Origin: the human T2T-CHM13v2.0 reference genome, Homo sapiens
Assembly (NCBI GenBank): GCA_009914755.4
Contig: CP068257.2
Span: 30,016,001 to 30,080,000 of the forward strand
Reading direction: 5' to 3'
Length of the DNA: 64,000 bases
Part shown: one piece after another, positions 1 to 64,000 of the stretch
How positions within the stretch are numbered: the first letter of the stretch is position 1
Layout of the letters: every line of letters starts with the position of its first letter
Made by a program: the position numbers and the translations under genes
The notes under the pieces: model-generated
Seen by the model: only the letters and a program-made list of their open reading frames with translations
Database searches by the model: none
What the model was told of the DNA's origin: nothing

Positions 1-380
1 TTGACAAGAACAACTATTTTGGTGCTCTGGAAATCAATAAAACTCATACAACAATCTGAGAAGTGTTTAAGCTTGATAACATGCTGAACGTTGGGTAAGA
101 ACAGTGGATGTCTGAAGCGTTCTTTCCTAGGACTGCTCCCATCTCCTCTAGCCGAGTGGGTGTGGAGGTTCTGCCAGGGCAGGACCAGGCATGAGGACCT
201 GCAGTGGTGCTGCCAGGTTGGAGGGGGCTTACTGGATTTGCTGTAGCAGGTGATGCCCACACCTATGGCACTGTCAGTGGAAGTGACAACAGTTTTGCCT
301 TTCAAGAAACGCCATAGGAAGTCCTTTAGAGTGAAAGAAAGCAACATCAGAGAGCAACTTTAATGCACAGGACAAAAATA

Positions 381-704
<324 letters not shown>

Positions 705-1215
705 TTAAATATGTGGGCTGATAGAAAAGACTCCATAAATATATTTTTCTCATTTCTTCTGTTACCTTTTAAAAAAGGCATAATATTGTGTAAAGCAATA
801 ATTATAACATTGTATTGTTGGGTTTATAGCATGTATAAATGTAATACATATGATAATACAAAAAAGAGGGAAGAGAATTGAGCTTTATTAAAGCAAAATT
901 TCTATGTTTTATCTGAATTAAATTAGTAATAATCTGAACTATATTTAGATAAGATGCATATTGTTATCAAAATATCAAGTTGTACCCCTTAAATATATAG
1001 TTTTGTCAATTATACCTCAATAAAGCTGAAAAAATTACTTTGAGATGGCTCTTATTAAAAAATACATATTGTAATCCATACTGCAATGACTAAGAAAATA
1101 AATTTTTAAATAGTTAAAAAAAGAATTTAAATGCTGTACTAAAAAATATGTAACACAGAAATCAGTGAAAGAGGGGCAGAGAAACAAAAATAGGAGACAT
1201 ATGGAAAACAAATAG

Positions 1216-1545
<330 letters not shown>

Positions 1546-1559
1546 AGCAACAACAAAAG

Positions 1560-3300
1560 AAAACAAATAGCAAATGGTAAATGTAAATCCAAACTTATTA
1601 ATTACATTAAATGTGAATGGTCTAAACATTCCAATAAAAAACAAGATATTTGGATTGGATAAAAAAGGCAAAATCTAACTATAGGCAGTCTGCAAGAGTT
1701 ACACCTTAGGTTCAAAGACACAAATAGGTGGAAAGTAAAAACATGGAAAAAGATATGCTATGAAAATAGTAGGCTGGACATGGCAGCACATGCATCTAAA
1801 ATCCTAGCACTTTGGGAGGCCAAGGTGGGAGGACTGCTTGAGCTCAGGAGTTTAAGATCAACCTGGGCAATACAGCAAAACCCCATCTCTACAAAAAATA
1901 CAAAAATTAGGGCCTGTTGGTACGTGCCTGTAGTCCCAGCTACTCAGAGACTGAGGTGCGAAGATCCTTGAGCCTCAGAGATCAAGGCTGCAGTGAGCCG
2001 TAATTGGGCCACTGCACTACAGCCTGGGTGACAGAGACAGAGTGAGACCGTGTCTCAAAAAAAAAAAAAAAAAGTAACCATAAGAGAGTTGCAGTCATTA
2101 GTTATGTGGCTATCAGCTAACATAAACTTTAAGTCAAGAAATATTACTGGAGACAACGAGGAACATTTAGTAATGATAAAAGAGTCAATATGTCAGGAAT
2201 GTACAAGTCATAAATATGTACATCGCTAATAAAGCCTCAAAAACATGAAACAAAACTGGCAGAATTAAAAGAGATATAAGAAGATATGGACAGTTCAACA
2301 ACAATAGTTGAGGATATCAATATTCTATTCTAATTGATGAAAAAATTAGACAATAAATCAGCAAGGATATTAAAGAGTTAGAAAACATTATTAACCTATG
2401 TGACCTAATTGATATATGTCCAATGAGTCTCAACTCATTCAGTGAGAACAGTTAATAAAGACATTTTTATTACCAGAAAATAAAATTACAGAATAATATC
2501 CCTTAACAAAATATTAATACACCAAATTCTGCAACATATATAAAGGATTATATACTCTGAACAAGTGGGATTTATTATAGGAATTCAAGGTTGGTTAACG
2601 TCTGAAACTTGACCAGTGTAATATACTATACTGATAGAACAAAGGACAAAAACTACATGATCCTCTCAATAATAGATGCAGAAATACCTTCTAACAAAAT
2701 CTAACACTCTTTCATGTTAAAAACTCTCAACAAACTAGGAATAGATGGGAACTTCCTCAACCTGGATAAAGTGCATCTATGAAACACCCACAGTTAACAT
2801 CATACTTAACAGTAAAAGACTGAACATTTCCCTGAAATGTCAGGAACAATGCAAAATGTCAGTTCTTGCTACTTCTATTCAACACTGCCCTGGGGGTCCC
2901 AGACAGTGTTATAAGGCCATAAAGATGAAAAAAGACTGAAGTGGACATTTCATTAAAGAAGATATACAAATTGCTAATCAGCATTATGATAAGGTGCTCA
3001 ACATCATTAGTCATTAGAAAAATGCAAATTACGGTTACAATGAAATACTACTATACGTTCATTAGAATGGCTGTAATCAAAAAAGAAAAACAATACCAAG
3101 TGTTGGTGAGGATGGGGAGAAAATGGAACCATCATACGTTGCTGATGGAAATGTAAAGTGATGTAGACACTTGGAAAAGCTAATTGGCAGTTTTTTAAAA
3201 AAGTTAAACAAAAGTTAAAAAACCAAAGAGAAATAAAACCATATGTGTTCAGAGGCATGAATGCCAGTGTTTACAGCAGCATTATTCATAATATTCAAGA
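1560..3300 (+). mobile_element. Ancient L1 (L1M/L1P-type) ORF2 remnant, + orientation, interrupted by Alu at 1770-2073 and carrying internal deletions
   Basis: Translations TLNVNGLNIPIKNK..., IYETPTVNIILNSKRLNISLK..., KKIYKLLISIMIRCSTSLVIRKMQITVTMKYYYTFIRMAVIKKEK match L1 ORF2 endonuclease, RT and C-terminal motifs. Confidence 0.7.
1770..2073 (+). mobile_element. Alu inserted into L1 remnant
   Basis: ggctggacatggcagcacatgc...gtctcaaaaaaaaaaaaaaaa. Confidence 0.85.
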
Positions 3301-3358
3301 ACTGGAAATACTCCTGTATGCCTGTCTAAGGCTGTTGTAACAAACTACCATGCACACG

Positions 3359-4040
<682 letters not shown>

Positions 4041-4043
4041 AAA

Positions 4044-4420
<377 letters not shown>

Positions 4421-4896
4421 TCAGATACAGTCTATCCATGTAACAGAATAGTATTCACATATAGAAAGGCACAAATTACAGATAAGTGCTATAACGTGAA
4501 CTGAGCTCTAAAACATCATGCTAAGTACAATAGGCCAGATGCAAAAGACAGTGTATTGTATGATACTATTTACATGAAATGTCCAGAAAGGGCAAATTTA
4601 TTGACAGAAAGCAGGTCAGTGGTTGCCTGCAGCTTGGGGTGGGAGAAGGGATTAAGCAAAAACTACCATGAGGTAAATTGGGCTGATGGAAATGTTTTAA
4701 AACTGCATTGTGCTGGTAGCTGTCAACTACATAAATTTACTTTAAAAATCATTAAAGTGCATGCTTACAAAGGGTGAATTGTATGGTATGTAAATTGTAT
4801 CTTAATAAAACTGTTAAAAAAAAAAAACAAACCAAACCTCCCAGGTTGTGGAGCAGCAATTTTTTTTAAAAGAACAATAACAATAAACCAATGCCT

Positions 4897-5208
4897 CTTT
4901 TTTTTTTTTTTTTTTTTTAGGCAGGGTCTCACTCTGTTGCCCAGGCTGGAGTGCAGAGGTGCGATCTCTGCTCACTGCAACCTCTGCCACCTGAGTTCAA
5001 GCAATTCTGCCACCTCAGTCTCCTGGGTAGCTGAGACTATAGGTGTGTGCCACCATGCCCAGCTAGTTTTTGTATTTTTTGTAGAGTCGGGGTTTTACCA
5101 TGTTGCCCAGGCTGGTCTCAAACTCCTGGGCTGAAGTGATCTGCCCGTCTCCGCCTCCAAAAGTGCTGGGATTATAGGGTTGAACCACCATGCCCAGCCC
5201 CTTTCCTT
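4897..5208 (-). mobile_element. Alu (reverse)
   Basis: poly(T) then gagacgg/ggcagggtctcactctgttgcccaggctggagtgcag...ggctgggcatggtggttc RC. Confidence 0.9.
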
Positions 5209-5822
5209 AAAAACAGAAAGAAGTTGTGAAGCAGAATCATCCTGTCATGATAAAGGTATGACTAAATAATACGTGAAAAACATGCAACTCAATTAACTCT
5301 TCACAAGTGTAATGATCTCAAACAAAATATACTATCCTTCATCTCAACTTAAATACCAATCTTCATGCAATAAGTAAAATCTGCACTGATGAGACTTTTA
5401 AAACAGCAGCCCCACCACATATGAGGCCTATAAACCAAGCTTGTCCAACCCGCAGCCTATGGTGCCTGTGGCCCAGGAAGGCTTTGGGTGCAGCCCAATG
5501 CAAATTCATAAACTTTCTTAAAATGTGAGATTGCCTTTGCGATTTTTTTTTTTTTTTTTTTTTTTTTTTAGCTCACCAGCTATCATTAGTGTTAACGTAT
5601 TTTATGTGTGGCCCAAGACAATTCTTCAAATATAGCCAATTTGAAGCCAATATGGCCCAGGTGATGGGGACCCCTGGGGTTTAAACCGCACAAACTTTAG
5701 GCATTATCATTTCAAGTTTAAGTCTCACCCAACTCCTACCCACCTAGTAGGGTAGAGGTTCATTAAGAAAATTATGTGCCTTAAAGGGAATAGATAATTA
5801 CATTTTTAAAAAACAACTTTGA

Positions 5823-7460
5823 GGCTGGGGGCGGTAGCTCATGCCTATAATCCTAGCACTTGGGGAGGCTGAGGCAGGTGGATTGCTTGAGCCCAGGAGT
5901 TCTAAATGAGCTTGGGCAACATAGGGAGACCCCATCTCTACCAAAAAATAAAAAAAAAATTAGCCGGGTGTGTGGGTGCTCACCTGTAGTCCCAGTGAGA
6001 GGTGACAGCATGCTGGCAGTCCTCAGAGGCCTCACTCGCTCTCGGCACCTCCTCTGCCTGGGCTCCCACTTTGGCAGCACTTGAGGAGCCCTTCAGCCCA
6101 CCGCTGCACTGTGGGAGCCCCTTTCTGGGCTGGCCAAGGCCGGAGCTGGCTCCCTCAGCTTGCAAGGAGGTGTGGAGGGAGAGGCATGAGCGGGAACAGG
6201 GGCTGTGCGGGCACTTCCGGGCCAGCTGGAGCTCCAGGTGTGCGTGGGCTTGGCGGGCCCCGCACTCGGAGCAGCCGGCAGGCCCTGCCGGCCCCATGCA
6301 ATGAGGGGCTTAGCACCAGGGCCAGCGGCTGTGGAGGCCCTGTACTCAGAGCAGTGCCGCCCACCGGCACTGGGCTCGATTTCTCACCGGCCTTAGCTGC
6401 CTCCCTGCGGGGCATGGCTCGGGACCTGCAGCCCGCCATGCCTGAGCCTCCCCCTCTCTGTGGGCTGCTGTGCTGCCGGAGCCTCCCCGACAAGCACCGC
6501 CCCCTGCTCTACGGCGCCCAGTCCCATCGACGACCCAAGGGCTGAGGAGTGCGGGTGCACGGCATGGGAGTGGCAGGCAGCTCCACCTGCAGCCCAGGTG
6601 CGGGATCCACTGGGTGACGCCAGCTGGGCTCCTGAGTTTAGTGGGGACCTGCAGAACCTTTATGTCTAGCTAAGGGATTGTAAATGCACCAATCGGCACC
6701 CTGTGTCTAGCTCAGGGTTTGTGAATGCACGAATCGACACTCTGTATCTAGCTACTCTGGTGGGGAGGTGGAGAACCTTTGTGTCTAGCTCAGGGATTGT
6801 AAACACACCAATCAGCGCCCTGTCAAAACAGACCACTCGGCTCTACCAATCAGCAGGATGTGGGTGGGGCCAGATAAAAGAATAAAAGCAGGCTGCCTGA
6901 GCCAGCAGTGGCAAGCTGCTTGGGTCCCCTTCCATACTGTGGAAGCTTTGTCTTTCTTTGCAATAAATCTTGCTGCTGCTCACTCTTTGGGTCCACACTG
7001 CCTTTATGAGCTGTAACACTCACCACGAAGGTCTGCAGCTTCACTGCTGAAGCCAATGAGACCACGAACCCCCCGGGAGGAATGAACAACTTGAGACGCG
7101 CTGCCTTAAGAGCTGTAACACTCACCGCGAAGGTCTGCAGCTTCACTCCTGAGCCAGCGAGACCACAAACCCACCAGAAGGAAGAAACTCCGAACACATC
7201 TGAACATCAGAAGGAACAAACTCCGGACACGCCACCTTTAAGAACTGTAACACTCACCGCGAGGGTCCACGGCTTCATTCTTGAAGTCAGTGAGACCAAG
7301 AACCCACCAATTCCGGACACACCAGCTACTAGGGAGGCTGAGGTGAGGGGATCACCTGAATCCAGGAAGTCGAGGGTGCAGTGAGCCGAGATCATGCCGT
7401 TACACTCCAGCCTGAGTGACAGAGTGAGATCTTGTGTCAAAAAAACAGAACAAAATAAAA
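5823..7460 (+). mobile_element. Alu (+) split by the LTR12C insertion (halves 5823-5995 and 7322-7460)
   Basis: ggctgggggcggtagctcatgcctataatcc...gtagtcccag | LTR | ccagctactagggaggctgagg...poly(A). Confidence 0.8.
5996..7321 (+). mobile_element. Solo LTR12C (HERV9 LTR), sense-oriented, inserted into an Alu with 4-5 bp target duplication (ccag)
   Basis: Starts TG..., ends ...CA; GC-rich 5' half; tandem tgtctagctcagggattgtaaatgcaccaatc CCAAT-box repeats; aataaaagcaggctg and gcaataaatcttgctgctgctcactctttgg poly(A) region; ctgtaacactcaccgcgaaggtc repeats; flanking Alu halves 5823-5995 and 7322-7460 rejoin perfectly. Confidence 0.8.
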
Positions 7461-8234
7461 CAAGAACGTTGAATAGGCTGTGTGTTAATTCTGAGATGGA
7501 GTCCAGACTTAAGAATGATCCTGAGGCTTAGACCCATATCCAAGAGGATGATTCCAGCCTGGCACTTATAGGTTCTTCAGGCACTTCAGATGCACCCTGT
7601 CCTGAATTAAGCCCTTTGTCCTTGAACCTGCTTTCCTTGGTAAACAGCACCAAGGGGGCTAGAAACCTGGGGGCTGCCCTTACCTTCCCTCTCTCACCAT
7701 GCACCTCTAATGGGTGGCTGGACTTGTGGTTGCATTTCCGTGATCTCCCAGCTTTCTTCCAGTGATGGCCTTAGGTGGGCTCTTATCCTGTCTCCCAAAT
7801 GGCCTCTCTGCCTTGAGTCTCACCCCATCTGCTCTCAGTCCACCCACTGAGCTATTCCAGAGACCATTCTGACTCCCTGTGGACACCCCTCTGGTGGCTT
7901 CTCCTCTCTGTCAGTTAGAAATTGCTTTTGACTGCATGTAACAAATGTGGTTACGCTATTTAACCAAATAAAGGTTTATTTTTCTCGTGATGAAAAGTAC
8001 ACAGATAAGCAGCCTACTTCCATCGATAACCATTGAGGGTTTCTTATGACTCTTACAGCAATGAAATGTGTATTTACAGTATAAAGATATACAATTTTAA
8101 GGTTTTAATATAATTGGGCCTAAGCACAGTATTTTTTGTTTTAGTTTTCAACTGCCCAGGTGATTCTATTGTGCAGCCAGGGTTGATAAACACTGCATCT
8201 AGGCCCAGTGCCTTTGATTTGCAGCTGAGGTCTA

Positions 8235-8392
<158 letters not shown>

Positions 8393-8589
8393 GGTCTACC
8401 TTTTTGCCCACCTTTTAACCACAGAGGTCCCCAAACATGAATTTTCACTCTCAGGAAGGCTGAAATGACACATTACAAGCGGTTTAGTCATCTGCACGTG
8501 CCGCCATCTGATTTAAGGCATCTATTCCTCCTCACCATTCCTGACAAAGTTGAACTGTCTACATGTGCCACATTCTCCTCTTTCTCTAA

Positions 8590-8712
8590 TTCCTTCCCTC
8601 CTTCCCTCCTCCCTTTCTTCCCTCCCTCCCTCCTTCCTTCTTCTTTCTCTTTCTTTTTCTTTCTCTCTTTCTCTTTCTTTCTCTTTCTCTCTCACTCTCT
8701 TTTCTTCTTTCT
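8590..8712. repeat. About 120-nt polypyrimidine (TCCC/CTTT/CT)n mirror-repeat tract (polypurine on - strand)
   Basis: ttccttccctccttccctcctccctttcttccctccctccctccttccttcttctttctctttctttttctttctctctttctc...; a single purine in about 120 nt. Confidence 0.9.
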
Positions 8713-8801
8713 GACAGGGTTTGCCTGTTCTGCTTCTTTAAACCCTGGGGTTCAAGTGCAAAGGTCCCTCTCATCTGATTTCCCTATTTTATTTTATTTA
8801 A

Positions 8802-9068
<267 letters not shown>

Positions 9069-9343
9069 TAAAGACCTGGAAGGCAGGTTGAAATGTGGAA
9101 TTCTTGGACTTCTTTCAGTTCTACGTAGAAGGGTAGCAGTGGAGAGCTGGCTGCCTGCCCGTCCCTGGCCTTTCCTCCTTTCCCCACCCCTGCTCCTTGT
9201 GGCACTGGGCAGGGCCTACGTTCAAGGCTAGCAGTGTACTCAACAAGGGACAGTCCCTGTGTGGCCTGTTCAGGATCCTATACACAGGCTCAGGGCTCTT
9301 TGGGCAGGAAATTCCAGGATCCGGGTACTCAAGTGGTGTTCTA

Positions 9344-9703
<360 letters not shown>

Positions 9704-10554
9704 TTATTTTTGGTTATCCCAGCCTGGCAGGGAGGGACAGGGTATTACTGGCATCTAGTGAGTAGGGGCTAGGGATTCTACTGAACATCCTACAGTGTAC
9801 AGGACAGCCTCCACAGCAAAGAACTGTCTGGCCCAAAATGTCCATAGTGCCCACATTCGATGCCCTGCATTAGGAAGATATAAATACTCTTAAATATCAC
9901 AGAGTTAAATTCCTTACCCCTGTTCTAGCAGAGATGATATTCTTGCGGGGGGAGCATCTTCTTGGCTTCAACACATTCTTTTCTCCATGGGAGATGATGC
10001 CAGAAGAGGGACAGAACAGGGCCCAGTAAAGCATGGGGCCTGGGGCCAGGGACCCCCTTGTTCAGGTGTGACGACCATCCTACGAAGGCACCACCCAGGC
10101 ATCATTAGACCGTCTCAAAAGAAGAGTAATTCACTGTCCCAAAGCAGCTCTCTCGTGTCTGTGGGCGGATCCCTTGGCAAGTTTACAATGAACTGAAATC
10201 TGCCGAACTTCCTGGAACCCAAAGAAACTTTAGCCTTGGGCAAAGGCCCTTTGGCCAGCATTTGCACTGTTTATGCAACCGTTTAGAATATACGAATTAT
10301 CTGGAGACTACTACCAAATACAACAGGCAAAACTGCAAATATGTATACTTCCTAGAGGATGATAAAAAAATGTGAATTGTATTTCTCTGATAGAGGATGC
10401 ATTAGAGTCTGAGGGTCTAAATAGCGTAAATAATAAATAAGTAAATAAATCGATAGTAGTGTACTCCAAACGAGGCTGGAATAGCTTCTATTGTTGTTTC
10501 ACACTGGACTTCAATTAAGTCTCAGTATTTTGCCATACTCAATATTAAGTACTA

Positions 10555-10858
<304 letters not shown>

Positions 10859-11527
10859 CCCCTCGCCCCGGACAAAAGTAGTTTGCACTATTTTCTCATT
10901 TCACAATATGTTTTTGAAATATTTCCCTTGAAAGGTAAGTCATATTTATCATTCCTGTTGTATGGAGGCATCATAAATTATTTCACCATTCTACCCTCCT
11001 TGAGTGTTGTGGCCTTTAGGCCAGACAAAAACGCAGGTGATGCCTAGAAGCCAACTAGTTGCCGTTTGGTTATCTGTAGGGTTGTGGCCTTGCCAAACAG
11101 GAAAAATATAAAAAGAATACCGAATTCTGCCAACCAAATAAGAAACTCTATACTAAGGACTAAGAAAATTGCAGGGGAAGAAAAGGTAAGTCCCGGGATT
11201 GAGGTGTAGCGACTTTCTATACCCTCAGAAAACTAAAAAACAAGACAAAAAAATGAAAACTACAAAAGCATCCATCTTGGGGCGTCCCAATTGCTGAGTA
11301 ACAAATGAGACGCTGTGGCCAAACTCAGTCATAACTAATGACATTTCTAGACAAAGTGACTTCAGATTTTCAAAGCGTACCCTGTTTACATCATTTTGCC
11401 AATTTCGCGTACTGCAACCGGCGGGCCACGCCCCCGTGAAAAGAAGGTTGTTTTCTCCACATTTCGGGGTTCTGGACGTTTCCCGGCTGCGGGGCGGGGG
11501 GAGTCTCCGGCGCACGCGGCCCCTTGG

Positions 11528-11649
11528 CCCCGCCCCCAGTCATTCCCGGCCACTCGCGACCCGAGGCTGCCGCAGGGGGCGGGCTGAGCGCGTGCGAGGC
11601 GATTGGTTTGGGGCCAGAGTGGGCGAGGCGCGGAGGTCTGGCCTATAAA
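11528..11649 (+). promoter_or_regulatory. SOD1: SOD1 core promoter: GC boxes ccccgccccc (11528-11537) and gggggcggg (11575-11583), inverted CCAAT gattgg (11601-11606), TATAAA (11644-11649)
   Basis: Motifs read directly; TATAAA sits about 25-30 nt upstream of the start of the sequence that matches the SOD1 5'UTR and 105 nt upstream of the ATG. Confidence 0.8.
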
Positions 11650-11671
11650 GTAGTCGCGGAGACGGGGTGCT

Positions 11672-11753
11672 GGTTTGCGTCGTAGTCTCCTGCAGCGTCT
11701 GGGGTTTCCGTTGCAGTCCTCGGAACCAGGACCTCGGCGTGGCCTAGCGAGTT
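11672..11753 (+). other. SOD1: SOD1 5'UTR (TSS approximate, about 25 nt downstream of TATA)
   Basis: Position relative to TATA box and ATG; TSS not determinable exactly from sequence alone. Confidence 0.55.
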
Positions 11754-11825
11754 ATGGCGACGAAGGCCGTGTGCGTGCTGAAGGGCGACGGCCCAGTGCA
11801 GGGCATCATCAATTTCGAGCAGAAG
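11754..11825 (+). CDS. SOD1: SOD1 coding exon 1 ([24 protein letters not shown]), followed by a GC donor (gcaagg)
   Basis: Exact match to SOD1 N-terminus; ORF track 11754 frame; phase-0 end joins exon 2 in frame. Confidence 0.95.
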
Positions 11826-13277
11826 GCAAGGGCTGGGACGGAGGCTTGTTTGCGAGGCCGCTCCCACCCGCTCGTCCCCCCGCGCACCTTTGCTAGGAGC
11901 GGGTCGCCCGCCAGGCCTCGGGGCCGCCCTGGTCCAGCGCCCGGTCCCGGCCCGTGCCGCCCGGTCGGTGCCTTCGCCCCCAGCGGTGCGGTGCCCAAGT
12001 GCTGAGTCACCGGGCGGGCCCGGGCGCGGGGCGTGGGACCGAGGCCGCCGCGGGGCTGGGCCTGCGCGTGGCGGGAGCGCGGGGAGGGATTGCCGCGGGC
12101 CGGGGAGGGGCGGGGGCGGGCGTGCTGCCCTCTGTGGTCCTTGGGCCGCCGCCGCGGGTCTGTCGTGGTGCCTGGAGCGGCTGTGCTCGTCCCTTGCTTG
12201 GCCGTGTTCTCGTTCCTGAGGGTCCCGCGGACACCGAGTGGCGCAGTGCCAGGCCCAGCCCGGGGATGGCGACTGCGCCTGGGCCCGCCTGGTGTCTTCG
12301 CATCCCTCTCCGCTTTCCGGCTTCAGCGCTCTAGGTCAGGGAGTCTTCGCTTTTGTACAGCTCTAAGGCTAGGAATGGTTTTTATATTTTTAAAAGGCTT
12401 TGGAAAACAAAAATACGCAACAGAGACCGTTTGTGTGACACTTTGCAGGGAAGTTTGCTGGCCTCTGTTCTAGGTCATGATTGGGCTGCAAGGGCAGAGA
12501 AGGTAGCCTTGAACAGAGGTCCTTTTCCTCCTCCTAAGCTCCGGGAGCCAGAGGTTTAACTGACCCTTTTGGGGATTTTTGAGGGCAGTGATCTTAACTT
12601 TGGGTGCACAGTTAGCTTATTTGAAGATCTTACTAAAAATACACCAGAGCCCAACCTCCGACCAATTACATCAAAACCTGTCCTAGTGCAGGGTGAGTAT
12701 TGCTGTTTTTTGAAAGTTTCCAAAAGTGATTTTGATGTGCACCTACGATTGAGAACTGTCGTTTGAGGACAGTGGGTGGAGTTTCGTATTTGGAAATTAG
12801 AAGACCTGGAGTTTCCATTACACCGAATTGGCACTTAATAACTGTTGTCGGAGCATTTCTTAAGCCACATTTTCGTAAAGTGGCTTTAAAATTGCTCTGC
12901 CAGTAGGCAGGTTGCTAAGATGGTCAGAGACAAACTTCTGAACGACTCTTGTAAAATATACAGAAATATTTTCAGAACTTTTATCAGTAAAATTACAAAA
13001 CGTGTTGCAAGGAAGGTGCTTGTGATAACACTGTCCCCAGAACCTTAGTGAAGTTACCAACTGGTGGAAAATTTTCTCTTGCACTCGGCTTAAAAATCAT
13101 GAGGGAATATTTACTATACGAATGAGATTCAGTCTTTAAAGGGGTTTACAGAAACGTGAGAGGACAGGAACAGTTAGTCTGTGTAAATGTCTGAAATATA
13201 TGTGAGGGAGATAATGAGTTTAGCCTTTTTCTTTAATAGGTCTCCAGATTTTCTGGAAAAGGTTCTTTGGCATTTGA

Positions 13278-13644
<367 letters not shown>

Positions 13645-14717
13645 CACCAGTGCTATTCTTAAGACGCCTCTGAGGAATCCCTTCTCCCTGGCCATTGAGA
13701 ATCCATGCATGAACCCAGGTTTTCCACCTTCCCTGAGCAGCTTGCATAGTTCCTTCTTTTAAGCGCCTGACTTCGTTTTGTTTGGTGCCCGTTGTACCTG
13801 AGAATGAGCCTTGGATAGTGGAGCATTCCAGCTTTCCAGATATGCAGAGATAATACATTGGCTATCAGCTACTTGGCTTGGCCTATTCCGTGTTTAAAAT
13901 CTTGGACTCTTTGCTAGTTTTTACAGATCAGAATTTTTCACGTATTAATCCAGTTTTCCTAGCTTCTCTTGAAGAATTTTTGGAGATCTCTTCATACTGA
14001 GCCTTCATTAGCCCAGGACAGTACTGCTGTAGCAGTTCATATATTTTTTCGCTTCCCAGGCCTGTGTTATTCACTTAAGTTCATAGCCTGGTCCCTGCAG
14101 GGTTGTACCCGAGCACAGCTACTTAGATGTCCTGAATGTATTACCGGTTAAATGGAGGTTTCAAAGAACCTGCTGTTTTTGGCCCTGTGCTCTTGATAAC
14201 AGAGTGTTTGAGGGACAACTTTCACATTTGAGTTTTTCCAAAATTAAAGGTTGTAGAAGAGTCACAGTATCTATTGTCAAAAAGAAAAGAATTTAAAAAG
14301 GCAGCAATTGCCAGGATACTTCATTTGAGCAATGATATTTTCCAGTGGAAAGTCACATCTTAAGGGTTAATGCCCCTTAACTGTTGGCCGTATTTGAAAA
14401 CAAACCAAGCTAAAAACAAGAGACACTGACATGTTGTATGACGGTGTGGTGTGGATGTTGTGTTTATTTTAGTCCTGAGATCTAGTTGTAACTTCCTTGA
14501 TTTCTGTATGTAGCCACGGAGCACCATTACCTGTCACCATTACCTGAATGGCTATACTGCTTGCTTTCATTTTGGTAGAGTGGAAAGGTTACCTAGGTTT
14601 CAGTGCTTGAAAAGATTTCAGAAAGCAGTAGTACGTCTGGTTAGACTAGAATCAGTCCTCTCCTGGGGGCAGTGGAATATAATATTTTCTGACTGCTAAT
14701 TAAAAATACCTGTGATA

Positions 14718-15012
14718 GCCGGGCGTGGTGGCTTACGCCTGTAATCCCAGCACTTTGGGAGGCCGAGACGGGTGGATCACGAGGTCAGCAGATGGAGACC
14801 ATCCTGGCTAACACGGTGAAACCCCGTCTCTACTAAAAATGCAAAAAAATTAGCCGGGTGTGGTGGTGGGCGCCTGTAGTCCCAGCTACTCAGGAGGCTG
14901 AGGCAGGAGAATGGCATGAACCTGGGAGGCGGAGCTTGCAGTGAGCCGAGATCATGTCACTGCACTCCAGCCTGGGCGACAGAGCGAGACTCGTCTCAAA
15001 AAAAAAAAGAAA
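14718..15012 (+). mobile_element. AluY-like (+) in SOD1 intron 1, about 760 nt upstream of exon 2
   Basis: agccgggcgtggtggcttacgcctgtaatcccagcactttgggaggccgagacggg... Confidence 0.9.
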
Positions 15013-15219
15013 AAAACTTATGATGGACACTTAAAAACACTCACTGAGTGGGGAGTGGAGAGCAGGGGTCCCAGGGTAGCCTGTTGGACATTTCCAGGGC
15101 GACTTTTTCTTTTTTTTTTTTTAAAGTCAAGTGAGTATGCCATATGGAAAAGGGTGTGCGTGGAGAAAAAGCAAGGGGCTCCAGAGTGTAGGATGAGACA
15201 TACACCTTTTGGGTTAAAA

Positions 15220-15334
15220 AGGCTGAGGCAGGAGAATGGCGTGAACCCGGGAGGCGGAGCTTGCAGTGAGCTGAGATCATGCCACTGCACTCCAGCCTGG
15301 GCGACAGAGCGAGACTCTTGTCTCAAAATAAAAA
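15220..15334 (+). mobile_element. Alu right-arm fragment (+) in SOD1 intron 1
   Basis: ggctgaggcaggagaatggcgtgaacccgggaggcggagcttgcagtgagctgagatc... Confidence 0.8.
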
Positions 15335-15719
15335 ACGTTTACATGTACATGTATATTCAACATGTACAAATATAACCTATTCAAAAGTATTTACTACATA
15401 AATAGGTACTTACATTACCTATTTACTGTAATAGTCAAAGCCTATGAAGTATCTAACACTGATGTGTAGGTACTCACTTTGCTTGCCACTCTATTAGGTG
15501 CTTTTTATGTTATTTAATCATGAAGCCTGGCCACAGGGTGCTTGTGCATTGAGTGTGGGAACAAGATTACCATCTCCCTTTTGAGGACACAGGCCTAGAG
15601 CAGTTAAGCAGCTTGCTGGAGGTTCACTGGCTAGAAAGTGGTCAGCCTGGGATTTGGACACAGATTTTTCCACTCCCAAGTCTGGCTGCTTTTTACTTCA
15701 CTGTGAGGGGTAAAGGTAA

Positions 15720-15911
<192 letters not shown>

Positions 15912-15959
15912 TAGTTAGATAAACAGTAGAGTAGCCCCTAAACGTTAAAACCCCTCAAC

Positions 15960-16253
15960 TTGTTTTTGTTTTTGAGAAAGGGTCTTGCTCTGTCGCTCAG
16001 GCTGGAGTGCAGTGGCGCTGTGCGATCATGGCTGACCTTAGCCTTGACCTCCCAGGCTCCATTGATCCTCATGCCTTGGCCCGTAGCTGGGACTACAGGT
16101 ACACACCACCACGCCTGGCTAATTTTTGTATTTTTTTCTAGAGGTGGGGTTTCATCATGTTGCCCAGGCTGGTCTTGAACTGCTGGGCTCAAGTGGTCTA
16201 TCCTCCTCGACCTCCCAAAGTGCTGGGATTACATGTGTGAGCCACTGTGCCTG
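15960..16253 (-). mobile_element. Alu (reverse) about 90 nt downstream of SOD1 exon 2
   Basis: gagaaagggtcttgctctgtcgctcaggctggagtgcagtggcg...tgtgagccactgtgcctgg. Confidence 0.9.
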
Positions 16254-16599
16254 GGAAAACCCTCAACTTTTCTTTTAAAAAAGAGGTCAACTTTATTGTA
16301 TATAAGCACTGTGCTAAAATTGCAGGAACTGGGACCATATCCTGATTTTTGTAATAATGCCAGCAGAGTACACACAAGAAAAGTAACTGCACTAGATTGT
16401 GAAGACTGGGGTGGACCTGCTTCTGAAGGTCCAGTGCCCTTTGTCTTAAGATTTGGTGTAGTGTGTCTTTAGAAACCAAAAAAAGAGAAGAAGATCAACC
16501 TTAAGATTAGCCACAAAACTGGGCTTTGATACCTAGGTGTGGAAAAGAAAGGGAAAGAGTTGATGTTTTGTCTTACAGCATCATTGTAGAAGAGGGTGT

Positions 16600-16935
<336 letters not shown>

Positions 16936-17916
16936 TAAAAACTTGGGCTCTTAACTTTTGTAATGATCCCAGGTGTTTGAGCTGGGGGTTGAGGGTGGGT
17001 GCCTCGAGCAAAGGGGCTGCATTTATTTGCATAATGCCATGTAAGAGTAGCTCTACACCCCAAACACAGGCTTCTTAGTGGGACCAAAGTATGATACAAA
17101 CTGAAGATGGAATGCAGAGGATTATTGGTACTTTGGAATATGCTTAAAAAAATTTTTTTTAAAGTATTTTTAAAAAATCAGGCAACCCCTGAACCAGAGT
17201 AGGTTCAGAGAAACTGCCAAATTTTATTTTCTTAGTTTGGGATTGGAAGCAAGTTAACAGAAGTTTATGAGTTAAGTTGCATTTAGTGATCTTTTGCCAT
17301 ATTTGAGTAATAATCTGATTTTTTTGTTTATAGATTTCTTCTTAAATTAACTTTATTCATCTTGCTAATTTAGTTTCAAATAGTGATTTGTAATGATCAG
17401 ATTTGATCCATTTCTGTAATTGCTGAAATTCCCCCGAGTTGCTTTTTGGCTTTACCGCCTCTGGTCTGGGAGGTGATTGCTCTGCTGCTTCCTGTAACTT
17501 GCCTGCCTTTCTCCCTGTGTGGGACTCCTGCGGGTGAGAGCGTGGCTGAAGACAGCCGTGTTATGAAAGGGCCTCCTGTGCTGTCGAGGTTGTGCTCTGT
17601 GAATGTCATCCCCTGGTGCACAGCAGCACCTTCTACACAGGATACAGTTGGAATGCCGCCCCCTCGAGTTGTGTAAGGCAGCAGCCTTGGCCCTTGCACA
17701 TAAGATGCTGTTGAATATTCTGCCTGCACCAAGTAAAGGGCACAGATAGAACTGCTTGGCATATGTTGCTGGGGAGATGAGTTTTTTGTAAAGTATACTA
17801 CGTTCTTAAGAATTTGGATCATAACCATGGGATTTTAATAATAGAAAAACTGTTGAAGATCAGTCTGGTCCCTTATTTTTACAGTGAAGAAGCCAAAGCC
17901 CAGAGAAGGGTGTTAA

Positions 17917-18258
<342 letters not shown>

Positions 18259-18432
18259 TAGACTTGTTTCTGTTCCCTTCTCACTGTGGCTGTACCAAGG
18301 TGTTGCTTATCCCAGAAGTCGTGATGCAGGTCAGCACTTTCTCCATGGGAAGTTTTAGCAGTGTTTCTTTTTAGAATGTATTTGGGAACTTTAATTCATA
18401 ATTTAGCTTTTTTTTCTTCTTCTTATAAATAG

Positions 18433-18502
18433 GCTGTACCAGTGCAGGTCCTCACTTTAATCCTCTATCCAGAAAACACGGTGGGCCAAAGGATGAAGAG
18501 AG
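18433..18502 (+). CDS. SOD1: SOD1 exon 3 (GCTSAGPHFNPLSRKHGGPKDEER, 70 nt)
   Basis: Acceptor tataaatag|GCTGTACC, donor GAG|gtaaca; frame continuous with exons 2 and 4. Confidence 0.95.
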
Positions 18503-19224
18503 GTAACAAGATGCTTAACTCTTGTAATAATGGCGATAGCTTTCTGGAGTTCATATGGTATACTACTTGTAAATATGTGCTAAGATAATTCCGTGTTTCC
18601 CCCACCTTTGCTTTTGAACTTGCTGACTCATCTAAACCCCTGCTCCCAAATGCTGGAATGCTTTTACTTCCTGGGCTTAAAGGAATTGACAAATGGGGAC
18701 ACTTAAAACGATTTGGTTTTGTAGCATTTATTGAATATAGAACTAATACAAGTGCCAAAGGGGAACTAATACAGGAAATGTCATGAACAGTACTGTCAAC
18801 CACTAGCAAAATCAATCATCATTGTGAAACATAGGAAGCTTCTGTAGATAAAAAAAAAAATTGATACTGAAAACTAGTCGAGACTCCATTTATATGTGTA
18901 TGTTTTCTGAAAGCCTTTCAGAAAAATATTAAATTTAAGGACAAGATTTTTATATCAGAGGCCTTGGGACATAGCTTTGTTAGCTATGCCAGTAATTAAC
19001 AGGCATAACTCAGTAACTGAGAGTTTACCCTTTGGTACTTCTGAAATCAGGTGCAGCCCCATCTTTCTTCCCAGAGCATTAGTGTGTAGACGTGAAGCCT
19101 TGTTTGAAGAGCTGTATTTAGAATGCCTAGCTACTTGTTTGCAAATTTGTGTCTACTCAGTCAAGTTTTAATTTAGCTCATGAACTACCTTGATGTTTAG
19201 TGGCATCAGCCCTAATCCATCTGA

Positions 19225-19431
<207 letters not shown>

Positions 19432-20441
19432 TAGTCGCGGTTTCTAAAGATCCAGATAAACTGTACTTGCAGTTCAAATTAGGAAAAGCAATTTTATTGG
19501 ACAATTACGGTGAAAATGAATTATTTTATCTAGGTCAGTTAAGAACACTGTTCTGCTAAGATGCAGTAAAAAGCAGGTTACATTTGACCATATTAGATCT
19601 GAGTTTGGAAAACAGAAGTAGTCTTTAGTTTTAAAATGGCCAGATTTTCTTGCCAGGATTGGGTTTCTCACTTGTTAAACAGAACATTTTGTTAAGTTTA
19701 AAACCTGGGATGGACTTAAGTATTCATGTTCATTCATGTTCATTCAGGACTGCAGGTTATCATGACTTGTTTAACTTGTGGGAAGCTGTTGTCCCAAGTT
19801 ATCCTGGGGAACTGCATCTGGTTCTTGCAAAATACCAAGTAGACAGGCTCTCTTTTACCTCCCCTTGAGGGCATTAACATTCAGTAGTCACTTCCATTCA
19901 GTTAACCCTTTATTTTTATGGTTTTTCTTGAGCCATAGTTGTAAAGCAGAAAAATCATTTATAAAGGTTTGTTGAACAAAATTCAAAATACTGTTGCTAA
20001 AGTATTAAGATTTTTTAGGATTATACCTTACTTATAGGCCTGTCATTCATTTGGCATGAAATTTTGAGTTTTATTCACTTTCACTTTCCTTTTTTTCCAA
20101 AGCAATTAAAAAAACTGCCAAAGTAAGAGTGACTGCGGAACTAAGGTTACTGTAACTTACCATGGAGGATTAAGGGTAGCGTGTGGTGGTCTACAACATA
20201 GTTATTTGGGTTTTAGTATTTCATTTAGACAGCAACACTTACCTAATGTTTAAAGGTAATGTCTTTGCAACACCAAGAAAAAGCTTTGAGTAGTAGTTTC
20301 TACTTTTAAACTACTAAATATTAGTATATCTCTCTACTAGGATTAATGTTATTTTTCTAATATTATGAGGTTCTTAAACATCTTTTGGGTATTGTTGGGA
20401 GGAGGTAGTGATTACTTGACAGCCCAAAGTTATCTTCTTAA

Positions 20442-20561
<120 letters not shown>

Positions 20562-20638
20562 ACATTCCCTTGGATGTAGTCTGAGGCCCCTTAACTCATC
20601 TGTTATCCTGCTAGCTGTAGAAATGTATCCTGATAAAC

Positions 20639-20644
20639 ATTAAA
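20639..20644 (+). promoter_or_regulatory. SOD1: Proximal poly(A) signal ATTAAA in SOD1 3'UTR
   Basis: Hexamer seen 215 nt upstream of distal AATAAA; consistent with the two SOD1 mRNA size classes known to differ by about 220 nt. Confidence 0.55.
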
Positions 20645-20853
20645 CACTGTAATCTTAAAAGTGTAATTGTGTGACTTTTTCAGAGTTGCTTTAAAGTACC
20701 TGTAGTGAGAAACTGATTTATGATCACTTGGAAGATTTGTATAGTTTTATAAAACTCAGTTAAAATGTCTGTTTCAATGACCTGTATTTTGCCAGACTTA
20801 AATCACAGATGGGTATTAAACTTGTCAGAATTTCTTTGTCATTCAAGCCTGTG

Positions 20854-20859
20854 AATAAA
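20854..20859 (+). promoter_or_regulatory. SOD1: Distal poly(A) signal AATAAA of SOD1
   Basis: Canonical hexamer gtgAATAAAaaccc about 295 nt past stop codon, followed by GT/T-rich region. Confidence 0.75.
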
Positions 20860-22613
20860 AACCCTGTATGGCACTTATTATGAGGCTATTAAAAGAATCC
20901 AAATTCAAACTAAATTAGCTCTGATACTTATTTATATAAACAGCTTCAGTGGAACAGATTTAGTAATACTAACAGTGATAGCATTTTATTTTGAAAGTGT
21001 TTTGAGACCATCAAAATGCATACTTTAAAACAGCAGGTCTTTTAGCTAAAACTAACACAACTCTGCTTAGACAAATAGGCTGTCCTTTGAAAGCTTTAGG
21101 GAAATGTTCCTGCTTAGTCATTTTAGCATTTTGATTCATAAAGTACCTCCTCATTTTAAAAAGACATTATGATGTAAGAGAGCCATTTGATAACTTTTTA
21201 GTGAGCTTTGAAAGGCAAGTTACAGCCTCAGCTAGCTAGTAAGATTATCTACCTGCCAGAATGGCACAAATTCTACATTCAAGGGTAGACGCTGGCACAA
21301 CCTACTTACAGATTAGCCCTTTAAAGCAATCTGTAGCATTAGAAGATGGAACCAAGGAAATGTTTGACTGTGGGTTCTGGCTGTTGAGAAATAATTTACA
21401 CACCGAATTAGTGAAATGAGTCACTTTCTCTTAATGTATTTATGTACCTGAGAGAATGCTTTTCAATGTTAACCTAACTCAGGTTTGACTAAATTATTCA
21501 ATTGGAAATTGTAGAATATTATTTCTGATAAACCAGAAATAAGTGAAATGCTGTTTGTTCATAAATATGTACTTTATCAAATGTAGGAGAGATCATTTAG
21601 GAGAGGAAAAGCTAAATTGGAAGACAAATCTGTAGTGTTTCCAAAGTTTTAAAATTATGGTAAACAACAGTATGTTCACAGTAAGTGGTTAAAACAACCA
21701 TTCTTTAAATCTCAGTAGAGAATTTTTAAAAAGCAGTATTTAACACATTTCCCTAATGTAGTTTGTTGCCTATGTGGAATAACTCAATTAGAGACTCACT
21801 TATGCCTTTTGAAACTTCAAATATAATTACACTACCAGTTTTTACATGTGCATATAGGATGGTCCCAATACTTTAAATTGGAAATACAGGCTGTAAGTCC
21901 TTCAAGTCTGGATGTTGGGTAATCACGTTTTCTTCCAGAAGCCATTTGTTAGGACTTTAAAACTTCTCAGTGGGCCAGTGTAAAATTAAGGACAAGTTTT
22001 ATAATTTAAATTTACAGATAAATATAAAACAATTTTCTCTCATTTTCTAAAGGCAGGAATATAAGGACATTGCCCTAGATATATTCTCCCCATCAAACCA
22101 AAGGTCTTGCTGCTGAGTATTATTTAAAAACCAGAGTAATAAAGCAGCTTCGCCTGAGGATGAAGGCAAAGACAAAGTTAACTGCTCAGCATACTGAAAC
22201 CAGGAGTTTGAAAAAGTAATTCAAAACAACTTCAAGGCCATAAATACTTGGATAGTGTGACATCAGGTCTTGGCACTGGATTTCCTGCAATTTCAGATGA
22301 AGGCTTGACTTGGCTTTAGATGTTTTCATGTGATAATTCTTGGATAACCTACAACGATTTTTCCTATTTAACCCACCAACTTTAAGCAAAAGAAAGAACG
22401 TATATGTGGGGGAAAAGTTCGTTTACCTCTGCCCCGCAGGGGAATTAAAACGCTGGTGAAGAAAGGCAACAGGCAAGGCTTATATAAGGAAACAGTAGTA
22501 GGCTGCACTGAAGTCCTCAAACACAACAAAAAGCTCTTAGGTTGCAAATGTTAACCTTGATTCTTTTACCCTTTTGAAAAATTCAATGGGATGGTTGGGA
22601 AAAAAAAAAAACC

Positions 22614-22640
22614 ACAGACACACACACACACACACGCAAC
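22614..22640. repeat. (CA)n dinucleotide microsatellite (about 11 units) in SOD1-SCAF4 intergenic spacer
   Basis: cagacacacacacacacacacgcaa. Confidence 0.9.
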
Positions 22641-23014
22641 CTTCTAACGTAATACCCAGGCAGTCCGATAATTTATAGTACAACGTGTAACACTGGGATC
22701 CAACTTTTCACCCAGCAAAATCTCCTTACAAATTAGGGCAACATATACCACAAAGCCAATGGAAAAAAAAAGAAAACCTCGATTGAATTGCAAACACAGC
22801 TTTTCAATTGACATTAAAACAACTAACCTTTACCTTATGACTGAGCACTAAAAATCAAAAGTATTACATATGAAAGTGAGAATAACTACATAAAATGTCT
22901 ATTTTCATCAAATAAGTCTAATTTAGACTCCAATACAGTATTAACAGCTCAAACTTTGACGGTGAACAATCCTTTTCCACCTTAATGCAGTGTAGGAAGA
23001 ATAGCACACATTAA

Positions 23015-23382
23015 AGTTTGTTACGAAAATAGAGTTTATTAAAAACATCCCTATTGTTTTGAGGAGCTTTCACCGTTACCTTGTCTTAAATTAAAAAAAA
23101 AAAAAAAAATAGAGAGCACTTCTAATTACGATTTGTAAACTTTTTAAAGTCAAAACTTTTAAAAAGTTACAGCAAAAAGGGTAATATTTATTCATATTTT
23201 CAGTATTTTTTGTTATTTTGTGGCTATTTTTAAATAGAAGGGAAGCAATCAAATTGCTTACAGTTCCCCACCAGCTGGCGCGGGGCTGCAGTACAGCGGG
23301 AGCGGATATAATACAGCATCTGTACACCTCAAGCTCTACACTCCAGGAAGTGTCACTGTCACATTTTCACAAATTCCAGTCT
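23015..23382 (-). other. SCAF4: SCAF4 3'UTR (end approximate; candidate minus-strand AATAAA at 23035-23040 and 23187-23192)
   Basis: tttatt hexamers on + strand downstream (in gene sense) of the SCAF4 stop; gene end inferred. Confidence 0.45.
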
Positions 23383-24338
23383 CTAACGAGGAGCCTCTGC
23401 TGCTGAGCCAGAATCCTTTTCGGGTTCAACGGATGAGGTAGCCTCAGCAGGTAACTCTTCAGAAGGCTTTAGGACTGCAGCCTCAGACACCCCCTTCTCA
23501 AGTTCTGAAGCAGTGTCTACATTTCCCACTTGGCTAATGGGAGGTTCAACGGTTTTGTTACCACCTGCCCTGTCTGTCACCTCAGGCTTTTCCTTTCCTC
23601 GGGCTTCTTCCTTCTCTCTACGAGACTCTCTATCTCTAGAATCTCTCTCTCTGTCTCGATGCCCACTAGAGCGTCTATTTCTCTCTTCCAAGTCTCTGTG
23701 CCTGTCCCGGTCAGGGCTCCTCCTTCCCCACTCTCTCCTGTCACGGTTACTATTATCTCTATCATCATTACGGTTCCCATACCGTTCCCGGTCATTTTCC
23801 ACCCTATTTCCAAAAGATCTTCTTCCAAACCTTTCTTGGTCTCTACCTGAATTGAACTGCTGCCTGTTATCATTTCTAAACTGCTGTGGCTGCTGCTGTG
23901 TTGGTGGAGGCTGTTGTGATGGTGGTGGCTGCTGCTGCTGCTGCTGCTGTGGTTGCTGGGGCGCCTGCGGCTGTGGCTGCTGCTGTGGCTGCTGCGGCGG
24001 CTGTTGCCTTCCGTCTCTGTCTTCAGGACCCCCTGGGCCTGGCCCTGGGCCCCCGAGCCCTGGCATTCCACCAGGCCTAACAAAGGGGCCATGCGGTGGG
24101 AAGGGACCTTTCATTCCATGAGGTGGAGGCATCGCAAAGCCCCCTGGTCCTGGCGGTGGGCCTCTGTGCATCATGTGCGGTGGCATGGGACGGGGCGGCA
24201 TCAAAGGGAACCGCTGTAAGTGAGGTGGGGGCATTCCTGGAGGGCGCTGGAGTGGGATGAGACCGGGCCGGGCGCCAAGAAGACCAGTAGATGGTGCCTG
24301 AAGTCCAATTACAGGACCAGGGGCAACTCCTTGAGTGC
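23383..24338 (-). CDS. SCAF4: SCAF4 terminal coding exon (...TQGVAPGPVIGLQAPSTGLLGARPGLIPLQRPPGMPPPHLQRF...Q/P-rich...RD/RE/RS-rich...SAAEAPR*), stop TAG at 23383-23385
   Basis: 283-aa ORF in track extended upstream in frame to acceptor ttttgtcgtcttttag|GC at 24338; phase matches upstream exon (G codon split 1/2). Confidence 0.85.
23925..23945 (-). repeat. SCAF4: (CAG)6-7 run within imperfect CAG/CAA repeat encoding the SCAF4 poly-Q/P stretch (coding strand is -)
   Basis: + strand gctgctgctgctgctgctg inside ...QQPPQQPQQQPQPQAPQQPQQQQQQQPPPSQQ... Confidence 0.85.
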
Positions 24339-27300
24339 CTAAAAGACGACAAAAATAAAAATGTAAACACCACCGAAGATGGCACTCCAGTTTCAGCTGT
24401 GTTCTGTGGCGCTTAAAGCAAAATAAAATTCAACCCACAATCTTCAAATTTCATAGTTTGCCACTCTGTCACAAACCCAGTGTGAGGCCTAGTAACAACC
24501 TAAGGCAAGCAATTGCAAAGACATTTTTAAAGTATCTAATACAGGTAGAGGCCAGAATAAACTGGGAAATAAAATAGTAATGGTAATACCAATTTTCAAA
24601 GAGTATGTCAAAATCTCCTGTAGCTTTCATTAGAAGCTGTCTTCCCACTCCAAATACATTTGAGAAACACAGTGTGCTAAGTCCTAATGAGATAAATACA
24701 TTCACTATCAGTAACTATTCAAGCTAACTAAGCATACTGCAGGTGCACACTTAGAAAATTTACACCCCGTCTTATTACTAGAAAAAAATGAGGTCACTGA
24801 CCTAGAAAACCCAGGAAAGAGGAAGATCTCTTTGACTCCATGCTACACTTAGTCCATATTATTAAAATGCCTCATGCAGTTACTATGCAATGTGCATCAA
24901 ATAAACACTAATGTCTACAAAACAAAGATCCATACACAAATGTGAAGTTTACTGTTACAGTTCCTTTTTCAAGGCACAGCATGATATTTAACTTGCGAGG
25001 CCATCACGACCTGAATAATGCTCAATGTTCAGCTGTTCACCTTCTATTCATTATTTCTATTCATTCTTCCAAAGGTGGCAAGTCTGGTAAGGTTGGTGCT
25101 GCTGAAATAACAATGACTTCTTGGTTTTATTTTCCTATCTACATGAGGGTTTGCTCATACTGATATAAGAGTCACGCAAGTTCAACAACCTGTCATTTTC
25201 TGCTTGGGGTTCACCACTTAGGTACAGAAAAGCATTGGAATCTCTCAATTTATCCTTTTGCAAATATAAATAAGACAAATACTATAATACTATGATTGAA
25301 AGGAGTTATTCTGATAATGGAAAATGTTCCAGGTACTGTTAAGAACATGCTATTTACCCATGTGCTGCAGAAAGGTCTTTGAGCAAGTTATGGGTTATGA
25401 TCAGTTAGCAATGGTAAGAAAAATACTTGGGTGACACTGACAGAAAAATGACCAATTGGGAAATGCTGATTACCACAGCAAAAGCGCCAGAAATTGTGAA
25501 ATGGATGAGGTGATGGCTCTGTCCCTTCACAGGCTCTTCAGACACTTTGGGAAAATCCCAATGAACAAGTACAGGACACCAGCTACACTGTATCTCAGAT
25601 AGAAATAAAACACTCTTCACATCATTTGGGAAATATTTACCGAGTATATACCATACACTGGGGCAACAGAAGCACATGTCCTTGCTTTCACTTTGTAAAG
25701 AAATAGTGTAGTTCCAACACCTGTGGACTTTAATCCAAAACATAAAATGTATATGCCCAGGCACAGTCTCTTTTAATAGAGGGATCATTATATAGAAACA
25801 CCTGAAACAAACTGAACTTTACTTTCCCATTACCTTTTATCAGTAAAGATTTGTTTTCCAGGACTAAAATGACCAATGTTTACTGTTAACGGAGGTCAGC
25901 ATAGCACATTCTGGTGCCTATCTATAGGTTCAAGTGGCCAAGCCAAATTATAAAATAACACCAGAAAAACGGGGGAAACAGTTTCAAAGCATCTTATTAT
26001 AACAAGAGAATTTAGTTGAGATGAGTCTTCAAAAGGAAAGTGATTCCTGAAGGGCAATGGGAAGGTCCTACTCCTGATGCCCCATTGACTTGGCTTCCTC
26101 AAGTATCTGACAGTGGCCAAAGGATGCAAAGCCACCTCAACTTTGTACAGAAGAGAGAAAATGGGCCCTGATGATAAAATACAAACCCCAGACTGAAGGA
26201 CCACATCTCTTAAGTACTTTACAGCATTCATTTGAGGGTATAAATTAACAGGGTTAAAATTTACAATAATCATATAAACCTTATATAAAAGCACAATTTT
26301 TATAAAGAATTGCCTACTTGTTTGATACATGTGGATATTTGTGTGTGGGATTTGCTTAAAACATTATACACTCAAATCCTTTCCCTTCTTCGTAAATAAA
26401 GCTAAAAAGATGTGGCCAGCTGGGTTTCCTTTTAACCCTTTGAGAGCCAACTAAATTTATAGATTCCTGATAGAATATGCCCATAGCCCCAGATGGCCTT
26501 CAGACCACAAAAAAAATTTTATCTGTAGTTCCTTTTATTCCCTTTTGCAGTGAACATGTAATGCTTTTATAACCAGTTATATTAAAAACACATTAGGTGG
26601 CAGAAGACTGGCAAGCATGCTAGCTAGGAAGTCCTTATTAGGAAAGCTGGCATTAGGCATAAACCATCAGTATATTGTGAGTTACCCAGGTGAAAAGGGC
26701 ATTCAAAGCAATTGTTCATTTCATTTGGAAATATGACGTGTGATATCACTGATGAGTTTTCTAAAGTTATAAATTTTTAAAAAACCCAATTCATTCATAT
26801 TATGTATTAAATATCTGAATTTTCTATTAACTCATTTAATAGTCCTTTCCTTCAAAAGGGACAGTTTGGTAGAAATAGACAAATTTCAATTGCTGTAGGA
26901 GATGGCACAAGCTAGCATGGTGGTATAGAGGTGGGACTCATAAAGCTGGTGTGTGAATCTGAGTGGCAGTCATCGGGGGTGTCTGAATTGGATCTCAAAG
27001 GAAAATGCACAAGGCCAGTGAGTTAAGGAAGGACGTTACTATCAAGACATTACTAGCAGCTTTTGAAAAGGCATATAGCAAGGTAAAGCAGTGGTGTGTG
27101 TGGTTCAGAGAACCACAATAAAATGACTTGATGAAAACTAAGAAGAAAGGAGAAAATACAGATGAGGTTTATGAAGCTAAAGAGATAAGTCAGGGCAATT
27201 CACAGGCCCTATATGCCATAAGGAGGAACCTGGACTTTGACCTCTAGTGGTGCAGAAAACCAAGTAATTTTTAGCAGGGATAAATGATTCTATGATTGTT

Positions 27301-28599
27301 TTTGATAGATCCTTCTGGCAAGTAGTGTATAGGATAGCTAAGAGGGGAAGGCCCCTCGAGAGTAGTTAGGCACTTATTCGGAGAATCCAGCAGTGACAGT
27401 GATAGTGACAAGAGACTGAAGTGAGAGGTGCTAGAGATGGAGGACACACTGAAGACATTTAGTGGACAGGAAGGACAGGGTGTAAGCGATGAAGGAACAC
27501 AGCTCTCTGCCTTAACTGAGCGGATGCAGCTGTCAACGCAAGATCAGAAGAGTGATGGTGTTAACTCCCCCGGAATATAGGTGAAACAAAAAAGGGCTCA
27601 GACCTGGGAAACAAATTTTTAATACAGCGAGGCATTAGGGCAGACCAAAACAGTGATGGCTCTAAGTGCCTGAATTCAAATTTGGGAAGTATGGAAAACA
27701 CACTGGAGTTTAACTAAAAATAACCAAGAATCTGTAAATATTTCCTATGACGATCCAAAAAACAGTTGATTTACAATTACAAAAGGGGGTGGGGAGACAC
27801 CATTGCCATCTACAGCAAAGATGCCTGAAATGGTGTGAAATAAAGAACAAGTACATTAAAGGGCTACGGGGGAGGTGGGAGAAAGGAAGGTTGATTTCAT
27901 AGTTGGAGTCCAACGTGGACCTTGAAATCTCCGGAGAATGTGCATAAGGGATACAAAAGGCATATAATGAATAGGGTGGCTTTCTGTCAAGGACCACAGA
28001 GTGTACGCAGTCAGGGAGACAGATATAAAACATAAAATGTAAAAGGTCTGATTTAAATATTGTGGGAGTGACCAACTGCATCAGTTGCAGAGGATTTTGC
28101 AGAGGATGCAAAATTTCAGTGAGATCTTTACAGAAAAAGAGGAACGACTCAGTTCCTCTACCTGTTTTGGTCAACAACCCTATCTTCCATTCTACCAGAG
28201 CCACCATCTCTAGGAGCTCTAGATGTTTGATCACTAATAAAGTCATTACTTCCAAATTCCCAATTTCAAGTACCCCACTCTTTACCTGCTTCTCCTCTTT
28301 CCAGGTTATTCTCTCCAGATCTCCTTTCCCCAAACAATCTTCAATCCCACCAGGCTCATGCCTCACAAGGCCCTTCATGTTTTTATCTTAATCCTTACCT
28401 GCTCTGGAGTCCATGGCTCTCCCTCACCATATCTGCCTGGAAAATCCCCAACATTGGTTTTAAATGCAACTCTTCTGCCTAATCTCCACCTGGACATGGA
28501 GTATGCTGACTGCTCTCATTTCAAATTTCTGTAATTACAACCCAAGTGGACCCTTCATTCTGGCCAGTAATCTAACATTTTCCTAGTCAATCCACATTC

Positions 28600-29060
28600 T
28601 CATGTCCTGGATGAGGACACATGTTCAAGGTCCTCCTTCATCCTGTCTACTCTTAGTTGTTTTGTTTGGTAATTTCAGTAAGGTAAAATTCACACATCCT
28701 GTAATTTACCCACATAAATGTACTATTCAATGGTTTTAGTATATTCACAGAATTGGGCAACTATCACAATCAACTTTAGAACATTTTTATTACCCTAAAA
28801 GGAAATCCTGCATCCGTGGGCCATCTCTATTTCCCCAGCTTTCCCCTCATCTGTCCCAGCCCCAAGCAACCACATAATGTTTTCTGTCTCTGTGGGTTTA
28901 CCTATTAACATTCTGTATAAATGGAATCATAAAATATGTGGTCCTGTGTGACTGACTTTTGCTTGGCGTATCTTCTCAAGGTTCATCCATGTTGCATGTT
29001 TAAGTCCTTCATTTTTTATTACTAATATTCCGTGATATGAATATACCATATTTTAGTTAC
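28600..29060 (+). mobile_element. Ancient L1 3'-end fragment (within SCAF4 terminal intron)
   Basis: Characteristic L1M 3' motifs: aaattcacacatcctgtaatttacccacataaatgtactattcaatgg...tggaatcataaaatatgtggtcctgtgtgactg...ggttcatccatgttgcatg. Confidence 0.5.
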
Positions 29061-32000
29061 CCTAGTTGGCTTATCATTTTTTTAAAAAGGTCTTTAGAAA
29101 AAGACTTTTTCATCCACCCACATGCCACCAAATCTACCAATTTACCTGCACCTGAATCCACATTACTCCTACTGTCTGTGACTGTCCGTGCTCCAATGGT
29201 TACACCTGTTATTTGTACCCTGGATCTGTCCCCTCTCACCTACATAACAACCGAGCACATAGCCCTTCTTGCTTGCACCAACATTCTCCCCTCTACTGGG
29301 CTTCCCAATCATAAGTATGCTGTAGTTTTTGCCCATCTTTCAGAAACAAGAACAAAAATTAAAAACTCCCTCACCCTGCATCTCCTTTCAGGTATCACCC
29401 CATCTTGTTTTTCTCCTCTATAGCAAATCTCCTGAGATGTTCAAAATCCTAATTGTATCCTTCATCTCCCAGTCTCTCACAACCCTATGTAACTGGGCTT
29501 TTGAACTCATCAATCCAATGAAAGCACTTTTCTCACAGTCACCAGGAGCCTTCATTTTGCTACATCCAGCTGCCAAGTCGCAGCGCTCTTTCTTGATCCA
29601 TCAGTGTCATCTGATAGTTCACCTCTCTCCCCCTCTTTCCTGCCTAGAAACTCTACTTGGCTTTCAGATTATCTCCCTCTACATTTTTATCCTAGCCCAC
29701 GGGCTGTACCTTCTCAGCATCCTTTGCTGGAGAGTACAGTATAGATAGTGGTCAAAAGCACAGGCTCCTGTTGGAGTGGGGCTACCTTGAATTCTAACAC
29801 GGCTACTTGTAGCTATGTGACCCTTGGAAGGTTATTTCATCTCCAAGTGCTTCAGTCTCCCCATCTATAAAATGAAGATAACCCTGAGGGCTGCAAGGGT
29901 TAAATGATTAATATACACAAACTGCTTAAGAGTTTCTGGCACGTGGAACTATGTCTACCTTAGTCTCACAGCATCATATTCTTAGCTGCCAAATGCTGAA
30001 GAATTTTGTCCTCAGACCTCTCACCACTTCTCTATTTACATTTTCTCCTTAGGTAATCTCACAGGCTCCTGCGGCTTTAAATATTATCTTTATCTGCTGA
30101 AGATGCCAGAATTTGCAGCTCTATTAGATGTTACCAGTAGTTTACTTGACATCTGTACCTGGGTATCAAAGTTAGAATATCCAACATTTTAATTTGATAG
30201 GCTCCCCTCAAACCCACTCCTACAGATTTGCGCATCACAGGAATGGCAATTACATCTACCAGTTGCTCACATAAAAAACGAGTCATTCTTGACTCTTTTT
30301 CGCATTCCGTATTTAAGTAATATGGCAATTCTGAAGGCTCTATCTTCAAAATATCTTCAGACTCTAACCACTTATCACCTCCATTGCACCAGCCCAACGT
30401 GGGCTAGCTCCCATCTCATCTGCTGCAACAGCATCAGAACCGGTCTCCTTTCCACTCTTACCAACTTCTAGAGTCTGTTTCTCTAACAGCCACAGTAATA
30501 CTTTAAAAACTGCACATCAGATCATGGCATGGATAAAAGACTCTACACCATTTCCCACTGCACTCAAAGCCTAGTGCTCAACAACCTTCTCTAAGCTCAT
30601 CTCCTGCCACTTTCTTCCCTTTGCTCTCCCTTCCTGCTGTGGTCCTTCAACAATCCATGCCCCATCTCAATTCAGGCCCCCTTTCCTTTGGTCCTCACTC
30701 TACATTCCTTTCCTCTGTATTTACATGGGGATATTCTCTTCATTACTGGTTCAGATGCCTTCCCTAGCAATCGTATTTAAAATTGTACATATCCGTGTTA
30801 CACCCTTATACTGCCTAACTGTCCTGTTTTACTCTCCATGTTAAATTATTAGCCCAGGTCTGCGAAAATATAAACTCCAGAAAGACAGGTTTTGTTTTGT
30901 TCATTCTGGTATTTCTAGTATACCTAGAAGGGTGCCTGGCACACAATGGTTATTGATTAGATATTTATTGAACATATGAGTGAATGGTGTTTGCAGAGGT
31001 GATGACCAAACTCATCAAGGAGAAGATACCTCTCAGGGAATTAAGAATAGAGGCTACAAGCTCCAGGTCTTTTCCCAGGGTGGTAAGAATCTTCCCAGCA
31101 TAAACCTAGGAGGACTTGAACTTTGAGAAAGGATGTTTTCTTTCAACCTCCTTTTCTGTTCTTTGTTGCAGTTCCACCGTTTTGATTTGATCTCCACAGA
31201 ATGAGTGTCACTGTGGCACTTTGCATGAACTAAACATGAACTTTTCCCACATGAAGAAAAAGATGTATCAACCACTCATCTCTTTCATCAATACCTGAAG
31301 ATCCCTAAGCATATATCCCTAGGTTTTTTTTTTAATCAGCAAGTATTATCCTTTTTCCATTTCAGACCTGCAGAAAACTGAAATAACAGTACAACCAACA
31401 TGTTATTTCCTTTGCATAGATTCACCAATAACATTTAGGCCTATTTATTCTGAAAACACTCCTGGGTTATTCTTATAGAAGGCACTATGTTCTGAGAGCT
31501 GCGGAAAATGGAAGAATAAGGAGCCAATTTTCAAAGAATGAGAAAAAGCATCTTTCAGATTGTATTATACATTAAGATTATATTTTAAAAATGATGCTTA
31601 GAATGTTAGCAAGAGATTCTTAAGAGAAATTTGAGTTTTCAATAATATATAATGCAGATATACTGAGATGTGACTCATCTATTTTTGGCATAAGGGTATA
31701 TTTTGATAACATCTAATACATGAAAAACAGAATTATAAGTGAAATTGGAGAATGATTACCTTTTTTAAATGCTTGGTTTTTTCAAAATAATGTACAGTAG
31801 GCTCTGCATGGTCAACTTCCTACAGATTTGCTTTTTGGAATTTCAGTTAGCATAATAATAATTACTTAAGTATGTTACTATAATTGACAAAGTGCAATAG
31901 CTATGAGTTAAAATTTCACTATTAGAGTCAATAAACTTGAAATCTAAAGTTAACTTTCTATCACTGAATGAGATTATCTGTAGGCAATTTTATTTTCAAT

Positions 32001-34127
32001 ATTAGCCGGAAAAAAATCTTACCTGAAATTCTTTACAGCAATTAACTTTGTCTACCAAAATCAATCTAGAGCCCAGAGTTACTGCCCCTCCCACCTTCCT
32101 CAAGATGTCCCTCAGAGAGATTTACATTTAAGCCATTCTTCAGACTTGCACTCTGGAGCAGCCTAACAAGTGACAGCCCAGGAGAAATGGAGACAATGTG
32201 TTAAAACATTTCAAGGTTTTCTGCAAGACTTTCTCCATGTTTCATTTGAAGTGCTTTGCCTTGGGAGAAACTATGGTGTGTTCATGTGTAAATTCATATC
32301 CACGCCAAGTATTTGTTCTAGATTAATCACTATTTTGCATTATCCACTGTATCCAATGAACAAGGTTATATACTAAGTTGAAGGTACTGTAATTCGTATT
32401 TAAGAACCATTTCTACTATATAACACTAGTGGAATAACATTAATACAATAATTAGAGTACCAATTCAAATATTTTAAAGCTTTCAAAGAAGAACACTTTT
32501 ATAGGATAAGTAAACAGGCTTTTTGGGTACCAAATTAAATACCTGATATATCACTCTAGCTTATAATTTAATGTAACCAAACATCAAAATTCAAACAAAA
32601 TTAAAACACAAAAATTGTTTTTTAAAAAATTACGTATTATGTTAGTACTTTGAAAACTCTACTTTCTAGAATTTTCTTCAGGCTTCCTTTTAATGTCAGT
32701 GGCTAACTAGTGCATTACTAGTAGACTGGTGCTTTAATATTCTAGTAAGTGTTGCTAAAAATGAGCTACTAAAAAATCTAAAATTCTAGACAGAAACTGG
32801 GCAAAGAAATCCAAACTTAAGTGAAATCATCAAAATCAAATTCCTATTGATATTGCTGGCAAAGTTATTCATCTTTTAGGCAGTTTCAGGGATCATAACG
32901 ATAGCATAAAAACATTTGCGCTTGTTTAAATATAATTCACAAACCAATTCTGTCCCCACAATTTCCTGAGGTGTCCAAATCTGGAATCATCAACTCAAAT
33001 GTCTACTGAAGCCATGCCAGGACTGCAGCGCAGCACACCACTGCCTAGTAATTTAGCCACAGGCCACCAACTTGTTACTCTTGCTTTAAAACCTTTGGTA
33101 ACAAAAATTACAAGTAGGAAGTGATCTTACAAATACTCAACTCTTATTTATAAATTTTACCATCAGCTACAGTAGTGTGACAAAAACTGGTGGTAATCTC
33201 TTCATATTGATAATTAATGAATAAACATACTTGTCAAGAGGCTTTAATTTTCCATAAAAGGAATGAGTTCGACCTAGAACAGTTTTTGCTTGAAAAGATA
33301 TTTTGGATATACTGGTAACACAGTACAGATAGGTAACACAAACAAACATTTTTTTGTGTATTCTTTTTTATTGTTTGGAACACCAAAGTAACCCAAACTT
33401 TACATTTACAATGAACTTTTTAATAAAAATAGGTTGTACATATTAGAGATACATGTTATACAAAAGTTTTTGAAAAGTAAAACACAAACACTTATACAGT
33501 AAAGAGAATGAACTGAATTGCTATCATTTGCAATATTCCTTCTCTCCTAAATGACCAACAACTGTAGAATGTTACCTTTAGCTTTTATGAAACTACCACC
33601 ACTGTAGCTATTTGGGTGTGTGAGATTTCTTTAAAATCAAGTAATAATTATTGCGCATCAAGTAATTTTATATTTTCAGATTATCAGTATTACTAAAAGA
33701 ATCAAAATCTCTAAAAGTTGGTTTTATTCCCTCCAAATTCAGTAGTACAACTCAACTAATTACTCCCAAACTAACACCCGCACTTAAGTCTGATGATACA
33801 ACCAAACCATCCTTAAGGCACCCACTGCCTCTTTCCAGTATAATCAGGCTTCACTACAGAATTTTTGGAGACCCACTGAACAACTGTTTGGTGCCTAGTA
33901 CTTTAAAAATATTGCCACATTTCACAAATTAAGATCCAAGAACTCAGTTAAGTCTCGCTCACTGGAAAAACTACAGATATCTAGTAGGTGTGCTATTTAT
34001 CACTAAACTGACACATTTTCTCATTAAGCCAACTGATGGAACTTTAATATGTGTAAATTTATGATCTAATCTATCTCGAAAATATCTGAGGCAACTATGT
34101 CAAGATAAATTTTTTCCTAAAAAGTAG

Positions 34128-34437
<310 letters not shown>

Positions 34438-36965
34438 TTAGAATTGCAAAAGATATTCTTCTCTAGGTCTTATAAATAACATCTATGACATTTCTTACCT
34501 GTAATATAAGCACCCACCACTCACTAAGTGCCTGCCCTACAGCAGGCCCCAAAGCAAGTGTTTTATAGATGTTAGCCCATTAAATCATCGTGACACCATT
34601 GTGTTTGTCATTTTTCTCCCCCTTTAGAGATGAGAAAACTGAAGTTTAGCATCAACTTCTAGACTTATAGTTTTCTGGTGAGCATAACAATTCCTTTTAT
34701 TATCTTAAAAGAAAACATTAGAGCACCAAGAGGAAATACCAAAGCATCTTAGTTCTGGGATTCCATCACTTGTTATCCCAACCTAATTACTGATCCTTTA
34801 GTACTGCAATACTGCAGTGTGGTCACCACATTCCTTTATCAAAATGATAAAACTGGTTAGTCTTAGATGAACCCTTCTTAACTTGCATACACATTTAAAA
34901 CTCATTCCTCTATAAGGTCAAAATTCCTGTGATATTCTTTTCAAGACTGCTGACTGAAGGCACATGGAAGGCTTTCTTTCTCATGACTGAACTAACATAT
35001 TGCATTTTAGTTCAAAGTGCTTATTTTAACAAAATTGTTTTCACTTTTCTTATGTCAAATTCTAAACCCTTCTGGATTTAGAATAGCCTTCAATTTTAAA
35101 ATTCTGTTTTAGAACGAAGATAATCATCAGAAGTAAAATATGAACAGTCCTGCATTGAAAACCACCCGCTCATGTAACAAATGTTCCCCTCTCATGGGTC
35201 CATCTAGTGGGAGGAAGATGGACATGCAAACAGTATGTCAGGTGATGATAAACGCTACGACTGATTCAGAATTTAATTACTTTTCTAGCCATGCCTAGCT
35301 TACTATGTTTTTCCAAGCTCACCGACTTCTCATCTGTGTTTGGTTGCACATGTTGGATGCAGAGGTTAAATTGTATGTTCAGTAGTGATAAGAAATAACA
35401 GGCAGGGTCTTCAAGACCTAAATGTTAAATCACAGGCAGGCTACTTACTACGCTTCACAGTTGCTTGAAAGCAGTGGTTATTAAACTCCTGGAGTTCATG
35501 AGATCTTTTCACTCATTCAATAAATTTATTAAACCCAGTAAAAAACACAAATGCAGCAATTTTACAAATAGTTTCAGGTAGTCTAACATCCATGGACCTT
35601 AGATTAGGATTCATAATCAAGGGTGTGTATGTGGGATGTGAAGAAGGGGTTGCTATCCAGATTCTGTGATTCTTGTGCAATCATGTTAATATGAAAAAAA
35701 AAAAAGCATAACAAAAAAGATGCAAAGATGTTCCCTGGTTCCTAGTCCAATGTTCCTTCTATGATATGACTTCCATTGGAAGGTAGACCTCTTAAGCAAC
35801 TTCCTCATTAAACAAATCATTTTCCATCATTATGGTAACTACACTCCTGTATCACTTGTGATAAATTTTAATCCCAAATCCTCTTTTACCATTACCCAAT
35901 CTGTGTACTAAGGGAAATAAACTCAAGGCTATTATCAGCCTAAGCTTAGTCTAGGGGAGGGCAGAATACAGTATACCATTTAAAAACAAATTGTTTTTTT
36001 ATTATAAATATAGTACATGCAAAAAATAAAAAATTCCAACAGTACTGAATAGCATAGGTGAAAAGTAAAAGTCCTCCATTACAAACCAATGTCTCACAGT
36101 CCTACATCTCAGAGGTAATCAATAGGTTCTTTCCTAAAACAACTCAGATTATGAAAGCAAACAGGCATATGCATATACCTTTGAAAAATACTATGGGCTC
36201 ACAGGACTAGAACACTGTAATACTCTCAAGATATTAACTTCCAATTAGGGGATTCAAGTGTTAATTATATTTGGCAATACCACTTCAAATACAACAATTT
36301 GTTAATTTAAAAGATGGTCTACTGTAACAAGCATGTGATGTATTTATTCATAACTTAAGCAGGCAAGAGTAAGCCTGCTTAAAGATGTAAAAGATCTAAG
36401 TCACATCGCCCTTGATCACAGTATTGAAGTTGTGGGTAAAAAGTACAACAGATAAACTCCAGCCAAGTAAACTGAGAGTGAGTGGGAAAGTGGTACCTCA
36501 GGCTGCGCAACTGTTACTTAGAAAACAAAGCCATTTTATTGGAATGTATCAAAGATGATTTCTTTGCTAGCCCACAAAGAACGCTACCCAAGTCCAGGGG
36601 TTTCAGATAGATAATAATTGGTCCAGACAGAGAAAAACCTATGCCGTTAAAGAAGTATCTCCTAAAAGCTGGGAAGAGACTAAGGTTAAGTGAATTACGA
36701 ACTCTGTACCAATTCCTTTGCACAGAGATTACTTTTAATCATTTTTCTATACCAAATAAGGATGTGAAGATCCAAACTTTTATTCAAGACAGACAAACAT
36801 GATTTTGTCTTTGAGATTCTCTCTTGGTAAAGATCAAGTACACATATTTGACTTTAAGAGGAAGATCTTCCTCAAAAACAAACAAACAAACAAAACAACC
36901 AAAAAAGCCAGTCTTGGAAATAATTTTACCAAAATTAACATTGTTTTTTTAAAAAAATCTAACTT

Positions 36966-36998
36966 GGGGATGGGTGGGGGGGTGGGGGGGGGTGGGGC
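36966..36998. repeat. G-rich tract gggatgggtgggggggtgggggggggtgggg (C-rich on SCAF4 transcript)
   Basis: Read directly; lies 35-65 nt into the intron downstream (transcript sense) of the SCAF4 donor at 37032. Confidence 0.85.
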
Positions 36999-37031
36999 AA
37001 GGAAAACTAATGATAAAAAAAAATAACTTAC

Positions 37032-37223
37032 CAAGAAGTGAAACAGGCTGGGTTACAGGAGGGGTGGGCAGATTCGTGGGTGCAGCAGGTGGCACGGCAG
37101 AGCCATACATTTTCACGCTGTCACCAGACTCGGCGTTTCCTCTAGCCCCAGACACCACTGTTGGAATGGGATTTCCAATAGATAAGTCTTTTGTAGTGTC
37201 TTCATTTATACCAGCGATAGTAG
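37032..37223 (-). CDS. SCAF4: SCAF4 exon (TIAGINEDTTKDLSIGNPIPTVVSGARGNAESGDSVKMYGSAVPPAAPTNLPTPPVTQPVSLL)
   Basis: Minus-strand acceptor ttccttag|CT, donor TTG|gtaagtt; frame consistent with flanking exons; coordinates anchored to ORF track 36949..37158. Confidence 0.8.
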
Positions 37224-37380
37224 CTAAGGAATATAATTATATCAACATGTGAAGCTGAATAATTAATTATCTCCCGGTCAACATTCTTATGCCATACTAT
37301 AGATCCTATTACCGCTTCACTCTCCCTCCTACACCCAGCTCCAAGAGGATAAGCAAACACAAAGAAAAAAACATGCTTAC

Positions 37381-37467
37381 AGTTTGGGATGCTTATTGGT
37401 GGAGTGTGAGGAGGAGGAATGGATACTGGTGGAGTTATAGGAGGTGGGGGTCCAGGAGGCAGAAAAC
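37381..37467 (-). CDS. SCAF4: SCAF4 exon (FLPPGPPPPITPPVSIPPPHTPPISIPN)
   Basis: Acceptor ttattctag|GTTTTCTG, donor AACT|gtaagc; phase 2 start, phase 1 end link neighbours in frame. Confidence 0.75.
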
Positions 37468-37550
37468 CTAGAATAAGAAAAATAATGTCAACTTATGCTG
37501 TATCACTCCATCGCAGGCTCTAAAGTATGTTCACAGACAATTTAGTGTAC

Positions 37551-37716
37551 CTGGTGGTAAATGCATTGGGTTGAATCCTGGGCGCAAAAATGGTGGAGGA
37601 GGAGGGGGAGGAGGAACACCAGGACCAAAGCCTGGAGGCGGTATTCCCAGAGGAGGCGTGAAAGCAGGCGGCTGGAGAGCACCAACTACAGGTGGACCCG
37701 GTTGATGTGGTGGGAC
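37551..37716 (-). CDS. SCAF4: SCAF4 exon (VPPHQPGPPVVGALQPPAFTPPLGIPPPGFGPGVPPPPPPPPFLRPGFNPMHLPP)
   Basis: Acceptor ctttctttctag|GTCCCACC, donor CAG|gtacac; proline-rich translation without stops. Confidence 0.8.
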
Positions 37717-37872
37717 CTAGAAAGAAAGATAAAAGAATAAACCACCTATCTAGACACCCTCCCATCCACACAGTAAGCACAGATAAAAGAGCAAACTGTT
37801 GAAAAAATAGATGTTTCTTAATTTGTGCTTATTAGACCAATTTATTAAATAACAGGTGGTAGTTAACTTCTA

Positions 37873-38251
<379 letters not shown>

Positions 38252-39807
38252 TTATGACAGCAATTTCACACTATATTTCACCAGTGTTTATTGGTGTTCT
38301 GACATCATGTAATACATTTTAAAATGTTCCATGGTCCTTTCAGCAATACAGCTTTAAGACAGGCTACTTGGCAATTTACACAATGGCTAAGATCACAGGT
38401 CCTGGAGCCAAACTGTCTGCTTCTCCCACCCGCTTTAGTTAGCTGTGTGACCTTGAGCAAGCTATTTAAATTCTCTAAAACGGCAAAGTGCCAACCACAC
38501 ATAATTATGCAGATTAAATGAGTTAATACATACTAAGTGCTGGTGCCTGGCACTTAAATACCCAACAAACGTTAGCTATTTTTTTTTTTAAGATAAATTT
38601 TAACAACCCCCCCAGCCACGGACCATTACCAGTCTATGGCCTGTTAGGAAACGGGCCACACAGCAGTGGGCAAGCAAGCACCACCTCCTGAGCTCTGCCT
38701 TCTGTCAGATCAGCGGCGGCATTAGATTGTCATAGGAGCATGAACCCTGTCGTGAAATGCACATGTCAGGGATCTAGCTTGTGCAGTTCTTATGAGAATC
38801 TAACTAATGCCTGATGATCTGAGGTGGAGCAGCTTTATCCTGAAACCATCTTCCACTCCAGTCCATGGAAAAATTGCCTTCCAAGAAACTGGTCCCTGGT
38901 GCCGGAAAGGTTGGAGACCACTATCTGAACAGATCAGGCAGCTTTCTGTAAATGAGTGCTGACACACATTGAATTTTGCTTAGAACCTGCACTGGAGGGG
39001 CATATCCAGAAGGTCAGCTGAAGAGTTTGCCAACTAGGGGAGTCCATTTAAATCACAGCCAAGAATGTACCAAAGCATACAGTTTTCCCCTCACATTGAG
39101 AAAATGAAGACACAATTCACTTTCATGATAGCTCAGATTTATCTGATTCAGATTTAATGTGAGAAACTGAGGAAGGAAGACAAGAAAAATCCAGTAGATC
39201 ACACATAGAACTATGGGTCAAGTTCTTATAATTTTCAAAGGGTTTTTCATTTTTCGGCCCTTATGACGTGACAAAAAACATACTGAGTACTTAACATATA
39301 TTATCTCATTTAACCCTCAAAACAACTCTAACACATGAGGAATGCCAAAGCCAGGAAAGGGAATTTGCACATTTACAAATAGGAAACTGAAGCTTATAAG
39401 TGAAGTTACATGCCAAATACCATACTGCTGAATATAAACAACAGAGTTGAGAATTAAACCCAGTTCTACCAGAATCTAGTATTGCTTTTCAAGTAACAGG
39501 TTGGCTGACTAGACAGCAAATATTTTATAATAAGAACACATCTTCATGTTAAATGGCATTTATTATGAAGTTTTCAATCCATTTAAAAATTTCATAAGGA
39601 TAGCATCCAAGGTGAAAATTAAGAAAATCCCTGTCCCTCAAAGCAGCAGCTTATTGGGTACATATCCAAGTTTCTTCAGGACACAAAGTCCCTGAAGAAT
39701 GAAGACTCAGAAAAAAAGTAGGCAGAGCCTATGAAACTTGATACTGAATAATCTGGATGGATAGATGTAAGACAATATACATTTATTTTGGTTGTATAAA
39801 CATTTAT

Positions 39808-40096
39808 GGGCCAGGCACGGTGGCTCACACCTGTAATCCCAGCACTTTGGGAGGCCAAGGCAGGCAGATCACTTGAGGCCAGGAGTTTGATACGAGCCTG
39901 GCCAGCATGGTGAAGCCCCGTCTCTACTAAAAATACAAAAATTAGCCAGGTGTGGTGGCAAATGCCTGTAATCCTGTAATCCCAGCTATTCAGGTGGCTG
40001 AGGCAAGAGGGTCGGCTTGAATCTGGGAGGTGGAAGTTGCAGTGAGCCAACATCACCACCACATTCCAGCTTGGGCAACAAAGAGAGACTCTGTCT

Positions 40097-40129
<33 letters not shown>
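39808..40129 (+). mobile_element. Alu with ~32-nt pure poly(A) tail
   Basis: ggccaggcacggtggctcacacctg...ctgtctc followed by uninterrupted A run 40098-40129. Confidence 0.9.
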
Positions 40130-40131
<2 letters not shown>

Positions 40132-40290
40132 GAAGAATATAAAATTTAAATCTGATAAAACATGAAAAATGTAATATGCACATATATGTACTCATGTTTT
40201 TTACTATGAATCCAGACATATATCTACAGTAAGATTTAGAAAGGGACCTTTCAGGCACTTAAAGTTTAAGTCATGTCCCAATATTCTCAC

Positions 40291-40448
40291 CTGTGGAGGT
40301 GGCACTGTTATAGGTGCAGGAACAGGAATAGGAGGGACAGGCACAGGTAATGGTTTAGGTATGGGTGATACTGGTTCTGTGTGTGAGGTTTCAGCACCTC
40401 CATTTTGAGCAACTTCATTTTCAGGCTTCTTAGGAATTCCTTTCCAAT
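40291..40448 (-). CDS. SCAF4: SCAF4 exon (WKGIPKKPENEVAQNGGAETSHTEPVSPIPKPLPVPVPPIPVPAPITVPPPQ)
   Basis: Acceptor cgctcacag|ATTGG, donor CAG|gtgaga; frame joins upstream exon (G|AT = Asp). Confidence 0.8.
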
Positions 40449-41252
40449 CTGTGAGCGTGAAAGAAATTTAACAAGAGTTTACCATTTTCAGTTTGTAACT
40501 TTAAATCTAGAAATGAAAAATGTTGATTATAAAAACCTAGCCCAGTTATTAAAGAAATTCCCATGCTAATTTTAGAAATAGTAATTATTTAAATTAACAA
40601 CAATAGAAACATGTAAAAGAATGCATACTGTGTGCCAGGCACTGTCACAAGCACTCTATTTATACTAGCTTATTTAGTTCTCATAACCATTTACAAGTAG
40701 ATACTACTATTATTCCCATTTCACAAATGAGAAAAGCAAAGACAGCTTGCCCAAGATCACATTCTTGGTAAATGGCAGGGACGGATTCAACTCAGACACA
40801 TTTGGTTCTAGAGTCCATGTTCTTAACCACAAGAATGTATTATTTAAAGTATTAGAAATAAAGGATAATGAAACACCCAATATTTCCTGAACACATTTCA
40901 CTAATATTAAAGAATAACTTAAACTTCCCACCTATTTCCACATATCTTCTAGTCAAGTGAAAACAAAACTGTCTTTCTGCTCCGTCCTCTGAGGCTCTGG
41001 CTCCATCAGATTCTCCTATATTCTTGAGCTTTTCAATACATTCTCCACTGGACCATGAGCCCCAAGATTACACCATCTTCTTCTTTTTACCACTGTCTAG
41101 CGCCTCCCAGATGTCCAGCACATAGTAGGCCCTCAATACCTGATTGCCTTAACACAAATCTAGCTCTATCCTTAGATGAAGGCTTTGTACATCCAGGGAG
41201 GGAGTGGGATGTGGGAATAGTACAGCATTGTTTCATCTCTTTTTGGCTCTGA

Positions 41253-41594
<342 letters not shown>

Positions 41595-41628
41595 TGAAGC
41601 TTCCTTTAAATGTTCTTTCTGAGGGCGG

Positions 41629-41947
<319 letters not shown>

Positions 41948-42173
41948 CTATACTGCCATGCCATCCTATGCTCCTCCTGTTCCTCTGTCTAGCAATCTCC
42001 AGGTCATGCCCATGCATTCTGTGATTTTCCCCCCTGCAATCTCACTGTCAATCTGGCATTTTAAATATTTATGCCCACAAATAACTGCAATTCATTGTCT
42101 TATACGTTTACTTTAGATTGCTTCTCTGGACATCTAAAACTTTCCAAGGTAATTATCATGAAGCACTGGATTA

Positions 42174-42480
<307 letters not shown>

Positions 42481-42780
42481 AAAACATAATACCAAAGATG
42501 CTCAGTTAAGACCTATATGATTTATTAAGTTTCACAGGAAAAGTTCTACTTAATTCTGTAATTCATAGATCCCATAATCAGTTAAGTATTTCACTTGTGT
42601 TTGCATCTCTTTTGTCTCATTCACTATTTAACCCTCAGTTTATAATGGAGATACTGACACAGGAGGGATCCTAAAAAATCTCAAAAATCACGTCCTAATG
42701 CAAGGAACAGGACATTCGATTTGTCATATGTACTACCAAGCAAATAAGTGAACTGTAAGAGAAATTAAATACTGCTTTAC

Positions 42781-42937
42781 CTGGGTTAAGTGTGTCACTG
42801 TCCAACATTCCTCCTTCACAAAAACTCTCCAGTTCCTCAGGCTTGACTTTGTCCCATGGAATATAAGTAACACCAAGTTCTACATCCCAATACTGCTTAT
42901 AATCTGCCTTTATTCCTTTGTTTAAGGCCCAGGCAAT
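42781..42937 (-). CDS. SCAF4: SCAF4 exon, C-terminal part of RRM (IAWALNKGIKADYKQYWDVELGVTYIPWDKVKPEELESFCEGGMLDSDTLNP)
   Basis: Acceptor tggtgaaatag|ATTGCC, donor CAG|gtaaag. Confidence 0.8.
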
Positions 42938-43800
42938 CTATTTCACCATTAGTGAAAATATAAAAAGAAAACAAAGCAAGGTCGTAAGTCTTGAGGGTAT
43001 TATTCTCTATCATTCTATCCATTCCGACTCGGGCACCAAGGGAGCAATCTGGACCAGCTAGGCTTGGATCTCATTCAAAGCCTTATTCTCACTACAGAAC
43101 TGGTTACCCTTTAATTCTCACTTTGTCCTAGGATGGAAATTTCACTGGCATCTTCTCCTTACCAACTCTCACCCAACCCAGCCAACATAAAACTTAGAGA
43201 AAAGGAAAAAGTTTAACAGGGAAAGGCTGAAGTTCCCTGAATAGCCTAGTAGTATACTGGGGACTACTTTTCCAAGTCTAGGGGTGCCTTGTAATTACTT
43301 AACATCAGACAAAATCTTTTTGCAGTGCAATCCAGCGGTAGAATGGGGTGTTAAGACACTGAAGAAACACTGACTTTAGCTCCTTAGGGGAAAAATACCC
43401 ATATACCTATATGTTTTTCTCCACCTTTGGTGAATATTTTTCAGTTAATTCTAAGATGGCAAACTTTAAAAATACAGTATCCAAATTTTTTGAACAGGAC
43501 AAAACATATTGCTAAAAGACATTATATTTAAAGCACTAATTTACCATGATGAACCCATCTACATTTAGGAAAAACAAAACAAAACAAATTCTACCATGCA
43601 CGTAACATTTACAATTTTATGCTGAAACACTGGAGTTCTTTTAGGAAATATTCTTTAAAAAAAAAAAAAAAAAAAGATGCACATGAAATGCCTCAGTGTT
43701 GAAAGTCATTTCGAAGACCCAAATTAGTTTTTATATGCCACATATTTTTCCCCTTCTGCCTATTTAAAAAAAAAATTAATTATAACATGTAAGACTGTAC

Positions 43801-43914
43801 CTTTATGGATTTCTGGTTCACTTTATAGTTTCCTCGGCTCAGTTTCTGCAGGGCACGATAGGCATCTTGCCTATGAACCATAACAATATAGGCACAACCC
43901 CTGGGAGGAATCAT
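43801..43914 (-). CDS. SCAF4: SCAF4 exon, RRM RNP1 region (MIPPRGCAYIVMVHRQDAYRALQKLSRGNYKVNQKSIK); alternative acceptor 3 nt upstream (43917) would add Q
   Basis: Tandem NAGNAG acceptor ttttggAGcAG|ATG; RNP1 motif RGCAYIVM; donor AAG|gtacag. Confidence 0.75.
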
Positions 43915-44332
43915 CTGCTCCAAAACATTTTAATATTATAAAAGATAACAAAATTGAAAAGCAACAAGATACAACACCAAGTAAGCAGTTCCAACAATCC
44001 CATCCCTCACCCCATGCTATATAATGTAAGGTTAAATTCATTTCTAAGTTGGCAATTCAAGTTTGGTCTCAACTGAGTCCTCCAAGCTTTGTTATATAAA
44101 GACTTACCTAGAAATGTTTGAAATTAAACTTGGTTATCCAAGAAATGTTAAATACAAAGAATTCTAAGAAATGTTAAATACAGATAATTCTAAACGTGGA
44201 CTCTGAACACCTAAATTCTAGTCACATCTATAAACCTGGGCAAATTGTAACTTTGGTCTCAGGTCCTCCATTTCATAAAATGACATTAATCACACCTGTC
44301 CATCGTACTTAAAAAACTGAATAAACACTCAC

Positions 44333-44433
44333 ATTAATTGATTCAATTGGACCAAACTCTTCCAAGAGACTGGCAACATCCTGCTGAGTAGTTCTTTTGT
44401 CCAGCTGCCCCACCCAGAGGGTAGTACTGCAAA
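44333..44433 (-). CDS. SCAF4: SCAF4 exon, RRM RNP2 region (CSTTLWVGQLDKRTTQQDVASLLEEFGPIESIN)
   Basis: Acceptor ttattttaag|TTTGCAG chosen because only this restores frame with upstream RS exon; donor AAT|gtgagt. Confidence 0.75.
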
Positions 44434-45277
44434 CTTAAAATAAAATTACAATCATAAAGAGATTCACATTTGATAATGAGCAGCACTGTAGCTTACATTA
44501 AAAAATCATTACACAAAATATTCATGAACTATATTACAACACCACAAGTTTAAATAGTAAATCTCACATACATTTTAAAAATTCTAGAAAACTGCATTAG
44601 TACTTCCAGAAAGAGAACTGGGATAGTGAAAGATATACATAAAAGTTGGAAAAAACTGGTTTTTTTGTAGATGGATCTAAAGATTACATCTATAAAAACT
44701 GAAGCCAGGGAAGCAATAACTTGCCCACCTCACCCTGCCAATGAACAGCAGAACTAGGATTGGAGCTCAAGTCTCTTGATTACCAACCAGCTCAGTGCTT
44801 TGTTCACTTGCATGTAACTGTCCTTTCTCCACTCTTAAGTGTTGATGGTTTTTCTTTTATGTTGTGTCCTAGGTGATAAGCCTTATGGAATCAGAAATCT
44901 TACATATGCCCTAGTCATATTATAAATTAAAATCTTAGTCATCTTAATAGTTACTGATTTATATCAAATATATGTCTAGCACACCTTACTAAATGTATTC
45001 TGAAGACATCTGATGAGATTCAGAAAATAATGCAAGTGAATACATTCTGTAAATTTTTGGTTCACTCCTTACTGCTGCTTTATAGCTGGTTTAAGGTACG
45101 AAAGCAAATCTAAGGGTATACATCAATGAATAAACAAGGCACAAGAAAGCAATATTTCAAATAAAAATCAACACAGTGGTAACATTTCTTTTATAGTTTT
45201 GCTAACAGTTATAAAACACTTTAAACCCAAGACATGAAAAAATAGTACATGAGGTTTGAATATAAAGGTTGAGTTAC

Positions 45278-45468
45278 CACTTGCAGTTTCCGGTTTCACT
45301 TGAGGGAGGCCTTTTTGTCGACGTTCTCTCTCTTTTTCTCGATCCCGTCTTTCTTGAGATCGAGATCGGGGAGAATGTCGGCGTCTATCCCTGGACCGAG
45401 ATCGAGAACGTCGATGCCGAGACCTTCGAGATCTAGAACCAGATCTAGATCGCCTCCTTTTTGGTGAC
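45278..45468 (-). CDS. SCAF4: SCAF4 RS-domain exon (SPKRRRSRSGSRSRRSRHRRSRSRSRDRRRHSPRSRSQERRDREKERERRQKGLPQVKPETAS)
   Basis: ORF track 45168..45533 frame; acceptor aaacattag|GTCACC, donor AAGTG|gtaact. Confidence 0.8.
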
Positions 45469-46187
45469 CTAATGTTTTCAAGAGAAGGGAGAATGCATAG
45501 CATATAGACAAAAACCAGAAAATATAAGCACATACTAATTAAAACAGAACAAAAACTAGGTAATTTAATGTTTGGGTATGTAAGAATGCAATACCTGAGA
45601 ATTCATTTTACAGATTTAGTATGTCCCAAATTAGAAATCATGCACATTATTTAAATAAAATACACAATGTTGACAGCTTATATAAGTATCTGTCATCTTC
45701 AGTGCCGTCTGGTACTATATAAAATTACATCCTTGTAATTTAAGTAGCTAATTTTCACAGTTGAGATACACTGCTACTACTGTTACCTATCTTCTTAGTA
45801 AAGTATTTTCTGCAGCAATTAAAAACATTCTCTGATTACAGCATTACTGTGATCTTTCCACTTTTGCTGGCTGATAAAGCTGTAATGGAACTTTGAAAAT
45901 ATAGTTCTTCTAATATCACATACTGATTACCTATGTATAGAATTATATCTTCAAAATTCCGTTACATCTGAGCAACTTAAATATAGGGAAAAAAAGTAAG
46001 ATGAATGATGTAGTTTTTTTTTTTACATCAATACTTCACCTGCCCCCTTCTACACACATATACAAATACAAACATACCAACTGTTATTTTACTAACATTC
46101 TGAATATCTGAAAATAACCCAATCTAATTTTAATTTCTATGTCCCCTAAGATATACAGGGTTGGAAAAAACATTTTCTATAAATTAC

Positions 46188-46273
46188 CTGGATGCTGACC
46201 TAGATCTTGACTTTCTGTTATCAGACATATGTCGCTTAACCTCTTGAATACAAGGTTGTTCTACTTCCATTTC
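46188..46273 (-). CDS. SCAF4: SCAF4 exon (EMEVEQPCIQEVKRHMSDNRKSRSRSAS)
   Basis: Acceptor ttttttaag|GAAATGG, donor CCAG|gtaatt; ORF track 46184..46402 frame. Confidence 0.8.
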
Positions 46274-46796
46274 CTTAAAAAACAAAAACCATGATAAAAT
46301 GAGAAATTTAAAAAGTATAAAAGCAAGAGGACAAAATCTAACAAAAGCTATATTAAAAATCTCCTTCCCTGAAGCAATTCTCTTTTGGTTGCCTGGGACC
46401 AAATTACTAGTAACAACTGGCCATCACTGGGAAAAAAAAACAAAAACAAAAACCACTTTTATATTGTTTAAAAGATTAAAAGAAATATTTCTCTACTTCT
46501 GGTAAAGTTACTTTGCTTAAATTACATACCATTTTAATAAACCATTATCTAATGCAGTGAAGTAGGCACTAGTTAAGCCTTCAACACTCTATATCAAACC
46601 TCACAGAATCCTATGGAAGTTGGCAGTATTAGCATGTCCACTTTCCAGATGAAAAACCTGGAGCACTGAGAGGGTTTAATATGTACCCAGGTCTTTCTTC
46701 ATATTCAAAAATGAAGACAGCAAGCAAATAAGGAGAAATCTGCATATAAGTCAAGGCAACAAAAAAAGATAAAACTATCTGAGAATAAAGTTTTAC

Positions 46797-46964
46797 CTGC
46801 TGATGCGGCTTCTGTGTAAGTGGTTCATTTTGTGCCTGAAAAGAAGCTTGGAAAGGCTGCTGCACTGGTGGAGTTGGAGGAATCACAGGCTGAGCCATGG
46901 GAGGAAATGGAGGTGTAGGAAGAAGTCCAAATCCTGGCATTTGTCCATTAGGAGGAAGTGGAAC
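46797..46964 (-). CDS. SCAF4: SCAF4 exon (VPLPPNGQMPGFGLLPTPPFPPMAQPVIPPTPPVQQPFQASFQAQNEPLTQKPHQQ)
   Basis: Acceptor aaaatgaaag|GTTCC (first AG after in-frame TGA), donor CAGCAG|gtaaaac. Confidence 0.75.
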
Positions 46965-48096
46965 CTTTCATTTTTAAAGAAAGTGTATGAGTAATAGCTA
47001 TCAAAATAATTTGGAAAACCTTTAGTTATATAAAACTAAAATATCCTCAATAAAGTTTGATCAAGGAAAAGTTACAACGACATTCAACATTGTTTAACAA
47101 TTTCCATATGTACAATTTCCACGCAAGAATTGTTACATACCAAGTATATAGGTTAAAAATCCTGTAACTCTTTTTAAAATTATGAACACACAGGTTTAGT
47201 TTTAAATATTTAAAGAAATACCTTCATTTACATAAGGAAGCAATGTGATAAACTGAACTTCAAGTCAGAAGTACTCCATTGCAAATGGTCTCTTTTCAGC
47301 TTTAAAGACAATTAAGCCTTTTGGGAGGAAAACTGGCTATCTAGAAGCAATGACTTCTAGGTTTACTTTAAAAAAAAATAATCAAGGGGGAATTTCAACT
47401 AACATACCCAACTTTTAGAGTTTCAAATAAAGTATCATAATAATAATGAAAGTAAACTACAATCTAACATATTTCTGCATGTCAGTTTAAACACAAATAA
47501 AACTATAAATATAATGCTTTAAGTATTCTTTCTAAATTATTTATGAACTTTCAGTAATTGTTAAACACTTGAAATAACAAAAATGCTTCCCACCCCATCC
47601 CCATAATTTAGATACAGAATCAAGTTTAAGAAACACTCAATGAGAGAATTTACTGGAACAAATTTATCTCTACTAACTTCCTGCAACTCTCCAGTGTGCT
47701 ATGTATGCTCCTTTTATTGCGGATTTCAAACTATATTCCTGAATGTTCAGAGCTCAGAGCCCTCTAAAGTATCTAACCACACAAAATACAGAAGGAAGGC
47801 CCTTCCAAGGGAAAAAGCTGTATAACTAAACAGGTCGGTTTCTTCAAATAGAACTGTAATCTCTACATTATTTTAACTAAAAAAATGCCTATTATTAAAA
47901 TATGAGCATGTGATTTTGGCATCCTTGTTTTAATTACAGAAAAAAGCAACTCAAAATAGTTACGTGTTCAACAGCTTTTATCAGAGATATAGTACGACTT
48001 AGCCAATTACATAGCTGCAGAGTGCTCTGTGGAATGCAAACCATACGCTCTATAATGAATAGATCTTTCTTTGAACTGCAAGAAAAATGCTTGTAC

Positions 48097-48205
48097 CTGA
48101 TGGTGCATTGGATCCTGTTGTATTCCCATCATTCGTGGCTGAAACTGATCCATATTTTGATGCTGTGTGTATGCTGGCTGCTGCATGCCATCTCCAGGAA
48201 AGCCA
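48097..48205 (-). CDS. SCAF4: SCAF4 exon (GFPGDGMQQPAYTQHQNMDQFQPRMMGIQQDPMHHQ)
   Basis: Acceptor cttttttag|TGGCTTTCC, donor CATCAG|gtacaa. Confidence 0.8.
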
Positions 48206-48552
48206 CTAAAAAAAGGTGGATAATCTTTTACCCATTCAAAAGCACAAGCTTCTCAGCCACACTTAAATTACAGAAACAGAGTGTTGTTCATGAGTCATTA
48301 ACATTTTACTGAACCATATATTTACCTATATATTAAATTTAATTTATAAACTCAGTATTATTCCCAACATAAAAGCCATTTTTTGGTTTTAAATCTTAAG
48401 AGGATCCCTTCCTCATTCAAGAGAAAACTAATACCACAAATTTTACAAAACAACTTCATAGAACATTGTTGTCATTGCTAAATGTTACTTAGGTTATGCC
48501 TTACAACTATTACCAATTTTCTATCTGCTGAGGAATAAAAAAAAAAACTAAC

Positions 48553-48734
48553 AATGGTGCCTGTGGAGGAGGAGGAGAGGCAGCAGCGGGTGCAGCAGCA
48601 GCAGGCACGGTGGCGGTGGGTGCAGGGGGTACTGCGGCAGCAGGTGCTGTCGTGGTGACGGCAGTGGTATCCTCTTTCTTTGATTCTTCCACAGCTTCTG
48701 GCTCATCATCATAGTCAAATCTATCAAGCAACTT
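48553..48734 (-). CDS. SCAF4: SCAF4 exon (KLLDRFDYDDEPEAVEESKKEDTTAVTTTAPAAAVPPAPTATVPAAAAPAAASPPPPQAP)
   Basis: Acceptor attattccag|AAGTTGC; donor CCATT|gttagt is the only GT giving the phase-2 end required by the next exon. Confidence 0.7.
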
Positions 48735-51700
48735 CTGGAATAATTATGTCAATATTTCATTTTAAAATTTAGACTGATTCACTGCACAAAAAACTTTATG
48801 AAAACAAGGGATGTTTACCACCATCTAGAAACCCACATTGTCAAGCACAATCTTATTTTCCCTTATGCCCCTCAGGACCTTGGTTTGTAGATATAAACAA
48901 TTTTTACACAGATGCCAGTTTGGAAAACACACAGTGTTTTCATTCTGTTTTCCTTCCTCAATTGTAAGTACAGTGCTTTCTATTTTCTATTGGTGTATTT
49001 CACAAGTAATTTAGCAGCATACATGTTTTTCTAAAATACTCATTTCCCTAGCCTAAAAATGTCTGGAACTTTGTGCACATGAAAATGGGTATACATTTTC
49101 AGTCAGCATAAAATGTACAAAAAGACTGTCTTATTCAATCACCATAATGCATATAGAAAAGTGTCCATATACTGCTTCCTCAAGAATATACTAATATAAA
49201 AAAAGAAAAAAAATGGCAAGGACACAAAAAAGTCACTAGCAGTTCCTAAGAGGTTCGCTTGCTTCTTTCTCATAACTTCACAGCTTACCAGAAACTTTCA
49301 TGTAAAAAAAAATTCAAGAGACTTAATGAGATCACATATCTAGAAGAACAATTTTAAGTAAGATTTATTCAGAAAAAAGATAATGCTTAAATACCTACTA
49401 ATGTGTATCAGATCATATAGACTTCATCACAAGAACACTGCAATGTAGATAGTTTCTTCTTTTTTACAGACAAGGAAACAAAGGCTCAGGTGATTAAGAA
49501 ACATGATTAAGATTGCACAGTCAGTGAATGGTAGAATCAGGATGCGGACACTAGTCCTTTTGACTTCAAAGCCCTCAGTCTCTGGCTTTCAATAAGCAAT
49601 CTTTCCTTTCAAGCCGTGCTCATTCTGCTTATAGACTTCAACCTTAAATTCCTGAACCTTGTCATTCTATAATAGTTCTGCCTAGAGATTCTGGTTTTGC
49701 TTTATTGAACAACACATTTCTAAATCAAATGAAAAGTTCTGTCCTTAGACAACACAGTATATAGGACTAAACTAAGTGTAAAGTGTGTTTTGGGATAGAG
49801 CTAACTTATGTTTCTTTGTAGTTCTAGGCCAAGTGAGTAAAGTTCTTACAAATGAGCAAGTTAGTATTTTCTGAACAGGAACCATCACAGCCCAGGTACC
49901 TTGCTGTTTTACATATTTTTATTTAACCCTCATGGCAACAATAAAATATTTTTACTACCATCTTTATTTTACACTACTGAACAGTAAACATTAATTCAAC
50001 AACAGGACAGTCTGTAAGTAATTGGAGCCAAAATTAAAATCTGGTCAAAGTCGCCTATAAAAAACAAAACCTATGATCTTCACAGTTTATTACATATTAA
50101 TATGTTCTTTAAAGTTTGAAGAATACTGCTTTAAAATACTTAAAGCAATTAAAAAATTAAAATGGGGTCTACCCAAAAAGAAATTTTAGTTGCTTTTTAG
50201 GAAACTGAAGATCTATAAAGTAGCTGAAACAGACAAATTATTTCCAGTGAGAAGCTTGAAACAGACCTTTTTAGTCAAAAGAAAAGCACAGAATTCCTTT
50301 TTCTAAACTTATGGGCCAGTCCACTTAAGGTTAAATACTAGAGGAATTAGAATTCACATTAATAAGAGAAACATGCTCACCATCATGGCTTTTCCTAAAT
50401 TTACCTATAAATTCAAAGGAATTCTATACACTGACATAGAAATGTACAGAGTTTTCCAGTTCATCTGGAAAAGTATGCTGTGACTGTTAATTTTGTGTCA
50501 ACCTGCCTAGGTTATGTAGTACCCAGCTGTACAGTCAAACACTAATCTAGGTGTTGCTGTGAAGGTGTTTTTTTAGATGAGAAGGTGTTTTTTAGATGAA
50601 AGTAACAATAAATCAGTAGACTCTGAGTAAAGCAGATTACTCTCAATAATGAGTGGGCCTCAATCAATCAGTTGAAGGCATTAAGAATAAGAACTGAGAT
50701 AGAGGGAATTATCCTCAGCAGTGCAACAGAGAAACCCTGGCCTGAGTTTTTAGTCTGCTATCCTGCAAATTCAGACTCAGGCCTACAATGTTAACTCCTG
50801 AATTTCCAGCCTGCTGACCTGCCCTGCAAATTTCAAATTTGCTAGTCCCTACAACTGCGTGAGCCAGTTTCTTAAGATAAATCTATCTTTCATTCAAGAA
50901 TCTAGATAGACAGATGCAGATGTAGATTCAATTACTGGTTCTGTTTCCCTGGAACTCTTGACTAATACACTTCATGATAAATGAACAAAGTTTGAAAAAG
51001 TATGAGGGGGAGTTTGAAAAAGAGTGAAGTGGGAGGGGGAGAGACGGGATACCAGGAAATGAAAGACAGTCTGTCACAAGAATTATTATGATGCAGAAAT
51101 AAACAAATATATTAGTGGGATAGAACAGTGTCCAGAGATAAGACACAGAAACATACAGGAATTTAGTGTATAAAAAAGTAGTGAGGGAGAACTGGCTATT
51201 TTCAAAAACATAATGGTTTAACTATCTTCAACCATATTCTAAAACAGATTCCAGAGGGACTGAACAGACAATCATAAAAAAAACCTTACTAGAATATAGA
51301 AATCTTTTCTAATACAAATGAGGAGTTTTCCTAATCACAACATAAAACAAAAAACTAGGAAAACCAAATATGTGAGTTTATGTTCGTATGTGCATGCAAA
51401 CAAGAGTGCAAGAATATACACGAACAAATCTGTTCAAACTGCAGTGTGGAATTCTTTCCTTATTTTATAACTTTCTGTATTATTTGTTTTTTTTTTTTTC
51501 TGCAAGTATATATTTCCTTTTTACTCAAAAAAATGTATCCAACTTTTGTTTAATCAGTCATCACTCATAAATCACTAAGATATAATGAAAACTGGTATTT
51601 ACTAGGTGGATTTTTAATTTAGACTATTGGCAATAAAGTCCTTCTGTTTTTATAGTTAGGATGTTGGAAAGAATCAGATATTTTAAAGATGATGAAACCA

Positions 51701-51959
51701 AAGGCATCAGTTCTGATTTTCAAACTTTTGAGTTTTTTTGCAGTGAAAACTGAAAAGTCAAATGATGTTTTATAAAGCCATAAACCAAATAAAACAGACA
51801 AGAGTGGAGCTGTTAGGGTTAAATTTCAATGAGAAGCTCTAAGCTGTTCAGCATATCCATATCCTTAGTGGCAGCTTCTTAAACATGCCTAAGAAACCTA
51901 TAGGCCCGATAGAGCAGCTGAGACACTGACCTAACTCAAATCCTCTTTTTTGTTGTTGC

Positions 51960-52428
<469 letters not shown>

Positions 52429-52980
52429 TGAATGTCTATTAGTAGTGGAATGGCTGAACTGTAATGTGCCCATGTAGTGGAATACTATGTATTACATGCA
52501 TTCAGTAAAAATGTAGATCTAAATCCACTATTAACCTTAACAACAACAAAAAAGATACAAGAGTATTAACACCAAAACAAGTGGGTATGTATTATACTCA
52601 ATTAAAGAAAAGCATGTATCTGTAGGAAATTAATTCTGAAAAGATGTAAGGCAAAATGTTACACAGTAATCCCCAAGTATTGGGGTTAATGAAGAATTTT
52701 CTGTTTCCTTTACTCCCTAACTTTTTCTTTTTTTTTTTTTTTTCACTTTTTTAATTTTACACTAGTAAATTCAGCTTCAAACCCTGGAAATTTTTGCACT
52801 GAGCACATATCACATTTAAAACCAGGGAAAATAATCGATGTTTTCTTGTTGAGGGGGAAAATCTCTCAAATTACAAAACGACATAATGAACAATCCACAG
52901 AAGGGATACAGAAGTGATAATTTCCATAACTCAAGTTGAGTGATATAAATGGTGGGGTGGGTTATGTGAGAGAAATATAC

Positions 52981-53157
52981 CTTGTCAAATGCAGTTTTCT
53001 GTTCAGGTGGGGGGAAAGCAGCTTTTTGTTCAGATGGTTGTGTAGGAGTTGTCTTTAACTGAGCTGTGATAGCCTGAACCTGAGCCATCACAGCATTGTC
53101 AAGGGCAGGAGACTGTGGTTTTGGAGGCTGTTGAAAAGTCTGAAGGATCTGCTGAAG
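52981..53157 (-). CDS. SCAF4: SCAF4 exon (LQQILQTFQQPPKPQSPALDNAVMAQVQAITAQLKTTPTQPSEQKAAFPPPEQKTAFDK)
   Basis: Acceptor cattctttaag|CTTCAG, donor GACAAG|gtatat; ORF track 52816..53193 frame. Confidence 0.8.
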
Positions 53158-53761
53158 CTTAAAGAATGGGAAAACCAATAAATCACAGAACAAAGTATAA
53201 TCATACTATCAAAAGTTAATTTAATAAAAAAATGTCTTAAAGGTGATTCAAAGTAGCATAGGCACAGAACAAATTGGGGAAAAAATCCTTTTATGAATGG
53301 TTAAATTTGTTGTGAATGAATATACAGAGATATAATGTGCATTTCTTAAGGTTAAAAATGTATGCTGACAATGTCAATGATATGATGGTCAAAAAAAGAG
53401 AAAATACACTGAATTGTGAACAAAGTAAGCATAAGTTTTCTAGAAAAATGGAAAAATTCTCTCCGTTAAAAATAATTTTGAAATCCATCAGAAATGCTAG
53501 AATTGTGAGCAACATGAGCCACTTAGTAGTTCTAAAGTCCTCTTCAAAGAGGTACTGTCATTTCTAAGTGTGTTGTTCCCTTGTTTATCACTTCTACATT
53601 TTCCCTGTTCCTCCTACATTACTTCTCTTGTGAAGGCTTTTCTAGTTGAAAAGCAGACGTATTTTCTCCTTTCAATGTGCTTATTAATGAAGAATAGAAA
53701 ACAAGAAGTGACAACAGTACCTAGTCCTGCAAACAATTTCACTTTTGAGTAGACAGTTTAC

Positions 53762-53904
53762 CTGTTGGCCTTGAGTTGTCTGAAACAGCTGAGCCACAGC
53801 AGCAAAAGCATCAGAGCTGGGCAACTGTGGTACAGCTGGGACGGAGTTTGGAGTGGCTTGTGTGGGAGGTTCAGAAGAAACTTTTACTGGAGGTGGAGGT
53901 GAGC
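53762..53904 (-). CDS. SCAF4: SCAF4 exon (SPPPPVKVSSEPPTQATPNSVPAVPQLPSSDAFAAVAQLFQTTQGQQ)
   Basis: Acceptor ttttcttttttag|GCTCACC, donor AACAG|gtaaac. Confidence 0.8.
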
Positions 53905-54229
53905 CTAAAAAAGAAAAGGGCATTAAGGCCTAAAAAAAAAGTTAACCTACAAGTTTTCCTAATTAAGCTTCTTTGCTAAAATAACATTTTATCCAATTTA
54001 ACAAAGTATAAAATATAGAGATTGTGGCACTAGAGTTTATACTGTAACAACTACCAGAAGAGCAGACCTTTATTATAAATAGGAATTATGGAAAGAAAAT
54101 CATACCTTCCAAGATGTAAACTCAAGTTTCCTTCTTATAGAAAAATTCCTTCAATACACATAAACTCTGACTGTTTCATGTGCAAAAAATCATACCATTG
54201 TGTGAGCTCACAGATACATCTGACCATAC

Positions 54230-54365
54230 CTTCATTATTGGTAACATTTTCTGCTACTGGGGCTGCATTACTGGTTCCCGCTGCCATGTCCAAAAGAGGT
54301 TGAATAATTTCAATTTTGAACACTCCATTTTTTTGCCAAAGGTTCAGCACACGAACTATTTTACT
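54230..54365 (-). CDS. SCAF4: SCAF4 exon, C-terminal part of CID domain (SKIVRVLNLWQKNGVFKIEIIQPLLDMAAGTSNAAPVAENVTNNE)
   Basis: Acceptor catgcgtaacag|AGTAAAATA, donor GAAG|gtatgg. Confidence 0.8.
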
Positions 54366-55750
54366 CTGTTACGCATGAGAAACACAAATATACAATAAAT
54401 ATTTGCATAAATAACCGATTATACTCTTACAAAAAAAAGAGAGGAAAACTCCCTAGGCTAATATTTCCATACTATGTGTGTTTCATAAACAAGGAAAAAA
54501 AAAAATCAGAATTACAACCTGGTTAAACTAATTAGTCTTTCTTCAGTGGTATCATCTAGAGTAAGGAACAGAGATGGACTATAGACCCAGACAATAAAAA
54601 GAAATTTATTATTTGACATTTTCATTTTATTTTACTTATGGTTACAAATAAACTATCACTGACCCCCCAAAAAAAAGCTATCTTGAAGTAAATGAAGGAG
54701 AATTTCTTCAGAGTAATTATAACAGCTAAAATATTTAAGCAACTGGCCTGTAGTCAAAACTTAAATTATGTGGCCAAGCAAATATGAAGATCCAGAGAAT
54801 ATATGTTATTCATGGGCACAACTTTTATCTTTACTCAAGGAATCATCTTGGTTTTGGGTGTATTTTTCCCACAAGAGCATTCTTCCAAGAATATAAAAAC
54901 AGCACCTATGACACTGAAATTTATATGCTGTTTATTGTAAATGTCTCCGTTCTTCATTATTCTGAGTATGTTTACTAGTATAATTCCTCCTATCTACTTA
55001 TAGTCAGCTACTATATCTGTAATGTTTTTCTACTTTTATATAGTATGTTGTAAAGCCAACTGTATATATAAGGAATTAAATACTGTAGTCTGATTGCTAA
55101 TGAATACCACTTAAACTTTAGTATCTCTATATGTTGGGGAAGAACATCTATTATTGGCTCTTTCTTTCTGGAATAACCACAATCAGATGATCGCTGTCTT
55201 TTCCTACTGCACAATTTCTTCCTTACTCAACTACACAAGCACATCTTTCCAACGATATCTTCTTTAAAGATGATGCGCCTTTCATATTATTTTTTAAAAA
55301 TTTTACTTTACTGTGGTAAGAACACTTAACATGAGATCTACTCACTTAGCCAATTTTTAAGTGTACAATACAGAATTGTTAACTATAGGTACAAGGTTGT
55401 TCAGCAGATCTCTACAACCTATTCATCTTGCTTAACTGAAATGTCATACCTATTGATTAGCAGCTCCTAATGTTTCCCTTACCCCTAGTCCCTGGCAACC
55501 ACTATTAAACTCTTTGATTCTATAAATTTTGTTCCTGTCATATTTCAACAGTATGACTGATAATCCTGAAGAACTCATAAGAAAATAAACACGAAATGAC
55601 CACTGAAGAAAAAAACTGTTTTGTTTCAAGCTCACAGACATCGCTACATGAAAATCTTATCTGGTAATATAGTAGGCTCCAAATATCTAACATACATTTA
55701 AAATAATATTTTTTAAAGAATACAAGTTTTAGTTTAAAAATTAATTATAC

Positions 55751-55912
55751 CTTATCTTCAGATGGACAAAGATATAAATATTGGAATGTGGCAGTTATGT
55801 TTTTAGAGAATCTTGGCCCAAAAACATCTTTATCAGTTCCAAACTGATGACGAGACTGTCGCACAATTGAGTCAATTACATATAATCCCGGAACCTTGTA
55901 TTCTGGTTTACA
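55751..55912 (-). CDS. SCAF4: SCAF4 exon, CID domain (CKPEYKVPGLYVIDSIVRQSRHQFGTDKDVFGPRFSKNITATFQYLYLCPSEDK)
   Basis: Acceptor tttatccttgcag|TGTAAACC, donor GATAAG|gtataa; 162 nt=54 codons. Confidence 0.8.
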
Positions 55913-57408
55913 CTGCAAGGATAAAGATGTAAGATCAGTACAGAAAAAGCAAAGTCACAATCTGACACCCATTATTTTCACATTTATGAAACTTTTATAT
56001 ATCCATCCAATGATTGCTTTTGTTTAAAAACTACTTGAATGTTTCAGCTCTCTAAATGGCTAACTTGTCAAATTTCCCATGTCTATAATGGAACTACCAT
56101 TCTCTTGATACTACTGACCCCCAAGATTTTACTCTTCTTTGATTTCTCTACTTCCCTACACCCAATGTCCCAAAATCGACATTACTTTACCAATCCTTAA
56201 GCCAGTTCCATATAAATTCACTTATTATGATAGTCTCTACAATTCACCCTGCTCAAAAAGGTAATTTTTATCTTTCAAAATTAACAAAACATTTTTTAAC
56301 ATATCAATTTTAATTCTATTACAGTACCAAATAAAAATTAAAAACAAGAAGTAGTTTTTGGCTAACCGAACTGACAACAGCAGAGAAAAGCAGAGAAACA
56401 GACACCTATATATATTTCTGGTGGTAGTGGAAACAGGTATAACCCTTTATAGAAGACAATTTAGCAATAAAAGCAAAGTCTTATTTAATCCACCAATTCT
56501 ACATCTAGGAATTTATGCAAAAAAAAAAAAAATTAGGTCTAACAACTCAGAAAATGGCTGTGTGCATCACTGTAACAACCGCAGAGGAGTATTTTGCAAC
56601 TGTTTATGATAAACTCAGTGGGAAAAGCAGCCTAACAACCAGTATTATGTCCATTTTTACTTTTATAAATGTACATGTACATAAAAAATAAATCCAAATG
56701 TATTAATAAATATTGCAGTTAATTTGTTGACAGTGCCTATAGGTAATTTTTTCCATTTTATTTATTTGTACTTTGATGTACTACTATGCAAAGCGTTTAC
56801 TAACCATCTTTTTTGCCTGTTGGAACTTTAACTTTTATACCTAAGCCAGTATACAAGGGCCATGGATTAGAGACATTTTTATAAACACTGATTAGTAGGT
56901 ACTACATGTCACAGCTCCAGGTCAGGGGTTAAGACAAAGATGTCTCAGTCTCTGTTTTCTATTTTCTACTGAGACAGATGTGTGCCAATCACACAGTTAT
57001 AAAACAACAGACAGCTGAACTGAAAATAATTTTATTCTGATGGGAAAAGGGAAAAATTGGGAAAATTTGACAAAGTAATTTCATTTGAAATACTCAAAGG
57101 TGAGTTAAACACCTAAATGTCAACAGCAGTCAGGGCAAGGGGGTAGAGTAAGCACTTCAGGTTTAGGGAAGGGTCATAACCAACATATAAGAAACTGCTG
57201 TGAGTTGAGTGCTAAGTTCACAGTAAGTTAAGTACCAATTAATGGTACTGCTAAAAATGTGTTTTTATAAACTTCTAGTGATTAAAAAGAACCTCTAGTG
57301 ACTAAATTTTTATGAAGTGGTTTAGAAACAAGCATTGAGATTAAAATTTACAAAGTAAATTACAAATCATATTGTAACTAAAATGAGGTTATAATGAGAG
57401 ATAGTTAC

Positions 57409-57453
57409 CTTTTTGATGAACTTTTCTACTATTTGAACTACATGCTTATAAAG
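57409..57453 (-). CDS. SCAF4: SCAF4 45-nt exon (LYKHVVQIVEKFIKK)
   Basis: Acceptor ttcttttcag|CTTTATAAG, donor AAAAAG|gtaact; bridges the two CID exons in frame. Confidence 0.75.
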
Positions 57454-57894
57454 CTGAAAAGAATTAAGAGAAAATTACTGTTCAGTTTACTTATTTCTAC
57501 ATTTCCTATAATTAGAAAATTCTTAAAACTCTGAAATCTATACAATCTAAATATTATCAATACTGAATGAACCATGAGAAATACATAATAAAAAATTTAA
57601 TATTAAAAAACTCAGAGAAAAATAAACTAAAAACAGAAAACTACAAAAATTCCCCAAACAGAAGATCCCTTTTCTTAAATTTTAAATCAATAAACCTTCA
57701 TGAAGCAGAATATTTGGCAACCTTATGGGACAAAACCAATGGATTAGAGCTAAACAATGTAGTTTCTAAAATAAGTCACATTTTAAAGTGTGATTTTGGG
57801 TAAGACATTTAACTTCATGGAGCTTGAATTTTTTCTCTTTAAATAAAAATGAAACTAAATAGTTGGTTTATGATAAGGAATAAATGAAAATTTA

Positions 57895-58075
<181 letters not shown>

Positions 58076-58259
58076 ACACTGCTTTGAAACAATATGTTAC
58101 AATGCAAATGCACGCTTATCATGTACCTTCAGCAAAGGCTGGTTAGGGCTCTTTGATTTAGGCCTGAACTAATTCACAAGTTGACTTCTCATGTTTAAAA
58201 GTAATAAATATTTTCAAAATTTCAAAAAGATTTCTCAAATTGCTTTATTTTATCATTAC

Positions 58260-58343
58260 CTTAATAGCTTTAATAGCAGCTTTAGTGATGAGAATCATCT
58301 TGGCTCTAGAGATGGGAGGTTTCATATCCATAAGCGAAAAGAG
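58260..58343 (-). CDS. SCAF4: SCAF4 exon 2 (LFSLMDMKPPISRAKMILITKAAIKAIK); exon 1 with ATG lies beyond the window end
   Basis: Acceptor gtcttttaag|CTCTTTTCG, donor ATTAAG|gtaatg; 28 codons. Confidence 0.75.
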
Positions 58344-59192
58344 CTTAAAAGACAAAAAACAAACAAAAAGTAAAGTTTAACTATTTGGCTAGTAAATAAG
58401 CACCTTTCCTACATATCTACATCACCACTTGGAAAATACAAACGGGGCCGGGGTGGTGAGGGGGGTCTTAGCAGCTAGGGCAGCAGGAAGAGCTTTGGTG
58501 GCCAGGCACCCAGCACACACCCTCCCCACTGCCGTGATACCCAAGAAGAAGGTTAGCTCTGCCAAAGGGGTGGCGAAGGGGTAGTGAAATGAAGGAAGAG
58601 CCCAAGAGGCAATCGGCATGGCTGTCAGCTAAACCTGCTCCTGCAAAAGTGGAAATGAGGCTGAAAAAAGGCAGCAGAAGTATAAATCCTTAGACAAAGA
58701 TGTGCAAACAAAAGGGAAAGGGAGGGGGAGCAAAGAGAAAACAGACTCAAGTGACTAACCAAGAAACTAAAGATTTACCTGCAGAAAACGGAGAAACTAA
58801 AACCAATGAGAGTCCAGCCTCTGATGAAGCCAGAGAAAGAAGCCAAGTCTACTCAGTACATACCATGTCTTATCAGTGGTCTCTGTCTCCCCTCTCTTCA
58901 ATCCAGAGGAGTATTTTTATCAACTATTTTGTAAATGCAAGATTTTAGTAGGTCTAGAAACATTTTTAAGGAGGGAATCCCAGTTCATCCCATTTTTTAT
59001 GTATAAATGCTTTTTTTTAAGAGGTAAAATCATTCACTGGTTGTTTACTTTATTTTTTGGTACAACCAGAACAGAGTGTGGGATGTTGTATTATGGGAGG
59101 CTTTGACTGTCTTGGGTGTCAGCTTAACATTCCATAGATGGGGGGGTTACTTTTTATATCCTATAATGTCTCTACTAAATATACAAATATTA

Positions 59193-59350
59193 GCCAGCCA
59201 TGGTGGCGCACACCTGTAATCCCAGCTACTCAGGAGGCTGAGGCATGAGAACTGCTTGAACCCAGGAGGTGGAGGTTGCAGTGAGCCAAGACTGCATCAC
59301 TGCACTCCAGCCTGGGCAACAGAGCAAGACTTTGTTTCCAAAAAACACAA
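59193..59350 (+). mobile_element. Alu right-arm fragment
   Basis: tagccagccatggtggcgcacacctgtaatcccagctactcaggaggctgagg... Confidence 0.75.
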
Positions 59351-60092
59351 ACAAAAGGGGAAAACCAAATTTAACAAATCTCACAACAGTAAATCTACAG
59401 CCATCAGGTGCTTCCATGAGACTTAACCACATACTTCCCCCAAAGGGTTAAATCCAACCAAAACATAGAGTCCATAGAGGGTTATAAAGATAAAATCCTG
59501 ACATTAAGAAACATATCTACCTTCTTAAATTATTGTTTTTGTTTGGTTTAACCATAAGCATACACTTACCTGGGACTTCCAAAAGATATTGTGAAGTAAG
59601 TTTCAGAGATCCCAACATTATGAAACTCATATGAATCACATTTCCATTCTTTCAATTTATGTCAATATTCCAAATATGGAGCCCTAGGGTATGAACCTTT
59701 ACTAGACCACTAGCTAAGAGGCTAGACTAAAATATGAGTGTTTTCTCAGAGTAAACAGCCCCACCTAGCAGTGTATCCTAAAAATTTAGACAATTTTCAC
59801 ATCTTTTCAAAACTACAGACATCAGTAACAATTTTAGAAAAGGCATGGAATGCCAAATATAATCAATAAAAAACCAGATAACTACTTAAGCAGAAAATAT
59901 AATTTTTCCATAAGATACAGAAAACAGAGAAAACACTAAGATATTAACACAGGATTTCATTTTAATAAAAGGATTCTCTAAATACGGCTGCAATTCTTCA
60001 TTGTATTACTTCATTTACCAATGTAATAAAAAAATTATCTTTGAGAATAAAACGCTCACTAACTGAAAGGCAATTAGAAAAGAAACAGTAAG

Positions 60093-60366
60093 GCCAGGCG
60101 CGGTGGCTCATGCCTGTAATCCCAGCACTTTGGGAGGCCTAGGTGGGCGGTTCACCTGAGGTCAGGAGTTCGAGACCAGCCTGGCCAACGTGGCGAAACC
60201 TCATCTCTACTATAAATACAAAATGGTGGCGGGCACCTGTAGTCCCAGCTACTTGGGAGGCTGAGGCAGGAGAATCGCTTGAACCCAGGAGGCGGACAGA
60301 GGTTGCAGTAAGCCAAGATCGCGCCACTGCACGCCAGGCCAGGCGACAGAGCGAGACTCTGTCTTT

Positions 60367-60399
<33 letters not shown>

Positions 60400-60415
60400 G
60401 AAATAACAAATCCTT
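60093..60415 (+). mobile_element. Alu with (GAAAA)n tail
   Basis: ggccaggcgcggtggctcatgcctgtaatcc...aaaagaaaagaaaagaaaagaaaaagaaa. Confidence 0.9.
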
Positions 60416-62197
60416 AAAATTATACAAACCAGTAAGAAACAATTTAACATATTTCAACTTAAACACAAATTCTAAAAATATCAACACTGTATGATTTATA
60501 AATATGTAGCATACATTTATAAAAGGTATATTCTGTTATAAAATCTATTAAGACAGTTGCTTATTATTGTTCTATTTTCTATACCTTAACACAGTGAAAG
60601 GGGATGCAAAAACAAAAACAAAAACCCATAGGTCTTAATGAACACACCCACACACATTTAATTCTTGGGTTGTCTCCACAACTCTTCAATGATTTATGCA
60701 AAAATCCTGAAGAAACTAGAAACCCTCCCTTCCTTGTTCTCAACCTCCTGAGTCAAGACCACTTCTTGATGTGATTCATGCCAAACACTTAAGACACTGC
60801 TATATTTTGGATAGATTAAATCTTTAATAATAAAGTAGAAGCAATAAGGGGCCTTTCCACGTAGAAAGTCAAGAGGGTGAGGATGGCCAGGAGCCAAGAA
60901 AGGGAATCTAAATGTATATCCAAGGCAGTCTGGAACTTTCATGCAGGTACAAGAAACTTATGTCAAAGTAGCCACAAGATTATTTCATAGGAGATGAACA
61001 AATGTGACGCCCTGTTTACTGCTAAAAATCAAAGCTTTGTGTGAAATCTCTAATTTATGGAGAAGCTAGGTAAGAAAGCCTTCACCTGTCTGTTCTTTTC
61101 CTGATCCCTTCTCCTCATTTCCTGAAATGTAGAGACTGAGGCCCACTGGGCACTGGTATCCCCATCACTGTGGGGGTGGGGGGGAGCGTCTATTTTGATG
61201 GTTGATTTTGCTGAACCAGGTACTTCCTTTCCCATTTTCTAATGATTTTGTAACATACAAACTGACTCTTTTCCCTTCCCTTCTCCTTCCCCTGGGAAAA
61301 TACAACGAATAAATACTTACTGGTACTGAAACTGTCAAAAAAAAAAAAAAGAAAGAAAGAAAGAAAGAAATGAGCAACAGTAAGAACTACTTCTCTGGTC
61401 ATTAAAAGCTTAGAGTAAATTTTAAGGAAACCTAAGCCAGAGCTAATATTCATCTAATGCCCCCAAAAAGCACTTCTTTATCATTTCAGCAGTAAGCAAC
61501 TCACTAAATTAACAGCCAAATGAACATACAAGACAGACTAGTGTAGCTTTTAAGGAAACACTCTATAGTCTCTATTTAAAAAATTAAAAGTAAAGACTAT
61601 ACCACCTAACAGTATAACCATCATTCAGACAAAAGACCAGCAAGAGAACAGTCAGGTACCATAATCTGAGACAGCTGCAGAGTATTACTACATTCCATAA
61701 AAATATTATTTGGGAAGAGAAGAGGTAACCAACATTTGAGTGCTTTACCAGGCAGCAATGAGTTTAAGTGATATGTTGTATTTTTTACTTAATCATGTTA
61801 ACTAAGGCAGATCTGTTACACCTGTTTTGAGATGATACTTAAAAAAAAAAAAAAAGGGTCATATCTGTTTTAGATGATGCCTAGGCCATGATCTGAACTA
61901 ATATTTGTTGATTCTAAAGTTCACACTCCCTAACAACATACCCATACCCATACCTGATACAATGCTGCATACAGACTAAATTTGTGCAGAGACCATTAAC
62001 TATGAAAAGGAATATAGGGGGAAAAAAAAAATCCAGGAAGGCATCTGTGCCTGCCTGTATATTGTCTGGATTCAGGGATAACAATGAAACATACTGAATT
62101 TAATTTGGGATGCCTACTAAATATCTAGGCAGAGAAAGAAATATGGATCTTGAATGTGTAAGAGATCCAGGCTAGAAATGGAAAGGTTATAGAACTA

Positions 62198-62599
<402 letters not shown>

Positions 62600-64000
62600 T
62601 CAATGTAGCAGAGAAAAAACCTGCAAAAATGAGCACCAGGACAAAGTAGAATCCCAGAAATTAGAGACATCTGGCATAGCCAAATGCTACAAGAGGTTAA
62701 TCAGGATGCAAAACAAATCTTGTTTATTTAGTTTGGCAATTAGGTGAATGCAAGTGACATCAGTTTTTGAAAGTGATTCCAAATTCCAACTGGTTAAGGA
62801 ATGAGTGGCAGGCAAGGAAACAGAAATGCATTTTTGGCTCATTTTTCATTAATTCAACAAATATCTGAGAGCTTAGTAAGTGGCAAGCTGAGTGTTTCGT
62901 ATATAAAAAGGAGACAGGACCATGTTTCAAAGCTTTTTTATAAATGACCACCCTTACTTATATCTTATTTGTTAGCATTATAAAGTTTCCATCACATCAC
63001 TTTCTTTCTTTTTTTAAACTCCTGAGTTCAAGTGATCCTCCCATCTCAGCTTCCCCAGCAGCTGGAACTATAGGCATGTGCCACCCCACCAGAGAAGTTT
63101 CTTTTGGGATGACTTTTATTCTCCTTTACCAACATTTTTCTTAAAATTTCAAGCTGTGCATTTGCATTTGATATAATTTACGAAGAAAAACACTACAGGG
63201 AAATACAGATTTTTCAAAATTGGAGGTTTGCAAAATCACCTTTTAACAGTCAATGAATGCTGTTAATATTTTATTGACTTATTTAATGCACAAATTCACC
63301 AAACGGTCTCTACCTTTTGCAAGACAAAAAAGTTCCCTGATACCTACAGCAATGCCTTCACTGAACAGATACAGAAATCCAGAAATTACGCTGATACTTT
63401 GACATAGAGGATATGAATTGATATACTTTCCTGGTAAGCATGTACATTGACACTGTCCATTTGGACAGAAATAGTAACAACCTTTATGGTGAGGCAGATG
63501 TTATCATTCCATTTTACAGATGATAGCACTGAGGCTCAACAATCTGCTCAGTTATAAAGTTAATTAAGTGGTAAAATTCAATCTGTAATCAACCATTTCC
63601 CAAAACTCTAATTCTTTTAACTAGTACCTAACAATAACAAAATTATTTCAAATATATTAGCCCAGAAGAATAGTGTACAGATAGTAAAGATAAAAAGGAC
63701 TGTACAGCTATGTTAAGTGGGGAAAAATTGCAATGTGGACCCAAACTAGAAAGTAATATACTAATATATAATTGTTATGAGGAGTTGAACCCAAGAATTT
63801 TTTAAAGAAAAAAATTAAGTGGCACAGAGGTATAAAGTGATGTGCCTACCCAAGCAACAAGTTAGAGGCGATATAAATTACTAAAATAGGGTCAATTTTT
63901 TGATGCTTTAAATGACCCTACAATACTGAGTGTGGTGACTTAGGAAGAAAGTGTCAGCATGATTTATTTAGATGATCAAAATACTGATCAAATTTCAATT

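What the first reader, a model, noticed from the sequence alone, without database searches (positions are those of the whole stretch)
5996..7321. Sense-oriented LTR12C solo LTR nested in an Alu 4.4 kb upstream of the SOD1 TSS
The element is a clean insertion. The flanking Alu halves rejoin, with a 4-5 bp target duplication ccag. It has the same orientation as SOD1 and carries about 4 tandem NF-Y CCAAT boxes (accaatcagc), a TATA-like ataaaagaataaaagc and its own poly(A) signal. LTR12C copies are known cryptic promoters, strongly de-repressed by HDAC or DNMT inhibitors, and frequently drive chimeric transcripts into downstream genes. An LTR-initiated upstream SOD1 isoform, or LTR-dependent enhancer activity, is plausible but unproven.
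Basis: partly seen in the sequence, partly recalled or inferred. Interest (0 to 1): 0.6.

Follow-up and report, generated by a model that had tools for sequence, protein, structure and literature searches.

The report
Known silent LTR12C upstream of SOD1
This is a real, already published solo retroviral LTR (family LTR12C) inserted in an Alu about 4.3 kb upstream of human SOD1; it is normally silent, is copied backwards into the last exon of the non-coding RNA SOD1-DT, and has not been shown to drive SOD1.

Summary
Window 5996-7321 (+) is a solo LTR12C. It aligns end to end with the Dfam LTR12C consensus (93.8% identity), runs TG...CA, and has a 4-bp CCAG target duplication. Removing it restores a gap-free Alu. 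SOD1 lies downstream on the same strand (ATG at 11754).

The core promoter is intact: proximal CCAAT, Sp1-like box, GATA, AATAAAA and the TSS motif GCCAGCAGTGGC. The enhancer is reduced: only 3 of 10 consensus CCAAT boxes survive, about 200 bp of U3 repeats are missing, and half the CpGs are lost.

The element is already published.
- Guerra 2023: it lies in exon 3 of the divergent lncRNA SOD1-DT. Their primers map inside the LTR, and my exon model reproduces their amplicon sizes.
- Ohtani 2024: the row chr21:33026324-33027650 is silent at baseline, barely induced by 5-aza-CdR, and modestly induced by CRISPRa. It gains H3K27ac but not H3K4me3, and SOD1 is absent from the held supplement text, which includes the up-regulated-gene table.

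No LTR-to-SOD1 chimeric transcript is documented. One that skipped exon 1 would lose SOD1's only methionine. Verdict: ordinary, already known, low interest.

The parts
5823..5995 (+). Left part of the host Alu, interrupted by the LTR
   Evidence: once rejoined with 7326-7466 it aligns to other Alus in the window across the junction.
5992..5995 (.). Left copy of the 4-bp target-site duplication CCAG
5996..7321 (+). Solo LTR12C (ERV9/HERV9 LTR), running TG...CA, 1,326 bp
   Evidence: the only BLAST locus for the Dfam LTR12C consensus in the window; end-to-end alignment at 93.8% identity. PMC11317136 Table S1 has the row chr21:33026324-33027650 LTR12C.
5996..6640 (+). GC-rich 5' extension of U3 (about 645 nt), typical of LTR12C/D/E
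   Evidence: aligned to consensus 3-660. GC 0.69. The feature is described in PMC11853044.
6496..6510 (-). CTCF-like motif AGAGCAGGGGGCGGT (2 mismatches to CCASYAGRKGGCRSY), a candidate for the CTCF site seen in the Tc1 mouse
   Evidence: for the motif. The link to the ChIP peak reported in PMC3560060 is inferred.
6641..6856 (+). U3 enhancer: about 4.5 41-bp E repeats plus short CCAAT modules. Intact CCAAT at 6689, 6808, 6846; decayed at 6730 (CGAAT) and 6833 (CCACT). GATA motif TCTGTATCTAGCT at 6741-6753. GTGGGGA at 6641 and 6760.
   Evidence: The consensus has 10 U3 CCAAT boxes. The copy lacks about 200 bp of repeats, plus 24 bp and 11 bp.
6774..6796 (+). Intact target plus PAM of the LTR12C CRISPRa guide #15 (GAACCTTTGTGTCTAGCTCA GGG)
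   Evidence: Guide sequence; window sequence.
6862..6887 (+). Core promoter: Sp1-like GGGTGGGGCC (6862-6871), AGATAA (6872-6877), AATAAAA TATA-like box (6881-6887)
   Evidence: two substitutions against the consensus across the -70..+6 minimal-promoter interval. Roles of the motifs are from PMC11853044.
6901..6912 (+). LTR12C TSS motif GCCAGCAGTGGC (U3/R border), at 68% of the element's length
   Evidence: for the sequence. PMC11853044 gives the motif and its roughly 70% position. Use of this TSS at this copy has not been shown.
6962..6967 (+). AATAAA poly(A) signal in R
6994..7308 (+). U5 with three B-type repeats. Each carries a U7 'HDE-like' motif (7006, 7108, 7240).
   Evidence: The motif is from PMC11417402.
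7322..7325 (.). Right copy of the target-site duplication CCAG
7322..7466 (+). Right part of the host Alu, including its A-rich tail
7340..7348 (+). Consensus-like sense 5' splice site GAG|GTGAGG in the Alu, 22 nt past the LTR (hypothetical use only)
   Evidence: rough PWM score 10.3, against 6-10 for real SOD1 donors and 4.4 or less inside the LTR.
5684..7411 (-). Terminal exon 3 of the lncRNA SOD1-DT. The acceptor is in the antisense Alu (cag|G at 7411). The exon then contains the whole LTR in antisense and extends at least to the published T1 amplicon.
   Evidence: Primers from PMC10453398 map at 7224-7243 and at 5684-5789. The exon model reproduces the 518-, 386- and 106-bp products. That exon 3 is one continuous exon down to 5684 is inferred; only 7411 down to 7224 is shown to be spliced onto exons 1-2.
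9918..10211 (-). SOD1-DT exon 2 (long form; the short form starts at 10079)
11381..11416 (-). 3' part of SOD1-DT exon 1, from the forward primer to the donor
11606..11825 (+). SOD1 exon 1 (TATA at 11644, ATG at 11754, GC donor at 11826)

Best explanation
Window 5996-7321 is a fixed solo LTR12C. It is the remnant of an ERV9 provirus that integrated into an older Alu with a 4-bp duplication and later collapsed by LTR-LTR recombination.

It points the same way as SOD1. It keeps a near-consensus core promoter: proximal CCAAT, Sp1-like box, GATA, AATAAAA and the GCCAGCAGTGGC start motif. Its enhancer is shrunken and half of its CpGs are gone.

In normal human somatic cells it is epigenetically silenced. 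There it acts only as passenger sequence, transcribed backwards as part of the last exon of SOD1-DT, the lncRNA that starts at the bidirectional SOD1 CpG-island promoter.

When repression is lifted it behaves as a weak latent regulatory element. This happens when human chr21 sits in a mouse nucleus or when VP64 is recruited, and only barely with 5-aza-CdR. The element then gains active chromatin marks and a low level of transcripts, with no demonstrated effect on SOD1.

Shown: identity, structure, orientation, antisense inclusion in SOD1-DT, and the published activation data. Inferred: the solo-LTR history, the exact start site, and the lack of any role in normal SOD1 regulation.
For: **Identity and structure.**
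- one full-length + strand match to the LTR12C consensus, 93.8% identity.
- TG...CA termini, a CCAG duplication, and an Alu that is restored without gaps.
- the core promoter and start motif are intact.
- 3 of 10 CCAAT boxes survive and 46 of 90 aligned CpGs are retained.

**Antisense inclusion in SOD1-DT.**
- PMC10453398 places an LTR12C in SOD1-DT exon 3.
- its exon-3 primer lies at 7224-7243 inside U5, and my splice model gives the published 518- and 386-bp products.
- FANTOM5 CAGE supports the divergent promoter for that lncRNA.

**Behaviour when de-repressed.**
- HEK293T reads are 0/0/0 at baseline, 1/5/1 with 5-aza-CdR and 23/28/24 with VP64. dCas9 is bound, H3K27ac is positive and H3K4me3 is not. 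A2780 reads go from 1/1/0 to 49/56/71.
- SOD1 does not occur in the held text of that supplement, which includes the table of up-regulated genes.
Against: - The Tc1 data show that real promoter-type marks (H3K4me3, Pol II) can form here, so a promoter role in some human cell type, such as germ cells, is not excluded.
- The read counts in PMC11317136 carry no strand information in the held table. Some reads could come from SOD1-DT rather than from LTR-initiated RNA.
- Linking the row chr21:33026324-33027650 to the window rests on my recalled hg19 position of SOD1, plus an exact match in length.
- I had no CAGE, ChIP or primate genomes of my own.
- Zero baseline reads in HEK293T also mean that SOD1-DT exon 3 is barely expressed there.
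Confidence: 0.85

Rival explanations
1. Alternative promoter. When de-repressed, the LTR starts sense transcripts at its U3/R border, and these splice into SOD1 to give an LTR-SOD1 chimeric isoform.
For: - Sense orientation and an intact core promoter and start motif.
- H3K4me3 and Pol II at this copy in the Tc1 mouse.
- A strong 5' splice site, GAG|GTGAGG, lies 22 nt past the LTR.
- A hypothetical exon 6907-7342 joined to exon 2 would keep the ATG at 7082 in frame with SOD1 residues 25-154.
- Other LTR12C copies do drive host genes, for example TP63.
Against: - No such transcript appears in any paper or supplement I could search.
- It is not in the review's table of functional LTR12 loci; SOD1 does not occur anywhere in that review.
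- The copy is H3K4me3-negative after CRISPRa, and SOD1 is absent from the held supplement text that includes the up-regulated-gene table.
- The LTR's own AATAAA lies about 55 nt past the start motif.
- There are only weak donors inside the LTR.
- Skipping exon 1 removes the only Met of SOD1, and two upstream ATGs precede the in-frame one.
- Only 3 CCAAT boxes remain, against about 7 on average in HDAC-inhibitor-responsive LTR12s.
Confidence: 0.06
2. Distal enhancer or CTCF boundary. The LTR acts at a distance on the SOD1/SOD1-DT bidirectional promoter without producing a chimeric RNA.
For: - H3K27ac without H3K4me3 after CRISPRa, the 'enhancer-like' class of PMC11317136.
- Latent CTCF binding and CTCF-like motifs at 6496-6510 and 6607-6621.
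- Most NF-Y-bound LTR12 sites classify as enhancers or as unmarked.
Against: - The copy is silent and unbound in human liver, with 0 reads at baseline in HEK293T.
- SOD1 is absent from the held supplement text that includes the genes up-regulated when the LTR is activated.
- The CTCF motif matches are weak, with 2 mismatches each.
- SOD1 already has a strong CpG-island promoter.
Confidence: 0.07
3. Functional RNA domain. The antisense LTR12C U3 segment carried by SOD1-DT binds NF-Y and Sp1 and so contributes to SOD1-DT's reported repression of SOD1 and neighbouring genes.
For: - The whole LTR is antisense in SOD1-DT exon 3.
- Antisense, but not sense, LTR12 U3 RNAs are reported to sequester NF-Y, Sp1 and p53.
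- SOD1-DT is described as nuclear and chromatin-enriched, and its knockdown raises SOD1 (abstract and section titles).
- The SOD1 promoter has an inverted CCAAT box at 11602-11606.
Against: - This is a purely inferential chain with no binding data for this RNA.
- Only 3 intact CCAAT units remain.
- SOD1-DT is a low-abundance RNA, about 0.5-2 TPM in brain.
Confidence: 0.05

Closest known systems
LTR12C (solo LTR of ERV9/HERV9, ERV1 class), Dfam consensus as printed in PMC11317136 Fig. S1
   Same: - Collinear over the full length at 93.8% identity.
- TG...CA termini and a 4-bp duplication.
- About 645-nt 5' extension, 41-bp E repeats with CCAAT, GATA and GTGGGGA motifs, and an Sp1-like box.
- AATAAAA, the GCCAGCAGTGGC start motif at about 70% of the length, AATAAA in R, and B repeats in U5.
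   Different: - 1,326 bp against 1,579 bp in the consensus.
- About 200 bp of E repeats are missing, along with two short CCAAT modules or parts of them.
- 3 of 10 CCAAT boxes are intact and half of the CpGs have decayed.
- About 4.5 E units, slightly below the 5-17 range quoted for the family.
LTR12C promoter of the germ-line TP63 isoform (GTA-p63)
   Same: - A sense-oriented LTR12C upstream of a host gene.
- The start lies at the R-U5 region of the LTR.
- The splice donor is supplied by a neighbouring repeat rather than by the LTR. For TP63 that repeat is a LINE. Here an Alu carries a strong but unproven donor.
   Different: - For TP63 the chimeric RNA, its translation start and its induction by DNMT and HDAC inhibitors are demonstrated.
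- For SOD1 none of these is reported, and exon 1 carries the only Met.
[quoted passage not shown]
   Same: A solo ERV9 LTR upstream of a gene cluster, whose U3 CCAAT and GATA repeats bind NF-Y and GATA-2.
   Different: - The globin LTR has 14 U3 repeats and proven erythroid enhancer activity.
- This copy has about 4.5 repeats, is silent in the human tissues examined, and has no proven target.
LTR12C partly encoding an antisense lncRNA (CDKN2A-AS1 in Table 1 of PMC11853044)
   Same: LTR12C sequence contributes exonic sequence to a lncRNA next to a protein-coding gene.
   Different: Here the lncRNA starts at the host gene's bidirectional CpG-island promoter and merely runs through the LTR in antisense. 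The LTR is not its promoter.

Membership tests
LTR12C (ERV9 solo LTR) | Full-length collinear similarity to the LTR12C consensus | tested here: met
   consensus positions 2-1579 against window 5995-7321 (+), with 1242/1324 identical columns. There is no other hit in the window.
LTR12C (ERV9 solo LTR) | Retroviral LTR termini (5'-TG...CA-3') flanked by a short target-site duplication. For a solo LTR, there is no internal ERV sequence. | tested here: met
   TG at 5996, CA at 7320-7321, CCAG on both sides, and Alu sequence directly on both sides.
LTR12C (ERV9 solo LTR) | U3 with about 41-bp tandem E repeats carrying CCAAT, GATA and GTGGGGA motifs, and U5 with B repeats | tested here: met
   a 41-bp period at 6663-6754, repeat family D2 at 6641-6823, and three U5 repeats at 6994-7308. 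The repeat number is low (about 4.5).
LTR12C (ERV9 solo LTR) | About 600-nt 5' extension shared by LTR12C/D/E | tested here: met
   5996-6640 aligns to consensus 3-660. The feature is described.
LTR12C (ERV9 solo LTR) | Start motif GCCAGCAGTGGC at about 70% of the length, with AATAAAA about 30 nt upstream | tested here: met
   the motif lies at 6901-6912 (68%) and AATAAAA at 6881-6887.
LTR12C (ERV9 solo LTR) | Better match to LTR12C than to the sister subfamilies LTR12, LTR12B, LTR12D, LTR12E and LTR12F | not testable with these tools
   No sister consensus sequences were available. Three publications based on RepeatMasker label this copy LTR12C.
Active LTR12C promoter driving a host gene (TINAT or alternative-promoter type) | Transcription initiates at the LTR start site | not testable with these tools
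   No CAGE data were available here. Published data show H3K4me3 and Pol II only in the Tc1 mouse. The copy is H3K4me3-negative after CRISPRa in HEK293T.
Active LTR12C promoter driving a host gene (TINAT or alternative-promoter type) | A spliced chimeric transcript joins the LTR-derived exon to host-gene exons | tested here: inconclusive
   The sequence allows it (donor at 7343). No such RNA is reported in the searchable literature.
Active LTR12C promoter driving a host gene (TINAT or alternative-promoter type) | Host-gene expression rises when the LTR is activated | tested here: not met
   SOD1 does not occur in the held text of the PMC11317136 supplement, which includes the table of genes up-regulated after LTR12C CRISPRa. 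Caveats: the file was cut when stored, and only HEK293T was tested.
Transposable element exonised in a lncRNA (SOD1-DT exon 3) | Published transcript-specific primers and splice junctions place the element inside an exon | tested here: met
   the exon-3 primer lies at 7224-7243 inside U5, and the predicted amplicons of 518, 386 and 106 bp equal the published sizes. The paper states that an LTR12C is in exon 3.

The most novel reading that the evidence does not exclude
The relevant activity of this LTR may lie in its antisense RNA copy rather than in its sense promoter. SOD1-DT carries the whole LTR12C backwards in its last exon. Antisense LTR12 U3 RNAs are reported to sequester NF-Y and Sp1. 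SOD1-DT could therefore dampen the CCAAT- and GC-box-dependent SOD1 promoter in cis through this retroviral segment. That would tie a hominoid-specific insertion to SOD1 dosage.
Probability: 0.06. Interest if true: 0.55.

Novelty: already known. Interest (0 to 1): 0.15.

Why it matters
SOD1 dosage matters for ALS and for antisense-oligonucleotide therapy, so any primate-specific control element near it is worth knowing about.

This particular element is already annotated. It has served as a showcase of 'latent regulatory potential' (Ward 2013), is described as part of SOD1-DT (Guerra 2023), and is tabulated in a CRISPRa screen (Ohtani 2024).

This check adds three things:
- A base-level anatomy: which promoter motifs survive and which CCAAT boxes are dead.
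- A splice model that places the LTR antisense in SOD1-DT exon 3.
- The point that an LTR-to-exon-2 transcript could not encode normal SOD1.

It would matter only if the LTR, or its antisense RNA copy, were shown to change SOD1 output in neurons or germ cells.

Tried and rejected
- **Brocks 2017 TINAT paper (PMC6005702).** Not held, so I could not check CAGE start sites after DNMT or HDAC inhibition.
- **Supplements of the ZNF676/LTR12 paper and of Kronung 2016.** No SOD1 and none of the coordinate strings I searched for this locus. This is uninformative rather than negative, because the Kronung file covers only 22 LTR12s.
- **The LTR12C locus down-regulated in ALS (ERV_2964235, PMC11233923).** I could not place it on the genome, so I did not link it to this copy.
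- **CTCF motif scan.** Only 2-mismatch matches inside the LTR, which is suggestive at best.
- **Sister subfamilies.** Discrimination against LTR12D and LTR12E was not possible without their consensus sequences.
- **SOD1-DT 3' end.** No AATAAA or ATTAAA on the minus strand between 7411 and 4800. The LTR therefore does not supply a canonical antisense poly(A) signal, and the true 3' end of SOD1-DT stays open.
- **A 5-bp duplication.** Rejected: CCCAG on the left against ACCAG on the right.
- **Sense splice-donor scoring.** I used a PWM recalled from memory, so treat it as a rough ranking only.
- **Dating.** Non-CpG divergence is K2P 0.034. That gives very roughly 15-30 million years depending on the rate assumed, and I could not check it against primate orthologues.
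Full report
**Locus.** The window is the human SOD1 locus. SOD1 exon 1 is found with 0 mismatches, with the ATG at 11754 on the + strand. It is preceded by the TATA box at 11644 and a CpG island. All five coding exons map and together encode wild-type SOD1.

- The element starts with TGAGAGG at 5996 and ends with GGACACA at 7321.
- CCAG occurs immediately before it (5992-5995) and after it (7322-7325).
- After removing the LTR and one CCAG, the two flanks form one Alu. This Alu aligns across the junction to 23 other Alus in the window. Of the 16 strongest junction-spanning hits, 13 have no gap within 12 nt of the join.
- This is therefore a clean insertion into an older Alu with a 4-bp duplication. 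It is a solo LTR, because Alu sequence abuts both ends.

**Family.** A paper supplement (PMC11317136, Fig. S1) prints the complete Dfam LTR12C consensus.
- BLAST of that consensus against the window gives one locus, 5995-7321 on the + strand, covering consensus positions 2-1579.
- A global alignment is collinear from end to end, with 1242 of 1324 aligned columns identical, or 93.8%.
- Of 82 mismatches, 44 lie at consensus CpG positions. Only 46 of 90 aligned CpGs survive.
- Non-CpG divergence is 3.3% (K2P 0.034).
- On rates I assume, that puts the insertion very roughly 15-30 million years ago. This is compatible with the hominoid-era expansion described for ERV9. I could not check primate orthologues.

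**Anatomy (criteria taken from the LTR12 review PMC11853044).**
- 5996-6640: the GC-rich 5' extension typical of LTR12C/D/E.
- 6641-6856: the E-repeat enhancer (41-bp period).
- 6862-6887: Sp1-like GGGTGGGGCC, AGATAA and AATAAAA.
- 6901-6912: the exact start motif GCCAGCAGTGGC, at 68% of the element's length.
- 6962-6967: AATAAA.
- 6994-7308: three U5 repeats.

The minimal promoter region differs from the consensus by only two substitutions. The enhancer is reduced:
- About 200 bp of E repeats, plus 24 bp and 11 bp of the proximal CCAAT cluster, are absent.
- Two CCAAT boxes are mutated (CGAAT at 6730, CCACT at 6833).
- Only 3 of the consensus's 10 U3 CCAAT boxes remain.
- HDAC-inhibitor-responsive LTR12s average about seven predicted NF-Y sites.

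**The element is already published.**
- Ward et al. [quoted passage not shown] SOD1'. It is bound by CTCF and marked by H3K4me3 and Pol II in the liver of mice carrying human chromosome 21, but not in human liver. In the same study 5-aza treatment, but not trichostatin A, activated the latent sites tested in HepG2.
- Guerra et al. 2023 (PMC10453398) state that an LTR12C is in exon 3 of the divergent lncRNA SOD1-DT.
- Ohtani et al. 2024 (PMC11317136, Table S1) list 'chr21 33026324 33027650 LTR12C'. Its length equals the BLAST extent of this element. Its position is the one I predicted in advance from my recalled hg19 coordinate of SOD1.
  - HEK293T reads: PBS 0/0/0; 5-aza-CdR 1/5/1; non-targeting VP64 0/0/2; LTR12C-targeting VP64 23/28/24; p300 0/5/3.
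  - dCas9-HA is bound, H3K27ac is positive, and the H3K4me3 column is empty.
  - A2780 reads go from 1/1/0 to 49/56/71.
  - The target of the guide they found most efficient, with its PAM, is intact at 6774-6796.
  - SOD1 does not occur in the held text of that supplement, which includes the table of up-regulated genes.

**The documented transcript over the LTR is antisense.** I mapped the published SOD1-DT primers.
- The exon-1 primer lies at 11397-11416 on the minus strand.
- The exon-3 primer lies at 7224-7243, inside LTR U5.
- The 'T1' amplicon lies at 5684-5789, beyond the LTR and the left Alu arm.
- The minus-strand splice sites I read from the sequence are: exon 1 donor after 11381; exon 2 acceptors at 10211 or 10079; exon 2 donor after 9918; and the exon 3 acceptor cag|G at 7411 in the antisense Alu.
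- With these sites the predicted amplicons are 518, 386 and 106 bp, exactly as published.
- Exon 3 therefore enters through the Alu and runs through the LTR in antisense. That it covers the entire LTR down to 5684 is inferred from the T1 amplicon and the paper's statement.
- FANTOM5 CAGE supports the bidirectional SOD1 promoter as the origin of this lncRNA.

**Could the LTR drive SOD1?** The sequence does not forbid it.
- Donors inside R/U5 are weak. A consensus-like donor, GAG|GTGAGG, sits in the Alu 22 nt past the LTR (rough PWM).
- A hypothetical exon 6907-7342 joined to exon 2 (15774) would keep the ATG at 7082 in frame with residues 25-154.

Several points argue against it.
- The LTR's own poly(A) signal lies about 55 nt past the start motif.
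- Two upstream ATGs precede the in-frame one.
- SOD1's only Met is in exon 1, so no normal protein could result.
- The copy stays H3K4me3-negative on CRISPRa.
- I found no report of such an RNA.
- SOD1 does not occur anywhere in the review whose Table 1 lists functional LTR12 loci.

**Conclusion.** This is a correctly described, ordinary and already published solo LTR12C. It is silent in normal tissues, is passively exonised in antisense by SOD1-DT, and has weak latent promoter or enhancer capacity that shows only under artificial de-repression.

The least conventional reading my evidence leaves open concerns the antisense U3 segment of SOD1-DT. It might act as an NF-Y/Sp1 decoy at the CCAAT-containing SOD1 promoter. 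That is speculation and needs RIP and deletion experiments.

Noticed in passing
window 7340-7348 (+): The right Alu arm carries a consensus-like 5' splice site, GAG|GTGAGG, 22 nt downstream of the LTR. Combined with the LTR start motif, it would define a 436-nt first exon whose ATG at 7082 is in frame with SOD1 exon 2. This is purely hypothetical.
   Followed up: partly
window 11826-11831 (+): SOD1 intron 1 begins with GC (AAG|gcaagg) rather than GT, and exon 2 starts at 15774 after ttaaag. I recall this GC donor as a known feature of SOD1.
   Followed up: partly
window 7006-7020, 7108-7122, 7240-7254 (+): The LTR's U5 repeats hold three copies of the U7 snRNA-complementary 'HDE-like' motif AAGAGCTGTAACACT, with 1, 0 and 1 mismatches. 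This motif is reported to mediate U7-dependent repression of LTR12s. None occurs elsewhere in the window.
   Followed up: partly
window 4800-7411 (-), A-run at about 5544-5570: There is no AATAAA or ATTAAA on the minus strand anywhere downstream of the SOD1-DT exon 3 acceptor. A genomic run of about 27 A on that strand lies just past the T1 amplicon. The annotated cDNA end might therefore reflect internal oligo-dT priming.
   Followed up: partly
window 10054-10074 (+): The published SOD1-DT exon-2 reverse primer (CCCTTGTTTCAGGTGTGACGA) matches the window only with 3 mismatches, in effect a 1-nt shift (CCCCTTGTTCAGG...). This is either a typo in the paper or a sequence variant.
   Followed up: no
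window about 8600-8740 (purine-rich on the minus strand): A long GA/GGA-rich low-complexity tract lies in SOD1-DT intron 2. It coincides with the strong negative GC and AT skew at 8501-9000.
   Followed up: no
window 11602-11606 (-) and 11399-11403 (+): CCAAT boxes flank the bidirectional SOD1/SOD1-DT promoter. One is inverted just upstream of the SOD1 TATA box. The other lies inside the SOD1-DT exon-1 primer site.
   Followed up: no
window 5545-5570 (+): A poly-T run of about 26 nt lies immediately upstream of unique sequence. It is not obviously the tail of an Alu or L1, and its origin was not determined.
   Followed up: no
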